A stretch of 63,516 bases of DNA. It comes from Oopsacas minuta. Lineage: Eukaryota > Animalia > Porifera. The DNA is taken from NCBI GenBank assembly GCA_024704765.1, contig JAKMXF010000288.1, forward strand, positions 434,485 to 498,000. Reading direction: 5' to 3'. Numbering within the stretch: position 1 is the stretch's first letter; each line of letters starts with the position of its first letter. Position numbers and translations under genes: made by a program. Below the pieces are notes generated by a model. The model was not told where the DNA came from and did not search any database. It saw nothing but the letters and a program-made list of their open reading frames with translations. Shown piece after piece: positions 1-63,516 of the stretch.

Positions 1-525
1 AAATATGTCTATTTCCCACATTGCCACATTGCCACACTGTGGCAATGTATAATTTTTCTGTGAGCGTTGCGTCTCAAAGTCTTAGATTATAATCTGTACA
101 GACAGATATATCAGGGACACTATAAATTCTAGGCACTAAGTGCATTTTTTTGACATTGTGAAAGTCTTTATACAGCTCTCCGCACAGGTTGTACTTTTGG
201 GTCTTCATGAGTCTAGAATGTGATATATTTTGAATATCTAAGTGATATCTACGCAACTCTCTGAATTAGGTGACAATTGTGTCGTCCTTAAGAACTGAGG
301 GTGTGTAAGTGCTACGGTTCCTGACCTGATGTCCATGAGGACAGTAGGGGTCCGCATTATGTCCCAATATTGGTATAGAGATTCACTGGTGAAAGTTCCA
401 TATTTAAACTCCATTCATAGTTATTAACAATTCATGGTTTCAATTTACATTTTCCTAATAACCATTGTTACTATAGTTACCAAATAATATGCTTATTAGA
501 GTATCCAGTTTAGTAAAGGTGTGAA

Positions 526-876
526 ATGGCAGACAAACCATCTACACCACCTGACAGCCCAGAGTTAGTTCGCAGCCCAGTTTCAAACATGAGGACACAT
601 GCAAATGTGTCAGGGGCTGATCTCCAAAAAGTGACAGATATGTCCACAGAGGAGGAGAGCCACAATTTGGGTAAGGCAGCCACTTTACTTCAAAATGTGG
701 CATTCAAGGGAAGAGCAATTGGAACTGAAACTAGTAAAGAGAAGATAGTATTGAATAAAGAAGATGTAGACTTTATTATAGAACACATGGAGGTGTCAAA
801 AGTTGTCGCTGAGAGAACACTAAGAGAGCAAGAGGGCAATCTATATAATGCATTAGTTCAATTGATAAATTCTTGA
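526..876 (+). CDS. HYPK: Huntingtin-interacting protein K (HYPK), single exon
   Basis: SGADLQKVTD and the C-terminal UBA-like segment NKEDVDFIIEHMEVSKVVAERTLREQEGNLYNALVQLIN match the HYPK pattern. Confidence 0.88.
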   Translation: MADKPSTPPDSPELVRSPVSNMRTHANVSGADLQKVTDMSTEEESHNLGKAATLLQNVAFKGRAIGTETSKEKIVLNKEDVDFIIEHMEVSKVVAERTLREQEGNLYNALVQLINS

Positions 877-1071
877 ATATTATTAGCAACCGTTCTTGGA
901 TGTAGAATGTGGCATAGTGTCTTACAACTGTCCCGTTTTTGTAGATGGCGTCTGCCACTTTTTCTGACATAATCGGGATAACACCTCTGTTTATTGTGTC
1001 GGTTTATTATTATTTGTTGTTTATTTGAATATTAGCTATCTTATCTCTCCCAGAAATACACAAACTCTGAA

Positions 1072-2238
1072 ATGTAAGTAAACCTTCCATCAACTGTTTT
1101 ACTGGTTACTTGTTTGTTTGTTTGTTTAGGTCTAACGTTCAGAATCTACAGGATAAGACAAAAGAGGTTCAGGGTGTAGTTAAAAGTAATCTTAACAAAG
1201 CATTAGATAGAGATCAAGCTCTGGGTGATATCGAACAAAGAGCTGGTAATTTATGTATATATTTAATCTAACACCTCTAATAGTAGCCCCATTCAATGAA
1301 CCTCTCCCTCCCTGAGGGATGTAGCCAAATACCAACGAGGTAACCATGGAAACTGGGACATAACACGTCACAGAAGCACGTTAGGGAGTTGGTGATCATA
1401 TTCATGTATAGAATGCTATGATTCATGGAATGTAGTATGTGATTATATGTTATGTCCCCCGTACAAGGGTGTTAAAATATGAATAATCACTCAGGCTAAT
1501 AATCGAGTATATATTTGTTAGATCGTATGCACGAACAGGCTGGAGTCTTTCAGAAACAGGCAATAAGACTTAAGCGCAAGACATGTTGGGATAATTACAA
1601 AGTCAGTTATATGTATTATGCGTATTTGTTTGCTTGTTTTGATGTTTGTTATATTTTTAGATGCTACTGATCTTGTTGTGTGTTATTGGAGCAGTAGTTA
1701 TTGGAGTTGTAGGTATGGTTATATGCACATATAGTGACACCTCGTTAATACGAATTCCTGATAAGACGAACACATATTCCCTAAAATTGTTATTCAATTA
1801 GTATTACTCCGGTTAAAGCAGACGTATTTTTACTGTCCGTTGGTGTTCGTATTGACGACTGTATATACCGCGTGACGAGCCTTGCTGGCGCCTATATTTG
1901 CAAGCGGAAACCCGCGTAATACTGAGTATAGGAAAATTTGTTTTTGAATGTTTGTATTTTTGTTCTTTTGTTAATATTAATAATTGGAGTTGTGTGTGGA
2001 ACTTCTTTGTATGTAAACAGAACTAATAGTGTATGCTTATATATTGTGTCCATAGAGATATGTTTTCACACCTAATTTAATTACCCGCTAGTAGTATTTA
2101 TTTTACGCGCCAGTAGGCGCCAAATTCGCAGCGAAAAGCCCGCGAAAGCTTGGATAATATTTATAAATTTTTCTATTCTTTTTAGTGCTATTATTAATAA
2201 TTATTATTGGAGCTGTATGTGGAAGTGGGAATTGTTAG
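1072..2238 (+). CDS. Synaptobrevin/VAMP-family R-SNARE (multi-exon)
   Basis: Manual splicing of exons 1072-1073, 1130-~1244, ~1522-1601, ~1661-1712 and 2186-2238 gives MSNVQNLQDKTKEVQGVVKSNLNKALDRDQALGDIEQRADRMHEQAGVFQKQAIRLKRKTCWDNYK plus a hydrophobic anchor. The zero-layer Arg is in LDRD. The 5' end is uncertain. Confidence 0.85.
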
Positions 2239-3009
2239 GAACTATCAAAACTGGAACTAATTAGCTCAATGGTGTCAGTATGTTTTCCATATATATATAT
2301 ATATTGTGTCTAGTTATATTATCATTGGTATTTATAGATGTATGTTTTGACACCTTATTTGGAACTTGATTTCTTTTATAGTCTTTTTTGTGATTATTTA
2401 TTAATATTAATCATGTTTACGTGTATATGTTTAATGCTATTAATGTGATACCTTCAGCAGGGGGTCCACCATGAAAATGTGTCCAAATTGATCCAAGGGG
2501 GCCAAAAAATCGGTCCGAATTGGTCTCTTATTTATGCCCAAATATTCGCATTAAATTTCAATAGGAATTGCTATTTGAATATTTTTATAATACCAATTCT
2601 ATAGAAATAGTTTAGGTAACTATAGTAACTGCAGGTGTTATATATAGTGTTATGTTTTACATAGAGATTACTGTAACCACCGCCTTCCTGTCCCCCTGCC
2701 ACCCAGGACACCAGGACAGCAGTTTATTGCAAACTTTCAATTTCATTCTTTTCTAATGGATAGCTAAACAATAATGAATAATGCGCCACTTAACGCCATT
2801 AAATCCCACAATTAGCGACACAAAAGAATTACAAATGGAACAAAAGATGTATCGTCTCAACACGGAACTGAAACTATCTAAACTGGAACTATAAAACATG
2901 AACAGCCAATCAATATCGCAAATACAATCGCGCTTTTACAATCAAGGTTTGTTGGGTTTTTTTCCAGTGAATTATTTGTTGTTATTTTTGTTTGTTATTT
3001 AGTGACCTA

Positions 3010-4525
3010 ATGGGAGTGACAGAAGAAGGAGGGTACAAAATTAACGCCAAGTTGAGGGGTCCTGGTCCTGCTAGATACGCTCTCCCCAATACCAGTGGGT
3101 TCTTTGGACACGATGCTACTAAAACTAGACTACCCGCCTATTCATTTGGACTCAGGACAACTTTGTTGTACAGGAAAACGAAAACACCAGGTTAGTAAAC
3201 AAATATACAACTGTTAATATAGGAAATTTACACTCTTAGTTCCAATTTGTAACATACAGTCAACAGTCAACTCCCGGAATGCCCGCTTATATCGAGGTGT
3301 GAAATTGTACAAATATGGTCACAAACCGTCAAAGTAACAAATATTCCATCGGTCATATCGAAGGAATACTCACGGTCCCTTAAGCTTCGATATAACCGGA
3401 GTTAACTGTATGTTTGCCTACGTTTTGTCCTTATTAAATTATACCAATATGGAACTGAAACTAATATATGTATATAACAGGTCCGGCACACTTCATTGAT
3501 GCATCCATGTCTAGATTTGGAAAAGAAGGCTCTTCCAAATTTTCTTTGAAATCTCGTAACCTTATGGGAAAACAATTCCAGACCCCTGCACCTAACGCCT
3601 ATAACGCTGAGAGAATCAGACCCCAGAGAGAACCAAATGCCCCTTCTTATAGTATGGGAACACGAAATAGAATGAGGAAGGCGGATAGCGTTCCTAGTCC
3701 TAATTCGTATTCACTACCTTCTTTAATTGGTAAACAAGGATTATGAAATAACAAACAAACTACACAACAATCAACAAATAAACAAACAATAAACAAACAA
3801 ATAACAATCACATAACAACAAGCTATCTCCACTAGGTCCACGAATAGTAAACAAAGATGCATCGTCTGCTTTCACGATGACAAACCGAGCAAGTGTTGGA
3901 GCATTTGATGAGGATCTAGCTCGCACTCCAGGACCCGGTCACTACTCCATTACCCAAACGGATATTTATAAATCAAAGAGACCGGTATATTCTCTGCAAG
4001 GACGATCATTCATACCAGGTACACTATGGGGACATTAAGGTGTTATTACGTCATTAAGTGTCCTCTAACCTGTGCCACACTTGTTTCATAATACAAAGTG
4101 TCCAATTCATGGATACAATTGGTCCTCTCTAATTGTACACCAGTGGGCAATGGGGTCGAATTGGACAATTAGAGAGGATCTACTGATGTTAATTAGGTGT
4201 ATTAAAGGAGGTCTGTCACTAATATTCACTAGTTTAGTTGTGTAGTTATATTTCACTAATAAAGTGGTGAAATAATGTCAATATTCATGTGGCAGGAAGT
4301 GGCACATAGGTGGTTTAATGTGACACTTTCATTTGTAAATATTCCCTATGAACAACTGGAATTAACACATTCCAACTGTAACTAGGTGATACAGCACAGA
4401 AGCCAGGACCTGGAGCTCATTCTCCAGAAAAGGTTGATATGAGTAAGAGAAGAATGCCCGCCTATTCCATGGGGGTGAGACACTCAGAATATTTGTGTCC
4501 TCTCATAGTAGACGCTGTCTATTAA
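3010..4525 (+). CDS. ODF3: ODF3/SHIPPO-repeat (PGP-repeat) axonemal protein
   Basis: Repeated PGP/PAP/PSP..Y motifs over 4 exons ([43 protein letters not shown]). Ends ...[18 protein letters not shown]. Confidence 0.8.
3257..3408 (+). mobile_element. ~150-bp pogo/Tc1-like MITE family A (other copies ~4845-4960, 7790-7852, 23170-23235, 44270-44415, 56348-56497, 59524-59673)
   Basis: Termini CAGTCAACTCC...GGAGTTAACTG with flanking TA. Shared core GTACAAATATGGTC...CGGTCATATCGAAG. Confidence 0.8.
4092..4230 (+). mobile_element. MITE family C (GGTCCTCTCTAATTGTCC...GGACAATTAGAGAGGACC; copies ~45268-45410, 49555-49620)
   Basis: Near-identical copies in the ODF3 and TBC1D13 introns, with an internal hairpin. 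Confidence 0.75.
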
Positions 4526-5388
4526 TTCGTTGTCTTTTAGTTCCGTATTTAGTATATACAATATTTATTAAACAGCATATAGTTCCAGTTATGGTTTATT
4601 TGGGTGGATCAGAGGCAGCGAGACGTAACGTAACATTCTGGGGAATGTGTTGATAGATCTAGAAACAAGTTCGTACCGGTCAAAAGCGTCCACATAATCG
4701 AGAACGTTTATATTAAAGATTTTTGGGTTTGAAACATCTTTGAACTATTGCAAGAACTTTTCCAGTTAGTGACATTAACTTCCTGTGACGTCATCTGGCG
4801 ATACTGTTGTAAGTAACTTCAAGGAGAGTAATAACGAATTTGATATAACCGAGGGAAACTATGTTCCTTTGACGGTTTGGGACCATATTTGTACAATTCA
4901 CACTTCGATATTAGCGGGCATTTCAATTAATCTGTGTTGGATATAACGGAGAGTTGAGCGTATAAGAATTCTAACACCTATTTGACTATTTTTATAGTTC
5001 TGTTACTGTTCACTTAATTTACAATTGTCCAGTTTCTTCACTTGGGTTAAACCGTGATTCAACTGGACACAAGTGTGTATAGTGTCAGCTTAGATAATTT
5101 GTCAGTCATTTACATTCAAGGGGGGTCCAAATGGCCAAGACACCCCTTAGATCCGCCACTGATTTATCATATTTTGAAGTGAAACAAATGAAATATTTGT
5201 AACACCTTGAGTGTTCTAAAATGTGAATCTGATAATTTCGTTTTTCGATCTTTCAGTTCTATAATAAATGTGTCGCTGATTGTGTCGATTATAATCCACA
5301 TTATCTAACACATTACTTCACATAATTTCAACTCAATTTATATATATATGTCTACTTATTAGCAAGTGTTATAAACAGGAACTATAGA

Positions 5389-8300
5389 ATGGCTAGTTCC
5401 AATATAGAGCCTCTAGTATTTACAGATACAAAAGATACAGATGGACACTATCATGAGTTGGTCAATGCTAATCCCAATTATCCGATTGTTATCAAATCGA
5501 TATTATGGTTGTGTGTTGAGAATTATGTGCAAGCCCAGAAATTCCAGGGCACGCCCCTAGCAACCAAAATTCAGAAGACATATGATACGGAACAAGCTAA
5601 GGGGTTAGAGAGAAACTCAGCTGTTTTGGATTTTGTTAGACATGACTGGCATAAAGTTAGTTCCATATTGTTTGTTTGTTTATTTTCATATTTTAGAAAC
5701 ATCAAAATTCTTCAACTTTTCCCTTTTAAATAATTGTTACTATTCGCATGAATATTTTGACACCTTTCTAGATCAAAGATGAAGTTATGCTAGAGGGTTT
5801 ACGCGCCAAATTCACTCAACACAAGGACCTGAAGAAGCTCCTCCTCAAAACTGGAAGTAGACAACTAATCTTCAAGGATTCAGTAGCTGGTTCCTATTGG
5901 GGGAAAGGTAGTGATGGAATGGGAACTAATAAATTAGGTCAGCTGTTAATGAGGACACGAGTAGAGTTACAGGGAAAGAAGCCGAATACTTATGGAACTG
6001 AAACTGGAACCAATTTAGAAGTTAGTTCATGTTTAACTGGTTTTAAGATTTGTTTGTTTGTTTGTTTACTTGTTTGTTTGTTAAATTGTATCACCTATAG
6101 TTCCGAGATTCGTCACCTGACCCTCAATACCCTGACAAACCACCCAAAGGGTCAATCTACTTCCATGACGATATATATCCATTCTTTGAGTTCTCACCAT
6201 ATTTCCCACACGAAGTGCGTATAAATGGCACAAAGTGGCCTACTGTGTCACACTATTATTTGGGACAGAGGTTCGCAGGTTCTAAGCTTGAAGTGAAAAT
6301 TCAGGAATGTGTGTCAGCTGGAGAGGCGATGAAAGTGGCTTATTGTCCAGACCACCAGGATTTTGTTAGGAGAGATTGGAAGGATGTGAAGGTAAGTTTT
6401 GATAATTGTATCCGACACATATTAGTTAGACTACCATATACCTCGAATAGTAACCGAGGTGATTATTCATATTTTAACACCCTTTGACAGGAGAACATAA
6501 CATATAATCACATGAATATATTCACCAACTCCCTAACCTGCTTCTGTGACGTGTTATGTCCCAGTTTCCATGATTACCCCGTTGGTATTTGGCTACACCC
6601 CTCAGTGAGGGAGGTGATCTTTGAAGAGGACTATTTTATTAGCTTGTTTGTTTACTTGTTTACTTGTTTGTTTACTAATAATATGATATTTTCAGGATCC
6701 AGTGATGAAGACTGGATTGAAAGCTAAATTCATACAATTCCCAGAAGCAAAGCATTTACTTTTATCAACAGGATACAAGAGATTAGTACATCATTGTACC
6801 GACACTTACTGGGGGGACGGACTGGATGGAGAGGGTCAAAATATGTTAGGTAACTTCCTCATGGATATAAGGAAAGATTTACAAGATAAGGATTCAGATG
6901 TTAGGTGACAAAATGTTCTATTCTTATGTTATACTTCAGTTCCTATTAATTGTGTTCTGTCGGGTATATTGAGGAAATGGTAAGAGATATAAACTTGAAT
7001 TTTGGCACCTGTGTGGAATGTTATCTATCTTGCTACCATTTCAAATATCTAATTGATATCTCCAAAACTCTCTGGAATAGGTGACAAAATGTGTCCACCT
7101 ATCAGATATGAAGGTTTACCCAAAGTTATATACATATATGAACACCTATTGAGCTGTTATTATTGTTATTATTTGTTGTTTAGACCTATTTTACAAGCAA
7201 TTGGCGCCTCACAACAAAGCCCAACAAAAGCCTCAATAAAATCACGACAATTCGCCAAATTGCAACGTGACGTCAACACAACAATAATAACAACAGACAA
7301 AACAAACAACTATTCATGTTTGTCAATATATTCTGAACACCCGATCACTCTACACCACAAGAGGTGGCCCTCTGTAGCACACTATTATAACGCCATGAAA
7401 TTTGAGGGTACAAGACTTGAGGACAAGATACGCGGGATCGCGACACCAGAAGAGGTCCCGTATGTGGCATACCAACACCGTGAGGGAGTGCAAAAGGGCT
7501 GGACCGAAAAGCGTGATAAGATTATGTCCCAAGGGCTTCATACGAAGTTCGAACAACACCATGAATTGAGGGAGGTGTTGATTGGTACTGGTAGAAGTAA
7601 ATTGGTCTTTCATTCAGAGGAGGATCCGTATTATGGAGATGGAGGAGATGGAAATGGACAAAATAGGCTAGGGGTAATGCTTGAGGATCTCAGAGGAGAA
7701 TTAAGACACCTTGCAACCAGACAACAAGTAAATACAAACAAATACACAAACTACAGTCATTTCCTGTTACATCTAACACGGATATATTGAAATGCCCGCT
7801 TATATCGAGGTGTGAATTTGTACAAATATGTTCCTTAAACGGGAATTGACTGTAATTATATCTTAGTAACCATGGATAAGTGGTTGAAAATTTCTTGTCC
7901 ACATATATGACGTGTCATTTCCGGTTTCACACCCTTTCAGGCGGGATAATTAGAAATATATAGAATTGTCTATTTGTACATATGTAAATTCCATTTACCC
8001 AATATTGTAACTAGGAACAGACGCGATCTGCTTACTACAGATCACCACCAATCGATCCCCCATCAATAACACGCTCCGTGACATCTCTCCCATACCATAA
8101 TCCACTTCACACCTTTCCAGATCCGACACAACCTGAAAGACTTCGATTTTCAGCATTCGACAAAACTTATTCTTGTTTCCTGCCAAGTTCTGAACACCCA
8201 ATTGTGACACAAGATGGCAGAAAGTGGCACACAGTAGAGCACTTTTATCACGCTTCTAAATTTCATGGTGGACAATTTGATGAAATGATTAGTAAGGAAC

Positions 8301-9897
8301 ACTCATTAGAAGAGGTATATATTCATATTTTCACACCTTTTTAACCAATGGAATTGCTCGATATTTAACACACTTTCTAATAACAGGTTCGTAAGCTTGT
8401 CTACTCAAATATGTATCAGCGACAAATACGAAATGATTTTAATCAAGTTAAAGATAATTACATGTTGCATGGTTTGAGACTGAAATTTGAGCAACACGAA
8501 GGTTTGCGACACTTTTTGGTACAAACTGGCAATGCGACACTTGTCTACGACACCGAGAGGGACGAATATTGGGGCTATGGGATCGCTGGTTCGGGTAAGA
8601 ACCGCTTAGGCGGGCTTTTGATGTTGGTACGCAAGGAATTTCATGAATTGTCCCGCGTGGAGTGGGATTATAAACAGAGGGAGTTGAGACACTTAACGCC
8701 TCCCTCTCTGCACCCAACGAGGACTATGACCTTTGCAGAAAATCCTAGAGACATACTTGACAGGTTGGAATGTTTATAATAGTTTTTAGAGAACAATTTG
8801 TATTATTGAACCATGGATTAGCTGGCTAAGTATTTTATCCTTTTGTGAAATAGTAGCAGGGATAAATATTCATATTTTAACACCCTTGTACGGGGGATAT
8901 AATATTAATCACATACTACATTCCATGAATCATTGCATTCTATACAAAATATATTCACCAACTCCCTAACGTGCTTCTGTGACGTGTTATGTCCCAGTTT
9001 CCGTGGTTACCTCATTGGTATTTGCTACACCTCTCAGCGAGGGAGAGGCAATCATTGAAAGAGCTCAATGTTTAAGATTTTTTGTTTACTTGTTTATTAG
9101 TTTGTTTACTAGTTTATTTGTTTACTAAAGTATATTTTTAGTTTCGAATAAATATACTTCTATAAACCTTATCCATGGTCCATTAATACAAATTCTAAGA
9201 TATTACTCAAATCTATTTTTAGATACAACCCATCACACTCTAGACCTGCTCTGACCAATCAGCAGTCATTCTATGACACACATACTTCCCCGCCTCAACA
9301 TTCACCCAAACATTCCTATAAACCATCATTAGAGCATCAGGAATCATTTGTGGCACACCCAACCAATAAATACGACACTTTTGGAAATGACAGTGGCGCA
9401 AACCCATTTGGCTTCATGCCCATGCGAAATATGTTAGCAGACGTAGAAAAGACAAATAGTAAGTTTATTGAAGGTGTGAAGTTGTTTTGTCACATTTCCG
9501 GAGTGGATTTATAAGAAACGAAGTGTCAAATTGTACCGAGTTGTCCGTGGATTTGTATAGGTGGTTAACAGTCATAAAGGACACAAATTGTCGAGCGTGA
9601 GGCTCCAGTAGACTTCGCTTCTTTGAGCCACCAGTTAATCGGGTCAAATTGGACCGATGTGACCCTCTTAAGCGGAGTCTACTGTTTATCCTATTGTTCA
9701 CAAATGTTCTAATTTTAGATGTTTACAATGACACAAGTTTTGGCGTCTCAAGCCCGCCGAGATTGGATCTGAACGAACAAAGCTTTTCAGTTACGGACGA
9801 CTTCCTTATTTCTAATCGTCAGCGACGGACGCTAGGCCTAACTAAGCAACGATCACTCTCTAATCCAGATTTATCCGATTTATATGATTTAAAATAA
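5389..9897 (+). CDS. Protein with four tandem NADAR (YbiA-like) domains and a low-complexity C-terminal tail
   Basis: Phase-compatible exons ~5389-5655, 5773-6020, 6100-6391, 6696-6904, 7182-7728, 8016-8314, 8387-8763, 9221-9458 and 9719-9897. Four YbiA-type units: ENYVQAQKF...AKFTQH...YWG...NKLGQLLM; SHYYLGQRF...AKFIQF...DTYWGDG...NMLGNFLM; AHYYNAMKF...TKFEQH...DPYYGDG...NRLGVML; EHFYHASKF...LKFEQH...DEYWG...NRLGGLLM. Confidence 0.88.
8866..9062 (+). repeat. ~200-bp dispersed repeat family D (copies ~1290-1490 inverted, 6460-6627, 42982-43182, 47568-47710)
   Basis: Shared ATATTCATATTTTAACACCCTTGTACGGGGGA...CACCAACTCCCTAACGTGCTTCTGTGACGTGTTATGTCCCAGTTTCC. No obvious TIR or TSD. Confidence 0.85.
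9604..9682. mobile_element. ~80-bp MITE family B (CAGTAGACTC...GAGTCTACTG; relatives ~18905, 30440, 35840, 45506, 51751, 53586)
   Basis: Short inverted termini and a shared core (TTAATCGGGTCAA..TGGACC) seen in several copies. Confidence 0.7.
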
Positions 9898-12181
9898 GCT
9901 ATTTTTAGTAACATTCCATGATTTCGTGTTTATTAGCCTTTTATCATTGATTCACTTTAGATTATCAAAAGTATATATCTGCCACTTAAATATGGCAGGA
10001 GTCACAGGACATTTGGCATACTTGGACACTTTTTGGCGGGATTTCCATATTTAAGTTCCATTGACACGTGCCGCAAGCCCAAATTGTCCTGAATTTTGTG
10101 GACCATCTGGACAAATATTATTCCCAACTATTTCTTAGTTCTGCCTCTCATGAACCAATTGTCCCCCTTTAGGGAAAGTTGGATCGCCCCCCTGGCTTAT
10201 GGAGACCACATTTCATATATTACACAACCAGTGATTATATTATTTCATTATTATTAAATGTCATTTGATTTGACAAATGAATGCACAGGATTCTACCTTG
10301 AAGGTTTTCACACCTTGAAGGACTACGACTTGTGCTAAAAATAGTGTTCTGTGTAGCTAACCATCTTATTGGTTGATTGGCAAGAGTAACACTTATATTA
10401 TTTGTTATTGGATAGAGGTAAATTTTGGGGGACTTTTGAGTGAAAATTTGTGATATTAATATTTTCACACCTTCAGTTATAGCCTCTTATTTATCTCAAT
10501 ATGATTCAGAAATTAAGTTCCAACCCTAAACCAATAATACAAATATTGAGATCCTGTGCTCCTACTGTTTACTATAGACCCACGAACGATAGCAGGGGTC
10601 CATACAGGATCTCAAAATTTGTATTGTGGGTGAAAATGGTTGGGAACAGCTGATTTAAATCCACATTTTCACACCATTTGGATGATAATACTTGTATTTA
10701 GAGTAATGACATCTTAGATCACATCTATGACAATATCCAAAACATTATCATATAAACTGATTTGTGGATATTTTCGATGATTAAATGTATGAAATTAATT
10801 ATAGATTTTGACACCTTTAATAGTCAATTAAGTCCTTACTAACTTGATACGTGACAATGTTTCAGTTCTTTTTTAGTTGCTAAAAATGCAATTTGTCTTT
10901 GTGAATGACCTTTTCGCATTGAAGGCAATATGTCACTTTAAGTATCCATAGCAACGCTAATTAATTAATTTTCTGATTTTATGCCTATGACCTTGTGATT
11001 TATTCATTGTATAATGTCTGCGATTGATTATCTCATCAACCAATCAATATACGCGCGTCATAAGTGTTGAGTATTGTATTACAGTATTTACAATTCTCTT
11101 TTCATCATGAGTATAAGAATTTTCTCCAAGTTAAGCATTACACTTATCATTGAGGAATCAAGTTTTTGCCTACTAACTCATGTTCAAAACATGAAAGTAA
11201 ACTTGTTTTTTATTCCAACAAGTTATTCCTCAATACAGGGATCGTTCTCTTTTGAACCAAAACCTCTAATTGGGTTCATGATTAAGTTATAAGAGAAATG
11301 ACCCCTACCCGCTTGGGCTAAGTACCCCTCGGATTAAAGTCATTTTATGAAAATATTTCCTCCAAAATGGAAATATATTCATATATTTTTCTATATGTTC
11401 CGTAACAAATATATAATAAAGAGAGATATAAATGAACTCAATAGTTCACAAAAATCTCTAAATATGCTGTATTCTATTTGAAATGGAACATTTGCATTGT
11501 ACCAAAAATGTGCTAATTAGTGTCGCAGCATGCCACAAATTTATGATCCTATACCATAGAGAAAGTTTCATCGAATATACCGTGGACAGCTGCAAAACTA
11601 GAGCTTATTTATTATTAGAAGGTGATAAAGATTATTCACATTCTATGTATTGTAAAATATTCTAAATCATTGGAAAAGAACTGCTGAATAATCATAAATA
11701 TACTATTTTACATAATAATGCATATTCTCGTTATTTATACTTTACAGAGGAAGAACTTTTGTAATTCTTTGAAGTCTTATCCAATGGATTTGCTTGGAGA
11801 ATAATACATAGATTTCTGTATAAAATTACAGGTGTGATTCTTTTGCAATTTATAAAATTTCAAGAAATGCTCAGCATTTATGCTCACAAACATTTTGTAG
11901 AAAACCCTCTGAATTCATCGGATGATTGCAAATCAACTTTATACCATTGTAAGGCGCATACCCAAGTATAACCATAGCAACCATTAGTGTAATAGGAATC
12001 TCAATCATATGCTTATTATAATTAGCATCTGTAATACTACAATACAAACACGCTGTAATGTTATTGGTTGACTGGATTGTATAAATAGTGAATAGATAAA
12101 TGATTTTAACAATTATACTACTATTTTGTGTATATTTATTCGTTTTCAACAAACAAACAAACAAACAAATAATAACAAACA

Positions 12182-12853
12182 ATGAGTTCTCATAATGGTG
12201 TTCTATTTGGGAAAAGTTACAATCAGCTGATGAAAGGAAATTTCCGCCAATCAGTGAGTATCTTTACAAAACTGATGAGTGATAATAATTTGGAAATTCT
12301 GGATTTGGCAGAATCTGAAAACGACACATTTTGTGCCACACGGAGATGTTCCACTCTCAGCCAATCAAATACTTCACTCAGTTCTAATACTTCTGCTGCT
12401 TCTCTATTCAGTGCAACTTCTGCCACTAGCGACACTAACACATCTTGTGAAGGGACACAATTAAGTGTCACTTCACCACCTACTCGCAGAGTTTCAGAGA
12501 GAGGATACCTAAGGGCGAACAGACTGAAGAGAGTGTACAATGAGGCCGTAAGGAGACGACAAGAACAGGACCCTCTGAGTAAGGAGCATTGCAAACACCT
12601 TAAACAATCTCTAGTGATTGCCATCAACAAACTACACTCACTTCCTGACCAATCAGATGGCTATCTGGAAGCAGCTGCTGTTATGTGTCTACTCAGCCAA
12701 TGGAATGTCGCAGAGGAAATATACGAAATAGGCATTCAGCGTTGTCAATACACCACCAATCAAATGCTATACTTCCAACTGGACCAACTCAGAGCCATAA
12801 ACCGACACATTTCTGACACCTTGACTCTCTGTACAAATACTATTATTATTTGA
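12182..12853 (+). CDS. Intronless 223-aa hypothetical protein with a Ser/Thr-rich middle and a C-terminal TPR-like helical hairpin (copy 1)
   Basis: ORF track. PDQSDGYLEAAAVMCLLSQWNVAEEIYEIGIQ resembles a TPR motif. Confidence 0.6.
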   Translation: MSSHNGVLFGKSYNQLMKGNFRQSVSIFTKLMSDNNLEILDLAESENDTFCATRRCSTLSQSNTSLSSNTSAASLFSATSATSDTNTSCEGTQLSVTSPPTRRVSERGYLRANRLKRVYNEAVRRRQEQDPLSKEHCKHLKQSLVIAINKLHSLPDQSDGYLEAAAVMCLLSQWNVAEEIYEIGIQRCQYTTNQMLYFQLDQLRAINRHISDTLTLCTNTIII

Positions 12854-14228
12854 TTCTCTGTACATTATGCGAATACTGTAATTATGTTTATTTGTATTTT
12901 ATCAAAATATATTCGATTAAACTATTCTACATTCCTCAATCAGTATCTTAGCAACAATATCGGGGACATGGTATGTGAGGTATAAGAGTAATATAATTGG
13001 GATTCACGCTTTACACCTTGGTAACCGATTATTTAATCAGGAATGTACTCTATTCGTTAAGATAATTAGCTCATTAACTGTCCAACAGCTAACAACCGTT
13101 TCTAAGATTGGAATGTATCTGTCACTAAATATGATACTATCAATATATGGAAATGTCTACAGTGGAAGTTGTGCCACATAATATCCACATTTAAATATCA
13201 ATATTCGTCTGAATTATAGCAAAATGATAACCAAACCTTATCTCCAAAATATTGCTTACTTCCAAATAGGAGATTTTAATCTACTGTTATCATTTACGGA
13301 GTGTTATAATTCGACTACATCAGAAATTGGTGCTGATAACCATTTGATTGATCAAGACATAACATGCATAAATCATCATAGCAACATACATCCATATAAA
13401 GAATGCAAATATTCATAAATGACATGCAGGGTGTTGAACTTATACACATTTCTAAGGTAACAGATCATTGCTATATACAAACACGATTATATTCTAAAAA
13501 CGTGTATTACACAATATAAGTCAATATAAAGTACATTCCACATGATATAACTGGTAGTGAAGGAAATAATATGACTATTATTAGTAACACATGATTTAAT
13601 CAGGTAAGCTAGCATTTGATTGGGTAATATCGTATAAGAATATATTTAGCAAATAAAGCTTTCAACCAATCAGATTACATATTATCCCAAAAGTAAATAA
13701 ATTCTGGAAAAACAACAATAACTCTTTTGGGAATTCCCCCGAAAATATTATCAATCAAATTCTAATTTTAGCTAAAATACTACTATTAGATATTACTAAT
13801 TAGATTTGTTAATTATTAAGTTTACTTATTCACGTTATTTTGTATTAATAAACATTTCAATATATGGAACTAATTAACTTAATTAACACCTAATTTGAAA
13901 ATAACAAATACTCTCAAATTTGATTCGCCAACTGGTTTATGATAGTATCCTATTTAGTGACAGATACATTCCAATCTTAGAAACGGTTGTTAGCTGTTGG
14001 ACAGTTAATGAGCTAATTATCTTAACGAATAGAGTACATTCCTGATTAAATAATCGGTTACCAAGGTGTAAAGCGTGAATCCCAATTATATTACTCTTAT
14101 ACCTCACATACCATGTCCCCGATATTGTTGCTAAGATACTGATTGAGGAATGTAGAATAGTTTAATCGAATATATTTTGATAAAATACAAATAAACATAA
14201 TTACAGTATTCGCATAATGTACAGAGAA

Positions 14229-14900
14229 TCAAATAATAATAGTATTTGTACAGAGAGTCAAGGTGTCAGAAATGTGTCGGTTTATGGCTCTGAGTTGGTC
14301 CAGTTGGAAGTATAGCATTTGATTGGTGGTGTATTGACAACGCTGAATGCCTATTTCGTATATTTCCTCTGCGACATTCCATTGGCTGAGTAGACACATA
14401 ACAGCAGCTGCTTCCAGATAGCCATCTGATTGGTCAGGAAGTGAGTGTAGTTTGTTGATGGCAATCACTAGAGATTGTTTAAGGTGTTTGCAATGCTCCT
14501 TACTCAGAGGGTCCTGTTCTTGTCGTCTCCTTACGGCCTCATTGTACACTCTCTTCAGTCTGTTCGCCCTTAGGTATCCTCTCTCTGAAACTCTGCGAGT
14601 AGGTGGTGAAGTGACACTTAATTGTGTCCCTTCACAAGATGTGTTAGTGTCGCTAGTGGCAGAAGTTGCACTGAATAGAGAAGCAGCAGAAGTATTAGAA
14701 CTGAGTGAAGTATTTGATTGGCTGAGAGTGGAACATCTCCGTGTGGCACAAAATGTGTCGTTTTCAGATTCTGCCAAATCCAGAATTTCCAAATTATTAT
14801 CACTCATCAGTTTTGTAAAGATACTCACTGATTGGCGGAAATTTCCTTTCATCAGCTGATTGTAACTTTTCCCAAATAGAACACCATTATGAGAACTCAT
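14229..14900 (-). CDS. Identical copy of the 223-aa TPR-like protein (copy 2, convergent with copy 1)
   Basis: Translation identical to 12182..12853. Confidence 0.55.
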   Translation of the reverse strand: MSSHNGVLFGKSYNQLMKGNFRQSVSIFTKLMSDNNLEILDLAESENDTFCATRRCSTLSQSNTSLSSNTSAASLFSATSATSDTNTSCEGTQLSVTSPPTRRVSERGYLRANRLKRVYNEAVRRRQEQDPLSKEHCKHLKQSLVIAINKLHSLPDQSDGYLEAAAVMCLLSQWNVAEEIYEIGIQRCQYTTNQMLYFQLDQLRAINRHISDTLTLCTNTIII

Positions 14901-16069
14901 TGTTTGTTATTATTTGTTTGTTTGTTTGTTTGTTGAAAACGAATAAATATACACAAAATAGTAGTATAATTGTTAAAATCATTTATCTATTCACTATTTA
15001 TACAATCCAGTCTACTACATGTTTCTGTTACACACTGTTATATGAATGAGTTGTTAAACTCAATGGCATTCCTTTGATGTGAATATGTACAAGATCTAGG
15101 CGGGCTTTTTTCTCGTTTTCACCTAGGTAGACACATTGTTATCCGTGTAATTGCCTTTATCTCTGACAAACTTTCTCCAATTGCAGTTCTAATCATATAA
15201 ATTGGCTGAATGGCTCTATGTATGATTTATCAGTCATTCAAGGAATTTGCATGCATGTATAGTCAGTGATGCTTTACATTCCTCTTCACATTTTTATCTG
15301 GTTGCTATAGTAACTCCCTTGAATTCATTAAACTTCAAACTTTAGCTTCGCTTATGAAGGTGATAGAGTGTTTAATGGTCGCAGCCAGTTCCGCCAACTT
15401 TCTAACAAATTGAATGATTGAGGGTCCTCATAATAGCTCTATGGGGCTGTAACCATGGGGAACAGCCCCCTGCTCCCCTGCGTCGGCGCTTATTTGTACC
15501 TTAATAGTGTTAGTGTCTGATAGTTGTCATGTTCTCATTCACCCATAATTCTTAGTGCATTTTTATACTTATTATTTGTAGAATTTACGGTTTCTGATTG
15601 AAATTATTAATAAAGCTATTTTCCACATATGGCGCCTGTTTATGGATTCACTTTGTGTCACGATAAATTCTAGATGTTAACACAGGTGTTAAATATTCAT
15701 ACATATGGTCTAACTAATTTGGACATCATCTTTCATTCAAAAGTTCAAAATATGCAAAAATTGGCTCATAGGTTGTAAAATTTATGGTTTTATGATAATT
15801 TAATAATGGAACTAGCTTCCAAATAGTTCCAAATTGTAACACCTTTTATGTGGATGAATGAGACACAAGTTAACACATATGTTGTGTCTGTGTAACCAAT
15901 GGTTCATTTATGTTCCAATTGGGACTATAATCTGTATTTATCTATCTGAACAGTGGATAAGAAATGACCTCAACAAGATTAACACTAATCCCATTATGCA
16001 TAACACTTTATTGGAACCATAGATTTAAGTGGCTTTCAAATTGAAACTAAACATTGTTATTATATCAAA

Positions 16070-19000
16070 ATGTTTAACTCATGCCCGTTTCTTGATAATG
16101 CCACAGATGAAATGTTCCAAAATGGAACTGGAACTATAAAGAATATAAATATATTAATCAGTAAATTGTCTCGCAAATCAAACGATAGAGTTAGAGCTTC
16201 ACAGTGGGTAATAAAACTTAAACAACTCGACAGCCAATCAATTATCAGGGATCATTATATCCAACTGCTATTCTCTCAGCTTAGTAATAATAGGCTCTCA
16301 GATCCATTTCTGGAACTACCACCAACCACACCACTTCTACCACTTGGTTAGTTCCGTATTATAGTTAGTTCCATATTCATGAAAGTGACAAACATGCACC
16401 TGTTTGTTTTCACACCTTTCTGGTTAATTTAGGATCACATCAACCTCTTTTTCAACAGCATTCCATTACTCCACCTGTGTTGTCAGGGAAGAACTCTCAA
16501 GATTATATACATCAACGCAGTCATTCGATTGAAATGTCAGTTCCATTCCAAAATGGGCATTCACACCTAACGCCACCATCCAGACACAGACCAATTCAAA
16601 ATATGGTTTGTGGCTATTTTTAGAAATTTAATCAAGTTTTTTACATTCAATTCCGTAGAATTCGTCGCGAGGATTTGAGGATTTGCTTGAATCGACTGAA
16701 TTACTTTTGTCGCAAACACAGCCACCATTTGGCGCCCAGGATCACTTGCCAAGGAGATACCAAAGAGGTAAGTTCGTTACCATGGAGATTCCTGAATGAT
16801 TAATCATATTTTCACACCTTAGATGGTCACCCCGACACAGTTACTTCTCTTCTTGTAGACGAGGAGGATTTTCCGCCACTTTATGAAGCCAATCTTTCCT
16901 CACCAGAACTGACACTATCTGATAATAATTTAGGTAATATATGCCACTAACACCTTCCTAGAGGTGTCGTTTTAGGCATTGACACTTTTGGTGTGCTGGA
17001 CACTTTATTTAGCTTCCACAATAACTGAAAATACAAATTTGTATATTTTGGTTCATTTACAAATCAATATTTATTGGAGGGTATCATATACAGAATTCCA
17101 ATTACATTTATTCGTTGCTAGGAGATGGACTTCTAGAATGTTCAAGCAAAAAGAGACATTCAGATGTCACTGATTTGATTGGTGGAAATTTAAGCGCCAG
17201 ACTACATAACCGTATTCGTACAGCTCCTGTATCTGATAGGCGGCGACACAATCCTCTGCTACAAGATGACAGTCTTAGAATGGTGAGTGTGCCACTTACA
17301 AAATATTCTGTTTCACAATTAGGACTCCAATTATGCCACTTTATGCCACTTGAAAGTGTCACATTTCCTTCTATAGATTCTGGACCAAAAGAACTCAGAG
17401 CTAGAATCTACTAAGCATAACTACTCATCGAAACTTCAAGAGGTTGTGTCCAGGTGTCGCCGTCTAGAGGACAGACTGAGACAATCAGAATTGGAATTGG
17501 GAAGAGAGAGAGATGGAACTAATGAGAAATTGGAGGAACAGAAGAATTTATTTGAAAAGCGACACAATTCTTTGGTCAAAGAATATGAACTAAAAATGCA
17601 AACAGTAAGCTTTGTTTACTTGTTTGTTTATTTGCAAAATATAAACAATTATGCTACCAAAAAGTGTCCGAGTAAATGTGACACATATTAGCTAGTGTTA
17701 AGGTGTAACCGCGACACCATATGTCACAAATATGAGAATAGATCCTCAAAATGACATGGCCGTAAATCGCCACTATGAAATGTGTTTATTGTAGTTGTGT
17801 TGTTGTCTAGTTTATAGAGGATAATGAATATGAGAGAGGTGACATACACAAACAACACAACCAGAAATTGAGTGACGTCATGACATCAACACAAGATCAA
17901 AGAATTAAATTAGAATCTGAATTTGCTAAACAAGCTAGAGCGACGAATAGGATTGTACAGGAATTGGAGATTAGAGTTAAACAGCTGACTGATGAAGTAG
18001 CTAATGAGGCAAAGGTAAACAAATATACAAACAAACAAATAAACATACAATTAGACAAGTAGACAAACAAACAAACAAGTAAACAATTATACCAAAACAA
18101 ATGAAAGGATGAACCGATTTAGTAAGATTTGTTTGTGATTTGTTGTTATTTACTATTTACAGAGTCGCACACACATATTCAAAGAAAAAACAGAATTGGA
18201 ACAAAGAGTGCAGTCATTACGCCACCAATTAGACGCCTCAAGCAATAGGTGTGAAGAACTGGAACTAGAGAAAAGAGAATATTTCGCTGATTATGAAGGA
18301 AATCTTAGAAAATTACAAAATCAATTAGAACAAACAATTCAGATAGCAAAACAGGAACAGAATGGGTGTATACAAAAGTATAATGCTAAGATGCAGGTAG
18401 TAAACAAGTAAACAAACTAGTAAACAAGCAAACAAACTTGTAAATAAACAAACAAACACATAACTATTCATAACGAATTCCTTTTACGATAGGATTTAGA
18501 GAAACAGCTGATTCAATATAAGAACGCGCTAGATATTTCCAGAACAGATAAACAACAATTAGAAGCAAACATAGAACAAACAAACAAACATCTTAGCAAC
18601 AAAGACGTGCAATTGGAATGTACAGTCAATCAAGCTAAAACAGAAATAGAACAGGTCCATATATATATATATATGGGGTGTAGGCCAATTGGGCTAAAAT
18701 GTGTCCCAATAACACCTTGAGTATGGCACAAATTTGTATAATGAATACTGTAAAGTTCATTTTTATATGAGACACGTATTATCCATGGTCCATACTTATC
18801 GGCTACAGTTCATGTAGAATTTGTATTATCACCACATTGCCATATCCATATATATCACCTAATCGTAGAAGTTTGTCCTTTGGGCATATACCATTTCCCA
18901 TATTACCGTATACTCCTCTTAATAGAGCTACCAGTTAATCGGGTCAATATGTCCTCTGGTCCTGATGTGACCTTGTTAAGGGAGTCTACAGTTATGCGAA

Positions 19001-21392
19001 GTGATGACCCCTCTAGTTATCAACAATTCCTTTACGCTTGTCAAGGATATTTGTCCGACACCCCTGTTATAAACTAGTCTATAATAGATTGAGACGCGCT
19101 ATAAACAGAAACTGAGAAAATTAGAATCAACAATAACAACAAGAGAGAACACAATAAGAGAGCTCGAAAATATTAACACAAAACAAACACAACAAGCTCA
19201 ATTCGCATTAGACCAATTCAAATCACAGTTTGAAAAGAATTCTTCAGATATTTATAAGCAAATGAAACAACAACTGGAGAAGGTAAATAATTTTGGCGCA
19301 TACGGGGTGGATGTCGTCCAGGGGGGCTAGGCGGGTAAATGTGTTACCACCTCTCCATAGTTACAAGTAGGGTTATAAGGAATTTATAGGTGAAATTACA
19401 GAGTTATTTTTAATCTCAAATTCATGTGGATTTTGATAATTGGAATCCCAGCGGACATACGTATACGACGTTTAGTTCCATATTTCAACACCTATAGGTT
19501 GAGCAGGATTTAGAAACGAGCCGACAGGTCCGTGAGAAGCAATGCCGTGAAAATATGAAACAGAGAGAAATAGAGAAAAAACAAAATACAAAAGAGATTG
19601 AAATTTTGAAAGTGAAATTTGGGAAAGAACGCCAACAAATTTTGAAAGATTCAGAGGATATGAAGATTAAACTGGAACTGAAACTAACTGAAGAGCGGGA
19701 TAAGATTCTTAGGAACACTCAAGAAAAAGTGTCACGTAATGAGAACGAGTTCAGGTATGAGTAGCGTAAATAACAACAAATAATTGTCTCACAAGTTACC
19801 TGTGTCTAGATTAAAATGTCAAGAAGATAGCAACAGGATAAACACATTGGAATGTGAACTAAAGGAAGCTAGAGATCAGTTAGCTACACAACAGACTCAG
19901 TATAAGAGTCAGCTGTTAGAGGTTAGCATGATGAGAGAGGAAGAGAAACAAAACAACAACAGAATACACCAGAACCTTATCTCTAAGTTTAAAGTTAGTT
20001 TGTATTAACTGGACTATGGATATTCGGGTACTTTGTTCACGCCATATCCTAATAATAACATGCTCTTTTGTTTGTTGTTATTTACTTTAGGGTGAGATTG
20101 ATGATCAGAGGAGACAAATAGAAAGTCAATATTCTGACAGAGCACAACATCAACAACAACAAACAGACAACAAGCTACAAGAATTAGAATCAGCAAACCA
20201 AGAAAGATTATTAAGGATTCAACAGAAATTATCAACAGCTGATAATGAGATTAAATACTTGAAAGAAGATCTGTTAAGAAACAAGGTATTTATTCATATG
20301 ATTAATCTTCACACCTAAGCCTGTGTGCACTGAGTGAATTATGAGGTGTAGAGTGGAGATTTGCACCCACGAGGGCGAAAATATGATATCAAGGTGTTCA
20401 AATTGTGTCGCATAGGCCACTTATGAGGAACACATCAGAGAAAATACAACACATCATGAACACTCATTAGATGAAGTTAGAAAGAGTCATGATGCTGGAA
20501 TGAGATCTCTACAGCAGGAGAGTGACACTAATAGAGAAATGGTGTCACAAATCGAGAAGAGGTGTCATCAGGTGAGATATATCTCATAAATAGTAGAACT
20601 TACAATTGGGGAACACTTTGGGACTCCTGAAAGTGTTTCTTATATGGAGGTGGTAACCATTTTCAGCATAACACACGTCATTAAGTAGAACCGACGTTAC
20701 TGATCCCCATGAACTGTGAACAAAATACATCCTACAGTCCTGTTGATCCCCACGAATTATGATAAACACTTATGTTCCTTAATGGGAGGTCCATGTGAAT
20801 GGCTAAGTGATATTTGGACACAATAAAGTGTTCTCGAATGGAGGTGTTACTGTAGATAGTACTTCGACATATTTTCACAATTTCTCAGAGAGTTTATAAC
20901 ATATCGCTTAGATATTATAACATGTTCTTGTATGTACACTATGCAACTTTTGTGCCAATTTTCACACCTCTAGCTCTTGACAATTCTTCAATTACTTCGA
21001 ACGAAATTATTTCATTCAATTCCAAGGCCTGTGAAAAGGTGTGAAAATATACACATGATAATTTATAATATCACATACATAATTAGAGGTGACTACCTGT
21101 ATACTTGTCAAATTTGCTATCTTAATCTCTAAAGGTGTGAACAGGAGTGCAAACACGGACAATCGGACAGAAATAGTAAATTCAATTCTATTTTTAGCTC
21201 GAAGTTGAATCAGAACAGAAATTGAGTCATGCCCGCTTAAGGTATGAAGACAAGTTGTCTGGTTTACTGCCACATTCCATACGCAGAGAACTTGAGGACA
21301 CAATTATGTCACTCAAGGCACAAGTGTCATCCTTGAATGAACGTTGCATTCTTTTGCAAGAACAGGTTGCTAAGAAGAGAGGGAGAGTTTAA
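16070..21392 (+). CDS. CEP112: CEP112-like centrosomal protein (N-terminal DUF4485 plus long coiled coil), multi-exon
   Basis: DRVRASQWVIKLK...RDHYIQLLFSQL...LSDPFLELPP is the DUF4485 pattern. It is followed by many E/K/Q-rich coiled-coil exons (17446, 17868, 18196, 19485, 19784 regions). The stop near 21390 is inferred. Confidence 0.72.
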
Positions 21393-21558
21393 CTTTGGTT
21401 TGTTTGTTTGTTTGTTTGTTCACTTTTTATTTACGAATTCTTTTTGTTGTTAATTTAGTTATTAATATTGATATGCTAATTACAATGTTGTTGTTGTTCC
21501 TTGGGTGTTTATTATTAATTGTTTATTTGTTTGTTTATATTTCTGTAATTAGCAAAAA

Positions 21559-23926
<2,368 letters not shown>

Positions 23927-24849
23927 AGGATTTTGAGTGACAATTTGTTGGTGTTGTTGACAAACCTTATTTTGATGTGTTTTGTTAATAACGGAAATAA
24001 ACAAACATCGAATAATACTTGCTTATTTGTTTGTTTACTTCCTTTAATTGTTTGTTTGTTTATTACTCCTTTTCAAGGTTTCCTCCCCCCTCCAGCCCTC
24101 CTTTTTGGTTTACAAATATTTTAGCATATGAAAGGTAAACAAAACTTATCACACAATTATACCAAATGCTATGAGTATATTAACAATTATTACAAGTAAA
24201 CAATCACAAAATATAAAGCCAACACTTCCTCTCTTATCATTGACATCTATAAAAGAATTGTATTATAATTTTCATATGTTATGTGATTAATCATATTTTC
24301 ACACCTTACGTCGGCGCAGGAGTTTATTTTAAATTTTTCTCATAAAAATGAAAAGTTCATATTACACTCGAACCTCTCTTATCCGGCCCTCAGAGATACG
24401 GGACACCATTTTCCAAAAGTTGGTTTGACAATTTTCAGTAATATTTCCTTCTACTAAGCTGTCCTATTTGTACTCACAGACATAGCCACTTTTCGGGCAT
24501 ATCCCGCACTTATCTTATATACTACTTAGTGGCAGCGGACGGGGGGGGCGAACGTGCGGTCGCCCCCCCCTCCCGTCACAGAAAATATCCCAAAGATTTG
24601 ATTGTAGACTTACTACTATTGGGTCAAATGAAGCCCGCTATCTGGAATTTGTAAACAAGTCTATTTAATGAATAACAATATATTATTATTGCTTTCTTGT
24701 TATTGGTTGAAAACTTACTATAAGCGAGTAAACATAACAAAGTAGTCCTGTATATATTATTATAACAATCATTTTTAACCAGTTTTGTTGCTGACATTAG
24801 AAGAATTATTATTCGATGAAAGCGCAACTTCGTGACTTCTACGATCCAC

Positions 24850-25138
24850 AGCCTGTAGGCATCTAATCGCCAACGCCGAGACAGCAGAAACAGAAATTAC
24901 CGAAATGGTAGCCACAGGAATCACAACCCCAACGATGACTGATGGAGGTGCAACCACGAATGACATTGGAACTGTCATTGGAAAACCTGCGGAGTTATCC
25001 GATCATGACAGACTGAATCTGCTTAACGACGCGTTTGTGTCCAGCATTGGTTTTGATTGTCCTTATCAAAACAGGGCAAGCAAAGGAAAGGTCAAAAAAA
25101 ATAAGTATTTGTCCAGGGTTATCGTCAGGATTATGTAA
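24850..25138 (+). pseudogene. Possible fragment of a hAT-type transposase N-terminus (ZMYM/THAP12-like)
   Basis: DIG..IGK...LSDHDRLNLLNDAF......CPY.....G is reminiscent of that family's N-terminal segment. There is no downstream continuation. Recognised by motif memory only. Confidence 0.35.
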
Positions 25139-25234
25139 TAGGGGGTGCATCGTACACACTCTGTGCACAATAGGCGTTAAAATACACCCCTAAGGAATAA
25201 AGAAGATGATAGCCCGTTTTTTGGGGTGAATATA

Positions 25235-26150
25235 CAGTCAAGGGACAAAAGTATTCGACCACACAAATATATTGTCATAAATTGTATACTCTTTCCCGCT
25301 CCTATATATTGTGTAGTCTATATTCGTAGCTGCTATCTAGTAATTTCAATAGAATAATGTATGTTTTTCAAGAATTTCAAAAAAATATTTTCGATTTACA
25401 CTTTCTGAAGGTGTTAATTATTAATAATTATTAGATAATTATTGATAATCAAAAATATGTGGTAATTTAAAGCCTATGAAGAATCTATAATTTCTGACTT
25501 GATATTTGAATTCTACGTAGGCGAGTTACCCCAGATTGAAATTTCCAATCGAATTGAACAACTTTTACCAAAGTTATAGAAGAATTCCAATTTGTCCCAC
25601 TTGTGCCACCTTTTGCCCAAGGTGGCACAAGTGGCCGCTACCAAGAAGTTATTTTGTAATTCAAGGGTTAGCATAGTCATATCATTCGAAAATAGTACTT
25701 TGACTTATTCCTCCTAACCCTAGTTGATTTCCTTGTAGTGGCGCTTTTTCCTGCCACCTGTGCCACTTTTTCAAAAAGTGGCACAAGTGGGACAAATTGG
25801 AATTCTTCTATAACTTTGGTAAAAGTTGTTCAATTCGATTGGAAATTTCAATCTGGGGTAACTCGCCTACGTAGAATTCAAATATCAAGTCAGAAATTAT
25901 AGATTCTTCATAGGCTTTAAATTACCACATATTTGATTATCAATAATTATCTAATAATTATTCATAATTAACACCTTCAGAAAGTGTAAATCGAAAATAT
26001 TTTTTTGAAATTCTTGAAAAACATATGTTATTCTATGGAAATTACTAGATAGCAGCTACGAATATAGACTACACAATATATAGGAGCGGGAAAGAGTATA
26101 CAATTTATGACAATTTATTTGTGTGGTCGAATACTTTTGTCCCTTAACTG
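25235..26150. mobile_element. Non-autonomous Tc1/mariner-like element with ~380-bp terminal inverted repeats
   Basis: Begins CAGTCAAGGGACAAAAGTATTCGACCAC and ends with its near-exact reverse complement. Flanked by TA on both sides. Arms ~25235-25615 and ~25772-26150. Confidence 0.85.
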
Positions 26151-26940
26151 TATAACATCGAATTACTAGCGATTATACGATATTAGGTGTGTTTATACAC
26201 GATAGAGGGGTACACTATGTCTATTTATACACGATAGGGGGGTGCATAATCATAATAAGGGGGGGGCTGTGCCCCCCCAAAAAGGCTTAGCGAGAACACT
26301 GTATTTGTCACAGTTCCAACACACATGAACCTACTTGAGTTCAATTTTTGATATACTATAATGTGTAGACAGTCTAGCACTGATACAATATTCCTAAAGA
26401 GTATCCTCTCAATCCAAAATGTGAGTGGATGGTTTACTCTACGCCCTAGGCGTGAATTAGATCCCTATGTATTGGCAACCACTTTGACCGCCCCCCTCAA
26501 AGAAATTCCTAGCGCCGCCACTGATACTACTAGCAACAACGCCACCAACTGGGCGGCTTTTTCTGCTAGTTACTGTGAATACTTTTTGGGCCTTCGGCCC
26601 TCACGATTGTCTTTTTGGAGTTTGCAAACACTGCGCGTATTATACGAAGAAAGGAATCTGATTGGCCAACGTTGACCAATCAGATTCCTCCAAAATGCAT
26701 TGATTTATATGTGTGAGGTGTGAAAAATTCACATATCTTATCCAACAATGGTTCGATTCGAAATTTATACTTTATTTGTATAGGTTGAGTACTACTTAGT
26801 CGACACACAAAATTTGGTTCGAATCGGCCCAGGCATCTCTGAGAAAATGCACACACACATGCCCGCTACTCTCTGGTAAGTCGCTACCAAGAAAAGAGGT
26901 TCGAGGCTATTCGCATTTTCGCTGGCGGGGTAACTTACTT

Positions 26941-28040
26941 TTACTTTTTCTTATCAGGAAACCTCAGAAACTTAGTCAGTGTAGAATGGAATGTTGGTGT
27001 CTCAGTAGCTCTCACCAATTCCTTCCCTGGTTTTGCACCTTTCGAATCTTCTGCATCTTCAGGATCCTGTCTATGACTGTTTATTGCCCAAAACGTGCAA
27101 ACTGTCACAACTTCCACGAAATGAAGATTTCTATATTTTGGCATTCTCACGCATTCGTGTAGAATTTCTAGCAGCCATGAGCCTTGCTCCTCACTCCTAA
27201 ACGACGTGTACTCTTCTGTTGTCGAGTGGATAATCAGAAAATTGCTATGCTTCGTTGCGAATTGTATCGTTGGTTCTTCGAATGCTTCCTCATCGTCTGA
27301 TCCTCGGCATGCTTGGATTATGAAGACCTTAGGAATCAACATTAAATTGGTATTGTCCGCAAAGATTTTCACTAGCGTTTCCACTGTTGTTGTTTTGCTA
27401 ATATCCGTCTCTACTAGCGTTCCTTTCTCCCCACCGTGTGTAGCTATTGACACGAATATCACAGGACTCTTTTGCTCTACATTATCCGCAAAATTTTGAA
27501 CAAGATCTTTCATACTCGTTTCCTTTTGATCTGTTTCTTCAGGCTTTTGATTCAGGTATGTGAAATTGGTATAATCGATGTCGTAGCGGTCGTATATCCC
27601 TTTCAAGTACTCTAGGTCCTTGTCTGCACCCTTCCTCACTTTGGATTCATCTTCGCGTATCGACCATCTTTTATTTCCTTGAGGTCCCTTTTTGACTCTT
27701 TCTATGAAATTTTTGTTCACAATAATTATTCCTTGCCCTCTGAAATTATCTTTGAAGGGGTAGTCCAGTTCTTTATCACATTCTTTGCAATCTATAAAGG
27801 AATGGAGATTAGGATGTACCCCTTGGTGGTCAACGGGCGCGACAACAGGGATCTACAGGACGTGTAAAAATTGGTAAAGGGGTCTATGATTGAAATAGGT
27901 TATGAACCATTTGTATTATGTCATCACCTCAGCGCTCGGGGATATATACACATAGATAACTTACTCTGACATCTACCATACACCACTCCGCCATCTGTCA
28001 TAGCTTTGCCCACAATGTCTCCTGGTACTCTTGTGGCCAT
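26941..28040 (-). CDS. Caspase A (two exons: 28040-27965, 27791-26941), intact THG/QACRG
   Basis: Exon 1 MATRVPGDIVGKAMTDGGVVYGRCQ ends at a phase-1 GTAAG donor and joins in frame to ...RKGADKD...IATHG...PKVFIIQACRG...SFRSEEQGSW...TETPTFHSTLTKFLRF. Confidence 0.88.
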
Positions 28041-28816
28041 TCTTCAGTTATTGTTAATAACGTAGGAATATATTCTTACTACAAATCAGAATACAACGTA
28101 ATCTGCTACCAATTGTAAGGTGTTACTTATGAGAGTTAATACATAATCTTGGAGATCACACACCTCTATAAATATGAATCTTACAAACAGCCCCCAGACG
28201 TCATTAATTACTTTACATATACAAATATTCTTAAAGCTAAAATTCCTGATAATTCGTCAGAAATTATTTTGGATGCACTCAGAGGACAGTTTGGAAATTA
28301 ATTCCCGTCAGCGTTTCCTGATCCGAACGGACAAATGTAATTTCGGGTAGAATCGTGTCATGGAATGCTTACCTGTTTAATTGGTCACTGAAATATGTGT
28401 ATTTAACCTCCCTGTCTAAAATTATTCCCACAGAAGTATAACACCTTATCTGAAGTAATTATATACACAAATTTGTTTATTATTATTATTACTAAACTTA
28501 CACACAAATATATATTATTACTAATTATGGTAAACAATACATACTATTGAGGTACAAGAGGTTGTACTTCAGACTTTCACACCTAAAAGATATAAGAATA
28601 TTATCAACTATAGTATCATAGCAACAAGTTGTCATATATGGAATGTGTCAATGGTACGGTTTAACGAAGTAATTATTTATCATATTCATTTCTTATTATA
28701 ACACCTTCTTGTCGAAATTATCATTCCCCGCTTAAAATATATTTCTCCTACATTTGCCGCCTATGTTTCATTATTCTATGTACATATTCACACGCTTTAA
28801 TTTTTAACTCACGTTT

Positions 28817-29650
28817 TTATTTAAGCGCCTTTTTGTCACCTTCCTCTGCTGGACATAAATGCAAGAATCGTCTTAATGTTGAGGTAAAAGAAGGTGTTTG
28901 TGTGTAATCGTATCCCGATTCATTTTCCGTGCATTCAGTTATGATTATATTAGAACAAACTGTTAGTATTTCTACTAAATGTAAATTCCGATATCTCGGA
29001 TCCATGACACAATCATGTAGTGTTTTCAGGAACCATGATCCGCTTTCAGGATCCCTCCATGACAGGAATCCATCTGAGGTGGAGTTGGCGATTTAGGGTA
29101 TCACTTGCTTTGGTAGCCACACCCGCGCCCTTTTCCCCAGGGTCTCCACCGTCTGCTCCACAAAATCTCTTTTCCGTTTGACCCCACCCTGCAGGCTTCC
29201 ACAATAAAAACTTTTGGAATCCCAACTAATTTTTCATTTGATTGGAACAGCTGCACGATATCTGAGACGGGCACACCGCGACCTTCTGTCCCCAACACCT
29301 TGTCACCTCTACCACCGTGTGAAGAGATGGACACGAAAATCACAGAGGTGGTTTTAGGAAGATTTTGAGATAGATTTACTAATTTTTCATGGAAATATCT
29401 TCCTTCTAGATCGTAATAGGTGTTATTTTCGCACTTTATGTTATATTTCACGTAAAATATTTATCAAATACTCAAGGTCCTTTGCTGCGGCCTACCTATC
29501 GAATTGACGTTTGATTTTCTCATTTACAATAATCATTCCTTCTGCTTGCCCTTTTGTGTACTTTAGGTCGTCATCATCTGAATGGACACAATAAAATGAG
29601 TTGTTCAAATTTGCAAATGTAGCGCTTGTAAGAATTGTGAATTCTGCCAT
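28817..29650 (-). pseudogene. Caspase B pseudogene
   Basis: Closely similar to caspase C, but has an in-frame TAG (DR*AAAKD vs DRQAAEKD) and single-base insertions near 29455, just after EACR, and near 29095. Exon 1 is largely deleted. Confidence 0.85.
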
Positions 29651-29659
29651 TGCAGTCTA

Positions 29660-30880
29660 ATCTAATTACTTATCTCCAATTCTAATATCAACAATTTGTA
29701 TTTGATGCGTTTTAACTATGAATTTATGGGTGTATAAAATTCATGATGATATTGAACATTATATGTCAGTGTCGCGAATTCTGAACCGCCAGGGGAGTAG
29801 AGAAACTGTTCGTAACATGGAGAATTAATATTTATCAACTCGACTTAATACAAATCCTATTTATGCATTAAAATTGTGGCCAGAAGGTTATTAACTCAAA
29901 AAAGTAAAGTTAGTCATTACCAGCTTTAATTCCTTTATTTACTCTTATATACAACTTTATGACATTATTGTGGTTCTTCAGGTGGTATAAGTTTTCAACA
30001 CCACCAGAATTCAAGAGTGAAAGGGATGAATAGCAGTAGCAATAATTGCATAGTAATTGGTTATCTTTCACCACTTCACCGATCTTACCGATAATCACTA
30101 ATTTGATATTGATGGGGTATGAAATAATATTCGTGTGGTGCTGGTTAGTTACATGTAATACACCAGCCTAGCTGATGGGGCTAATTAATGGGGCGCTAGC
30201 CTCATCTAACCCCATGCTAGAGCCACCACTGAACAACACTGGTAAGGGTACTTAGTAATATTGTTAATTGAATTATAACAGCATCCCTATTATTGGATAT
30301 CCATGGGGATATCCATATCCCTGGCAAGCCTGGTATTCGTGTACTTTGAGCATTGAAGAATTACTTACATATTTACTACTTATTGTAGACTCCCGTGATA
30401 TCGAAGTGATTCTTTCCCTCTAAAGCTTGAGCGTAAAGTAGACTCTGCTGTATTGAGCAACCTGTGGCTCTTAAGCGGAGTCTATTCTGGTCACTCCGCC
30501 AGAAACAGAACCATACAAATACATTATCCTCTCCCGATGTGATTAGCAATTAGTGATGTATTATGATAATTATGAGTATAGCTATTACTGATTGTCTTAC
30601 AAATATTTTGTGTTAGAATTATTACCATTTTTGATGGAAATTACTTTCCTTATTGAATTGCTAATTTCTTGCAAAGTTTCTTATTTTTATTTATCAAATT
30701 GCAAGACATAACTAGCATTGACGTAGAGAAGGTATCTTTCTATTACGTCGTATCCTAAAATTCCTACTATAATCCCGCCCAGAATTGTAAACTAGCGCTT
30801 AAATTACGAACCCCGCCTATTATTCTTATCTGTGGTAAGGGTACAAACAATTTTGTCTTAATAACTTTAATCAAAACTTA
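29660..30880. repeat. Segmental duplication unit (caspase upstream block); second copy ~35015-36290, partial third copy ~31980-32490
   Basis: Long near-identical stretches, e.g. TGTCAGTGTCGCGAATTCTGAACCG...GGGAGTAGAGAAACTG, present in all three copies. Confidence 0.9.
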
Positions 30881-30881
30881 T

Positions 30882-31974
30882 TTATAAAACAAAGAATGAG
30901 TACTCATGAGGTATTTTCAAGGACCATGATCCGCTTTCAGGATCCCTCCATGACAGGAATCCCTCTGAGGTGGAGTTGGCGATCAGGGTATCACCTGCTT
31001 GGGTAGCCACATCCGCGCCCTTTTCCCCAGGGTCTCCACCGTCTGCTCCACAAAATTTCTTTTCTGTTTGACCCCCCCTGCAGGCTTGCACAATAAAAAC
31101 TTTTGGAATCCCAACCAATTTTTCATTTGATTGAAACAGCTGCACGATATCTGAGACGGGCACACCGTAACCTTCTGTCCCCAGCACCTTGTCACCTCCA
31201 CCACCGTGTGAAGAGATGGACACGAAAATCACAGAGGTGGTTTCAGGAAGATTTTGGGATAGATTTACAAATTTTTCGTGGAAATATCTTCCTTCCAGAT
31301 TGCAATAGGTATTATTATCGCAATTTATGTTGTATTTGGCGTAGATATTTATCAAATACTCAAGGTCCTTTTCTGCCGCCTGCCTATCGAATTGACCTTT
31401 AACTTTCTCATTCACGATAATGATTCCTTCTCCTCGCGCTTTTTTGTAGTTTAGATCGTTGTCATCTAATTGGACACAATAAAATGAATTGTCGAATTAG
31501 CAAGTGTTGACTGTGCTACAAATTCAAATTGTACGATTGTACGAATTGCAAAGTCCATATATCCGGGGGGATCATGTCAAATCAATAGTTCCAATTGACA
31601 TGAAACGAGTATTTATGAGAGTACACATTCTAAAATCTGAGAAATCAAGTAAATTTTGAATATTGGTGCCTTTAACTCTAAAACGTAAAAAAGCTCGCCA
31701 ATTTTTTGCATCTCGCCCAAAAATTCTTATCCCGCGCCTAAATATATATATATACGTAAACCCGCCTATGATTCTCATTGCCCCATAAAATCTCCCAAGA
31801 CCACCTCAATCCCTATTTCCAGTTTAAACCTAAATTCAGAATATTCAACTCACAATTAGTGACAATTCCAGGTTTCTCGGTTTCTGGTTTGGATTTCGGA
31901 ACTCCTAATTCTGGAACTTGTGCTTTGGGAGACGAGTTTTCATCATCACTTGTTGGGTTTGTCAATTCTTCCAT
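30882..31974 (-). CDS. Caspase C (exons 31974-31854, 31465-30882), QACRG intact but small subunit truncated
   Basis: MEELTKPTSDDENSS...PGIVTN joins by phase-1 splice to DNDLNY...SHG...QACRG...SWRDPESGSWSLKIPHEYSFFVL*. Homology with the paralogues ends after the GSW motif. Confidence 0.75.
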
Positions 31975-32539
31975 TACAGTCTAATCTAATTAATTATCTT
32001 GAAATCAAATATCAACTAGTAGCTACACAATTTGTATTGAGGTGTTGTAACTATACATTTATGGGTGTATAAAATTCATAATGATATTGAATACTATATG
32101 TCAGTGTCACGAATTCTGAACCGCCAGGGGAGTAGAGAAACTGTTCGTAACATGGAGAATTAATATTTATCAACTCGACTTAATACAAATCCTATTTATG
32201 CATTAAAATTGTGGCCAGAAGGTTATTAACTCAAAAAAGTAAAGTTGGTCATTACCAGCTTTAATTCCTTTATTTACTCTTATATACAACTTTATGACAT
32301 TATTGTGGTTCTTCAGGTGGTATAAGTTTTCAACACCACCAGAATTCAAGAGTGAAAGGGATGAATAGCAGTAGCAATAATTGCATAGTAATTGGTTATC
32401 TTTCACCACTTCACCGATCTTACCGATAATTACTAATTTGATATTGATAGGGTATGAAATAATATTCGTGTGGTGCTGGTTAGTTACAGGTAGTACCCCA
32501 TGCTCTGCACTCGGGGATATATACACATAGATGCCTTAC

Positions 32540-32615
32540 TCTGACATCTACCATACACCACTCCGTCATCTGTCATAGCTTTGCCCTCAATGTCTCCTGG
32601 TACTCTTGTGGCCAT
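32540..32615 (-). other. Orphan intact duplicate of caspase A exon 1 (MATRVPGDIEGKAMTDDGVVYGRCQ) with a GT donor
   Basis: Near-identical to 27965-28040 with its flanks (block ~32500-33300 vs ~27935-28620). No cognate exon 2 follows. Confidence 0.8.
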
Positions 32616-33464
32616 TCTTCAGTTATTGTTAATAACGTAGGAATATATTCTTACTACAAATCAGAATGCTATGTAATCTGCTACCAATTGTAAGGTGTTA
32701 CTTATGAGAGTTAATACATAATCTCGGTTATCACATATGTCTACAAATATGAATTTCACTATACATACTGTCACTAATTGACACTGACTACAACCTGTCC
32801 AGAACTATAGCTTACAAACAGCGCCCAGACGTTATTAATTACTCTACATATACAAATATTCTTAAACCTTGAATTCCTGAATAATTCGTCAGAAATTATT
32901 TTGGATGCACTAAGAGGACAGTTTGGAAATTAATTCCCGTCAGCGTTCCATGACCCGAACGGACAAATGTAATTTCGGATAGAATCGTGTCACTGAAGGC
33001 TTACCTGTTTACTTGGACACTGAAATATGTGTATTTAACCTCCCTGTCAAAAATTATTCCCTCAGAAGTTATTATATACACAAGTTTGTTTATTATTATT
33101 ATTACTAAACTTACACACAATATATTTGCTATTACTAGTATGGTAAACAATACATACATTGAGTTACTATAGGATATACTTCACACTAACTAACTACTTC
33201 ATACTTCACTTCAGACTTTCACAACTAAAAGATATAAGAATATTATTAACTATAATAACATAGCAACAAGTTATCATATATGGAATGCGTAAATGTCCTG
33301 TCGGCGTGATGAGAGAAGTAATGATTTATCATATACTTAATCATATTTTACCACCTTTTTATGCATCAAGTCTTTTCATGGAATTTATAATTCACCACAT
33401 TTACGCGCCTATTTTTCATTATTCTATGTACATATTCGCGCGCTTAAATTTTTAACTCACGTTT

Positions 33465-35007
33465 TTATTTAAGCGCCTTTTTGTCACCTTTCTCTTCTGG
33501 GTTTAAACGCAGGAATCGTCTCAATGTTGAGTAATATGAGGGTGTTTCTGTTAAATAGTCTCCTGATTCATTTTCCTCGCATTCAGTTATAATTAAATTA
33601 GAACAAACTGTTAGAATTTCTACTAAATGCAAATTCCGATATCTCGGGTCCATGACGCAATCATGAAGTATTTTCAAGAACCATGACCCGTTTTTAGGAT
33701 CCCTCCAAGACACAAATCCCTCTGAGGTGGAGTACGCGATCAGGATGTCACCTGCCTTCTTAACCCCATCCGGGCAATATTGCATAATGTCTATATAATA
33801 TCTCACCTCCTTGTTATCCCCCCTCCACGCTTGTACAATAAACACCTTTGGAATACCAAGTAAGTTCTCGTTAGATTGGAATATCTCCACCATATCTAAG
33901 ACTGTCATACTAGAACCATCTGTCCCCAACACCTTGCCCCTTGTTCCACCGTGTGAAGAGATAGACACGAGAATTACAGAGCAGTCTTCAGCAACAGTTT
34001 CAGATAGATTCTCCAATTTTTCGTAGAAAGAACTTCCTTTCAAATCGTAGTGTATGTTATTATCGCATTTGATGTTATATTTGGCGTAAATATTTGTCAA
34101 ATACTCGAGGTCCTTTTTGGCGCCTGATCTCTTGGGTAGTTTTCTGAAATTCTCATTTACGAAAATGATTCCTTCTCCTCGCCCTTTTCTGTAGTTAAGA
34201 TCGTCATCATCTAAATGGACACAATAAAATGAATTGTCCAATTAGCAAGTGTTGACTGTACTACAAATTCAAATTGTACGATTGCACGAATTACAAAGTC
34301 CATATCTCCGCGGGGATAATGTCAAATCAATAGTTCCAATTGACATGAAACGAGTATTTATGAGAGTACACATTCTAAAATCTGAGAAATCGAATAAATT
34401 TTGACTATTGGTGCCTTAAACTCTAAAACATAACAAGCTCGCCAATTTTTTTGCATCCCACCCAAAAATTCTTGTCCCGCGCCTAAATATATATATACGT
34501 AATCCCGCCTATGATTCTCATCGCCCCCATGAATCCTCTATTCTCGTCTAAATATATATCCCGCTAGTAATTCTCATCGCCCGATTAGAAATCTAAAAAC
34601 CGCCTCAATCCTTATTTCCCGCTTCAATCTAAATTTAGAATATTCAACTCACAATTTTTGACAGTTCCAGGTTTCGCTGTCTCTGGTTTTGATTTGAGAA
34701 CTGCTAATTCTGGAGCGTTCACTTTTGGAGGCGGTTTTCCATCAGCTTTGGCACCACTTGTAGCACTTGTCCCTTTACCTTTGCGTAGAATATTTGGATC
34801 TATCGGTAGTGGCCTTCCATCAGTTTGGCCGCCACTATGTTGTATACTTGTGTCGATCATATCTTTAATAGGTTCATCTATCGTTGGTTTATATGCGTCA
34901 GGTCCATCAGTTTGGGCCCTTCTTGTGTCACTCGTGCTATCTAGAATTCCCTTGAGTGGAACAAATCTGCTTTTCCTTGGTTTATCTGTAGCTGTCGAAT
35001 CTGCCAT
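33465..35007 (-). CDS. Caspase E (exons 35007-34653, 34210-33465), catalytic Cys replaced (QAWRG): predicted inactive caspase-like protein
   Basis: Open frame with RSGAKKD, SHG and SWRDPKNGSW retained. The pentapeptide is CAA GCG TGG AGG GGG. Confidence 0.85.
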
Positions 35008-36690
35008 TCAAACTCTAATCTAATTACTTATCTCAAATTCTAATATTAACAATTTGTATTTGAGGCGTTTTAGCTATGAATTAATGGGTTTATACATTTC
35101 ATAACGATATTGAATGTTATATGTCAGTGTCGCGAATTCTGAACCGCTAGGGGAGTAGAGAAACTGCTCGTAACATGGAGAATTCATATTTATCAACTCG
35201 ACTTAATACAAATCCTATTTATGCATTAAAATTGTGGCCAAAAGGTTGTTAACTCAAAAAAGTAAAGTTAGTAATTACCAGCTTTAATTCCTTTATATAC
35301 TTATATACAACTTTATGACATTATTGTGGTTCTTCAGGTAGTATAAGTTTTCAACACCGCTAGAATTCAAGAGTGAAAGGGATGAATGGCAGTAGCAGTA
35401 ATTGCATAGTAATTGGTTAGTAATTGGTTATCTTTCACCACTTCACTGATCTGACCGATAATTACTAATTTTCCATCATAATCGATTCTCAACTGGGAAA
35501 TCAAATAATTTGATAATTTGATATTGATAGGGTATGAAATAATAATTGTGTGGTGCTGGTTAGTTACATGTAATACACCAGCCTAGCTGATGGGGCGCTA
35601 GCCTCATCTAACCCCATGCTAGAGCCGCCACTAAACAATATTAGTAAGTGTTCTTAGTAATATTGTTAATTGAATCATAACAGCATCCCTATTATTGAAT
35701 ATCCATGGGGATATCCATGTCCCCGGCAAGCCTGGTATTCGTGTAATTTTGAGTATTGAAGAATTACTTACATATTTATTACTTATTGTAGACTCCCGTG
35801 ATATCGAAGTGATTCTTTCCCTCTAAAGCTTGAGCGTAAAGTAGACTCTGCTGTATTGAGCAACCTGTGGCTCTTAAGCGGAGTCTATTCTGGTCACTTC
35901 GCCAGAAACAGAACCATACAAATACATTAGTCTCTCCCGATGTGATTAGCAATTAGTGATGTATTATGATAATTATGAGTATAGCTATTACTGATTTTCT
36001 TACAAATATTTTGTGTTAGAATTATTCCATTTTTGATGGAAATTACTTTCCTTATTGAATTGCTAATTTCTTGCAAAGTTTCTTATGTTTATTTATCAAA
36101 TTGCAAGACATAACTAGCATTGACGTAGAGAAGGTATCTTTCTATTACGTCGTATCCTAAAATTCCTACTATAATCCCGCCCAGAATTGTAAACTAGCGC
36201 TTAAATTACGAACCCCGCCTATTATTCTCTTCGCCCGCCTAAATAATTTTGTATTAAGAACTTTAATAAAAACTTATTTACAAAACAAAGAATGAGTAAA
36301 TACACAAAATACTAATATGAATAAATAACAACAAATAATGAGTCAACTTTCAAACTTCTTATCTTTTGACACCTAAAAATATTATTAGTATTTGTAGTGA
36401 AATTTCCATTTTGTTATTATTTAATTTATCATATTTTCACACCTTACAGAATGTGATTAATTCGAAGTAATACTTAGCACAATTTCTAGAGCAGCTCCTT
36501 AAGGGATATGCCCGAATGGCATCGACGATATCCGACCTCCGTGCGTACATCAACATGTTGTCAAGGATCAGAGCCATTGTCCAATTTATGGTACCAATTT
36601 CATTTTAGGGAGGATAGCAATCTGAAATTATTATATTACTCTTATTAACTCTTATGAATTCCTCTACGGTTAAGTAACTTACTTTCAATT

Positions 36691-37817
36691 TCATTTTCCC
36701 TTCACTGGAATACGTAGGAATTTAGTCAGTGTAGAATGGAATGTTGGTGTCTCAGTAGCTCTCACCAATTCCTTTCCTGGTTTTGGACTGTTCGAATCTT
36801 CTTCATCTTCAGAAGCCTGTCTATGACTGTTTATAACCCAAAACGTGCAAACGGTTACAACTTCCACGAAATGTAGATTTTGATATTTATCAAATGTCAC
36901 ACATTTATGTAGTGTTTCTAAGAGCCATGAGCCTTGTTTCTCACTCCTAAACGACTTGTATCCATCTGTTGTCGAGTAGATGATCAGGAAATTACTATGC
37001 TTCGTTGCGAATTGTAACTGTTCATCAACTGGTGGACTACCATCAGCACCTTTGTACTTGTACGCCTTCTCTGTGTGACCTCCCCTACATGCTTGTATAA
37101 TGAACACCTTAGGAATGCCCATTAATTTGCGTTTTTCCACAAAGAGATTGACTAACGTATCCACTGTTGTTGATGGTTTGTTAGTCTTCGTCTCTTCTAG
37201 CTGTCCTTCTTTCTCACCGTGTGTAGCTATTGACACAAATATTACCGGAGACTTTGGATTGACCTCATCACAAAAATTGTCTACTAGTTCAAAAATTCCA
37301 AGTCCCACATCCTCCTTAGTTTCTTGTTCTATTTCTATTTGTTGCCCTCTCTCCGTTACTTTTACAGGCTGTTGATTAAAATATGTGTAGTCTTGACAGT
37401 CTATGCCGTACCATTTGTATATCCTATAAAGTATTTCTAAATCCATATTTGCTCCCACCCTCATTTTGTCGGCATCTAATATGTAATTACGATCTTTCTT
37501 TTTCCAGAAATCTCTGTTTACAATTATTATGCCTTGACCTCTACCCTCTCCGAAAGGGTAGTTCAGTTCATCCTCACATTCTCTGCAAACTATAGAATTA
37601 ATAAATGATAATTCAACATCACAATATTTTTAGAATATACAAAATCTACCCCCCGTAGAGTTAATGTTATTTCTACTGATATGCTTTGTTCTCTTATGTC
37701 ACTATCTTTAACATATTAAAACAGAAACAACTTACTTTGACGTTTGTGATACATCACCACATCATCTTGCAGAGTTTTTCCCTTAATATCCTCTCTTACT
37801 TTAGTGTATTCTGCCAT
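36691..37817 (-). CDS. Caspase D (exons 37817-37736, 37589-36691), intact THG/QACRG; closest to caspase A
   Basis: MAEYTKVREDIKGK... joins by phase-1 splice to CRECEDELNYPF...RVGANMD...IATHG...QACRG...SFRSEKQGSW. Confidence 0.88.
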
Positions 37818-38794
37818 TCTTCAGAAATTTGCTAAAAACAGTTAGATATATATTTTACTATCAAACATGCTTAGTTTATTAATACAAATATTCTCACAGC
37901 TTAGATTACTGAATAATTCCTCAGAATTGGTTTTCTGATATCTACAAGATTCTCCCAATTAGTTACTTATCGTATTTGTAAGATTAGAGGTCACCCTCCT
38001 ATTAATTGCTAATAATTCACAAATCCGTCGTTATTTCTGCATAAAATTCAGTATTTTAGCTATAAAAGTGTGTAATGTGACACTTTAGTATAATTCACGA
38101 TTTCTTCGAATGCTTTGAAGTTACACTTTTAGTTAAATTCAATTCTAATTAATACAAATATAATTTGAATGTGAAAGAACGAAAAAAGGACCGCGATTGG
38201 AGTGGGAGACGAATCCGCTCCAAAAGATAAGAAGCCTTAATGTTCTGTGTATTTGTAAAATTAGAATATTAAAGTCCTATTTATGGGAATTCTATGATCT
38301 TTTAGATCTATCTCGGATACCCATCATATACCGTGTGATTATTTCACACCTTATATATATTTGCTAATTATTTGCTAATTATTTGCTAATTCAAGAAAAT
38401 TAGTATTTTTCACACAGAAATATGCTAACTATAATTAGCTAATTTCTACAAAAACAGAGAATAGCTATTACTGATTGCTTGCAAATATTTTGTGTTAGAA
38501 TTATTAGCATTTTTGTTTTACTATCTTTCTTACAAAATTGCTAATTTCTACCAGAAATTTCTTAATAGAATAGTTATTTGGTTATTGGGGAGGTAGTACT
38601 GATGTCGTGTAGCCTTGAATCGATAGAGGGAAGGGAAGACAGTGGCGTAACGAATGATTATACCCTCAGAAAACTCTCTGATATAGGTGACCAATTGAGA
38701 AATCCTGTCTCCTAACTGATGTTAGACTTAATTAGAATGCAAAATATTACTTTGAAGTTCGAATTGGAAACATGTAGCTATGTGAATTCTATGT

Positions 38795-39172
38795 AAGGTA
38801 TTAGTCGATCATGTTAAACAAGATCGTGATCCCGATCAAGATCCTTATTTCAAAAATGATCCCGATCTCGATCATTTTTCCGATCCTTCGTGTAATATTC
38901 AAGACATATTTTTGATAGTTACATCATTTCTTATGCCAAAAGAAACAGGTGGAGAATCAACGCATTCCACGAACGAAAATTACTGATTGTTGAACACAAA
39001 TTGGGAACAATTCCCCAAGTAAAAAACCGTAAGTATACAAAAAGGATCAAAATTTCTGTGCAAAAAAGGATCGCTATCTCACATCCGATCCGTAATAAAA
39101 CTGATCGCCTATTGTCACCAGATCGTCAAAAAAGTATCGCTATCGTGATCGATCGATCCTAATCCCTTAATT
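38795..39172. mobile_element. Degenerate MITE-like element with GATC-rich subterminal arrays
   Basis: TAAGGTATTAGTCGATC on the left and GATCGATCCTAATCCCTTAA on the right form imperfect inverted ends. GATC words cluster densely near both ends. Confidence 0.5.
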
Positions 39173-39339
39173 TTAATAAAGTAGTAGTATACATAATCAT
39201 ATGTAGATATAATGGTTATAGAAGGAATCTTCCACTTAAACGAAGCGTTCATCCAAGCCCCAATTAAGCTAATTAACAATAATTCATTCAATGTCAGTTC
39301 ATGAATCAGGAATAATATATACATAAACTGTTTGTGAAG

Positions 39340-40435
39340 TCAGGAGTAATGTTTTCCAGGTAACCTTAAGAACTTGCTAAGAGTAGAAGTATAGCTCGAT
39401 GTCTCCGTCATTAGCTCTCTAACGTCTTTATCTGTGGATTTTTCATGGCATTGATCAATTATCATATGTGAGCATATTGTCAATAATTCAACGAAATGCA
39501 GATGTCTGTATTCCCATTTTATCACGCATTCATATAGTTTTTGTATGAACCAAGACCCGCGATCCTTTGACCGGTATGCATTCGTGCCACTCGAAGTGGC
39601 ATACGCAATTAATACGTCACTCGCTTTAGTTGTATATCTATGATCACCCTTTCTATATACTTTTTCATCTGATGGGTTATAGTGAACTTCCATATGATTA
39701 TCTCTACAAGCTTGTAATATGAATACTTTAGGGATTCCTAGCATTTTCCTATCATCAATAAAATAGTGTACTAGTTCTGTAATTGTAACACCCTCACGAT
39801 CGGTACCCAATATTTTCCCATCTCCACCCCCGTGTGACGCAATGGATATGAATAATACTGGACACACTCCTACATTGTCTGCGAAGTCTTGTAGTTTTGC
39901 TTTCATTTCCTCTCCTGATAAATCAATATGGACGTGTCCTTTGTATTGTATCTTATATTGGTCGTATATTTTTTGAAGATGAGAAACATCGTTTTCGGCG
40001 CCTTGTCTCACTTCAAGCCCTTTGATATTCTTATTTACGATTATGATACCATATCCATGTCTCACAACTCCGCCATCAGCTCCATGGTGAAATTTTATCA
40101 ATGGATAATCCAGATCCTTAGGAACTATATGAAGATACAGTAGAACTTCGTTAATACGTACACAAATGGACCGTCGAGATTTGTACTCCTTATTCGGAGT
40201 AAAACAATTGAATATCCATTGTATGGACTTAGATTGTGTTCCTATTAACCGGAAATTCGTATTAATGTTCGTATTACCGAGCTGAATAGTAAGAATGAAT
40301 TCCATTCACCAGTGATTCCCATATGAAAATACAAATCCCATTTCTAATTAGATTACAATGCAATACCTTACTTTTAAGTTTGTGATATGCGTCGATATGT
40401 GTTTCTTTTGTGTGTTCTGTTTTTCCTTCTGCCAT
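39340..40435 (-). CDS. Caspase G (exons 40435-40372, 40124-39340), SHG/QACRD
   Basis: MAEGKTEHTKETHIDAYHKLK joins by phase-1 splice to PKDLDYP...RQGAEND...IASHG...ILQACRD...AYRSKDRGSWF...TETSSYTSTLSKFLRL. Confidence 0.85.
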
Positions 40436-40878
40436 TCTTAGAAATTTGCTAAAAATAGTAACTATCACCTACCAAATTACGTGAATTCTGTATAAAAATT
40501 TATATTTTATCACACCTTATTAATAACTCTAAAACACAATCAAATTACCCAACAATAGACTGGTCTTATGAGTTTTAGTAAACAATAACAACAACAAATA
40601 CATATTCTATTATTGAGTTAATGAGAGAGACTTCATGATCTAAAAAATAAGAATATTTGAAATTAGTCTGTAACATAGCAACAAGTTGTCATATTTGGAA
40701 TGTTTAAATGTCCTATCGGCCTGATGAGAGAAGTAATGATTTATCATATAGTTAATCATATTTTAACACCCTTTTATGCATCAAGTCTTTTCATGGAATT
40801 TATAATTCACCGCATTTACGCGCCTAATTTGCATTATTCTATGTACATATTCGCGCGGTTAAATTTGAACTCACGTTT

Positions 40879-42367
40879 TTATTTAAGCGCCTTTTTGTCA
40901 CCTTTCTCTTCTTGATTGAAACGCAGGAATCGTCTTAAAGTTGAGTAATAAGAAGGAGTTTCTGTAAAATTGTATCCCGATTCATTAGCCGCGCATTCAG
41001 TTATAATTAAATTAGAACAAACTGTTAGAATTTCTACTAAATGCAAATTCCGATATCTCGGGTCCATGACGCAATCATGAAGTATTTTCAAGAACCATGA
41101 TCCGTTTTTAGGATCCCTCCAAGACACAAATCCCTCTGAGGTGGAGTACGCGATCAGGGTATCGCCTGCCTTCGTAGCCACATCCGCGCCCTTTTGCTTA
41201 GTGTCTGTACTGTCTGCTCCTTTATATTTCACCTCCTTTTTACTCCCCTTGCACGCTTGCATAATAAACACCTTTGGAATGCCAAGTAAGTTCTCGTTGG
41301 ATTGGAGTATGTCCACCATATCTAAGACTGTCATACCGAAACCATCTGACCCCAACACCTTGCCACTTTCATCACCGTGTGAAGAGATGGACACGAAAAT
41401 TACAGAGCAGCTTTCAGCAACATTATCAGATAGATTGTCTAATTTATCGAAGAAAGAACTTCCTTCCAAATCTTCGTAGGTGTTATTATCGCATTTGATG
41501 TTATATTTCTCGTAAATATTTGTCAAATACTCAAGGTCCTTTTTGGCGCCTGACCTCTTGGATAGTTTTTTGAAATTCTCATTCACGATAATAATTCCTT
41601 CTCCTTGCCCGTATTTGTAGTTTAGATCGTTGTCATCTAATTGGACACAATAAAATTAATTGTTCCAATTAGCAAGTGTTGACTGTAGTACAAATTCAAA
41701 TTGTACGATTGCACGAATTGCAAAGTCCATATATCCGGGGGGATCATGTAAAATCAATAGTTCCAATTGACATGAAACGAGTATTTATGAGAGTACACAT
41801 TCTAAAATTTGATAAATCGAGTGAATTTTGAATTTAGGTGCCTTAAACTCTAAAACGTAAAAAAAACCGCCAAATTTATGAATCCCGCCTAAAAATTCTG
41901 ATCACGCGCCTAAATATATATACATAACCCGCTTATGATTCTCATTGCTCCCATAAAATTTCCCAAGACCGCCTAAATCCTCTTTTCTCGTCTAACTATA
42001 TATCCCGCTAGTAATTCTCATCGCCCGCTTAGATATCTAAAAACCGCCTAAATCCTTATTTCCCGCTTAAACCTAAATTTAGACTATTCAACTCACAAAC
42101 AGTGACAATTCCAGTCTCGGCTGTCTCTGGTTTTGTTTTGGGAACTGCTAATTCTGGAACGTTTGCTTTTGGAGGAGGTCTTGCTTCAGTTTGTGCACCA
42201 CTTGTAGCACTTGTCCCTTTACTACCTTTGGGTATATTAATTTGCTTTATTGGTGGTGGCTTTCCATCCGTTTGTGCGCCACTTGTGTCACTCGTGCCAT
42301 CTTCATTGGCCTTTTGTGGAGCAAATCTGCTTTTCCTTGGTTTATCTGTAGCTGTCGAATCTGCCAT
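40879..42367 (-). CDS. Caspase F (exons 42367-42097, 41636-40879), SHG/QACKG; closest to caspase E
   Basis: MADSTATDKPRKSRF... joins by phase-1 splice to DNDLNY...RSGAKKD...SSHG...QACKG...SWRDPKNGSW. Confidence 0.88.
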
Positions 42368-43269
42368 TCAAACTCTAATCTAAATGTATTCACGGTCTTC
42401 TAGTGTATATATTAATGAATTCCAATTGACTTGTATGTTGCTAGGGCTAGCTTTATATACGTATAACTTTTGCTAATTTTACTGCAGTGTAATCAATATG
42501 ATGATTTACTGGTTATTTCTGCTAACGGATTTGCTAATTTTAACTATTGAGACTACTTGCTTGTTGTTACGCTAGATGATGTCGTTAATTGTTGGCGATA
42601 CGTTGCTGGGGGTCGAATTTGATTCCATGTTACAAATAGGCAGATTTTATAAAGTACGAATTGTCTAAGGAACTGATAGGTATTATGGCGCGTAAATTTG
42701 GCGCGCATGTGGATTATTAACTCTAAGAGATATCTCTTAAACTCACTGTGGAAGGTGTCTATTGTGTCGACCTTTCAGAGTTGTTTTAGCAGTGTTAATA
42801 CTAACTGATCCGTTAGAATGATTTCCTTGAATTCTCCAATTCTTACGGGATAATCCAGTAATCATGAGAGAGGGTAGCAAATGGTCAGTCAGAGTGATAT
42901 CTTGTCTTTAGCTATAATTTATTAATGGTTAAGACATACCAAAGTGTTTATAATAATTAGTGTCAAACTTTCAATAACCAAGGTGATTATTCATATTTTA
43001 ACACCCTTGTACGGGGGACATAATATTAATCACACACTGCATTCCATGAATCATTGCATTCTATACATGAATATATTCACCAACTCCCTAACGTGCTTCT
43101 GTGACGTGTTATGTCCCAGTTTCCATGGTTACCTCGTTGGTATTTGGCTACACCCCTCAGTGAGGGAGGGGGACTATTGAAAGGAAGCTTTATTTAACTA
43201 AATTTGTTATTATTTTGATATATTTACTGATAAATTGTTTACAAATTCGTATATTAATAATTGAGACAA

Positions 43270-43431
43270 CTATCTTTTCTCCACTTCATATGGCCAGTGT
43301 ATCTTATGAGTGAAGTTAAAAGGTTCTGAGATTTCTATCTTTTTTGGCGGGTCTTTTCTCTTCGAATGTGTCACAATTTTCAATATTTTCTTTAGAAAAT
43401 TTTTCTGTATCTTATTTTGAAGTTTTGAGTC

Positions 43432-43487
<56 letters not shown>

Positions 43488-43497
43488 GTTGATCCAT
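43270..43497 (-). CDS. 75-aa microprotein with poly-Thr and a C-terminal CRIB motif (ISEPFNFTHKIH)
   Basis: ORF track. Matches the CRIB consensus ISxP..FxHxxH. The poly-Thr is encoded by an (AAC)n microsatellite. Confidence 0.55.
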
Positions 43498-44494
43498 TTA
43501 TATTTTGCGTTTTTATTATTTCTATTCTACCTGCTATTTATACTATATTGGAACTAACCCTAATTTTGCGATAATTTATCTAACTTATTAATTATGGAAC
43601 TATCACGTTATCTCATTTCTATAATTTACTTGACACCTAATGTATTTGTTTATTTCCTATTTAGGAAATTGTTTATGATTTTTGTATTTACTCTTATTTA
43701 CGTAATTATATTCAGGTAGTTTTGTAAACAAATCCTTTATGGAACTATACGTCACATTTGTGACATATAAATCACCTCTATGTCTATATGTTTGATTGTT
43801 CAGAATTGAAGAACTTCACAGTCATAATTCTTGTTGTGCCTCTGGGCGTCACCGTTATAGTTCCAGATTGTAATTTAATTCTGAATTATTGTCCCAGAGT
43901 TTATTTTGTCCAAATAGGCATTTTTCCTAGTTACCTGACTGTGTCATTGATATTCTAATTACTTTTAATTACTTGAGTGAGTATTACGAATGAATAGACT
44001 TTGTTACTTTATTGTACAACACTTTATGATTTATTATAACACCTCAGTTTTGATTATTTATTATTTATTATTTATTATTTTTGCTGCTTTTGACATTATT
44101 TGTGTACTCACGTCTATTTCTGTCAGAGCGATTAAATTTGCTGAGGTCTTTTCAGGGGCCATCTGAGGTTCTGGCAGATTAATCAGTTGCCCCCTTCCCT
44201 CCATGGGACTGCCACTGGGTTTGTTACAAGCAAGCTAGCAACCAATTTCAAACAACTCCCGTCATATCTAAGCTCAAGGGACCGTGATAATTACTTCGCT
44301 ATCACCGACGGAATATATGCCTCTTTGACGGTTTGTGACCATATTTGTACAATTGCACACTTCGATATAGGCGGGTATTTCTATGTATCCGTGTTAGATA
44401 TAACCGGAGTTGGTTACATATATTTGCTTAATATATTATTACCATCTTCAAACAAGTAAACATTATGAAGTAAATACAAATATACACAAGCTAG

Positions 44495-46130
44495 CTAAGT
44501 ACTCCGACTTGACTTCTTCCTTTTAGACATCAAACAATCTCTAAATTCAACTGCTAAATGTGCTATTTTTGTCACAGGTGTCTCTGGATAGTGTTGTAAT
44601 AGTTTTATTGTATTTCCAAAGTCTGCTTCTATAATTGCCTTTCTCTGAATTATTAACATCGCACAGCAAATATCATACAAAAATTCAAATCTTATTTCAT
44701 CAGAAAATAACACATCCCATAACTCAATTAAATCCGGTAAGAAGAACTCCTGTGAAAGGAGGAGAGTAATCCACCTGAACGAGAAGTAGTGTGGGTCTAT
44801 ATTCTTCTCGATTAAGTTCGCGTGTAGCTCTGGATCGCCTCTGTTGAGTTTCGTCATTAATTTTGTCATCATTGCTTGAATGCCATATTGTGTGTGGTCC
44901 ATTGATTTACAAAAGTTGTCGCCAATTTCGCTCATCAGATTTGTGAAACAATAAAAAGTGTCTGGCTCGGCGTGTTGTCGCCATTCCAAATTGGGATCGT
45001 TCCCAAACACGTAATAAATCGGTCCAATGATCTCATTCATCCCCTGTACGTAACCTAGCCCCTTGTTAATCTTAGCATATATGAATAAAATCCTCTCCAC
45101 CACTTCCCAATGAGCTTCGTTTGCCTTTTCGTTCACAGATATTGATTTGAATAATTCTCCCTGTTTTTGTTTGAGGAGGTTTTGAATTCCTTTTCTAGAT
45201 TCTTTCACTTCTAAAGTCTCCAAATTGTCGTTTTCAACACGTTCCCTTCAAAAGATGTTATCATAATACAAAGTGTCCAATTCATGGATACAGTTGGTCC
45301 TCTCTAATTGTCCACCAGTGGCCAATGGGATCAGAAATGGAAAATTAGAGAGGACCTACTGATGTTAATTAAGCTTGTTAAAGGAGATCTGTCACTAATA
45401 TTCATCTGTTAGTTAGTAAATATATTGTGTAGTTATTCATGTGACAGGTAAACTTGTTGTGGGCGGTGGGGCTGATACAATTCCCAACTGACAGTGTCCT
45501 TATATACAGTAGACTCCGCTGAATAGAGTCACGGAAAGTACCCCATCATTCACACTATATAGACCAATTTAGCCCTCTGGGTGCTAGTTGTTATCCTCTA
45601 TAATTAACATACCTTAATTTCCCGATGCCCTCTACAGCACAAGGGTATTCTGTCCGCAGTTGGAAGAAGGATATATCTGGATATAACCTTCTAGAGTCAT
45701 AGTTAATCTGCTGTAACACTTTATTTTCTTCAAAGAAAGATTTCCAGTTCGATGCTGTGTCTTGGCTTAAGGGGTGATCCCCTGGGGCTTGAATCGCACC
45801 TGGATTAATAACAAGGTCTTGGACGAAAGACCAATATGTTTGGCGCACTGTTTTTAACTAAAAATAGAACAAATACATTTGTAAATAACAGGAGTTGACT
45901 GTACACTATGATATGATTAATTTTCACACTTTTGTATCCCATGTGTCTTTCTTAAGTGGCAGATAACCTAGCATTAGTTTCCATGCCACACTTCTGGTGG
46001 CATGACCCTCTACACCAGAAGTGAAACATATCTTATTGAGAAGTGATAAATCGATTTCTTCATCTGATATTACTGTTTCTACCGGCGATTTGATGTGTTT
46101 ATTGAATGATAGTCTCTTCTTATGACTCAT
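44495..46130 (-). CDS. TBC1D13: TBC1 domain family member 13 (Rab GAP), three exons
   Basis: WKLMLGYLP, DHPL, QQINYDSRRLYPDISFF (IxxDxxR finger), EAHWEVVERILFIYAK...YVQGMNEI (YxQ finger), HAEPDTFYCFTNLMSEI, FRWITLLLSQEFFLPD. Confidence 0.92.
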
Positions 46131-46889
46131 TTCTAAACAAACAAACAAACAAACATTAAACTACAATACACGCTCAGCTGATTCCAAACAGAACTGTTAC
46201 AATTGCAGATTAAGGAGAGGGTCTACCGGATGTACACACACTTTCTTAACACCTCAGATTGTTCCAGAGGTGTACACGTACCTTGTTTGGTTTATTATTA
46301 ATATTATTCAAATGCTTGTTACCTATCATATAGCTCTAATAATTATGGTATATTTATAAATTACTTTCATAATGTATGTTAAATTGGAACTAAGTAGTTC
46401 CACAGACCACTTATGCCGCACTTGAGGTGTGAACAGAGCCACTTCATCAAGATATGTCTGGAAGAGCTCTAAGAGTGCATATTCGTCTTTTTCAGAATTT
46501 TGTTCAATCGAAGTTCTATCATAAATATTTTGATATTATTTTTATTATTTGCAAGTTGTATGGGTCTTTGTCTGCCACCCAAGTGGCTTGATGTCACTTT
46601 TATGGGTGCACATGATTAATTACATAAACAGGGGGGCGTGTATTGGTATCCTAGGGTATCAGTCATGAGACCACTTTTGATTGAATTAAATTCTATCAGT
46701 AAGGAAATTTCCAAATTATTAATGGTGCAATATTGAATTAACGAGTTAAGCATTTTAATTACTCAATATGGTAACTATGGTGATGTAATGCTGTGTTGGA
46801 ATGCTATAATGTGATGCATAATCTTGTACCAAACTGGAAGTGAAACTTATTGTAATTGAATCAGTTCTCGTGCGTCATGAAAGCCAACA

Positions 46890-47045
46890 AATGCTGTATT
46901 TGTTTGTTTGTTTGTTGTTTACTTATACGAATATTTGCTTGTTTGTTTGTTTACTTGTACGAATATTTGCTTGTTTGTTTGTTTACTTATACGAATATTT
47001 GTTTGTTTGTTTGTTTACTTATACGAATATTTGTTTGTTTGTTAT
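46890..47045. repeat. Minisatellite of TTTG tracts interleaved with ACTTATACGAATAT
   Basis: Four visible tandem units. Confidence 0.8.
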
Positions 47046-47105
47046 TCAATCTTTAATATATCGTATAATACAATAAATATATACGAAATGTCAATAACAA
47101 CAACA

Positions 47106-47345
47106 CTATGGAGTGTAAGGCCAATGAATGAGATGTTTGAAATCTTGAGGTGAGGATATTTCGTTACTTGTTAGTTTTCTAAATGATCTTCTGCTGCCCA
47201 AACCTTTAGGGCTTTGTGATACATCTTTGCGACACAATTCATCACCACTTGAGAACGTGTGTGACCTTTGTAACTTCCTTTTGGGGGTAGGAGGGTGCTT
47301 AGCGTCCATGGAGCGAGATTTGTTGAATAAAGATTTGAAATCCAT
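47106..47345 (-). CDS. 79-aa microprotein with a C-terminal CRIB motif (ISSPQDFKHLIH)
   Basis: Clean ATG-to-TAG ORF with a basic, disordered N-terminus. The CRIB motif is followed by WPY, as in 43270..43497. Confidence 0.65.
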   Translation of the reverse strand: MDFKSLFNKSRSMDAKHPPTPKRKLQRSHTFSSGDELCRKDVSQSPKGLGSRRSFRKLTSNEISSPQDFKHLIHWPYTP

Positions 47346-49789
47346 TTTTATATTTTATATTTTTGCTCGCTTTTATATTATTTTATTAATTTACAAGTTA
47401 GTTTCAGTTTTGTATAACTCATAAACTGTGGATTAATCTTAACAACCAGTCTGTCGTAATGTTATGCATGAAATTGTACCCTAATGGAGTCTTATTTGGA
47501 CTATGTAGGGATATGAAAGTGTATGTCTCATGTGACAGCTCTATTATCCATTTTTACACATTAGCCGGGTGATTATTCATATTTTAACACCCTTGTACGG
47601 GGGACATAACATATAATCACATACTACATTCTATACATGAATATATTCACCAACTCCCTAACGTGCTTCTGTGACGTGTTATGTCCCAGTTTCCATGGTT
47701 ACCTCGTTGATATTTCTTGGGTTAAAAATGGGTCTGGACCGCTGTAAGCCCCCTCAATGGGGCTGTTTGATAATTATTTGGGTGAGTCACAATTCGAGTT
47801 ACTATTTGTATATATGCACACTCCAGTTTATCCAATTATTTACAATACAGATATTCTCTAACATCCATAGTCCATTAACTTAAGTCTATATTCAAATACA
47901 ATTCAGAGTGATTCCTTTATAATCCATGGTTAATTAGAATTATTGTTGAGTGCCCCTTCCATTAGCCAGGTGTTGTTAATTACTTAATTAGCCTTGTTGC
48001 TAGGGATTATCCTTCTGGAATTTGATGTTTTTACCCCCTTTACATGTATGAACATAAACCTGGCTCAAGTTACGATATCCATATTTTGTAATGACTATGG
48101 TCCTGACTCATACATCTATTTCAGGAAGATACTGCAGTCATAATTGGTCGAGTATACCGCCTATCACGTGTACACAACATTCCATGTTAGGTATGTGTAG
48201 AATCTCATGTTTCCTATTTCATTACACATGCCTACTGGTTATTTGTTGGTTTACATTCCAACCCACAATATGCTCAGCCAATCAGATTATGTTCTTTTTG
48301 GTGTTATGGATATAATGACCAATGGAATGACAGCATGTACTTATTGGATATCATCTATTCTGATTGGTCGACACATATTTATGGCATATTTGTGTGGAAT
48401 TTGTGAATATTTTTGTTTGATATTTGGGCATATTTTGAGTTGCGACACTTTACACGCACCTGCCAAATCTCATGTTTATATCTCCAACCAGTCGATCAAA
48501 ATACGCGAACAAAATCTACACAAATCATGTGTGCTGTGTTAATTTAGTAGCCTTATCCTGTATGTATATTGTTTCTTAATTAAATTTAATACTGGAACCA
48601 ATTGAGAGTTAGTTCCAGTATGACTTAGTGAATTTCAGTAACTTCATGAATTAGTTCATACCAAATTGATATTTTACTCGTAAAAAACTAATGGAATTAA
48701 GATTTGGTTAAAGGTGTGAAAATTCTACCTTAATAGTGTCTAGACATAATATGATAATTTATTCTGTAGACCCACTGTCTCATAATTTCAGCCACATTCA
48801 AGGTGGCAGCCAAGGGCCAGGATATGTCACTTGGCTAACAAGATTAATTATATTATTGACTCAATAATCCATTGTAATTAATTATTTAAATTCGTAGGCA
48901 CTGTAATTTGAGATTTTTACTGTGCGGACAATCCTTGTACAATATGGACCCTTCTTACCTGTGTACCCTCTATCCCAATTTAACACACCCTGTGCCCACC
49001 TGCTGTCGTCCGTGGGCCACCAAGGGTCCATGGAGCCGCTGCTATATTGGTTTTACAATTTGGTGTCAATAAATTCTATATAACCAATAGTATATCTGTC
49101 ACATACAGCATGTTTATGTTCTAAATTCTTAGAGTACTTTTTATAATTGTATTATGATGCCACTTCAAAGTGGCGCTTTGGGATCACAGGCCATTTTGAA
49201 CCGATTAACCGGAACTAATTTCATGGTTCTGCTTCTATCCAAGTGGCACGAGTAACCGAGGTCTCGTTACGAGTACGAATTCTAACGATTGTGTCGCAAT
49301 GTTCACTCCTACTTTCCACAATTCTGTCTTTTTCCATCAATAAATTCTGCGTCGGACAATTCAATAGCAGCTATATTTGTTTGCTTTATATCAATACTAG
49401 TTTATTATTATGAATAGCTAATTGGTCATAGTTCCGTAAATATATTGTGTGTATTTATGAAGAATTTACAGATAATTACATAGCATTCTCACAATTCTGT
49501 TGCTATACAAATGCAAGTCATAATTCCAAGATACAGATAGTGATATGTATGTATGGAGTGGGTCCTCTCTAATTGTCCGCTTCGAACCCCACTGGTGGAC
49601 AATTAGAGAGGACCCACTGTATATAGAAATGATAGTTCCACTTTGTAACACCTTTCGGGATCACATAATTATATGATAAATATTTTAATCACTTCTTCGT
49701 GTTTGATGTTCACATAAATAAATATCATTTCTTCGATACAAAACGCTAAAAAGTGAATTGATAAAGTGTGAATGGCTCTAGTTGTGTCG

Positions 49790-52700
49790 CTATGTGTCGA
49801 TGGGTATTTTGATTATATGGAATCTTGTTTGTTGACAGGTTTGTGGCTCATTGTTTACATCACAAGGTGTTTGTTTACTACAACGATCTGTTGGACCCTT
49901 GTTGTCAAAACAGCTGAAAATTTCGATATTATCATTAGTAGCAGTTGGGTCATGGTACTGTAACCTGATGACGTCATTGCTCTCAATACTCTCTCCGACT
50001 GATTTGCCCTCTACTGTTATCTTCATTACCTAAATACATGTATGTAAATTGTGACACTTTTTAAGTGGTTCTAGCGCCTAATTGTGTCACTTTTTGGTGG
50101 TTCTAGTCAAGTATTGGATTGTCTATCAATACGCGACACAATTCTCACCTGTTGATGACAGTGACTCATATCAAACTGTCCATTTCTATCACAATAATCT
50201 GTCACAAAGCAATGTGTCCTTTCACAATAGATCCACTTGACACCTGTCTCACTCTCCCGCCCTCTGTATTTCCTCTTTAGAACAACCAGATTTCCATTCC
50301 TGATATTTGATGGGTCAGTTCCTGCGAATGTGCCAACTAATTCGAGCGCGAAAATATTGCTTGGACATTTGTTGATATTTTTCTCTTTGAATATTTTCCC
50401 TGGACACCCATTAGCAAAGCATTTTGGCCCATAACAGAGTGGCCATTGATTCGTATCAGCTGATTTTAGAGCTATCGGTGTATCTACATGAACAAAGACG
50501 TAAACAAATAAACAATAATTATTATTAAGAGGTTATCAACCTTTTTCACCCACGAAACCCTTATGCCAATTTTAACACATTCTATGACTCCCTTCCATAC
50601 TGCAATACAAATTTGAGATCATGTGGACCCCTGCTGTCGTCAGTGGACCACCAAGGGTCCGTGTACCCAGGTCGGGAACAGCTGAATTTTATAGCACACT
50701 TTAGTGGCACTTTTGTACAGTTTAGTACCACTACTTCTATTTATTAAAAGTTGTTTACTTGTTTGTATGTATATTGGAGGTGTTGTTGTTGTTGTTGTTG
50801 CTGGCATTGTTGGTGGGCTCGTTGCTAGGTAATGACCTAAAGAATGTTTGATAAAAACTATAAAACATTAACCACAATTCTGTAACTCACTTGGACAATT
50901 ATACAAAATATTCAGCTGTTCTCGGTCCTTCACACTTAAGCCACTTCGCTGCCCAACTTTCCCACTAAAATTTGTTAAAACTTCCATAGTTGGTTTGCCA
51001 TTAACTGAGAATGCTTTGAGTCCATAATGCATTATGGAACCTAAATCGTAACTAACACCTAAACTGTTGATTGACGTCTGTGTGTGTCTTGCGAAATTCA
51101 CACGCTTTTCTGGGACAATGTTCTCCCAAAGTATCCGGACATATTGGCTTCTGTCTGGCCGGGATTGCTCGTGCCAAAACCCAAGGGCGTGACATATCTC
51201 ATGAATAATCATTCCCCTATTGTCACAAAATCGGACCGATATTATCTGTTCTCCTCTCCCCTGCATGCCAACATTTGACGCACACCTAGAAAATTAGTAA
51301 ATAAGTAAACAAATATGTAAATATGTGAAAGTATTATTAATCGTGTAGATATAAAATCGAATTGTCAAAATTGGAATCTACAGCCCAGTTAGCCGTTAAA
51401 GAGAATTTCTAGCATCTTTTTTAAATATTCCCCAAAAGGTGTGAAAATGTGATTAATCACATGTTTGGTGTTATTTATCAGTACAACTTACATATAATTC
51501 CTACTCTCAAATAAGACATAATTCTCCTCATCATTTCGTTCCACAAATGTGACACAAGTCTTTGAAGATATGTGATTCATAGCTCGATAGATTCTATCCT
51601 TTGTTCTTAGGCCTAAAAATAGAATATTCAAAGGTGTGAAATTGGCAGAATCGGGTTCGCAATTTTCGGCGTCCCTTTCACACAATCTGTGGAGATTATA
51701 CTGTATCCCAGTTATCGAACCATTCGGTCTATAGTTCCGTTATATACATATACAGTATACTCTGCTTAATAGGGTCACATTGGACCCAGAGGCCATTTGG
51801 ACCGATTAAGTGGAGTCTACTGTAGTACCAAAATTGAAAATTATCACCTAACGAATGTGTTTCCTTAGTTACCATAAATATTTGACCTTTCATAGTTGTA
51901 TATATTTTTCTTTCATGTGTGGCTTTGTGGTTTGTACTGCTACTTCAATAATGTCAGTAATTTCTTAATTGAATAGTAATGCATTATCAATAATCATATG
52001 GATATAACAGCAAGATACATATTGTAAACAAGCTCGTAAACAAAACACCAACATTGCTTACATTCTTATAATTTATCTGAATTGAGTTAATTCGAATGTG
52101 GCCACTCGCTATAGTAAATACACTAATGGAATGTGTCGAGTATTATCTTGAGTAGAATTTTATTATTTACGAAGTGTGTATAACAGCTGATTTCGAGATA
52201 AATGGTGATGTTATATCATGAAACAGGTGTGAAAATATTCATATTTTAATTATTGTTGCATAGTTGCACTTGCTCAGCTATACGTGCCACATGGCAGCCA
52301 TATTCATGCCACTTTTTGCGAGGATAAAATGCCTTATAATTATTTTCTAATACTACTCTGCATACACCGTATACTCGACATATTTTGCCATGTGCCACTT
52401 GCACCACAAGTGGTAGAGTGCCACAATAAATTCCCCAGATTGTGAACCTCATATTGCACCCCTGTACCAATTTTCAAGTCGATCGGACCCATAGGGACCG
52501 CTGTAGCCCTTAATATTAAATTTTTCTGTTCTCAATGCGTGAACATATCGAATTGATACACTAATTTGTACACTTAATGATTCAAATATGTATAATCATA
52601 TGGAACTAAGAATATGGAACCAAGATTATCATCTTATTGAGTGTAATATTTAATTGTTTTCCAGTTATTACATTATCATCTTTCTGACAATCAGATTTAC

Positions 52701-53930
52701 ACATATCACTTATAATTGTGCTCTCGTGCCGATTAACTTGGATCAGCTGTTTGGAATTGGTAGAGGGCATGATAAAATATCTGGCGTGATATCCGCATGC
52801 CAATATTACCAAGTGGCAATTAGGAAGAGGTTGTTACTTTGTATGTTATTTCCTAATTAATATTCTAAAATTTTGTTGTACTCATGCTAGAATTATGTGA
52901 GAATGGAATGTTGAGGATTACTCTACCTGGTTCCCATTGGTACTAACTACGGGGTCAGCTGTATTGTTTATTTATTTGTTTGTTTGTTAGTTAGTTAGTT
53001 TAAATGTTTGTTTGGGGAAACTTGATCCCTAACATACCTACATTCGGGACTTCATGGCAATACGCAAACTGAAAATATAAAGTTTCTGTCATTCATATCT
53101 ATAGTTCCATATTAACCTAATCAGGCGTTCAATGCAAACTATTCAAACTGCTAATTAGCGTAATTAATAATAATAATTCATATTATTATACTCAAAAGTG
53201 TATATACAAACAATAATTAACTTAGGAATATATTTACGTTACTCACCTACTGAACTATCAATTAGATATGGCACAATAGCATTAGGCCACTTTGATATCT
53301 CCCATCTTGTAATAGCCCTCTCTGACAGTCGTCTTCTTGGCTTTAAGTGCCAGACTTTGTCCAGTAGCGGTTCGTTGAATTTAATATCACCTTCAAATAG
53401 TCCACCTTCTATATCACGTTGCCTAGCAACTAAATCATCTTTAGGAATGTCGTGTGTTATATTCAGAGAGTTTAATGCTCGTTTTAGTTCTCTGTATTCT
53501 CTACGTGTTAGATTCAATATGAACCAAAGTGTTACTAAAATAGATATATATCATATTTATATTTATTTCTGTCAAATTTATGGAAACAGTAGCCTCCTCT
53601 TAAAAGGGCCAATTGGACAGAACCAAAACCATATTATACATTCCAGTTAATGGCACAATTAAGTGGAGATACTGTATCCACTTTCTGCTTATAATTATTC
53701 CAAATATAACTAATAGAAATCGAACTTTTGTCATATGAATAATCAAATTGTTGTTAATTCATTTCTGTATCTAACTTACTATTTTGATATTTATCTGTTT
53801 GTTCAAAGTTTTGCGGTATTTTCAGTTCACCGTTTCCAAAATATCTCCGTCGTTGTGGGAGAATAAAATCTGTCTGCAAACTCACTACAGCTGAAATAAA
53901 CAAAAACACCAACAACAGATACAAACGCAT
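49790..53930 (-). CDS. Secreted astacin-family (M12A) zinc metalloprotease with a Cys-rich C-terminal domain
   Basis: Signal peptide MRLYLLLVFLFISAVVS (starts 53930). Prodomain LFEGDI, then WPNAIVPY, CVTFVER, the HEICHALGFWHEQSRPDR zinc motif and the SIMHY Met-turn. Phase-compatible exons continue to a stop at 49790. Confidence 0.92.
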
Positions 53931-56900
53931 TCAGAATTGTTTATCCTCTATGGTGATTTAGTATTTATACTATGAGTACACTAGAAGCCTAGTAACCCTT
54001 ATGTTGAATTGGTATCTTATTTTCAATATGTTTCCTGTCCAACTTATACTACGCATAATTGCCCAGCTGGTCCAATATTTATTGCATATTGTCACACCTT
54101 TTTCGACGTATTTTGAAATGGTATTTTCTTTCATAAAAGTTCACATAAATTGTGTCCTGCGTGTTGATTAGTATGCTTCTAATGTCTTATCAGCTTAATG
54201 CATTCCTATTGTATATTGTGGTTGCTATGCTAATGGTAATTATTAGTATTAGGCGCCTGAATTTTAGAAGTTTTACATTTTGTGTGTCAACCCTTACAAT
54301 ATGATTAGACAAGAATTTCTCAAGATTAGCTGCTTTTTTGCTATTCGTTAGCGAACAAAATTTGACCGATAGATTGAGGTATTGTGTAGAATATATTATC
54401 ACCTTTCTCAGAGATTAGTTGAGATTTTGCTTAGCTATTCACGAATTATTTAGTTTACACCACTTCACACATATGTGCTACTTTTCAGATTTGTGACTCA
54501 AGCCGGTTACTCAAAAGATTATAGCAAAAATATTACACTAACGACATGTGCACTTGAAATGCCATCTAGCTTACCTTGTAACTACCTTAAATCCCCAACT
54601 TAGTCTGAGCCATTTTCAAAATTATATCACAGTTGGGTGTGCCATAATTGTGTCTTATCTGCCACCTGAAGATAGCAATAATAGTGTGGATTGCCATTGC
54701 ATAATGTTATCGTTTCCATCAATCAAATGTGTGTATTTTGCTTGAATGAATATTCAGCGATTTTCCTTCAATCTTATTGGTTATTAGAAATTGTTCCGAG
54801 TATAAATACTAATTTTTTTCAAATTCCTACTTTTTTTGGTTTTTTATTTCAATTTGTTTTGACTAATTTCCTTAATTAATACTTTAAGAATATTTCTATT
54901 ATAGTAATTAATGTAACCATGGCAACGCTAATTGGTGATAGTTATTTATTGGACCAACCCAGCTATATTGCATGTTCATGCTTTATAGATTATCTACTCT
55001 GATCATGAGTGATATAATTTCATTCTAACAACTGTAGCTTAATATTTTCTAATTTTATCTTAAGTGGTTTGAGCCACATTTGAGCCACAATTCTAAATAT
55101 TTAATCTAACATTTAAGCCTTCAATTGACTCTTAAAGTTATTTCCTTTTTAACAAATGAACTTTCATAACTAACAACAACATGGCAATGTATTCAAATGT
55201 GTCAAAAGTGGCTCTGATCATATGATAATAACTTCGTCTCTTAATTTTCATTGCAGAACTAATTAGCTAATCAATTTAGTTCTTTTAACACCCTGTCGTT
55301 AACCTTAAATTGCTAATTAAAGCTATCAACCAACCAAATCTCGTCCTTGTTCTATATAACATCAGAGTTCCTTCAAAAGCGACACATTGTGCCAGTCATT
55401 TGGGTGCCACAAACCATTTACCAACCACTTAACTTCCCTGGAAGCCATCCAGCCAATAGGAAGCTGTATAAAAATAGAAAATTGTTTGTATTTATTTTAA
55501 TTGAAATAATATGGATAATTAATTCCAATGGGTCGTTTTGTGCCATATTGGAATGGGCCGTTTTGTGCCATATTGGAATGGGTCGTGCTTCAGGCACTTG
55601 CAGTTTAGATACATATATTATCAATGTTATATATATCTGTTGCTATTGATTAAAATATGCCCGCTCAACCATTATGATATATTCTTGCAATTCATAAGGA
55701 ATTTAATCTCATTGAATACTCATAATTGGTAACATAGTTATTCGATCCACCTACCACTTATCGTCGACACATTTAAGCCACCTTGATAATATGGTTCTGT
55801 TTTATATGAATAAGTGCAGAGGTTTATACGTAATAGACTATCAATTAGAGAGCATTAGTTACTGAATTCTTACAAAGGAATTTATGCTGGCCCTGTAAGA
55901 GGCATGACGATCTTGCCCGTGTTGATGTGGGCAGGAATGTAGCATGCAGGTGTGAGATGGTGGATTCATAAATGTGTTATAATATATAGCCTAATTCTTC
56001 ACACCTAGCGGAGAAATGGTAACGAATGTGTCCGCTGATTTGATTATAAGCGAGTAGGTTGATATTATATATTAAAAATACAAGTAATGTTTCAGCCATA
56101 AACTCCGATACCAATTCTAAGACCTGTAGACCCCTGATCTCCTCCGTGGACCACCAAAGGTCTAAGGACCCCAGGTTGGGAACCGTTGAGGTACCTAGCA
56201 CAGCACACTGGGCAATTAGAGTACAGGAAATAAGAGAGGACCCACTTTAGTTTATACACATTTTAACACCTATAGGTGTATGTAAATTGGAACTATAGAT
56301 ATTTCAGTTAATGGGGTCAGGTCAATTGTCCCCATTAACTGGAACTACAGTTAACTCCTGTTATATCTAAGCTTAAGGGACAGTGATAACTACTTCCATA
56401 TAACCGATGTGACATATGTTACTTTGATGGCTTAGGACCATATTTGTGCAACTCACACCTCGATATACGCGTGGTAGATATAACGGGGAGTTGAATGTAT
56501 CACTTTCCAGACCAAGTAGCACTTTACAAGATGTTCTATGAGTCATAGTCTTTAATTCAATTATCACAGTTGTAACACCTCACACAAGGTGGAATACATA
56601 TACAGGTGACTAATGGTTACCGGGTGTGCAGTTTAATAATATAAATAATTCACACTATTTTAATATGAAACTGGATCTAATTATGATTAATAACATTATC
56701 CAAAATATGAAGGAAGGGTTACAGGATACAAATATAATAATATTAGCCCTCTATATTGTTAATTGAAATATGAAACTAAACTCTAATTAATGTTAATTCA
56801 GATTTGTTACACTTTATTATATTCCTTCTAAAGGGGGCAGAATTGTCCCGTTTTATGAGACTTACAATGGGTATCACTTACAGAGGAGTAAAGGACCGCG

Positions 56901-56934
56901 CTCCATTTATGCTTCAAGAGCGGAAGGTGAACCG

Positions 56935-57170
56935 GCGCTCCTATTTAATTGCTAATAATTTACAAATTTTATAGTTTCTCTGCATAGAATTCAGTATTTT
57001 AGCTATTAAAGTGTGTAATGTGACACTTTAGTATAATTCACGATTTGTTCGAATGCTTTGAAGTTACACTTTTAGTATAATTCACGATTTGTTCGAATGC
57101 TTTGAAGTTACACTTTTAGTATAATTCAATACTAATTAATACAAATATTATTTGAATCTGAAAGAATTAA
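56935..57170 (+). repeat. Dispersed repeat (homologous to ~37995-38180) with an internal ~44-bp tandem duplication
   Basis: TAGTATAATTCACGATTTGTTCGAATGCTTTGAAGTTACACTTT occurs twice here and once in the 38-kb copy. Confidence 0.75.
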
Positions 57171-57492
57171 TTGGAGCGCAGCTCCTTTTGAGGGCGGGAT
57201 CACGGAGCTAGAGCGCGCTCTGATCGGTTATTAGAACATACCGGAGTACCATCCTCCGGAAATCGGTTCTCATATATTCCTGTATATTTATACCGGTTCT
57301 AAGAACATAAATAGCTACTCCTAAGGGTGTTGTTATAACCTTATATCTGTACTAATAATAGCGACCCTCACGGGATATCTGGATTATCTTTCGGGCGGAT
57401 AATTATATCCATGCTCATGCCACTTTTTCCCAGTGGCTCCCTGGTGGCAGTTATTGACAGTTTTGATTGTTTTCTAGTTCTAAAATTAGTAA

Positions 57493-60400
57493 ATGAGTTT
57501 TGAGATCCCGCCAAAATATCGTGATGCTATTTTTAGAATTTCAAGAGTAAGTGAGATTCTATTTTCATTTCTGAGTGGTTCTATAACAATTGTCAGTTAC
57601 GGAACAGCCTTTTGGTATGTGGAGGTGACAAGTGGCACACATGTTGGATTGTGGCAGAAGTGTAGCGGAAACCCTTTAAAATGTGTCGGAATAAGTCTGG
57701 AATATAGTGGCACAAGTGGTGAGTTATTGATTACTTTTTGACACCTTTAGTTATTTAGTCAAGTTTATAAATTTTGTAATTATTCGACACTTACGAAAGT
57801 GGCACCACCCCTCATATTTTATGTTATTGCTTACAATAGAATTCGAGACGTCTGGTATTCTCATTATATATGCGTTCAGTTTTGTATAAAATGCAAAATT
57901 TCCCAAGAATTCTCATTCGCGATTTTCATAGCTTCGGTCTTTGCCTCGTTGTCATCTGGTGTCGACACATTTGTGCCCAGTGCTTTCCTTGTCCACTCCT
58001 CTGCGCCACTTTTGTCACCTCGCTTGAGACAACATTTCGCGAGGAAAACTTGGTTCCGAATCCAAAATCCAGGCTTTAAGTTCTCGGCTTGTAAGAACAT
58101 TTCCTCTGCTTGCTCTACTGTACCTAGGTGTTAATATTGTGTCGTAAGTGGCATATAATATTTACAAATATGTCACAAGTGTCACAAACCTGAGAATATG
58201 TTACCGTATAGAGTAGTAGCGGCCTTTTTCATGACCCATGATAGGTGTGAAAGTTCAAAGTACCAGTTACCCATCAGGTGATATAAAGTTGGCTCATTTG
58301 GCGCCAATTTTATAGCAATCTCCAGATGATTTTTGTATTCCGCGCCTAAACGTGCCTACATACATTTATTTAGCAACACAGATGGTTAATAACTATGTAG
58401 AATGATTGTTAGAAATATGTCATCCAATTAAAATAGGGTGGCCCTTGGGGACCATTTATCAACTTTTCATAATTGGCTATATTATATTATCTGAGAGGGA
58501 GGCGCGATTAAGGAACTAATCCCTACTCTAATTCATTTGTGCTGTGTACTCTGATGGATAGGGTCGCACAGGCATTATTTTGACCCAATGACCCTGGTAG
58601 CAAGTGGCACAGTAAAATGATTTTCTTGTAAATATCAATTTCATATACTTCTTTCTTTTGGTAAGAAAATCTGAAATTCCTAATTATAATTATTATCGCA
58701 TAGCAACCAAAATTCTAGAGAATATGTTATCTTTTATTCATGGAATTCATATTTGTGTGAAACAGCTGGTTGTGTGTCTAAATATGGTGGAGCATGACAA
58801 GAACATTTTATTTGCTTACAACTTAATCTGAGTTGTTAGTTCCTGGAAATAATACGCAAACATTGGTTCACGCACTTATAAATTGCGGTTCATAAACCAT
58901 GGATAATAGCCTACACGTATATACGATTTCATATTTTCACACTTTTATACGTTATAAAGGGCACATTAGTGTATAAGATTAAATTAACTCAAATATCCAT
59001 GGTTCAATAATGTAATAATTACCTTTTCTTGCGTGGATTCTGATTGACTGAGAGTGCCACAACATATAGCATACCATTTGTGAGAAATCCAGCTGTCGTT
59101 ATCCAATCGGATTGCAGCTTCTGAGTATGATATCCCTAGTTTAACTGTGTCGGTTATTTGTACCACGTTTATGCCACTTTCTTTCATATGCGCGACACTA
59201 TGGATATAACACCTTGCTAAACGCCATGCCACTTCAGCTGAGGTTAGGCTAGAGGTGTCAAGTGGTGGATTGTGTCGCGGACACAATTCCACCAATACCT
59301 TTATAACTTCACCACATGTATGACTGTTTGATTGACATTCCAAATCTTTATCATCAATTTCTAACAAAATTTCTTCTAAGCTATAAATAGATTTATTTCT
59401 TAATTAAATTACAACTGAGATTATATAATATGGACCATGGATAATTGATTTATTTCCTAGCAACAGAAATATTCCACCTATATGCTTATTGGGCGGCTAA
59501 CCATGGATGGTGGATTTATTTTACAGTCAACTCCCATTATATCTAACACGGATATATCGAAGTGTTAAATTATACAAATATGGTCCCAAACCGCCAAAGT
59601 GACATATATTCCATCGGTCATATCGAAGTAATTATCACGGTCCCTTGAGCTTAGATATAACAGGAGTTGATTGTGTATCCGAATCCTCCTCCAACAAAGA
59701 GAGGAGTCCTCAAATGGGCGCGCATGCTTTAGTTAGAATTTTAAGGTTGTCATTAGTTAGAATTTTCTGAATTGTAACAAGTTAGAATCGATTTTTAGTC
59801 GATTGGAATAAGTTAGAATCAAATTTTAGTCGATTGGAACAAGTTAGAATCGATTTTCCGACTGTGGTCACAAGTGTAAATAAACAAAAATCCATGGTCC
59901 GCCATTCTGCAGACTTTACTAATAATTAGTCCAACAAAAGTCCATCCAAACACAAAATTACCATGAAGTCCACATCCCCGCCCATAGGTAGCTTAATAAC
60001 GAATACAAATGAAAACTCCCAGATCCATAAGGTAGTGAATTAAATCCCTAATCCCCTCCCAATGGTACGGGTGTATAATTACTACAATAAAAAGTTTTCT
60101 CGGGCCTCGTTTTGCCATGCGATATCTCGGAAAAGTAGATTCTGATTTGTGACAACAGTCTGAATTCGATTCTAACTTGTTATAATAGACTCAAAATCGA
60201 TTCTAACTTGTTCCAATCGACTACAAATCGATTCTAACTTGTTCCAATCGACTACAAATCGATTCTAACTTGTTCCAATCGACTACAAATCGATTCTAAC
60301 TTGTTACAATTCAGAAAATTCTAACTAATGACAACCTTAAAATTTTAACTAAAGCAGCGCCCCCCTCAAATGAGCTAAATAACATCCATGGTTAAATAAA

Positions 60401-61691
60401 TAATGAACATATAAGTGGCTTTACAACCAATCAAATGCTACCTTTTCCGGTTGGGTTTGCTATTAGGCTCTTCATCAGAAAAATCGAAGAAGTTGTCACT
60501 TTCCCCATTTCTTGATTCATATGTGGATTGAAACTCTGAATCTCTATCACTCACTACTTGGTTCCTAGTCCTAACACGTCTCCGTACATGTTGTTCATGT
60601 GTTAGTTCCAGTTTCAATGTATCAATGTCTGCACTTATCTTTTCAACCTACACACAAGTAAATATAAAACTCAAATATTCTGACGGAAATTCCCTAATTC
60701 ATTTCATGGATACCAAATGTGTAATTGGAATTTAGTATAAGGCGCTAGATGAGGTGTGAAATAGTCCTGTTATATAGTTCATATATTGTGTGGTACCAAT
60801 TTGTCCTTCTGGAGAACGAATCCTAAAAACAGCTGATTAATTCTGATTAGCAAATACTCACACTCTGTTTTATTTGAGTTAGTTTCAGTTCCATTTCTCG
60901 TCTGTTTGCATTTCTAACTTTCCATATGACGTAACATAGTAACACAAAGTTAGCGCCACCAGCTGCCACCAGTGCCACTTGCGCCCACTTTTCCATTCTA
61001 ATAAATTTCCAAAATATTTGTATTATAATTATCGCTAATTTCTTTCAATTATGGTTTCATAAAAAATGTGTCCTTGTTGATTGTGTCACTATTTTATAGG
61101 CCACCTCAGGGCGACACAAGTGTTCCTCAGTCTAGCATTGATAGTTGCAATATTTGGTTCCATATTAAGTATTTTAAGCGCCATAACACACAAATGGCAG
61201 CTGTTAATAGTATCCAGCATCTCTTTAGCTATTCAATGTGAGTTATTATTTGTTTACTTAAAAAAGTAAACATCAACAATTGTTTACTTTATGTAGCTAT
61301 CTTACTCCTGATTGGTCTATCTGTATACTCAAATATATTAACAACTCTACAGCTGATCAGAGATGACACAATAACAGCTGGTTGGAGTTTCTACATAGCT
61401 TGGATAGGCCTATTTATAGCTTTTTTAGGCGCCTTATATTTCAGTGGTGTTACTATTTATAGATACAAGTATGTTACATAGTTACTAGGAAATGCTTTAG
61501 GAATGTATTCCTTATAGCCCAGAAGGAAGATTGCTTATTTATACAAATTGATTGCGTGTGCATTCCATAGGAACAGATGGTTGCCAGGGAGAGGTGCTCA
61601 AGACACTCAGCCATTTATCAGGCCGACACAATTTTTACATTTACAAGGTGCTAATGACGTATTAGACTCTGATGATGATGATACAGATTAA
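57493..61691 (+). CDS. Claudin/PMP22/EMP-family tetraspan protein (exons ~57493-57718, 61100-61247, 61298-61469, ~61571-61691)
   Basis: W...GLWQKC....KC signature after TM1, three further hydrophobic segments, AGWSFYIAW before TM4, acidic tail. Confidence 0.8.
57876..60996 (-). CDS. RMDN2/RMDN3(PTPIP51)-like protein: N-terminal TM, coiled coil, FFAT-like motif, TPR domain; nested in the claudin intron
   Basis: MEKWAQVALVAAGGANFVLLCYVIW anchor; ESDNFFDFSDEE; AWRLAR, SHKWYAIC, AIKLAPNE..LYHLMGNWYFEL, AENLKPGFWIRNQVFLAKC follow the RMDN TPR pattern. Confidence 0.85.
59717..60363. mobile_element. Mutator/Foldback-like non-autonomous element with a 9-bp TSD and subterminal 31-bp tandem repeats
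   Basis: CCTCAAATG is duplicated at 59708-59716 and 60364-60372. The inverted ends begin GG(C/G)GCGC. The unit TCGATTCTAACTTGTTCCAATCGACTACAAA is tandemly repeated in both arms. Confidence 0.85.
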
Positions 61692-62016
61692 CTTGTTGTT
61701 GGTTTTATTTACAATATTCATGACATTTCATATCAGAACATGTTTATATTTGTGATTAACTTCACACGTCTTTTTACACAGATTGAAGGTTTGGACCATG
61801 GATAAATAGTAAATAGGAACTGAATAGAATAAGATTGTAAATGGTCATGTTTATGCATTTATCATATGATTAATCATATTTTCACACCTTTTGGATAATA
61901 CAACTTACGCTAGAGATTTCTTTTCAACGGATAGAGAGGGGTAATTGAGAGATATTTGTTTGTGTTGTTTGCTTGTTTGTTTGTTTATTTGTTTGTTTGT
62001 TTGTTGTTAGTTTAGA

Positions 62017-63516
62017 ATGTTTAGATTCAGAACTTTATTGAAATTCCACAATTCGCTAGTTGCTATTAATAGTAACAAATCTACTAACCATATTCTTACA
62101 CGAAACAACCACCTAACTAACGAACAGTATCGTATCTATGGTAAGAGGTGAGGTGTTAAGATTAATCATATTATACACACACCAGTTATTGTGCTATTTA
62201 TAGATTGTGTCGGTATATGAGTGATACATCAGATGACCAATCAAAAGAGGATATAGTGGTGGTGGAATCTAAGCCACTAGTGGGAAGTGGTGAGTCACTT
62301 CAGCCAATTAAAATTCCTGATGTGTTTCCAGAGGTTTGTTTTCTTGTTTGTTTACTTGTTTGTTTGTTTGTTTGTTTGTTTGTTTGTTTGTTTGTTTGTA
62401 TAATTTTTCGTATTCGTTAGTTTGTTCACTTGTATATATACATGTTTATTTTAATATGGAACTAACAAATCTAGGTTCCAATTATAATCCTAGACAGAAA
62501 CCCAGTATTCCCTAAATTCATCAGAATGGTAGAAATCTCTGAGCCAAATCTTGTCAAGATCCTACGCGCCAAATTACGTATACGTCAGCCTTATGCTGGC
62601 GCATTCCTACGTAAAGACCCGTTGCCTAGCAACGAGAACACAGACCAATCTCCCCCCGAAGTATGCACAGATCTGGAGAGTGTCTACCCAGTAGGTGAGT
62701 AGTTATTCATACGGATAAGTTCATACGCTTAATGTTACTATTTTTAGGGACATTTGTACAAATATCAGATGTACATGACATGGGAGAAAGGATTAGAATG
62801 ATCCTCCTTGGACACAGGTATGTAACTATGGAATGTTTGAGCTTTTTATAGCTGCCACTTTGGGTGTCAGGTATTGATTTGTTGTTGTTGACAAACTTAT
62901 TGTAGACGTATAAAGATAACAGGAATCATAGATACATCTCAACAATCAAAATCTGAGGAAGAAGTGGCACAAAATGTGGCACAAGTGGCAGAGGACACAA
63001 AACCAATATTAATGGTGTCTGTTGAGAATTTGTTTACAAACACATTTAAATCAGATACAGAATCAAAAGCTCTATCTGCAGAGATTATTAAGACTATTCG
63101 AGATATTATGAGTCTGAATCAGCTGTATAAAGAATCACTTTCACACCTTTTGGATTCTGGGAAGAAAGATATTAACGCGCCATCTTCTCTCGCGGATTTC
63201 GCGGCTGCTCTCTCTAGCTCTGAACCACCTCTGGTACAACAGGTGAGAATTGAACCCTATTATTACTGTGCTGACTATACATTGTATAGTGGCATGAAGC
63301 AGGAGGCCAATCTGAAGGGCTTAAGTCCGAACTTGGATTTAATCATATTTTCACACCTTTTGGTGAATTTTTCATAATTATCCTGGAGACTATCTTCCAG
63401 GTGTCAGTATAGTCTAAACAAATTCAAACAATAAGCTGATTTAATTTATACATACTCAAAAACAAATAAACAAACAAACAAACAAACAAACAAACTAGTA
63501 ATATATTTGTAGGCCG
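62017..63516 (+). CDS. LONP1: Mitochondrial Lon protease, 5' part (truncated by the window end)
   Basis: Basic presequence MFRFRTLLKF...; IPDVFPEVPII..DRNPVFPKFIRMVE; QPYAGAFL; GTFVQI.....MGERIRMILLGHR; KALSAEIIKTIRDIMSLNQLYKES; LADFAAAL. Confidence 0.9.

Follow-up and report, generated by a model that had tools for sequence, protein, structure and literature searches.

The gene LOD99_3823 of the glass sponge Oopsacas minuta encodes an 883-aa protein with four tandem NADAR domains (D1 to D4), and the catalytic glutamate of the last β-strand is missing from all four. Hitherto, NADARs have been investigated for their role in erasing ADP-ribosylation from nucleobases. Judged from its sequence, the chances are about even that this protein binds or senses an ADP-ribose-type ligand at several sites without hydrolysing it. 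Because the catalytic Glu is absent from each domain, binding of an ADP-ribose mark seems likelier than its removal. The gene lies in a 63,516-nucleotide stretch of contig JAKMXF010000288.1 (the window) and is already annotated, under the public label "NADAR domain-containing protein" and uncharacterised.

The locus is a single spliced, expressed gene on the + strand (5389-9897), whose nine exons match the public protein. Exon 1 (5389-5655) begins with the ATG at 5389 and contains the N-terminal half of D1 (VENYVQAQKF; Pfam NADAR positions 21-87), whereas exon 2 (5772-6020) contains the C-terminal half (LIFKDSVAGSYWG; positions 89-162) and the start of linker 1. The linker continues in exon 3 (6101-6391), followed by the N-terminal half of D2 (VSHYYLGQRF; positions 12-89). 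The C-terminal half of D2 (LVHHCTDTYWG; positions 92-163) is placed in exon 4 (6696-6904), which ends in the split codon AG|A. Exon 5 (7184-7727) carries linker 2 and the entire D3 (VAHYYNAMKF and LVFHSEEDPYYG; positions 7-163). D4 is again divided, its N-terminal half (VEHFYHASKF; positions 13-64) being preceded in exon 6 (8015-8314) by linker 3, a Pro/Ser/Thr-rich segment of about 45 aa, and its C-terminal half (LVYDTERDEYWG; positions 74-162) being followed in exon 7 (8387-8763) by the start of the C-terminal tail. The tail, of about 140 aa and rich in S/P/T/N/Q, contains short motifs that are conserved, and is likely to be disordered. It extends through exon 8 (9223-9458) and ends in exon 9 (9719-9897) with the motifs NEQSFSVTDDFL and KQRSLSNPDL and the stop TAA (9895-9897). 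Exons 1-7 and 9 are 100% identical to the public protein (P0159), exon 1 corresponding to residues 1-89 and exon 9 to residues 826-883. The mismatch in exon 8 is due solely to alternative donor choice: the annotated donor is A|GTAAGT at 9459, an alternative in-phase donor at 9474 is weaker, and the junction in P0159 reads ...EKTN|N|VYND. No N-terminal signal-like or membrane segment is seen by eye in the protein.

The exon joints are carried by the sequencing run X4, which is judged RNA-like because its contigs contain only exons and show joints, no run being recorded as RNA. Transcript contigs begin at about 5361, before exon 1, and the coverage of X4 is confined to the exons. Four GT..AG joints are read directly: 5655>5772, in a contig with 100 nt on either side; 6391>6696, given as 6389>6694 and GT..AG when cut at +2; 7727>8015, in three contigs; and 8314>8387. 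The loose end before 6101 is CCAATTTAGAA, the end of exon 2, and the one behind 6904 is ACCTATTTTACAAGCA, the start of exon 5, in agreement with joints 6020>6101 and 6904>7184. The loose end behind 8763 is an exact match to 9223-9248, so that the reads run from 8763 to 9223. The joint between exons 8 and 9, beyond the stretch covered by the reads, is based on the public annotation and homology. The DNA-like runs X1-X3 of the same sample contain none of the X4 joints. A sequence-only reading of the window had described a spliced gene at 5389-8763 with four complete NADAR folds in one transcript. The single transcript and its four folds are borne out, but position 8763 is a splice donor (CAG|GTTGGA, at 8764), with exons 9223-9458 and 9719-9897 behind it.

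Four related assemblies contain the nine exons in colinear order (the related sequence sets are ERZ25072730, ERZ20067936, ERZ25072740, ERZ25069837 and SRR2064712). In one relative, an intronless transcript contig of 3068 nt (L018) holds the whole reading frame as a 927-aa ORF (P0008) with four NADAR stretches (354 bits) and exon joints exactly at the predicted places. It is hardly credible, then, that four adjacent single-domain genes or a decaying pseudogene array have been misread as one gene. Prokaryote-style gene callers do cut the orthologous loci into short separate ORFs. However, the RNA-like joints connect the exons, the single contig of the relative covers the four domains, the exons are all phase-compatible and free of stops, and dN is far below dS.

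Each of exons 1-7 matches the Pfam NADAR profile (PF08719, gathering score 35.1 bits), with 28.8 and 58.8 bits for the two halves of D1, 20.4 and 53.7 for D2, 98.1 for the undivided D3, and 15.3 and 70.3 for D4. The N-terminal halves of D1, D2 and D4 fill complementary profile positions, which places all four domains in the NADAR superfamily. D3 also matches NCBIfam TIGR02464 (91.9 bits), and its best match among solved structures is E. coli YbiA (2B3W, E 6.7e-30 by sequence). The AF2 model of D3 (pLDDT 90.8) retrieves 2b3w with Foldseek (E 6e-11, TM 0.73/0.78), as well as 8bau, the P. nicotianae NADAR (PnNADAR) with ADP-ribose (E 8e-6). In the model of D1 and D2 together (pTM 0.53), both domains exceed a pLDDT of 90, the linker at 164-181 falls below 50, and the order of secondary structures is that of D3. 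The YbiA-like α+β fold, a helical core with two small flanking sheets, is present in the models of D1-D3. As modelled for these three, the protein is predicted to consist of four NADAR domains that fold separately, with flexible linkers between them.

The active sites of the four domains depart from the family in different ways, as the sequence-only reading had described from the motifs. The near-invariant canonical set, in P. nicotianae numbering, is E43, H44, K50, W89, E125, D130 and W133. Of 107 canonical single-domain NADARs, 106 or more have E43, and the same holds for H44, K50, W89, D130 and W133; at the catalytic positions (43, 50 and the last-strand acid) the reading is E/K/E in no fewer than 106. 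The YbiA family is defined by this last-strand Glu (PMC11125620). In alignments to 2B3W, the motif LVE(H) has become LIFK in D1, LVHH in D2, LVFH in D3 and LVYD in D4, which upholds the earlier claim that the glutamate is lost from all four domains. D1 departs at H44N, E125F/L and D130G; D2 at E43S, K50R, R79Y and E125H; D3 at E43A/S, R79Y, E125F and W133Y; and D4 at W89F, E125Y and H126D. Beyond E125, each domain thus lacks one to three more near-invariant or contact residues. Position 79, where the canonical Arg contacts the pyrophosphate, is Tyr in D2 and D3; in D4 it is Tyr in P0008 and Asn in the protein of the window. The catalytic set reads E/K/F(L) in D1, S/R/H in D2, A(S)/K/F in D3 and E/K/Y in D4, and the competent combination (E43, K50 and E125 or an Asp/His equivalent) occurs in none of the domains. 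In D1, the Asp two positions beyond the lost Glu is invariant.

Nearly all relatives of the five sequence sets share these replaced states. Per exon, dN is 0.05-0.37, whereas dS is either saturated or no lower than 0.87; the saturation leaves the exact omega not estimable. On this comparison, the altered states are under strong purifying selection; with dS saturated against such dN values and the states fixed in the five related sets, the gene is not decaying. The exon 8 tail is conserved at 45-74% amino-acid identity in four related sequences (L001-L004), and both exon 9 motifs are kept in five of five relatives. The origin of the array is less sharply defined. An IQ-TREE phylogeny of 120 domains over 154 columns is poorly resolved and does not group D1-D4, whereas a tree constrained to hold them together is 54 lnL better (p-AU 0.91). 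Of the two origins raised earlier, internal duplication is compatible with these trees and somewhat favoured, although not proven, and a bacterial origin of individual domains finds no support in this poorly resolved domain tree.

The protein could also be an active multi-site ADP-ribosyl-base glycohydrolase with non-canonical residues, its domains having diverged in substrate (e.g., G-, C- or U-ADPr, DNA versus RNA). This is a serious possibility, although on balance a rather unlikely one. The candidates for such catalysis are the phage-type His of D2, the Asp of D1 and the intact E43/K50 of D4. Phage T4-type NADARs with His at the last-strand Glu position hydrolyse G-ADPr (PMC11125620, PMC12945103), and the Asp of D1 mirrors the shifted Asp that serves as the acid in DarG1 NADARs (PMC11543638). 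In the E. coli C7 NADAR, E88A has a minor effect and K95R is active in vitro (PMC11543638), and for this reason the Ser and the Arg of D2 would each be tolerable singly. Moreover, every domain is under strong purifying selection, and many PARPs of the genome could write substrates. On the other hand, E167D and E167Q, at the last-strand Glu, already abolish the activity of SCO5665 (PMC12945103), and F, L and Y are incapable of acting as acid or base. In the C7 enzyme, D171A/N lose activity, and K95 and E88Q mutants are inactive (PMC11543638). D2 combines three departures, while the His example of the survey described below (P0103) keeps E and K (EKH). Further near-invariant residues are lost in each domain, and canonical NADARs are available elsewhere in the genome for such work. 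The suggestion that at most D4 or D1 is catalytic is not supported in that form: the essential last-strand Glu is missing there too (PMC12945103, PMC11543638), and D2 cannot be ranked below them because its His is the state of active phage T4-type enzymes. On sequence grounds, some remaining or modified catalysis is possible, above all in D2 or D1.

Alternatively, the domains may now serve a ligand or partner other than ADP-ribose (a nucleotide, a metabolite or protein contacts), the NADAR fold being merely a stable scaffold, which we consider improbable. The replacement of Arg79 in D2-D4, the loss of D130 in D1, W133Y in D3 and W89F in D4 alter several of the ADP-ribose contacts seen in 8BAU. 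Nevertheless, K/R50, W/F89, G134 and mostly D130 and W133 are retained in D1-D4, across the relatives and in other NADARs without the Glu, the pattern expected if a phosphate/ribose pocket is in use. That the protein is a housekeeping N-glycosidase of the YbiA type, directed at reactive intermediates of the riboflavin pathway, is very improbable. The closest solved structure, the TIGR02464 match of D3 and a paralogue's database name, 'Riboflavin biosynthesis protein PYRR-like', point that way, but the family-defining Glu is absent from all four domains and the name is an annotation transfer. To our knowledge animals make no riboflavin, and the substrates of that pathway would therefore be absent.

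A non-hydrolytic, multivalent binder remains the preferred reading, and a binding or reader role, already suggested from the motifs, is a reasonable one. The domains would keep much of the ligand pocket and have lost the general acid/base, so that ADP-ribosyl-base hydrolysis by the canonical mechanism is unlikely. Acting together, the four could read or sense an ADP-ribose-type ligand, or provide a scaffold for it. Homology suggests several candidates for this ligand: nucleic acid bearing ADP-ribose, poly- or mono-ADP-ribose, and soluble nucleotides derived from NAD. Recruitment of partners would then fall to the tail motifs. ADP-ribose binding itself is not assured, since Arg79 is replaced in D2-D4 and D130 is lost in D1.

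From these comparisons, LOD99_3823 appears to belong, as a free-standing protein, to a broader and previously undescribed class of NADARs without the last-strand Glu (Glu-less), found almost exclusively in tandem. In a survey of 148 database relatives, seeded with a Glu-less query and counting every protein as independent of kinship, 33 are tandem NADAR proteins, and at least one Glu-less domain occurs in 27 of these 33 versus 8 of the 115 single-domain proteins. The architecture is thus not unique, and the same genome holds a second such gene (P0160), unrelated by position and with no position-wise orthology between its domains and those of LOD99_3823. Glu-less domains retain H44 in 53, W89 in 54, D130 in 49 and W133 in 52 of 55 cases. 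In protists and fungi, pairs of them are fused to signalling or effector modules: EF-hand-Ion_trans-cNMP_binding channels (P0010, P0014, P0015, P0017, P0018, P0042), FYVE-5-phosphatase (P0020, P0023), kinases (P0066, P0080), MLKL_N (P0084) and 5'-nucleotidase C (P0016). In diplonemid proteins, the pair stands behind an Ion_trans-cNMP_binding channel core. Elsewhere, then, the class seems to occupy the place of a regulatory ligand-binding module on ion channels, kinases, phosphoinositide phosphatases and MLKL_N executioners. These fusion-bearing relatives are distant (about 30-37% identity), and the sponge protein has no effector domain. No literature was found on an Oopsacas NADAR or on a NADAR domain with an ion channel. 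In the portions consulted of NADAR papers and one virus review, no NADAR-NADAR array is described; tandem viral macrodomains are mentioned in PMC9503650.

The role of animal NADARs is still unclear (PMC11125620), and an active NADAR of Amphimedon queenslandica indicates that sponges do have active members (PMC12945103). The family is greatly expanded in glass sponges. LOD99_3823 is not the only NADAR of Oopsacas, whose genome holds canonical E-K-E domains elsewhere (C133, C222), together with many PARP loci and three ART loci. Defence against microbial toxins and partnership with an endogenous transferase, both raised by the sequence-only reading, are conjectural roles. We put forward, tentatively and as less than probable, that eukaryotes use Glu-less NADARs, nearly always in tandem, as a ligand-sensing module that has so far gone unrecognised, the ligand being ADP-ribose or a messenger derived from NAD. 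In protists and fungi, such a module would gate or regulate channels, kinases, phosphoinositide phosphatases and MLKL-like executioners. In glass sponges it would also occur as a free-standing, multivalent sensor or scaffold of four domains, working in ADP-ribose-based signalling or immunity together with canonical NADARs as erasers and PARPs as writers. A conserved, expressed protein made of Glu-less NADARs alone, together with the Glu-less fusions, suggests for the fold a second life as reader or sensor, like those of macrodomain and Nudix folds. If true, the sensor role would give a concrete handle on the endogenous ligands of eukaryotic NADARs. The Glu-less reading also corrects the misleading PYRR-like names of sponge paralogues.

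Among known systems, E. coli YbiA (2B3W, PF08719) shares the fold, clear sequence homology and a recognisable AQKF Lys and DxYWG with the sponge protein. However, YbiA is a single domain with the LVEH Glu, which none of the four sponge domains has. The NADARs of Phytophthora nicotianae (8BAU) and Amphimedon are likewise eukaryotic and free of toxin-gene linkage, and the equivalents of their K50, W89, D130 and W133 are mostly kept. Both are active guanine/cytosine de-ADP-ribosylases retaining E43, K50 and E125, whereas the sponge protein departs at E125 in every domain and at one to three further contacts in each. The His of D2 recalls the phage T4-type NADARs (gp30.3 family), but D2 has Ser and Arg where P0103, the sole His example of the survey, keeps E43 and K50, and is one of four domains of an animal protein. 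The DarG1/BC4488 antitoxins have an Asp at -2 to the aligned Glu and are linked to DarT1. D1-D4 have no Asp at -2, and the gene is an intron-bearing animal gene; searches of the genome for DarT (PF14487) and Scabin-like transferases gave no match, which, as both lacked a positive control, is not evidence of absence.

Two further systems serve as analogies. The tandem macrodomains of PARP14, PARP9 and coronavirus nsp3 likewise repeat a fold that processes ADP-ribose, some of the copies being divergent, or readers and not erasers. In contrast to the sponge protein, their fold is unrelated to NADAR, the arrays sit on enzymes and usually at least one copy is a proven hydrolase. NUDT9-H of TRPM2 is a hydrolase-derived ADP-ribose-binding module that acts as the ligand sensor of an ion channel. 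It has a Nudix and not a NADAR fold, the sponge protein has no channel, and the NADAR-channel fusions are known from sequence alone; as an analogy for the wider Glu-less class, it is matched by the diplonemid NADAR pairs, which likewise sit on channels.

Four NADAR domains (D1 to D4) and a C-terminal tail are encoded by one + strand gene of nine exons (E1 to E9), which occupies positions 5389-9897 of the window. Reading window 5000-9200 and translating it exon by exon reproduced all the motifs listed in the sequence-only reading. The Pfam NADAR profile (PF08719) matches all seven coding pieces E1-E7 in complementary ranges: domain 1 is composed of E1 (profile 21-87) and E2 (89-162), domain 2 of E3 (12-89) and E4 (92-163), domain 3 of E5 alone (7-163, 98.1 bits) and domain 4 of E6 (13-64) and E7 (74-162). 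The NCBIfam matches agree with this picture.

The available reads belong to four runs (X1-X4), all from the single sample that holds the window DNA and none on record as RNA. X1-X3 are DNA-like and cover the stretch evenly; X4 lies on the exons and falls to zero in two intron bins. Joints are found in X4 only, all of them GT..AG (5655 to 5772, 6391 to 6696, 7727 to 8015 and 8314 to 8387), and the X4 loose ends at 6101 and 6904 spell the adjoining exon. A further loose end, behind 8763, is identical to 9223-9248, and 8763 is therefore a donor. The gene thus runs past 8763, where it had been taken to end, and the reads resume at 9223. The proposal of a single spliced transcript is upheld by the X4 joints and by a relative's intronless contig that spans all four NADAR stretches. 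This contig (Logan, 3068 nt, run SRR2064712) contains P0008, a 927-aa ORF taken from the 150 best matches of an exhaustive representative search with D3 as query. Pfam finds four NADAR stretches in it (354 bits), and the window exons abut exactly within the contig at 418/419, 976/977 and 2098/2099. A word search with P0008 led to P0159, a public 883-aa entry named 'hypothetical protein LOD99_3823 [Oopsacas minuta]', to which E1-E7 and E9 are 100% identical. Exon 8 has two donors in phase, 9459 (A/GTAAGT, as in P0159) and a weaker one at 9474; the 'SK' seemingly conserved past 9459 in relatives is only the translated donor consensus. The gene is already in the public annotation, where it is uncharacterised.

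Copies of a SINE-like interspersed repeat of ~235 bp are placed in intron 3 (6446-6680) and intron 7 (8849-9112), and short fragments related to it lie near 5664-5700, 6034-6100 and 8302-8350. The two copies share a core of 94% identity over 77 nt, and the repeat has a (TTTG/TTTAC)n tail. The word depth in DNA contigs rises from ~90-400 to up to ~39,700 over the repeat, which is thus very abundant in the genome. A large near-perfect palindrome with two convergent identical genes extends over 12070-15012; its ORF beginning ATGAGTTCTCATAATGG is located at ~12183 and the reverse-complement copy at ~14900. Upstream of the gene, an ORF at 526-876 ends in ...NALVQLINS and is HYPK-like in appearance, and a UBA_HYPK gene is found upstream at the orthologous loci L004 and L005. 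Another upstream ORF, at 3468-3746, contains PxPNxY repeats.

The nine exons are colinear in four related assemblies (loci L001-L005, including a pair of haplotigs from one sample), with 45-92% amino-acid identity. Purifying selection acts on all four domains and on the tail: dN per exon against the window is 0.05-0.37, and dS either reaches 0.87 or more or is too saturated for calculation. The tail (exon 8, 9223-9458; exon 9, 9719-9897) is, like linker 3, rich in S/P/T/N/Q and contains short motifs common to all relatives, namely QQSFYD(S/T)HTSP, EHQESFV, NEQSF(S/G)(V/A)TDD(F/Y)L and KQRSLSNPDL. The last one resembles a 14-3-3 mode-1 site (RSxSxP). The D3 model (pLDDT 90.8) matches YbiA (TM 0.73/0.78) and the Phytophthora nicotianae NADAR (PnNADAR) with ADP-ribose. 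In the D1+D2 model each domain exceeds a pLDDT of 90, the linker 164-181 remains below 50 and the pTM is 0.53; the model thus shows two separate units tethered by a flexible linker and does not confidently fix how they pack.

In PnNADAR with ADP-ribose, the distal ribose is held by E43 and E125, and the phosphates are contacted by K50, R79, W89, R93, W133 and D130 (Schuller et al., PMC11543638). The E. coli C7 NADAR is inactivated by mutation of the residues corresponding to E125, K50 or E43 (to Q) (PMC11543638), and SCO5665 loses all activity upon the E167D or E167Q exchange of the equivalent last-strand Glu (Mikolcevic et al., PMC12945103). This Glu defines the YbiA family, whereas DarG1 NADARs have a shifted Asp and phage NADARs a His (PMC11125620). 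The chain of the ADP-ribose structure 8BAU was mapped by profile alignment (numbering offset +2), and 107 canonical single-domain relatives were scored; each of the residues E43, H44, K50, W89, D130 and W133 is found in 106 or all 107 of these. At positions 43, 44, 50, 89, 125, 130 and 133, D1 has E, N, K, W, F/L (or K/Q via a one-residue indel), G and W; D2 has S, H, R, W, H, D and W, plus R79Y; D3 has A/S, H, K, W, F, D and Y, plus R79Y; and D4 has E, H, K, F (W in P0008), Y, D and W, plus H126D. Almost all of the six sequences share these unusual states. None of D1-D4 conforms to the catalytic definition. Judging from the mutagenesis of homologues, canonical catalysis has probably been lost in all four. 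Their ligand pocket is eroded only in part.

The data are compatible with the four domains having arisen by internal duplication from a single NADAR, and favour this somewhat. A free quick tree of NADAR domains did not resolve the grouping, and constraining the four domains together gave a better likelihood (+54 lnL, p-AU 0.91). The introns of D1 and D2 are two codons apart and in the same phase, that of D4 is elsewhere and D3 is intronless. Between the window and P0008, orthologous domains are 61-76% identical and paralogous ones 32-41%, so the duplication is older than the split from the P0008 species.

O. minuta has a much enlarged NADAR family, with at least 26 NADAR matches in its 61.5 Mb assembly. 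Canonical E-K-E domains occur within long intronless ORFs (478-963 aa, with Cys-rich N-terminal parts) on contigs C133 (644-659 kb, 747 kb) and C222 (254 kb); further sites are C354 (813 kb) and C33 (129 kb). C133 also carries truncated matches, and on C354 a highly divergent ORF encodes a degenerate pair of NADARs. Another protein with four NADAR domains, P0160 (918 aa, hydrophobic C-terminal end), is encoded on contig C111 at ~214-231 kb (L013, L015). Its first domain is canonical (LVED...DMYWG) and the later ones are degenerate; ~14 NADAR exon matches over 17 kb of C111 suggest several tandem paralogues. No position-wise orthology was found between the domains of P0160 and those of the present gene. 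The public name of P0160, 'Riboflavin biosynthesis protein PYRR, chloroplastic-like', looks like annotation transfer. At least 15 loci of the genome encode PARPs and three encode ARTs; searches of it for DarT and Scabin-like proteins, both run without a positive control, gave no match.

Among the 150 best matches to D3, ~35 proteins have at least two NADAR domains, and one abalone protein carries seven. In a survey of 148 non-orthologous proteins, seeded with a Glu-less query and counted regardless of shared ancestry, a Glu-less domain was present in 27/33 multi-NADAR proteins, where F or Y usually takes the place of the Glu, versus 8/115 single-domain ones. H44, W89, D130 and W133 are kept in 89-98% of these Glu-less domains; the surveyed proteins are ~30-37% identical to the sponge domains. 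By Pfam, Glu-less pairs are joined to an EF-hand-Ion_trans-cNMP_binding channel, of the voltage-gated type, in six protist proteins (P0010, P0014, P0015, P0017, P0018 and P0042), two of them diplonemid by source name (Artemidia motanka, Namystynia karyoxenos). Other pairs are fused to FYVE and an inositol-5-phosphatase-like domain (P0020, P0023), to a protein kinase (including a basidiomycete protein), to MLKL_N (P0084) or to a 5'-nucleotidase C domain. In these fusions the Glu-less pairs occupy the place in which one would expect a regulatory ligand-binding module. The NADAR family and the gene record are already known; no account was found in the searchable literature of arrays made up of NADARs only, of a class of Glu-less NADARs, or of the EF-hand-channel, MLKL_N or FYVE-5-phosphatase fusions with Glu-less pairs.

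The four-NADAR protein may be a binder or sensor, a reading to which we give about an even chance, because most of the pocket has survived the loss of the catalytic acid, all four copies are under selection, and Glu-less NADARs elsewhere keep such domain company. That the domains bind an unrelated ligand is improbable, given the retained pocket residues. A riboflavin-type role, as the name of P0160 would have it, and an artefact are very improbable even when taken together; the gene is spliced, expressed and under constraint. Residual or altered catalysis is a tentative possibility, less probable than binding or sensing and more so than an unrelated ligand. The exchanges that inactivate homologues weigh against it, and two features speak for it: D1 has an invariant Asp at +2, and D2 shares with the phage NADARs a His at the position of the last-strand Glu.
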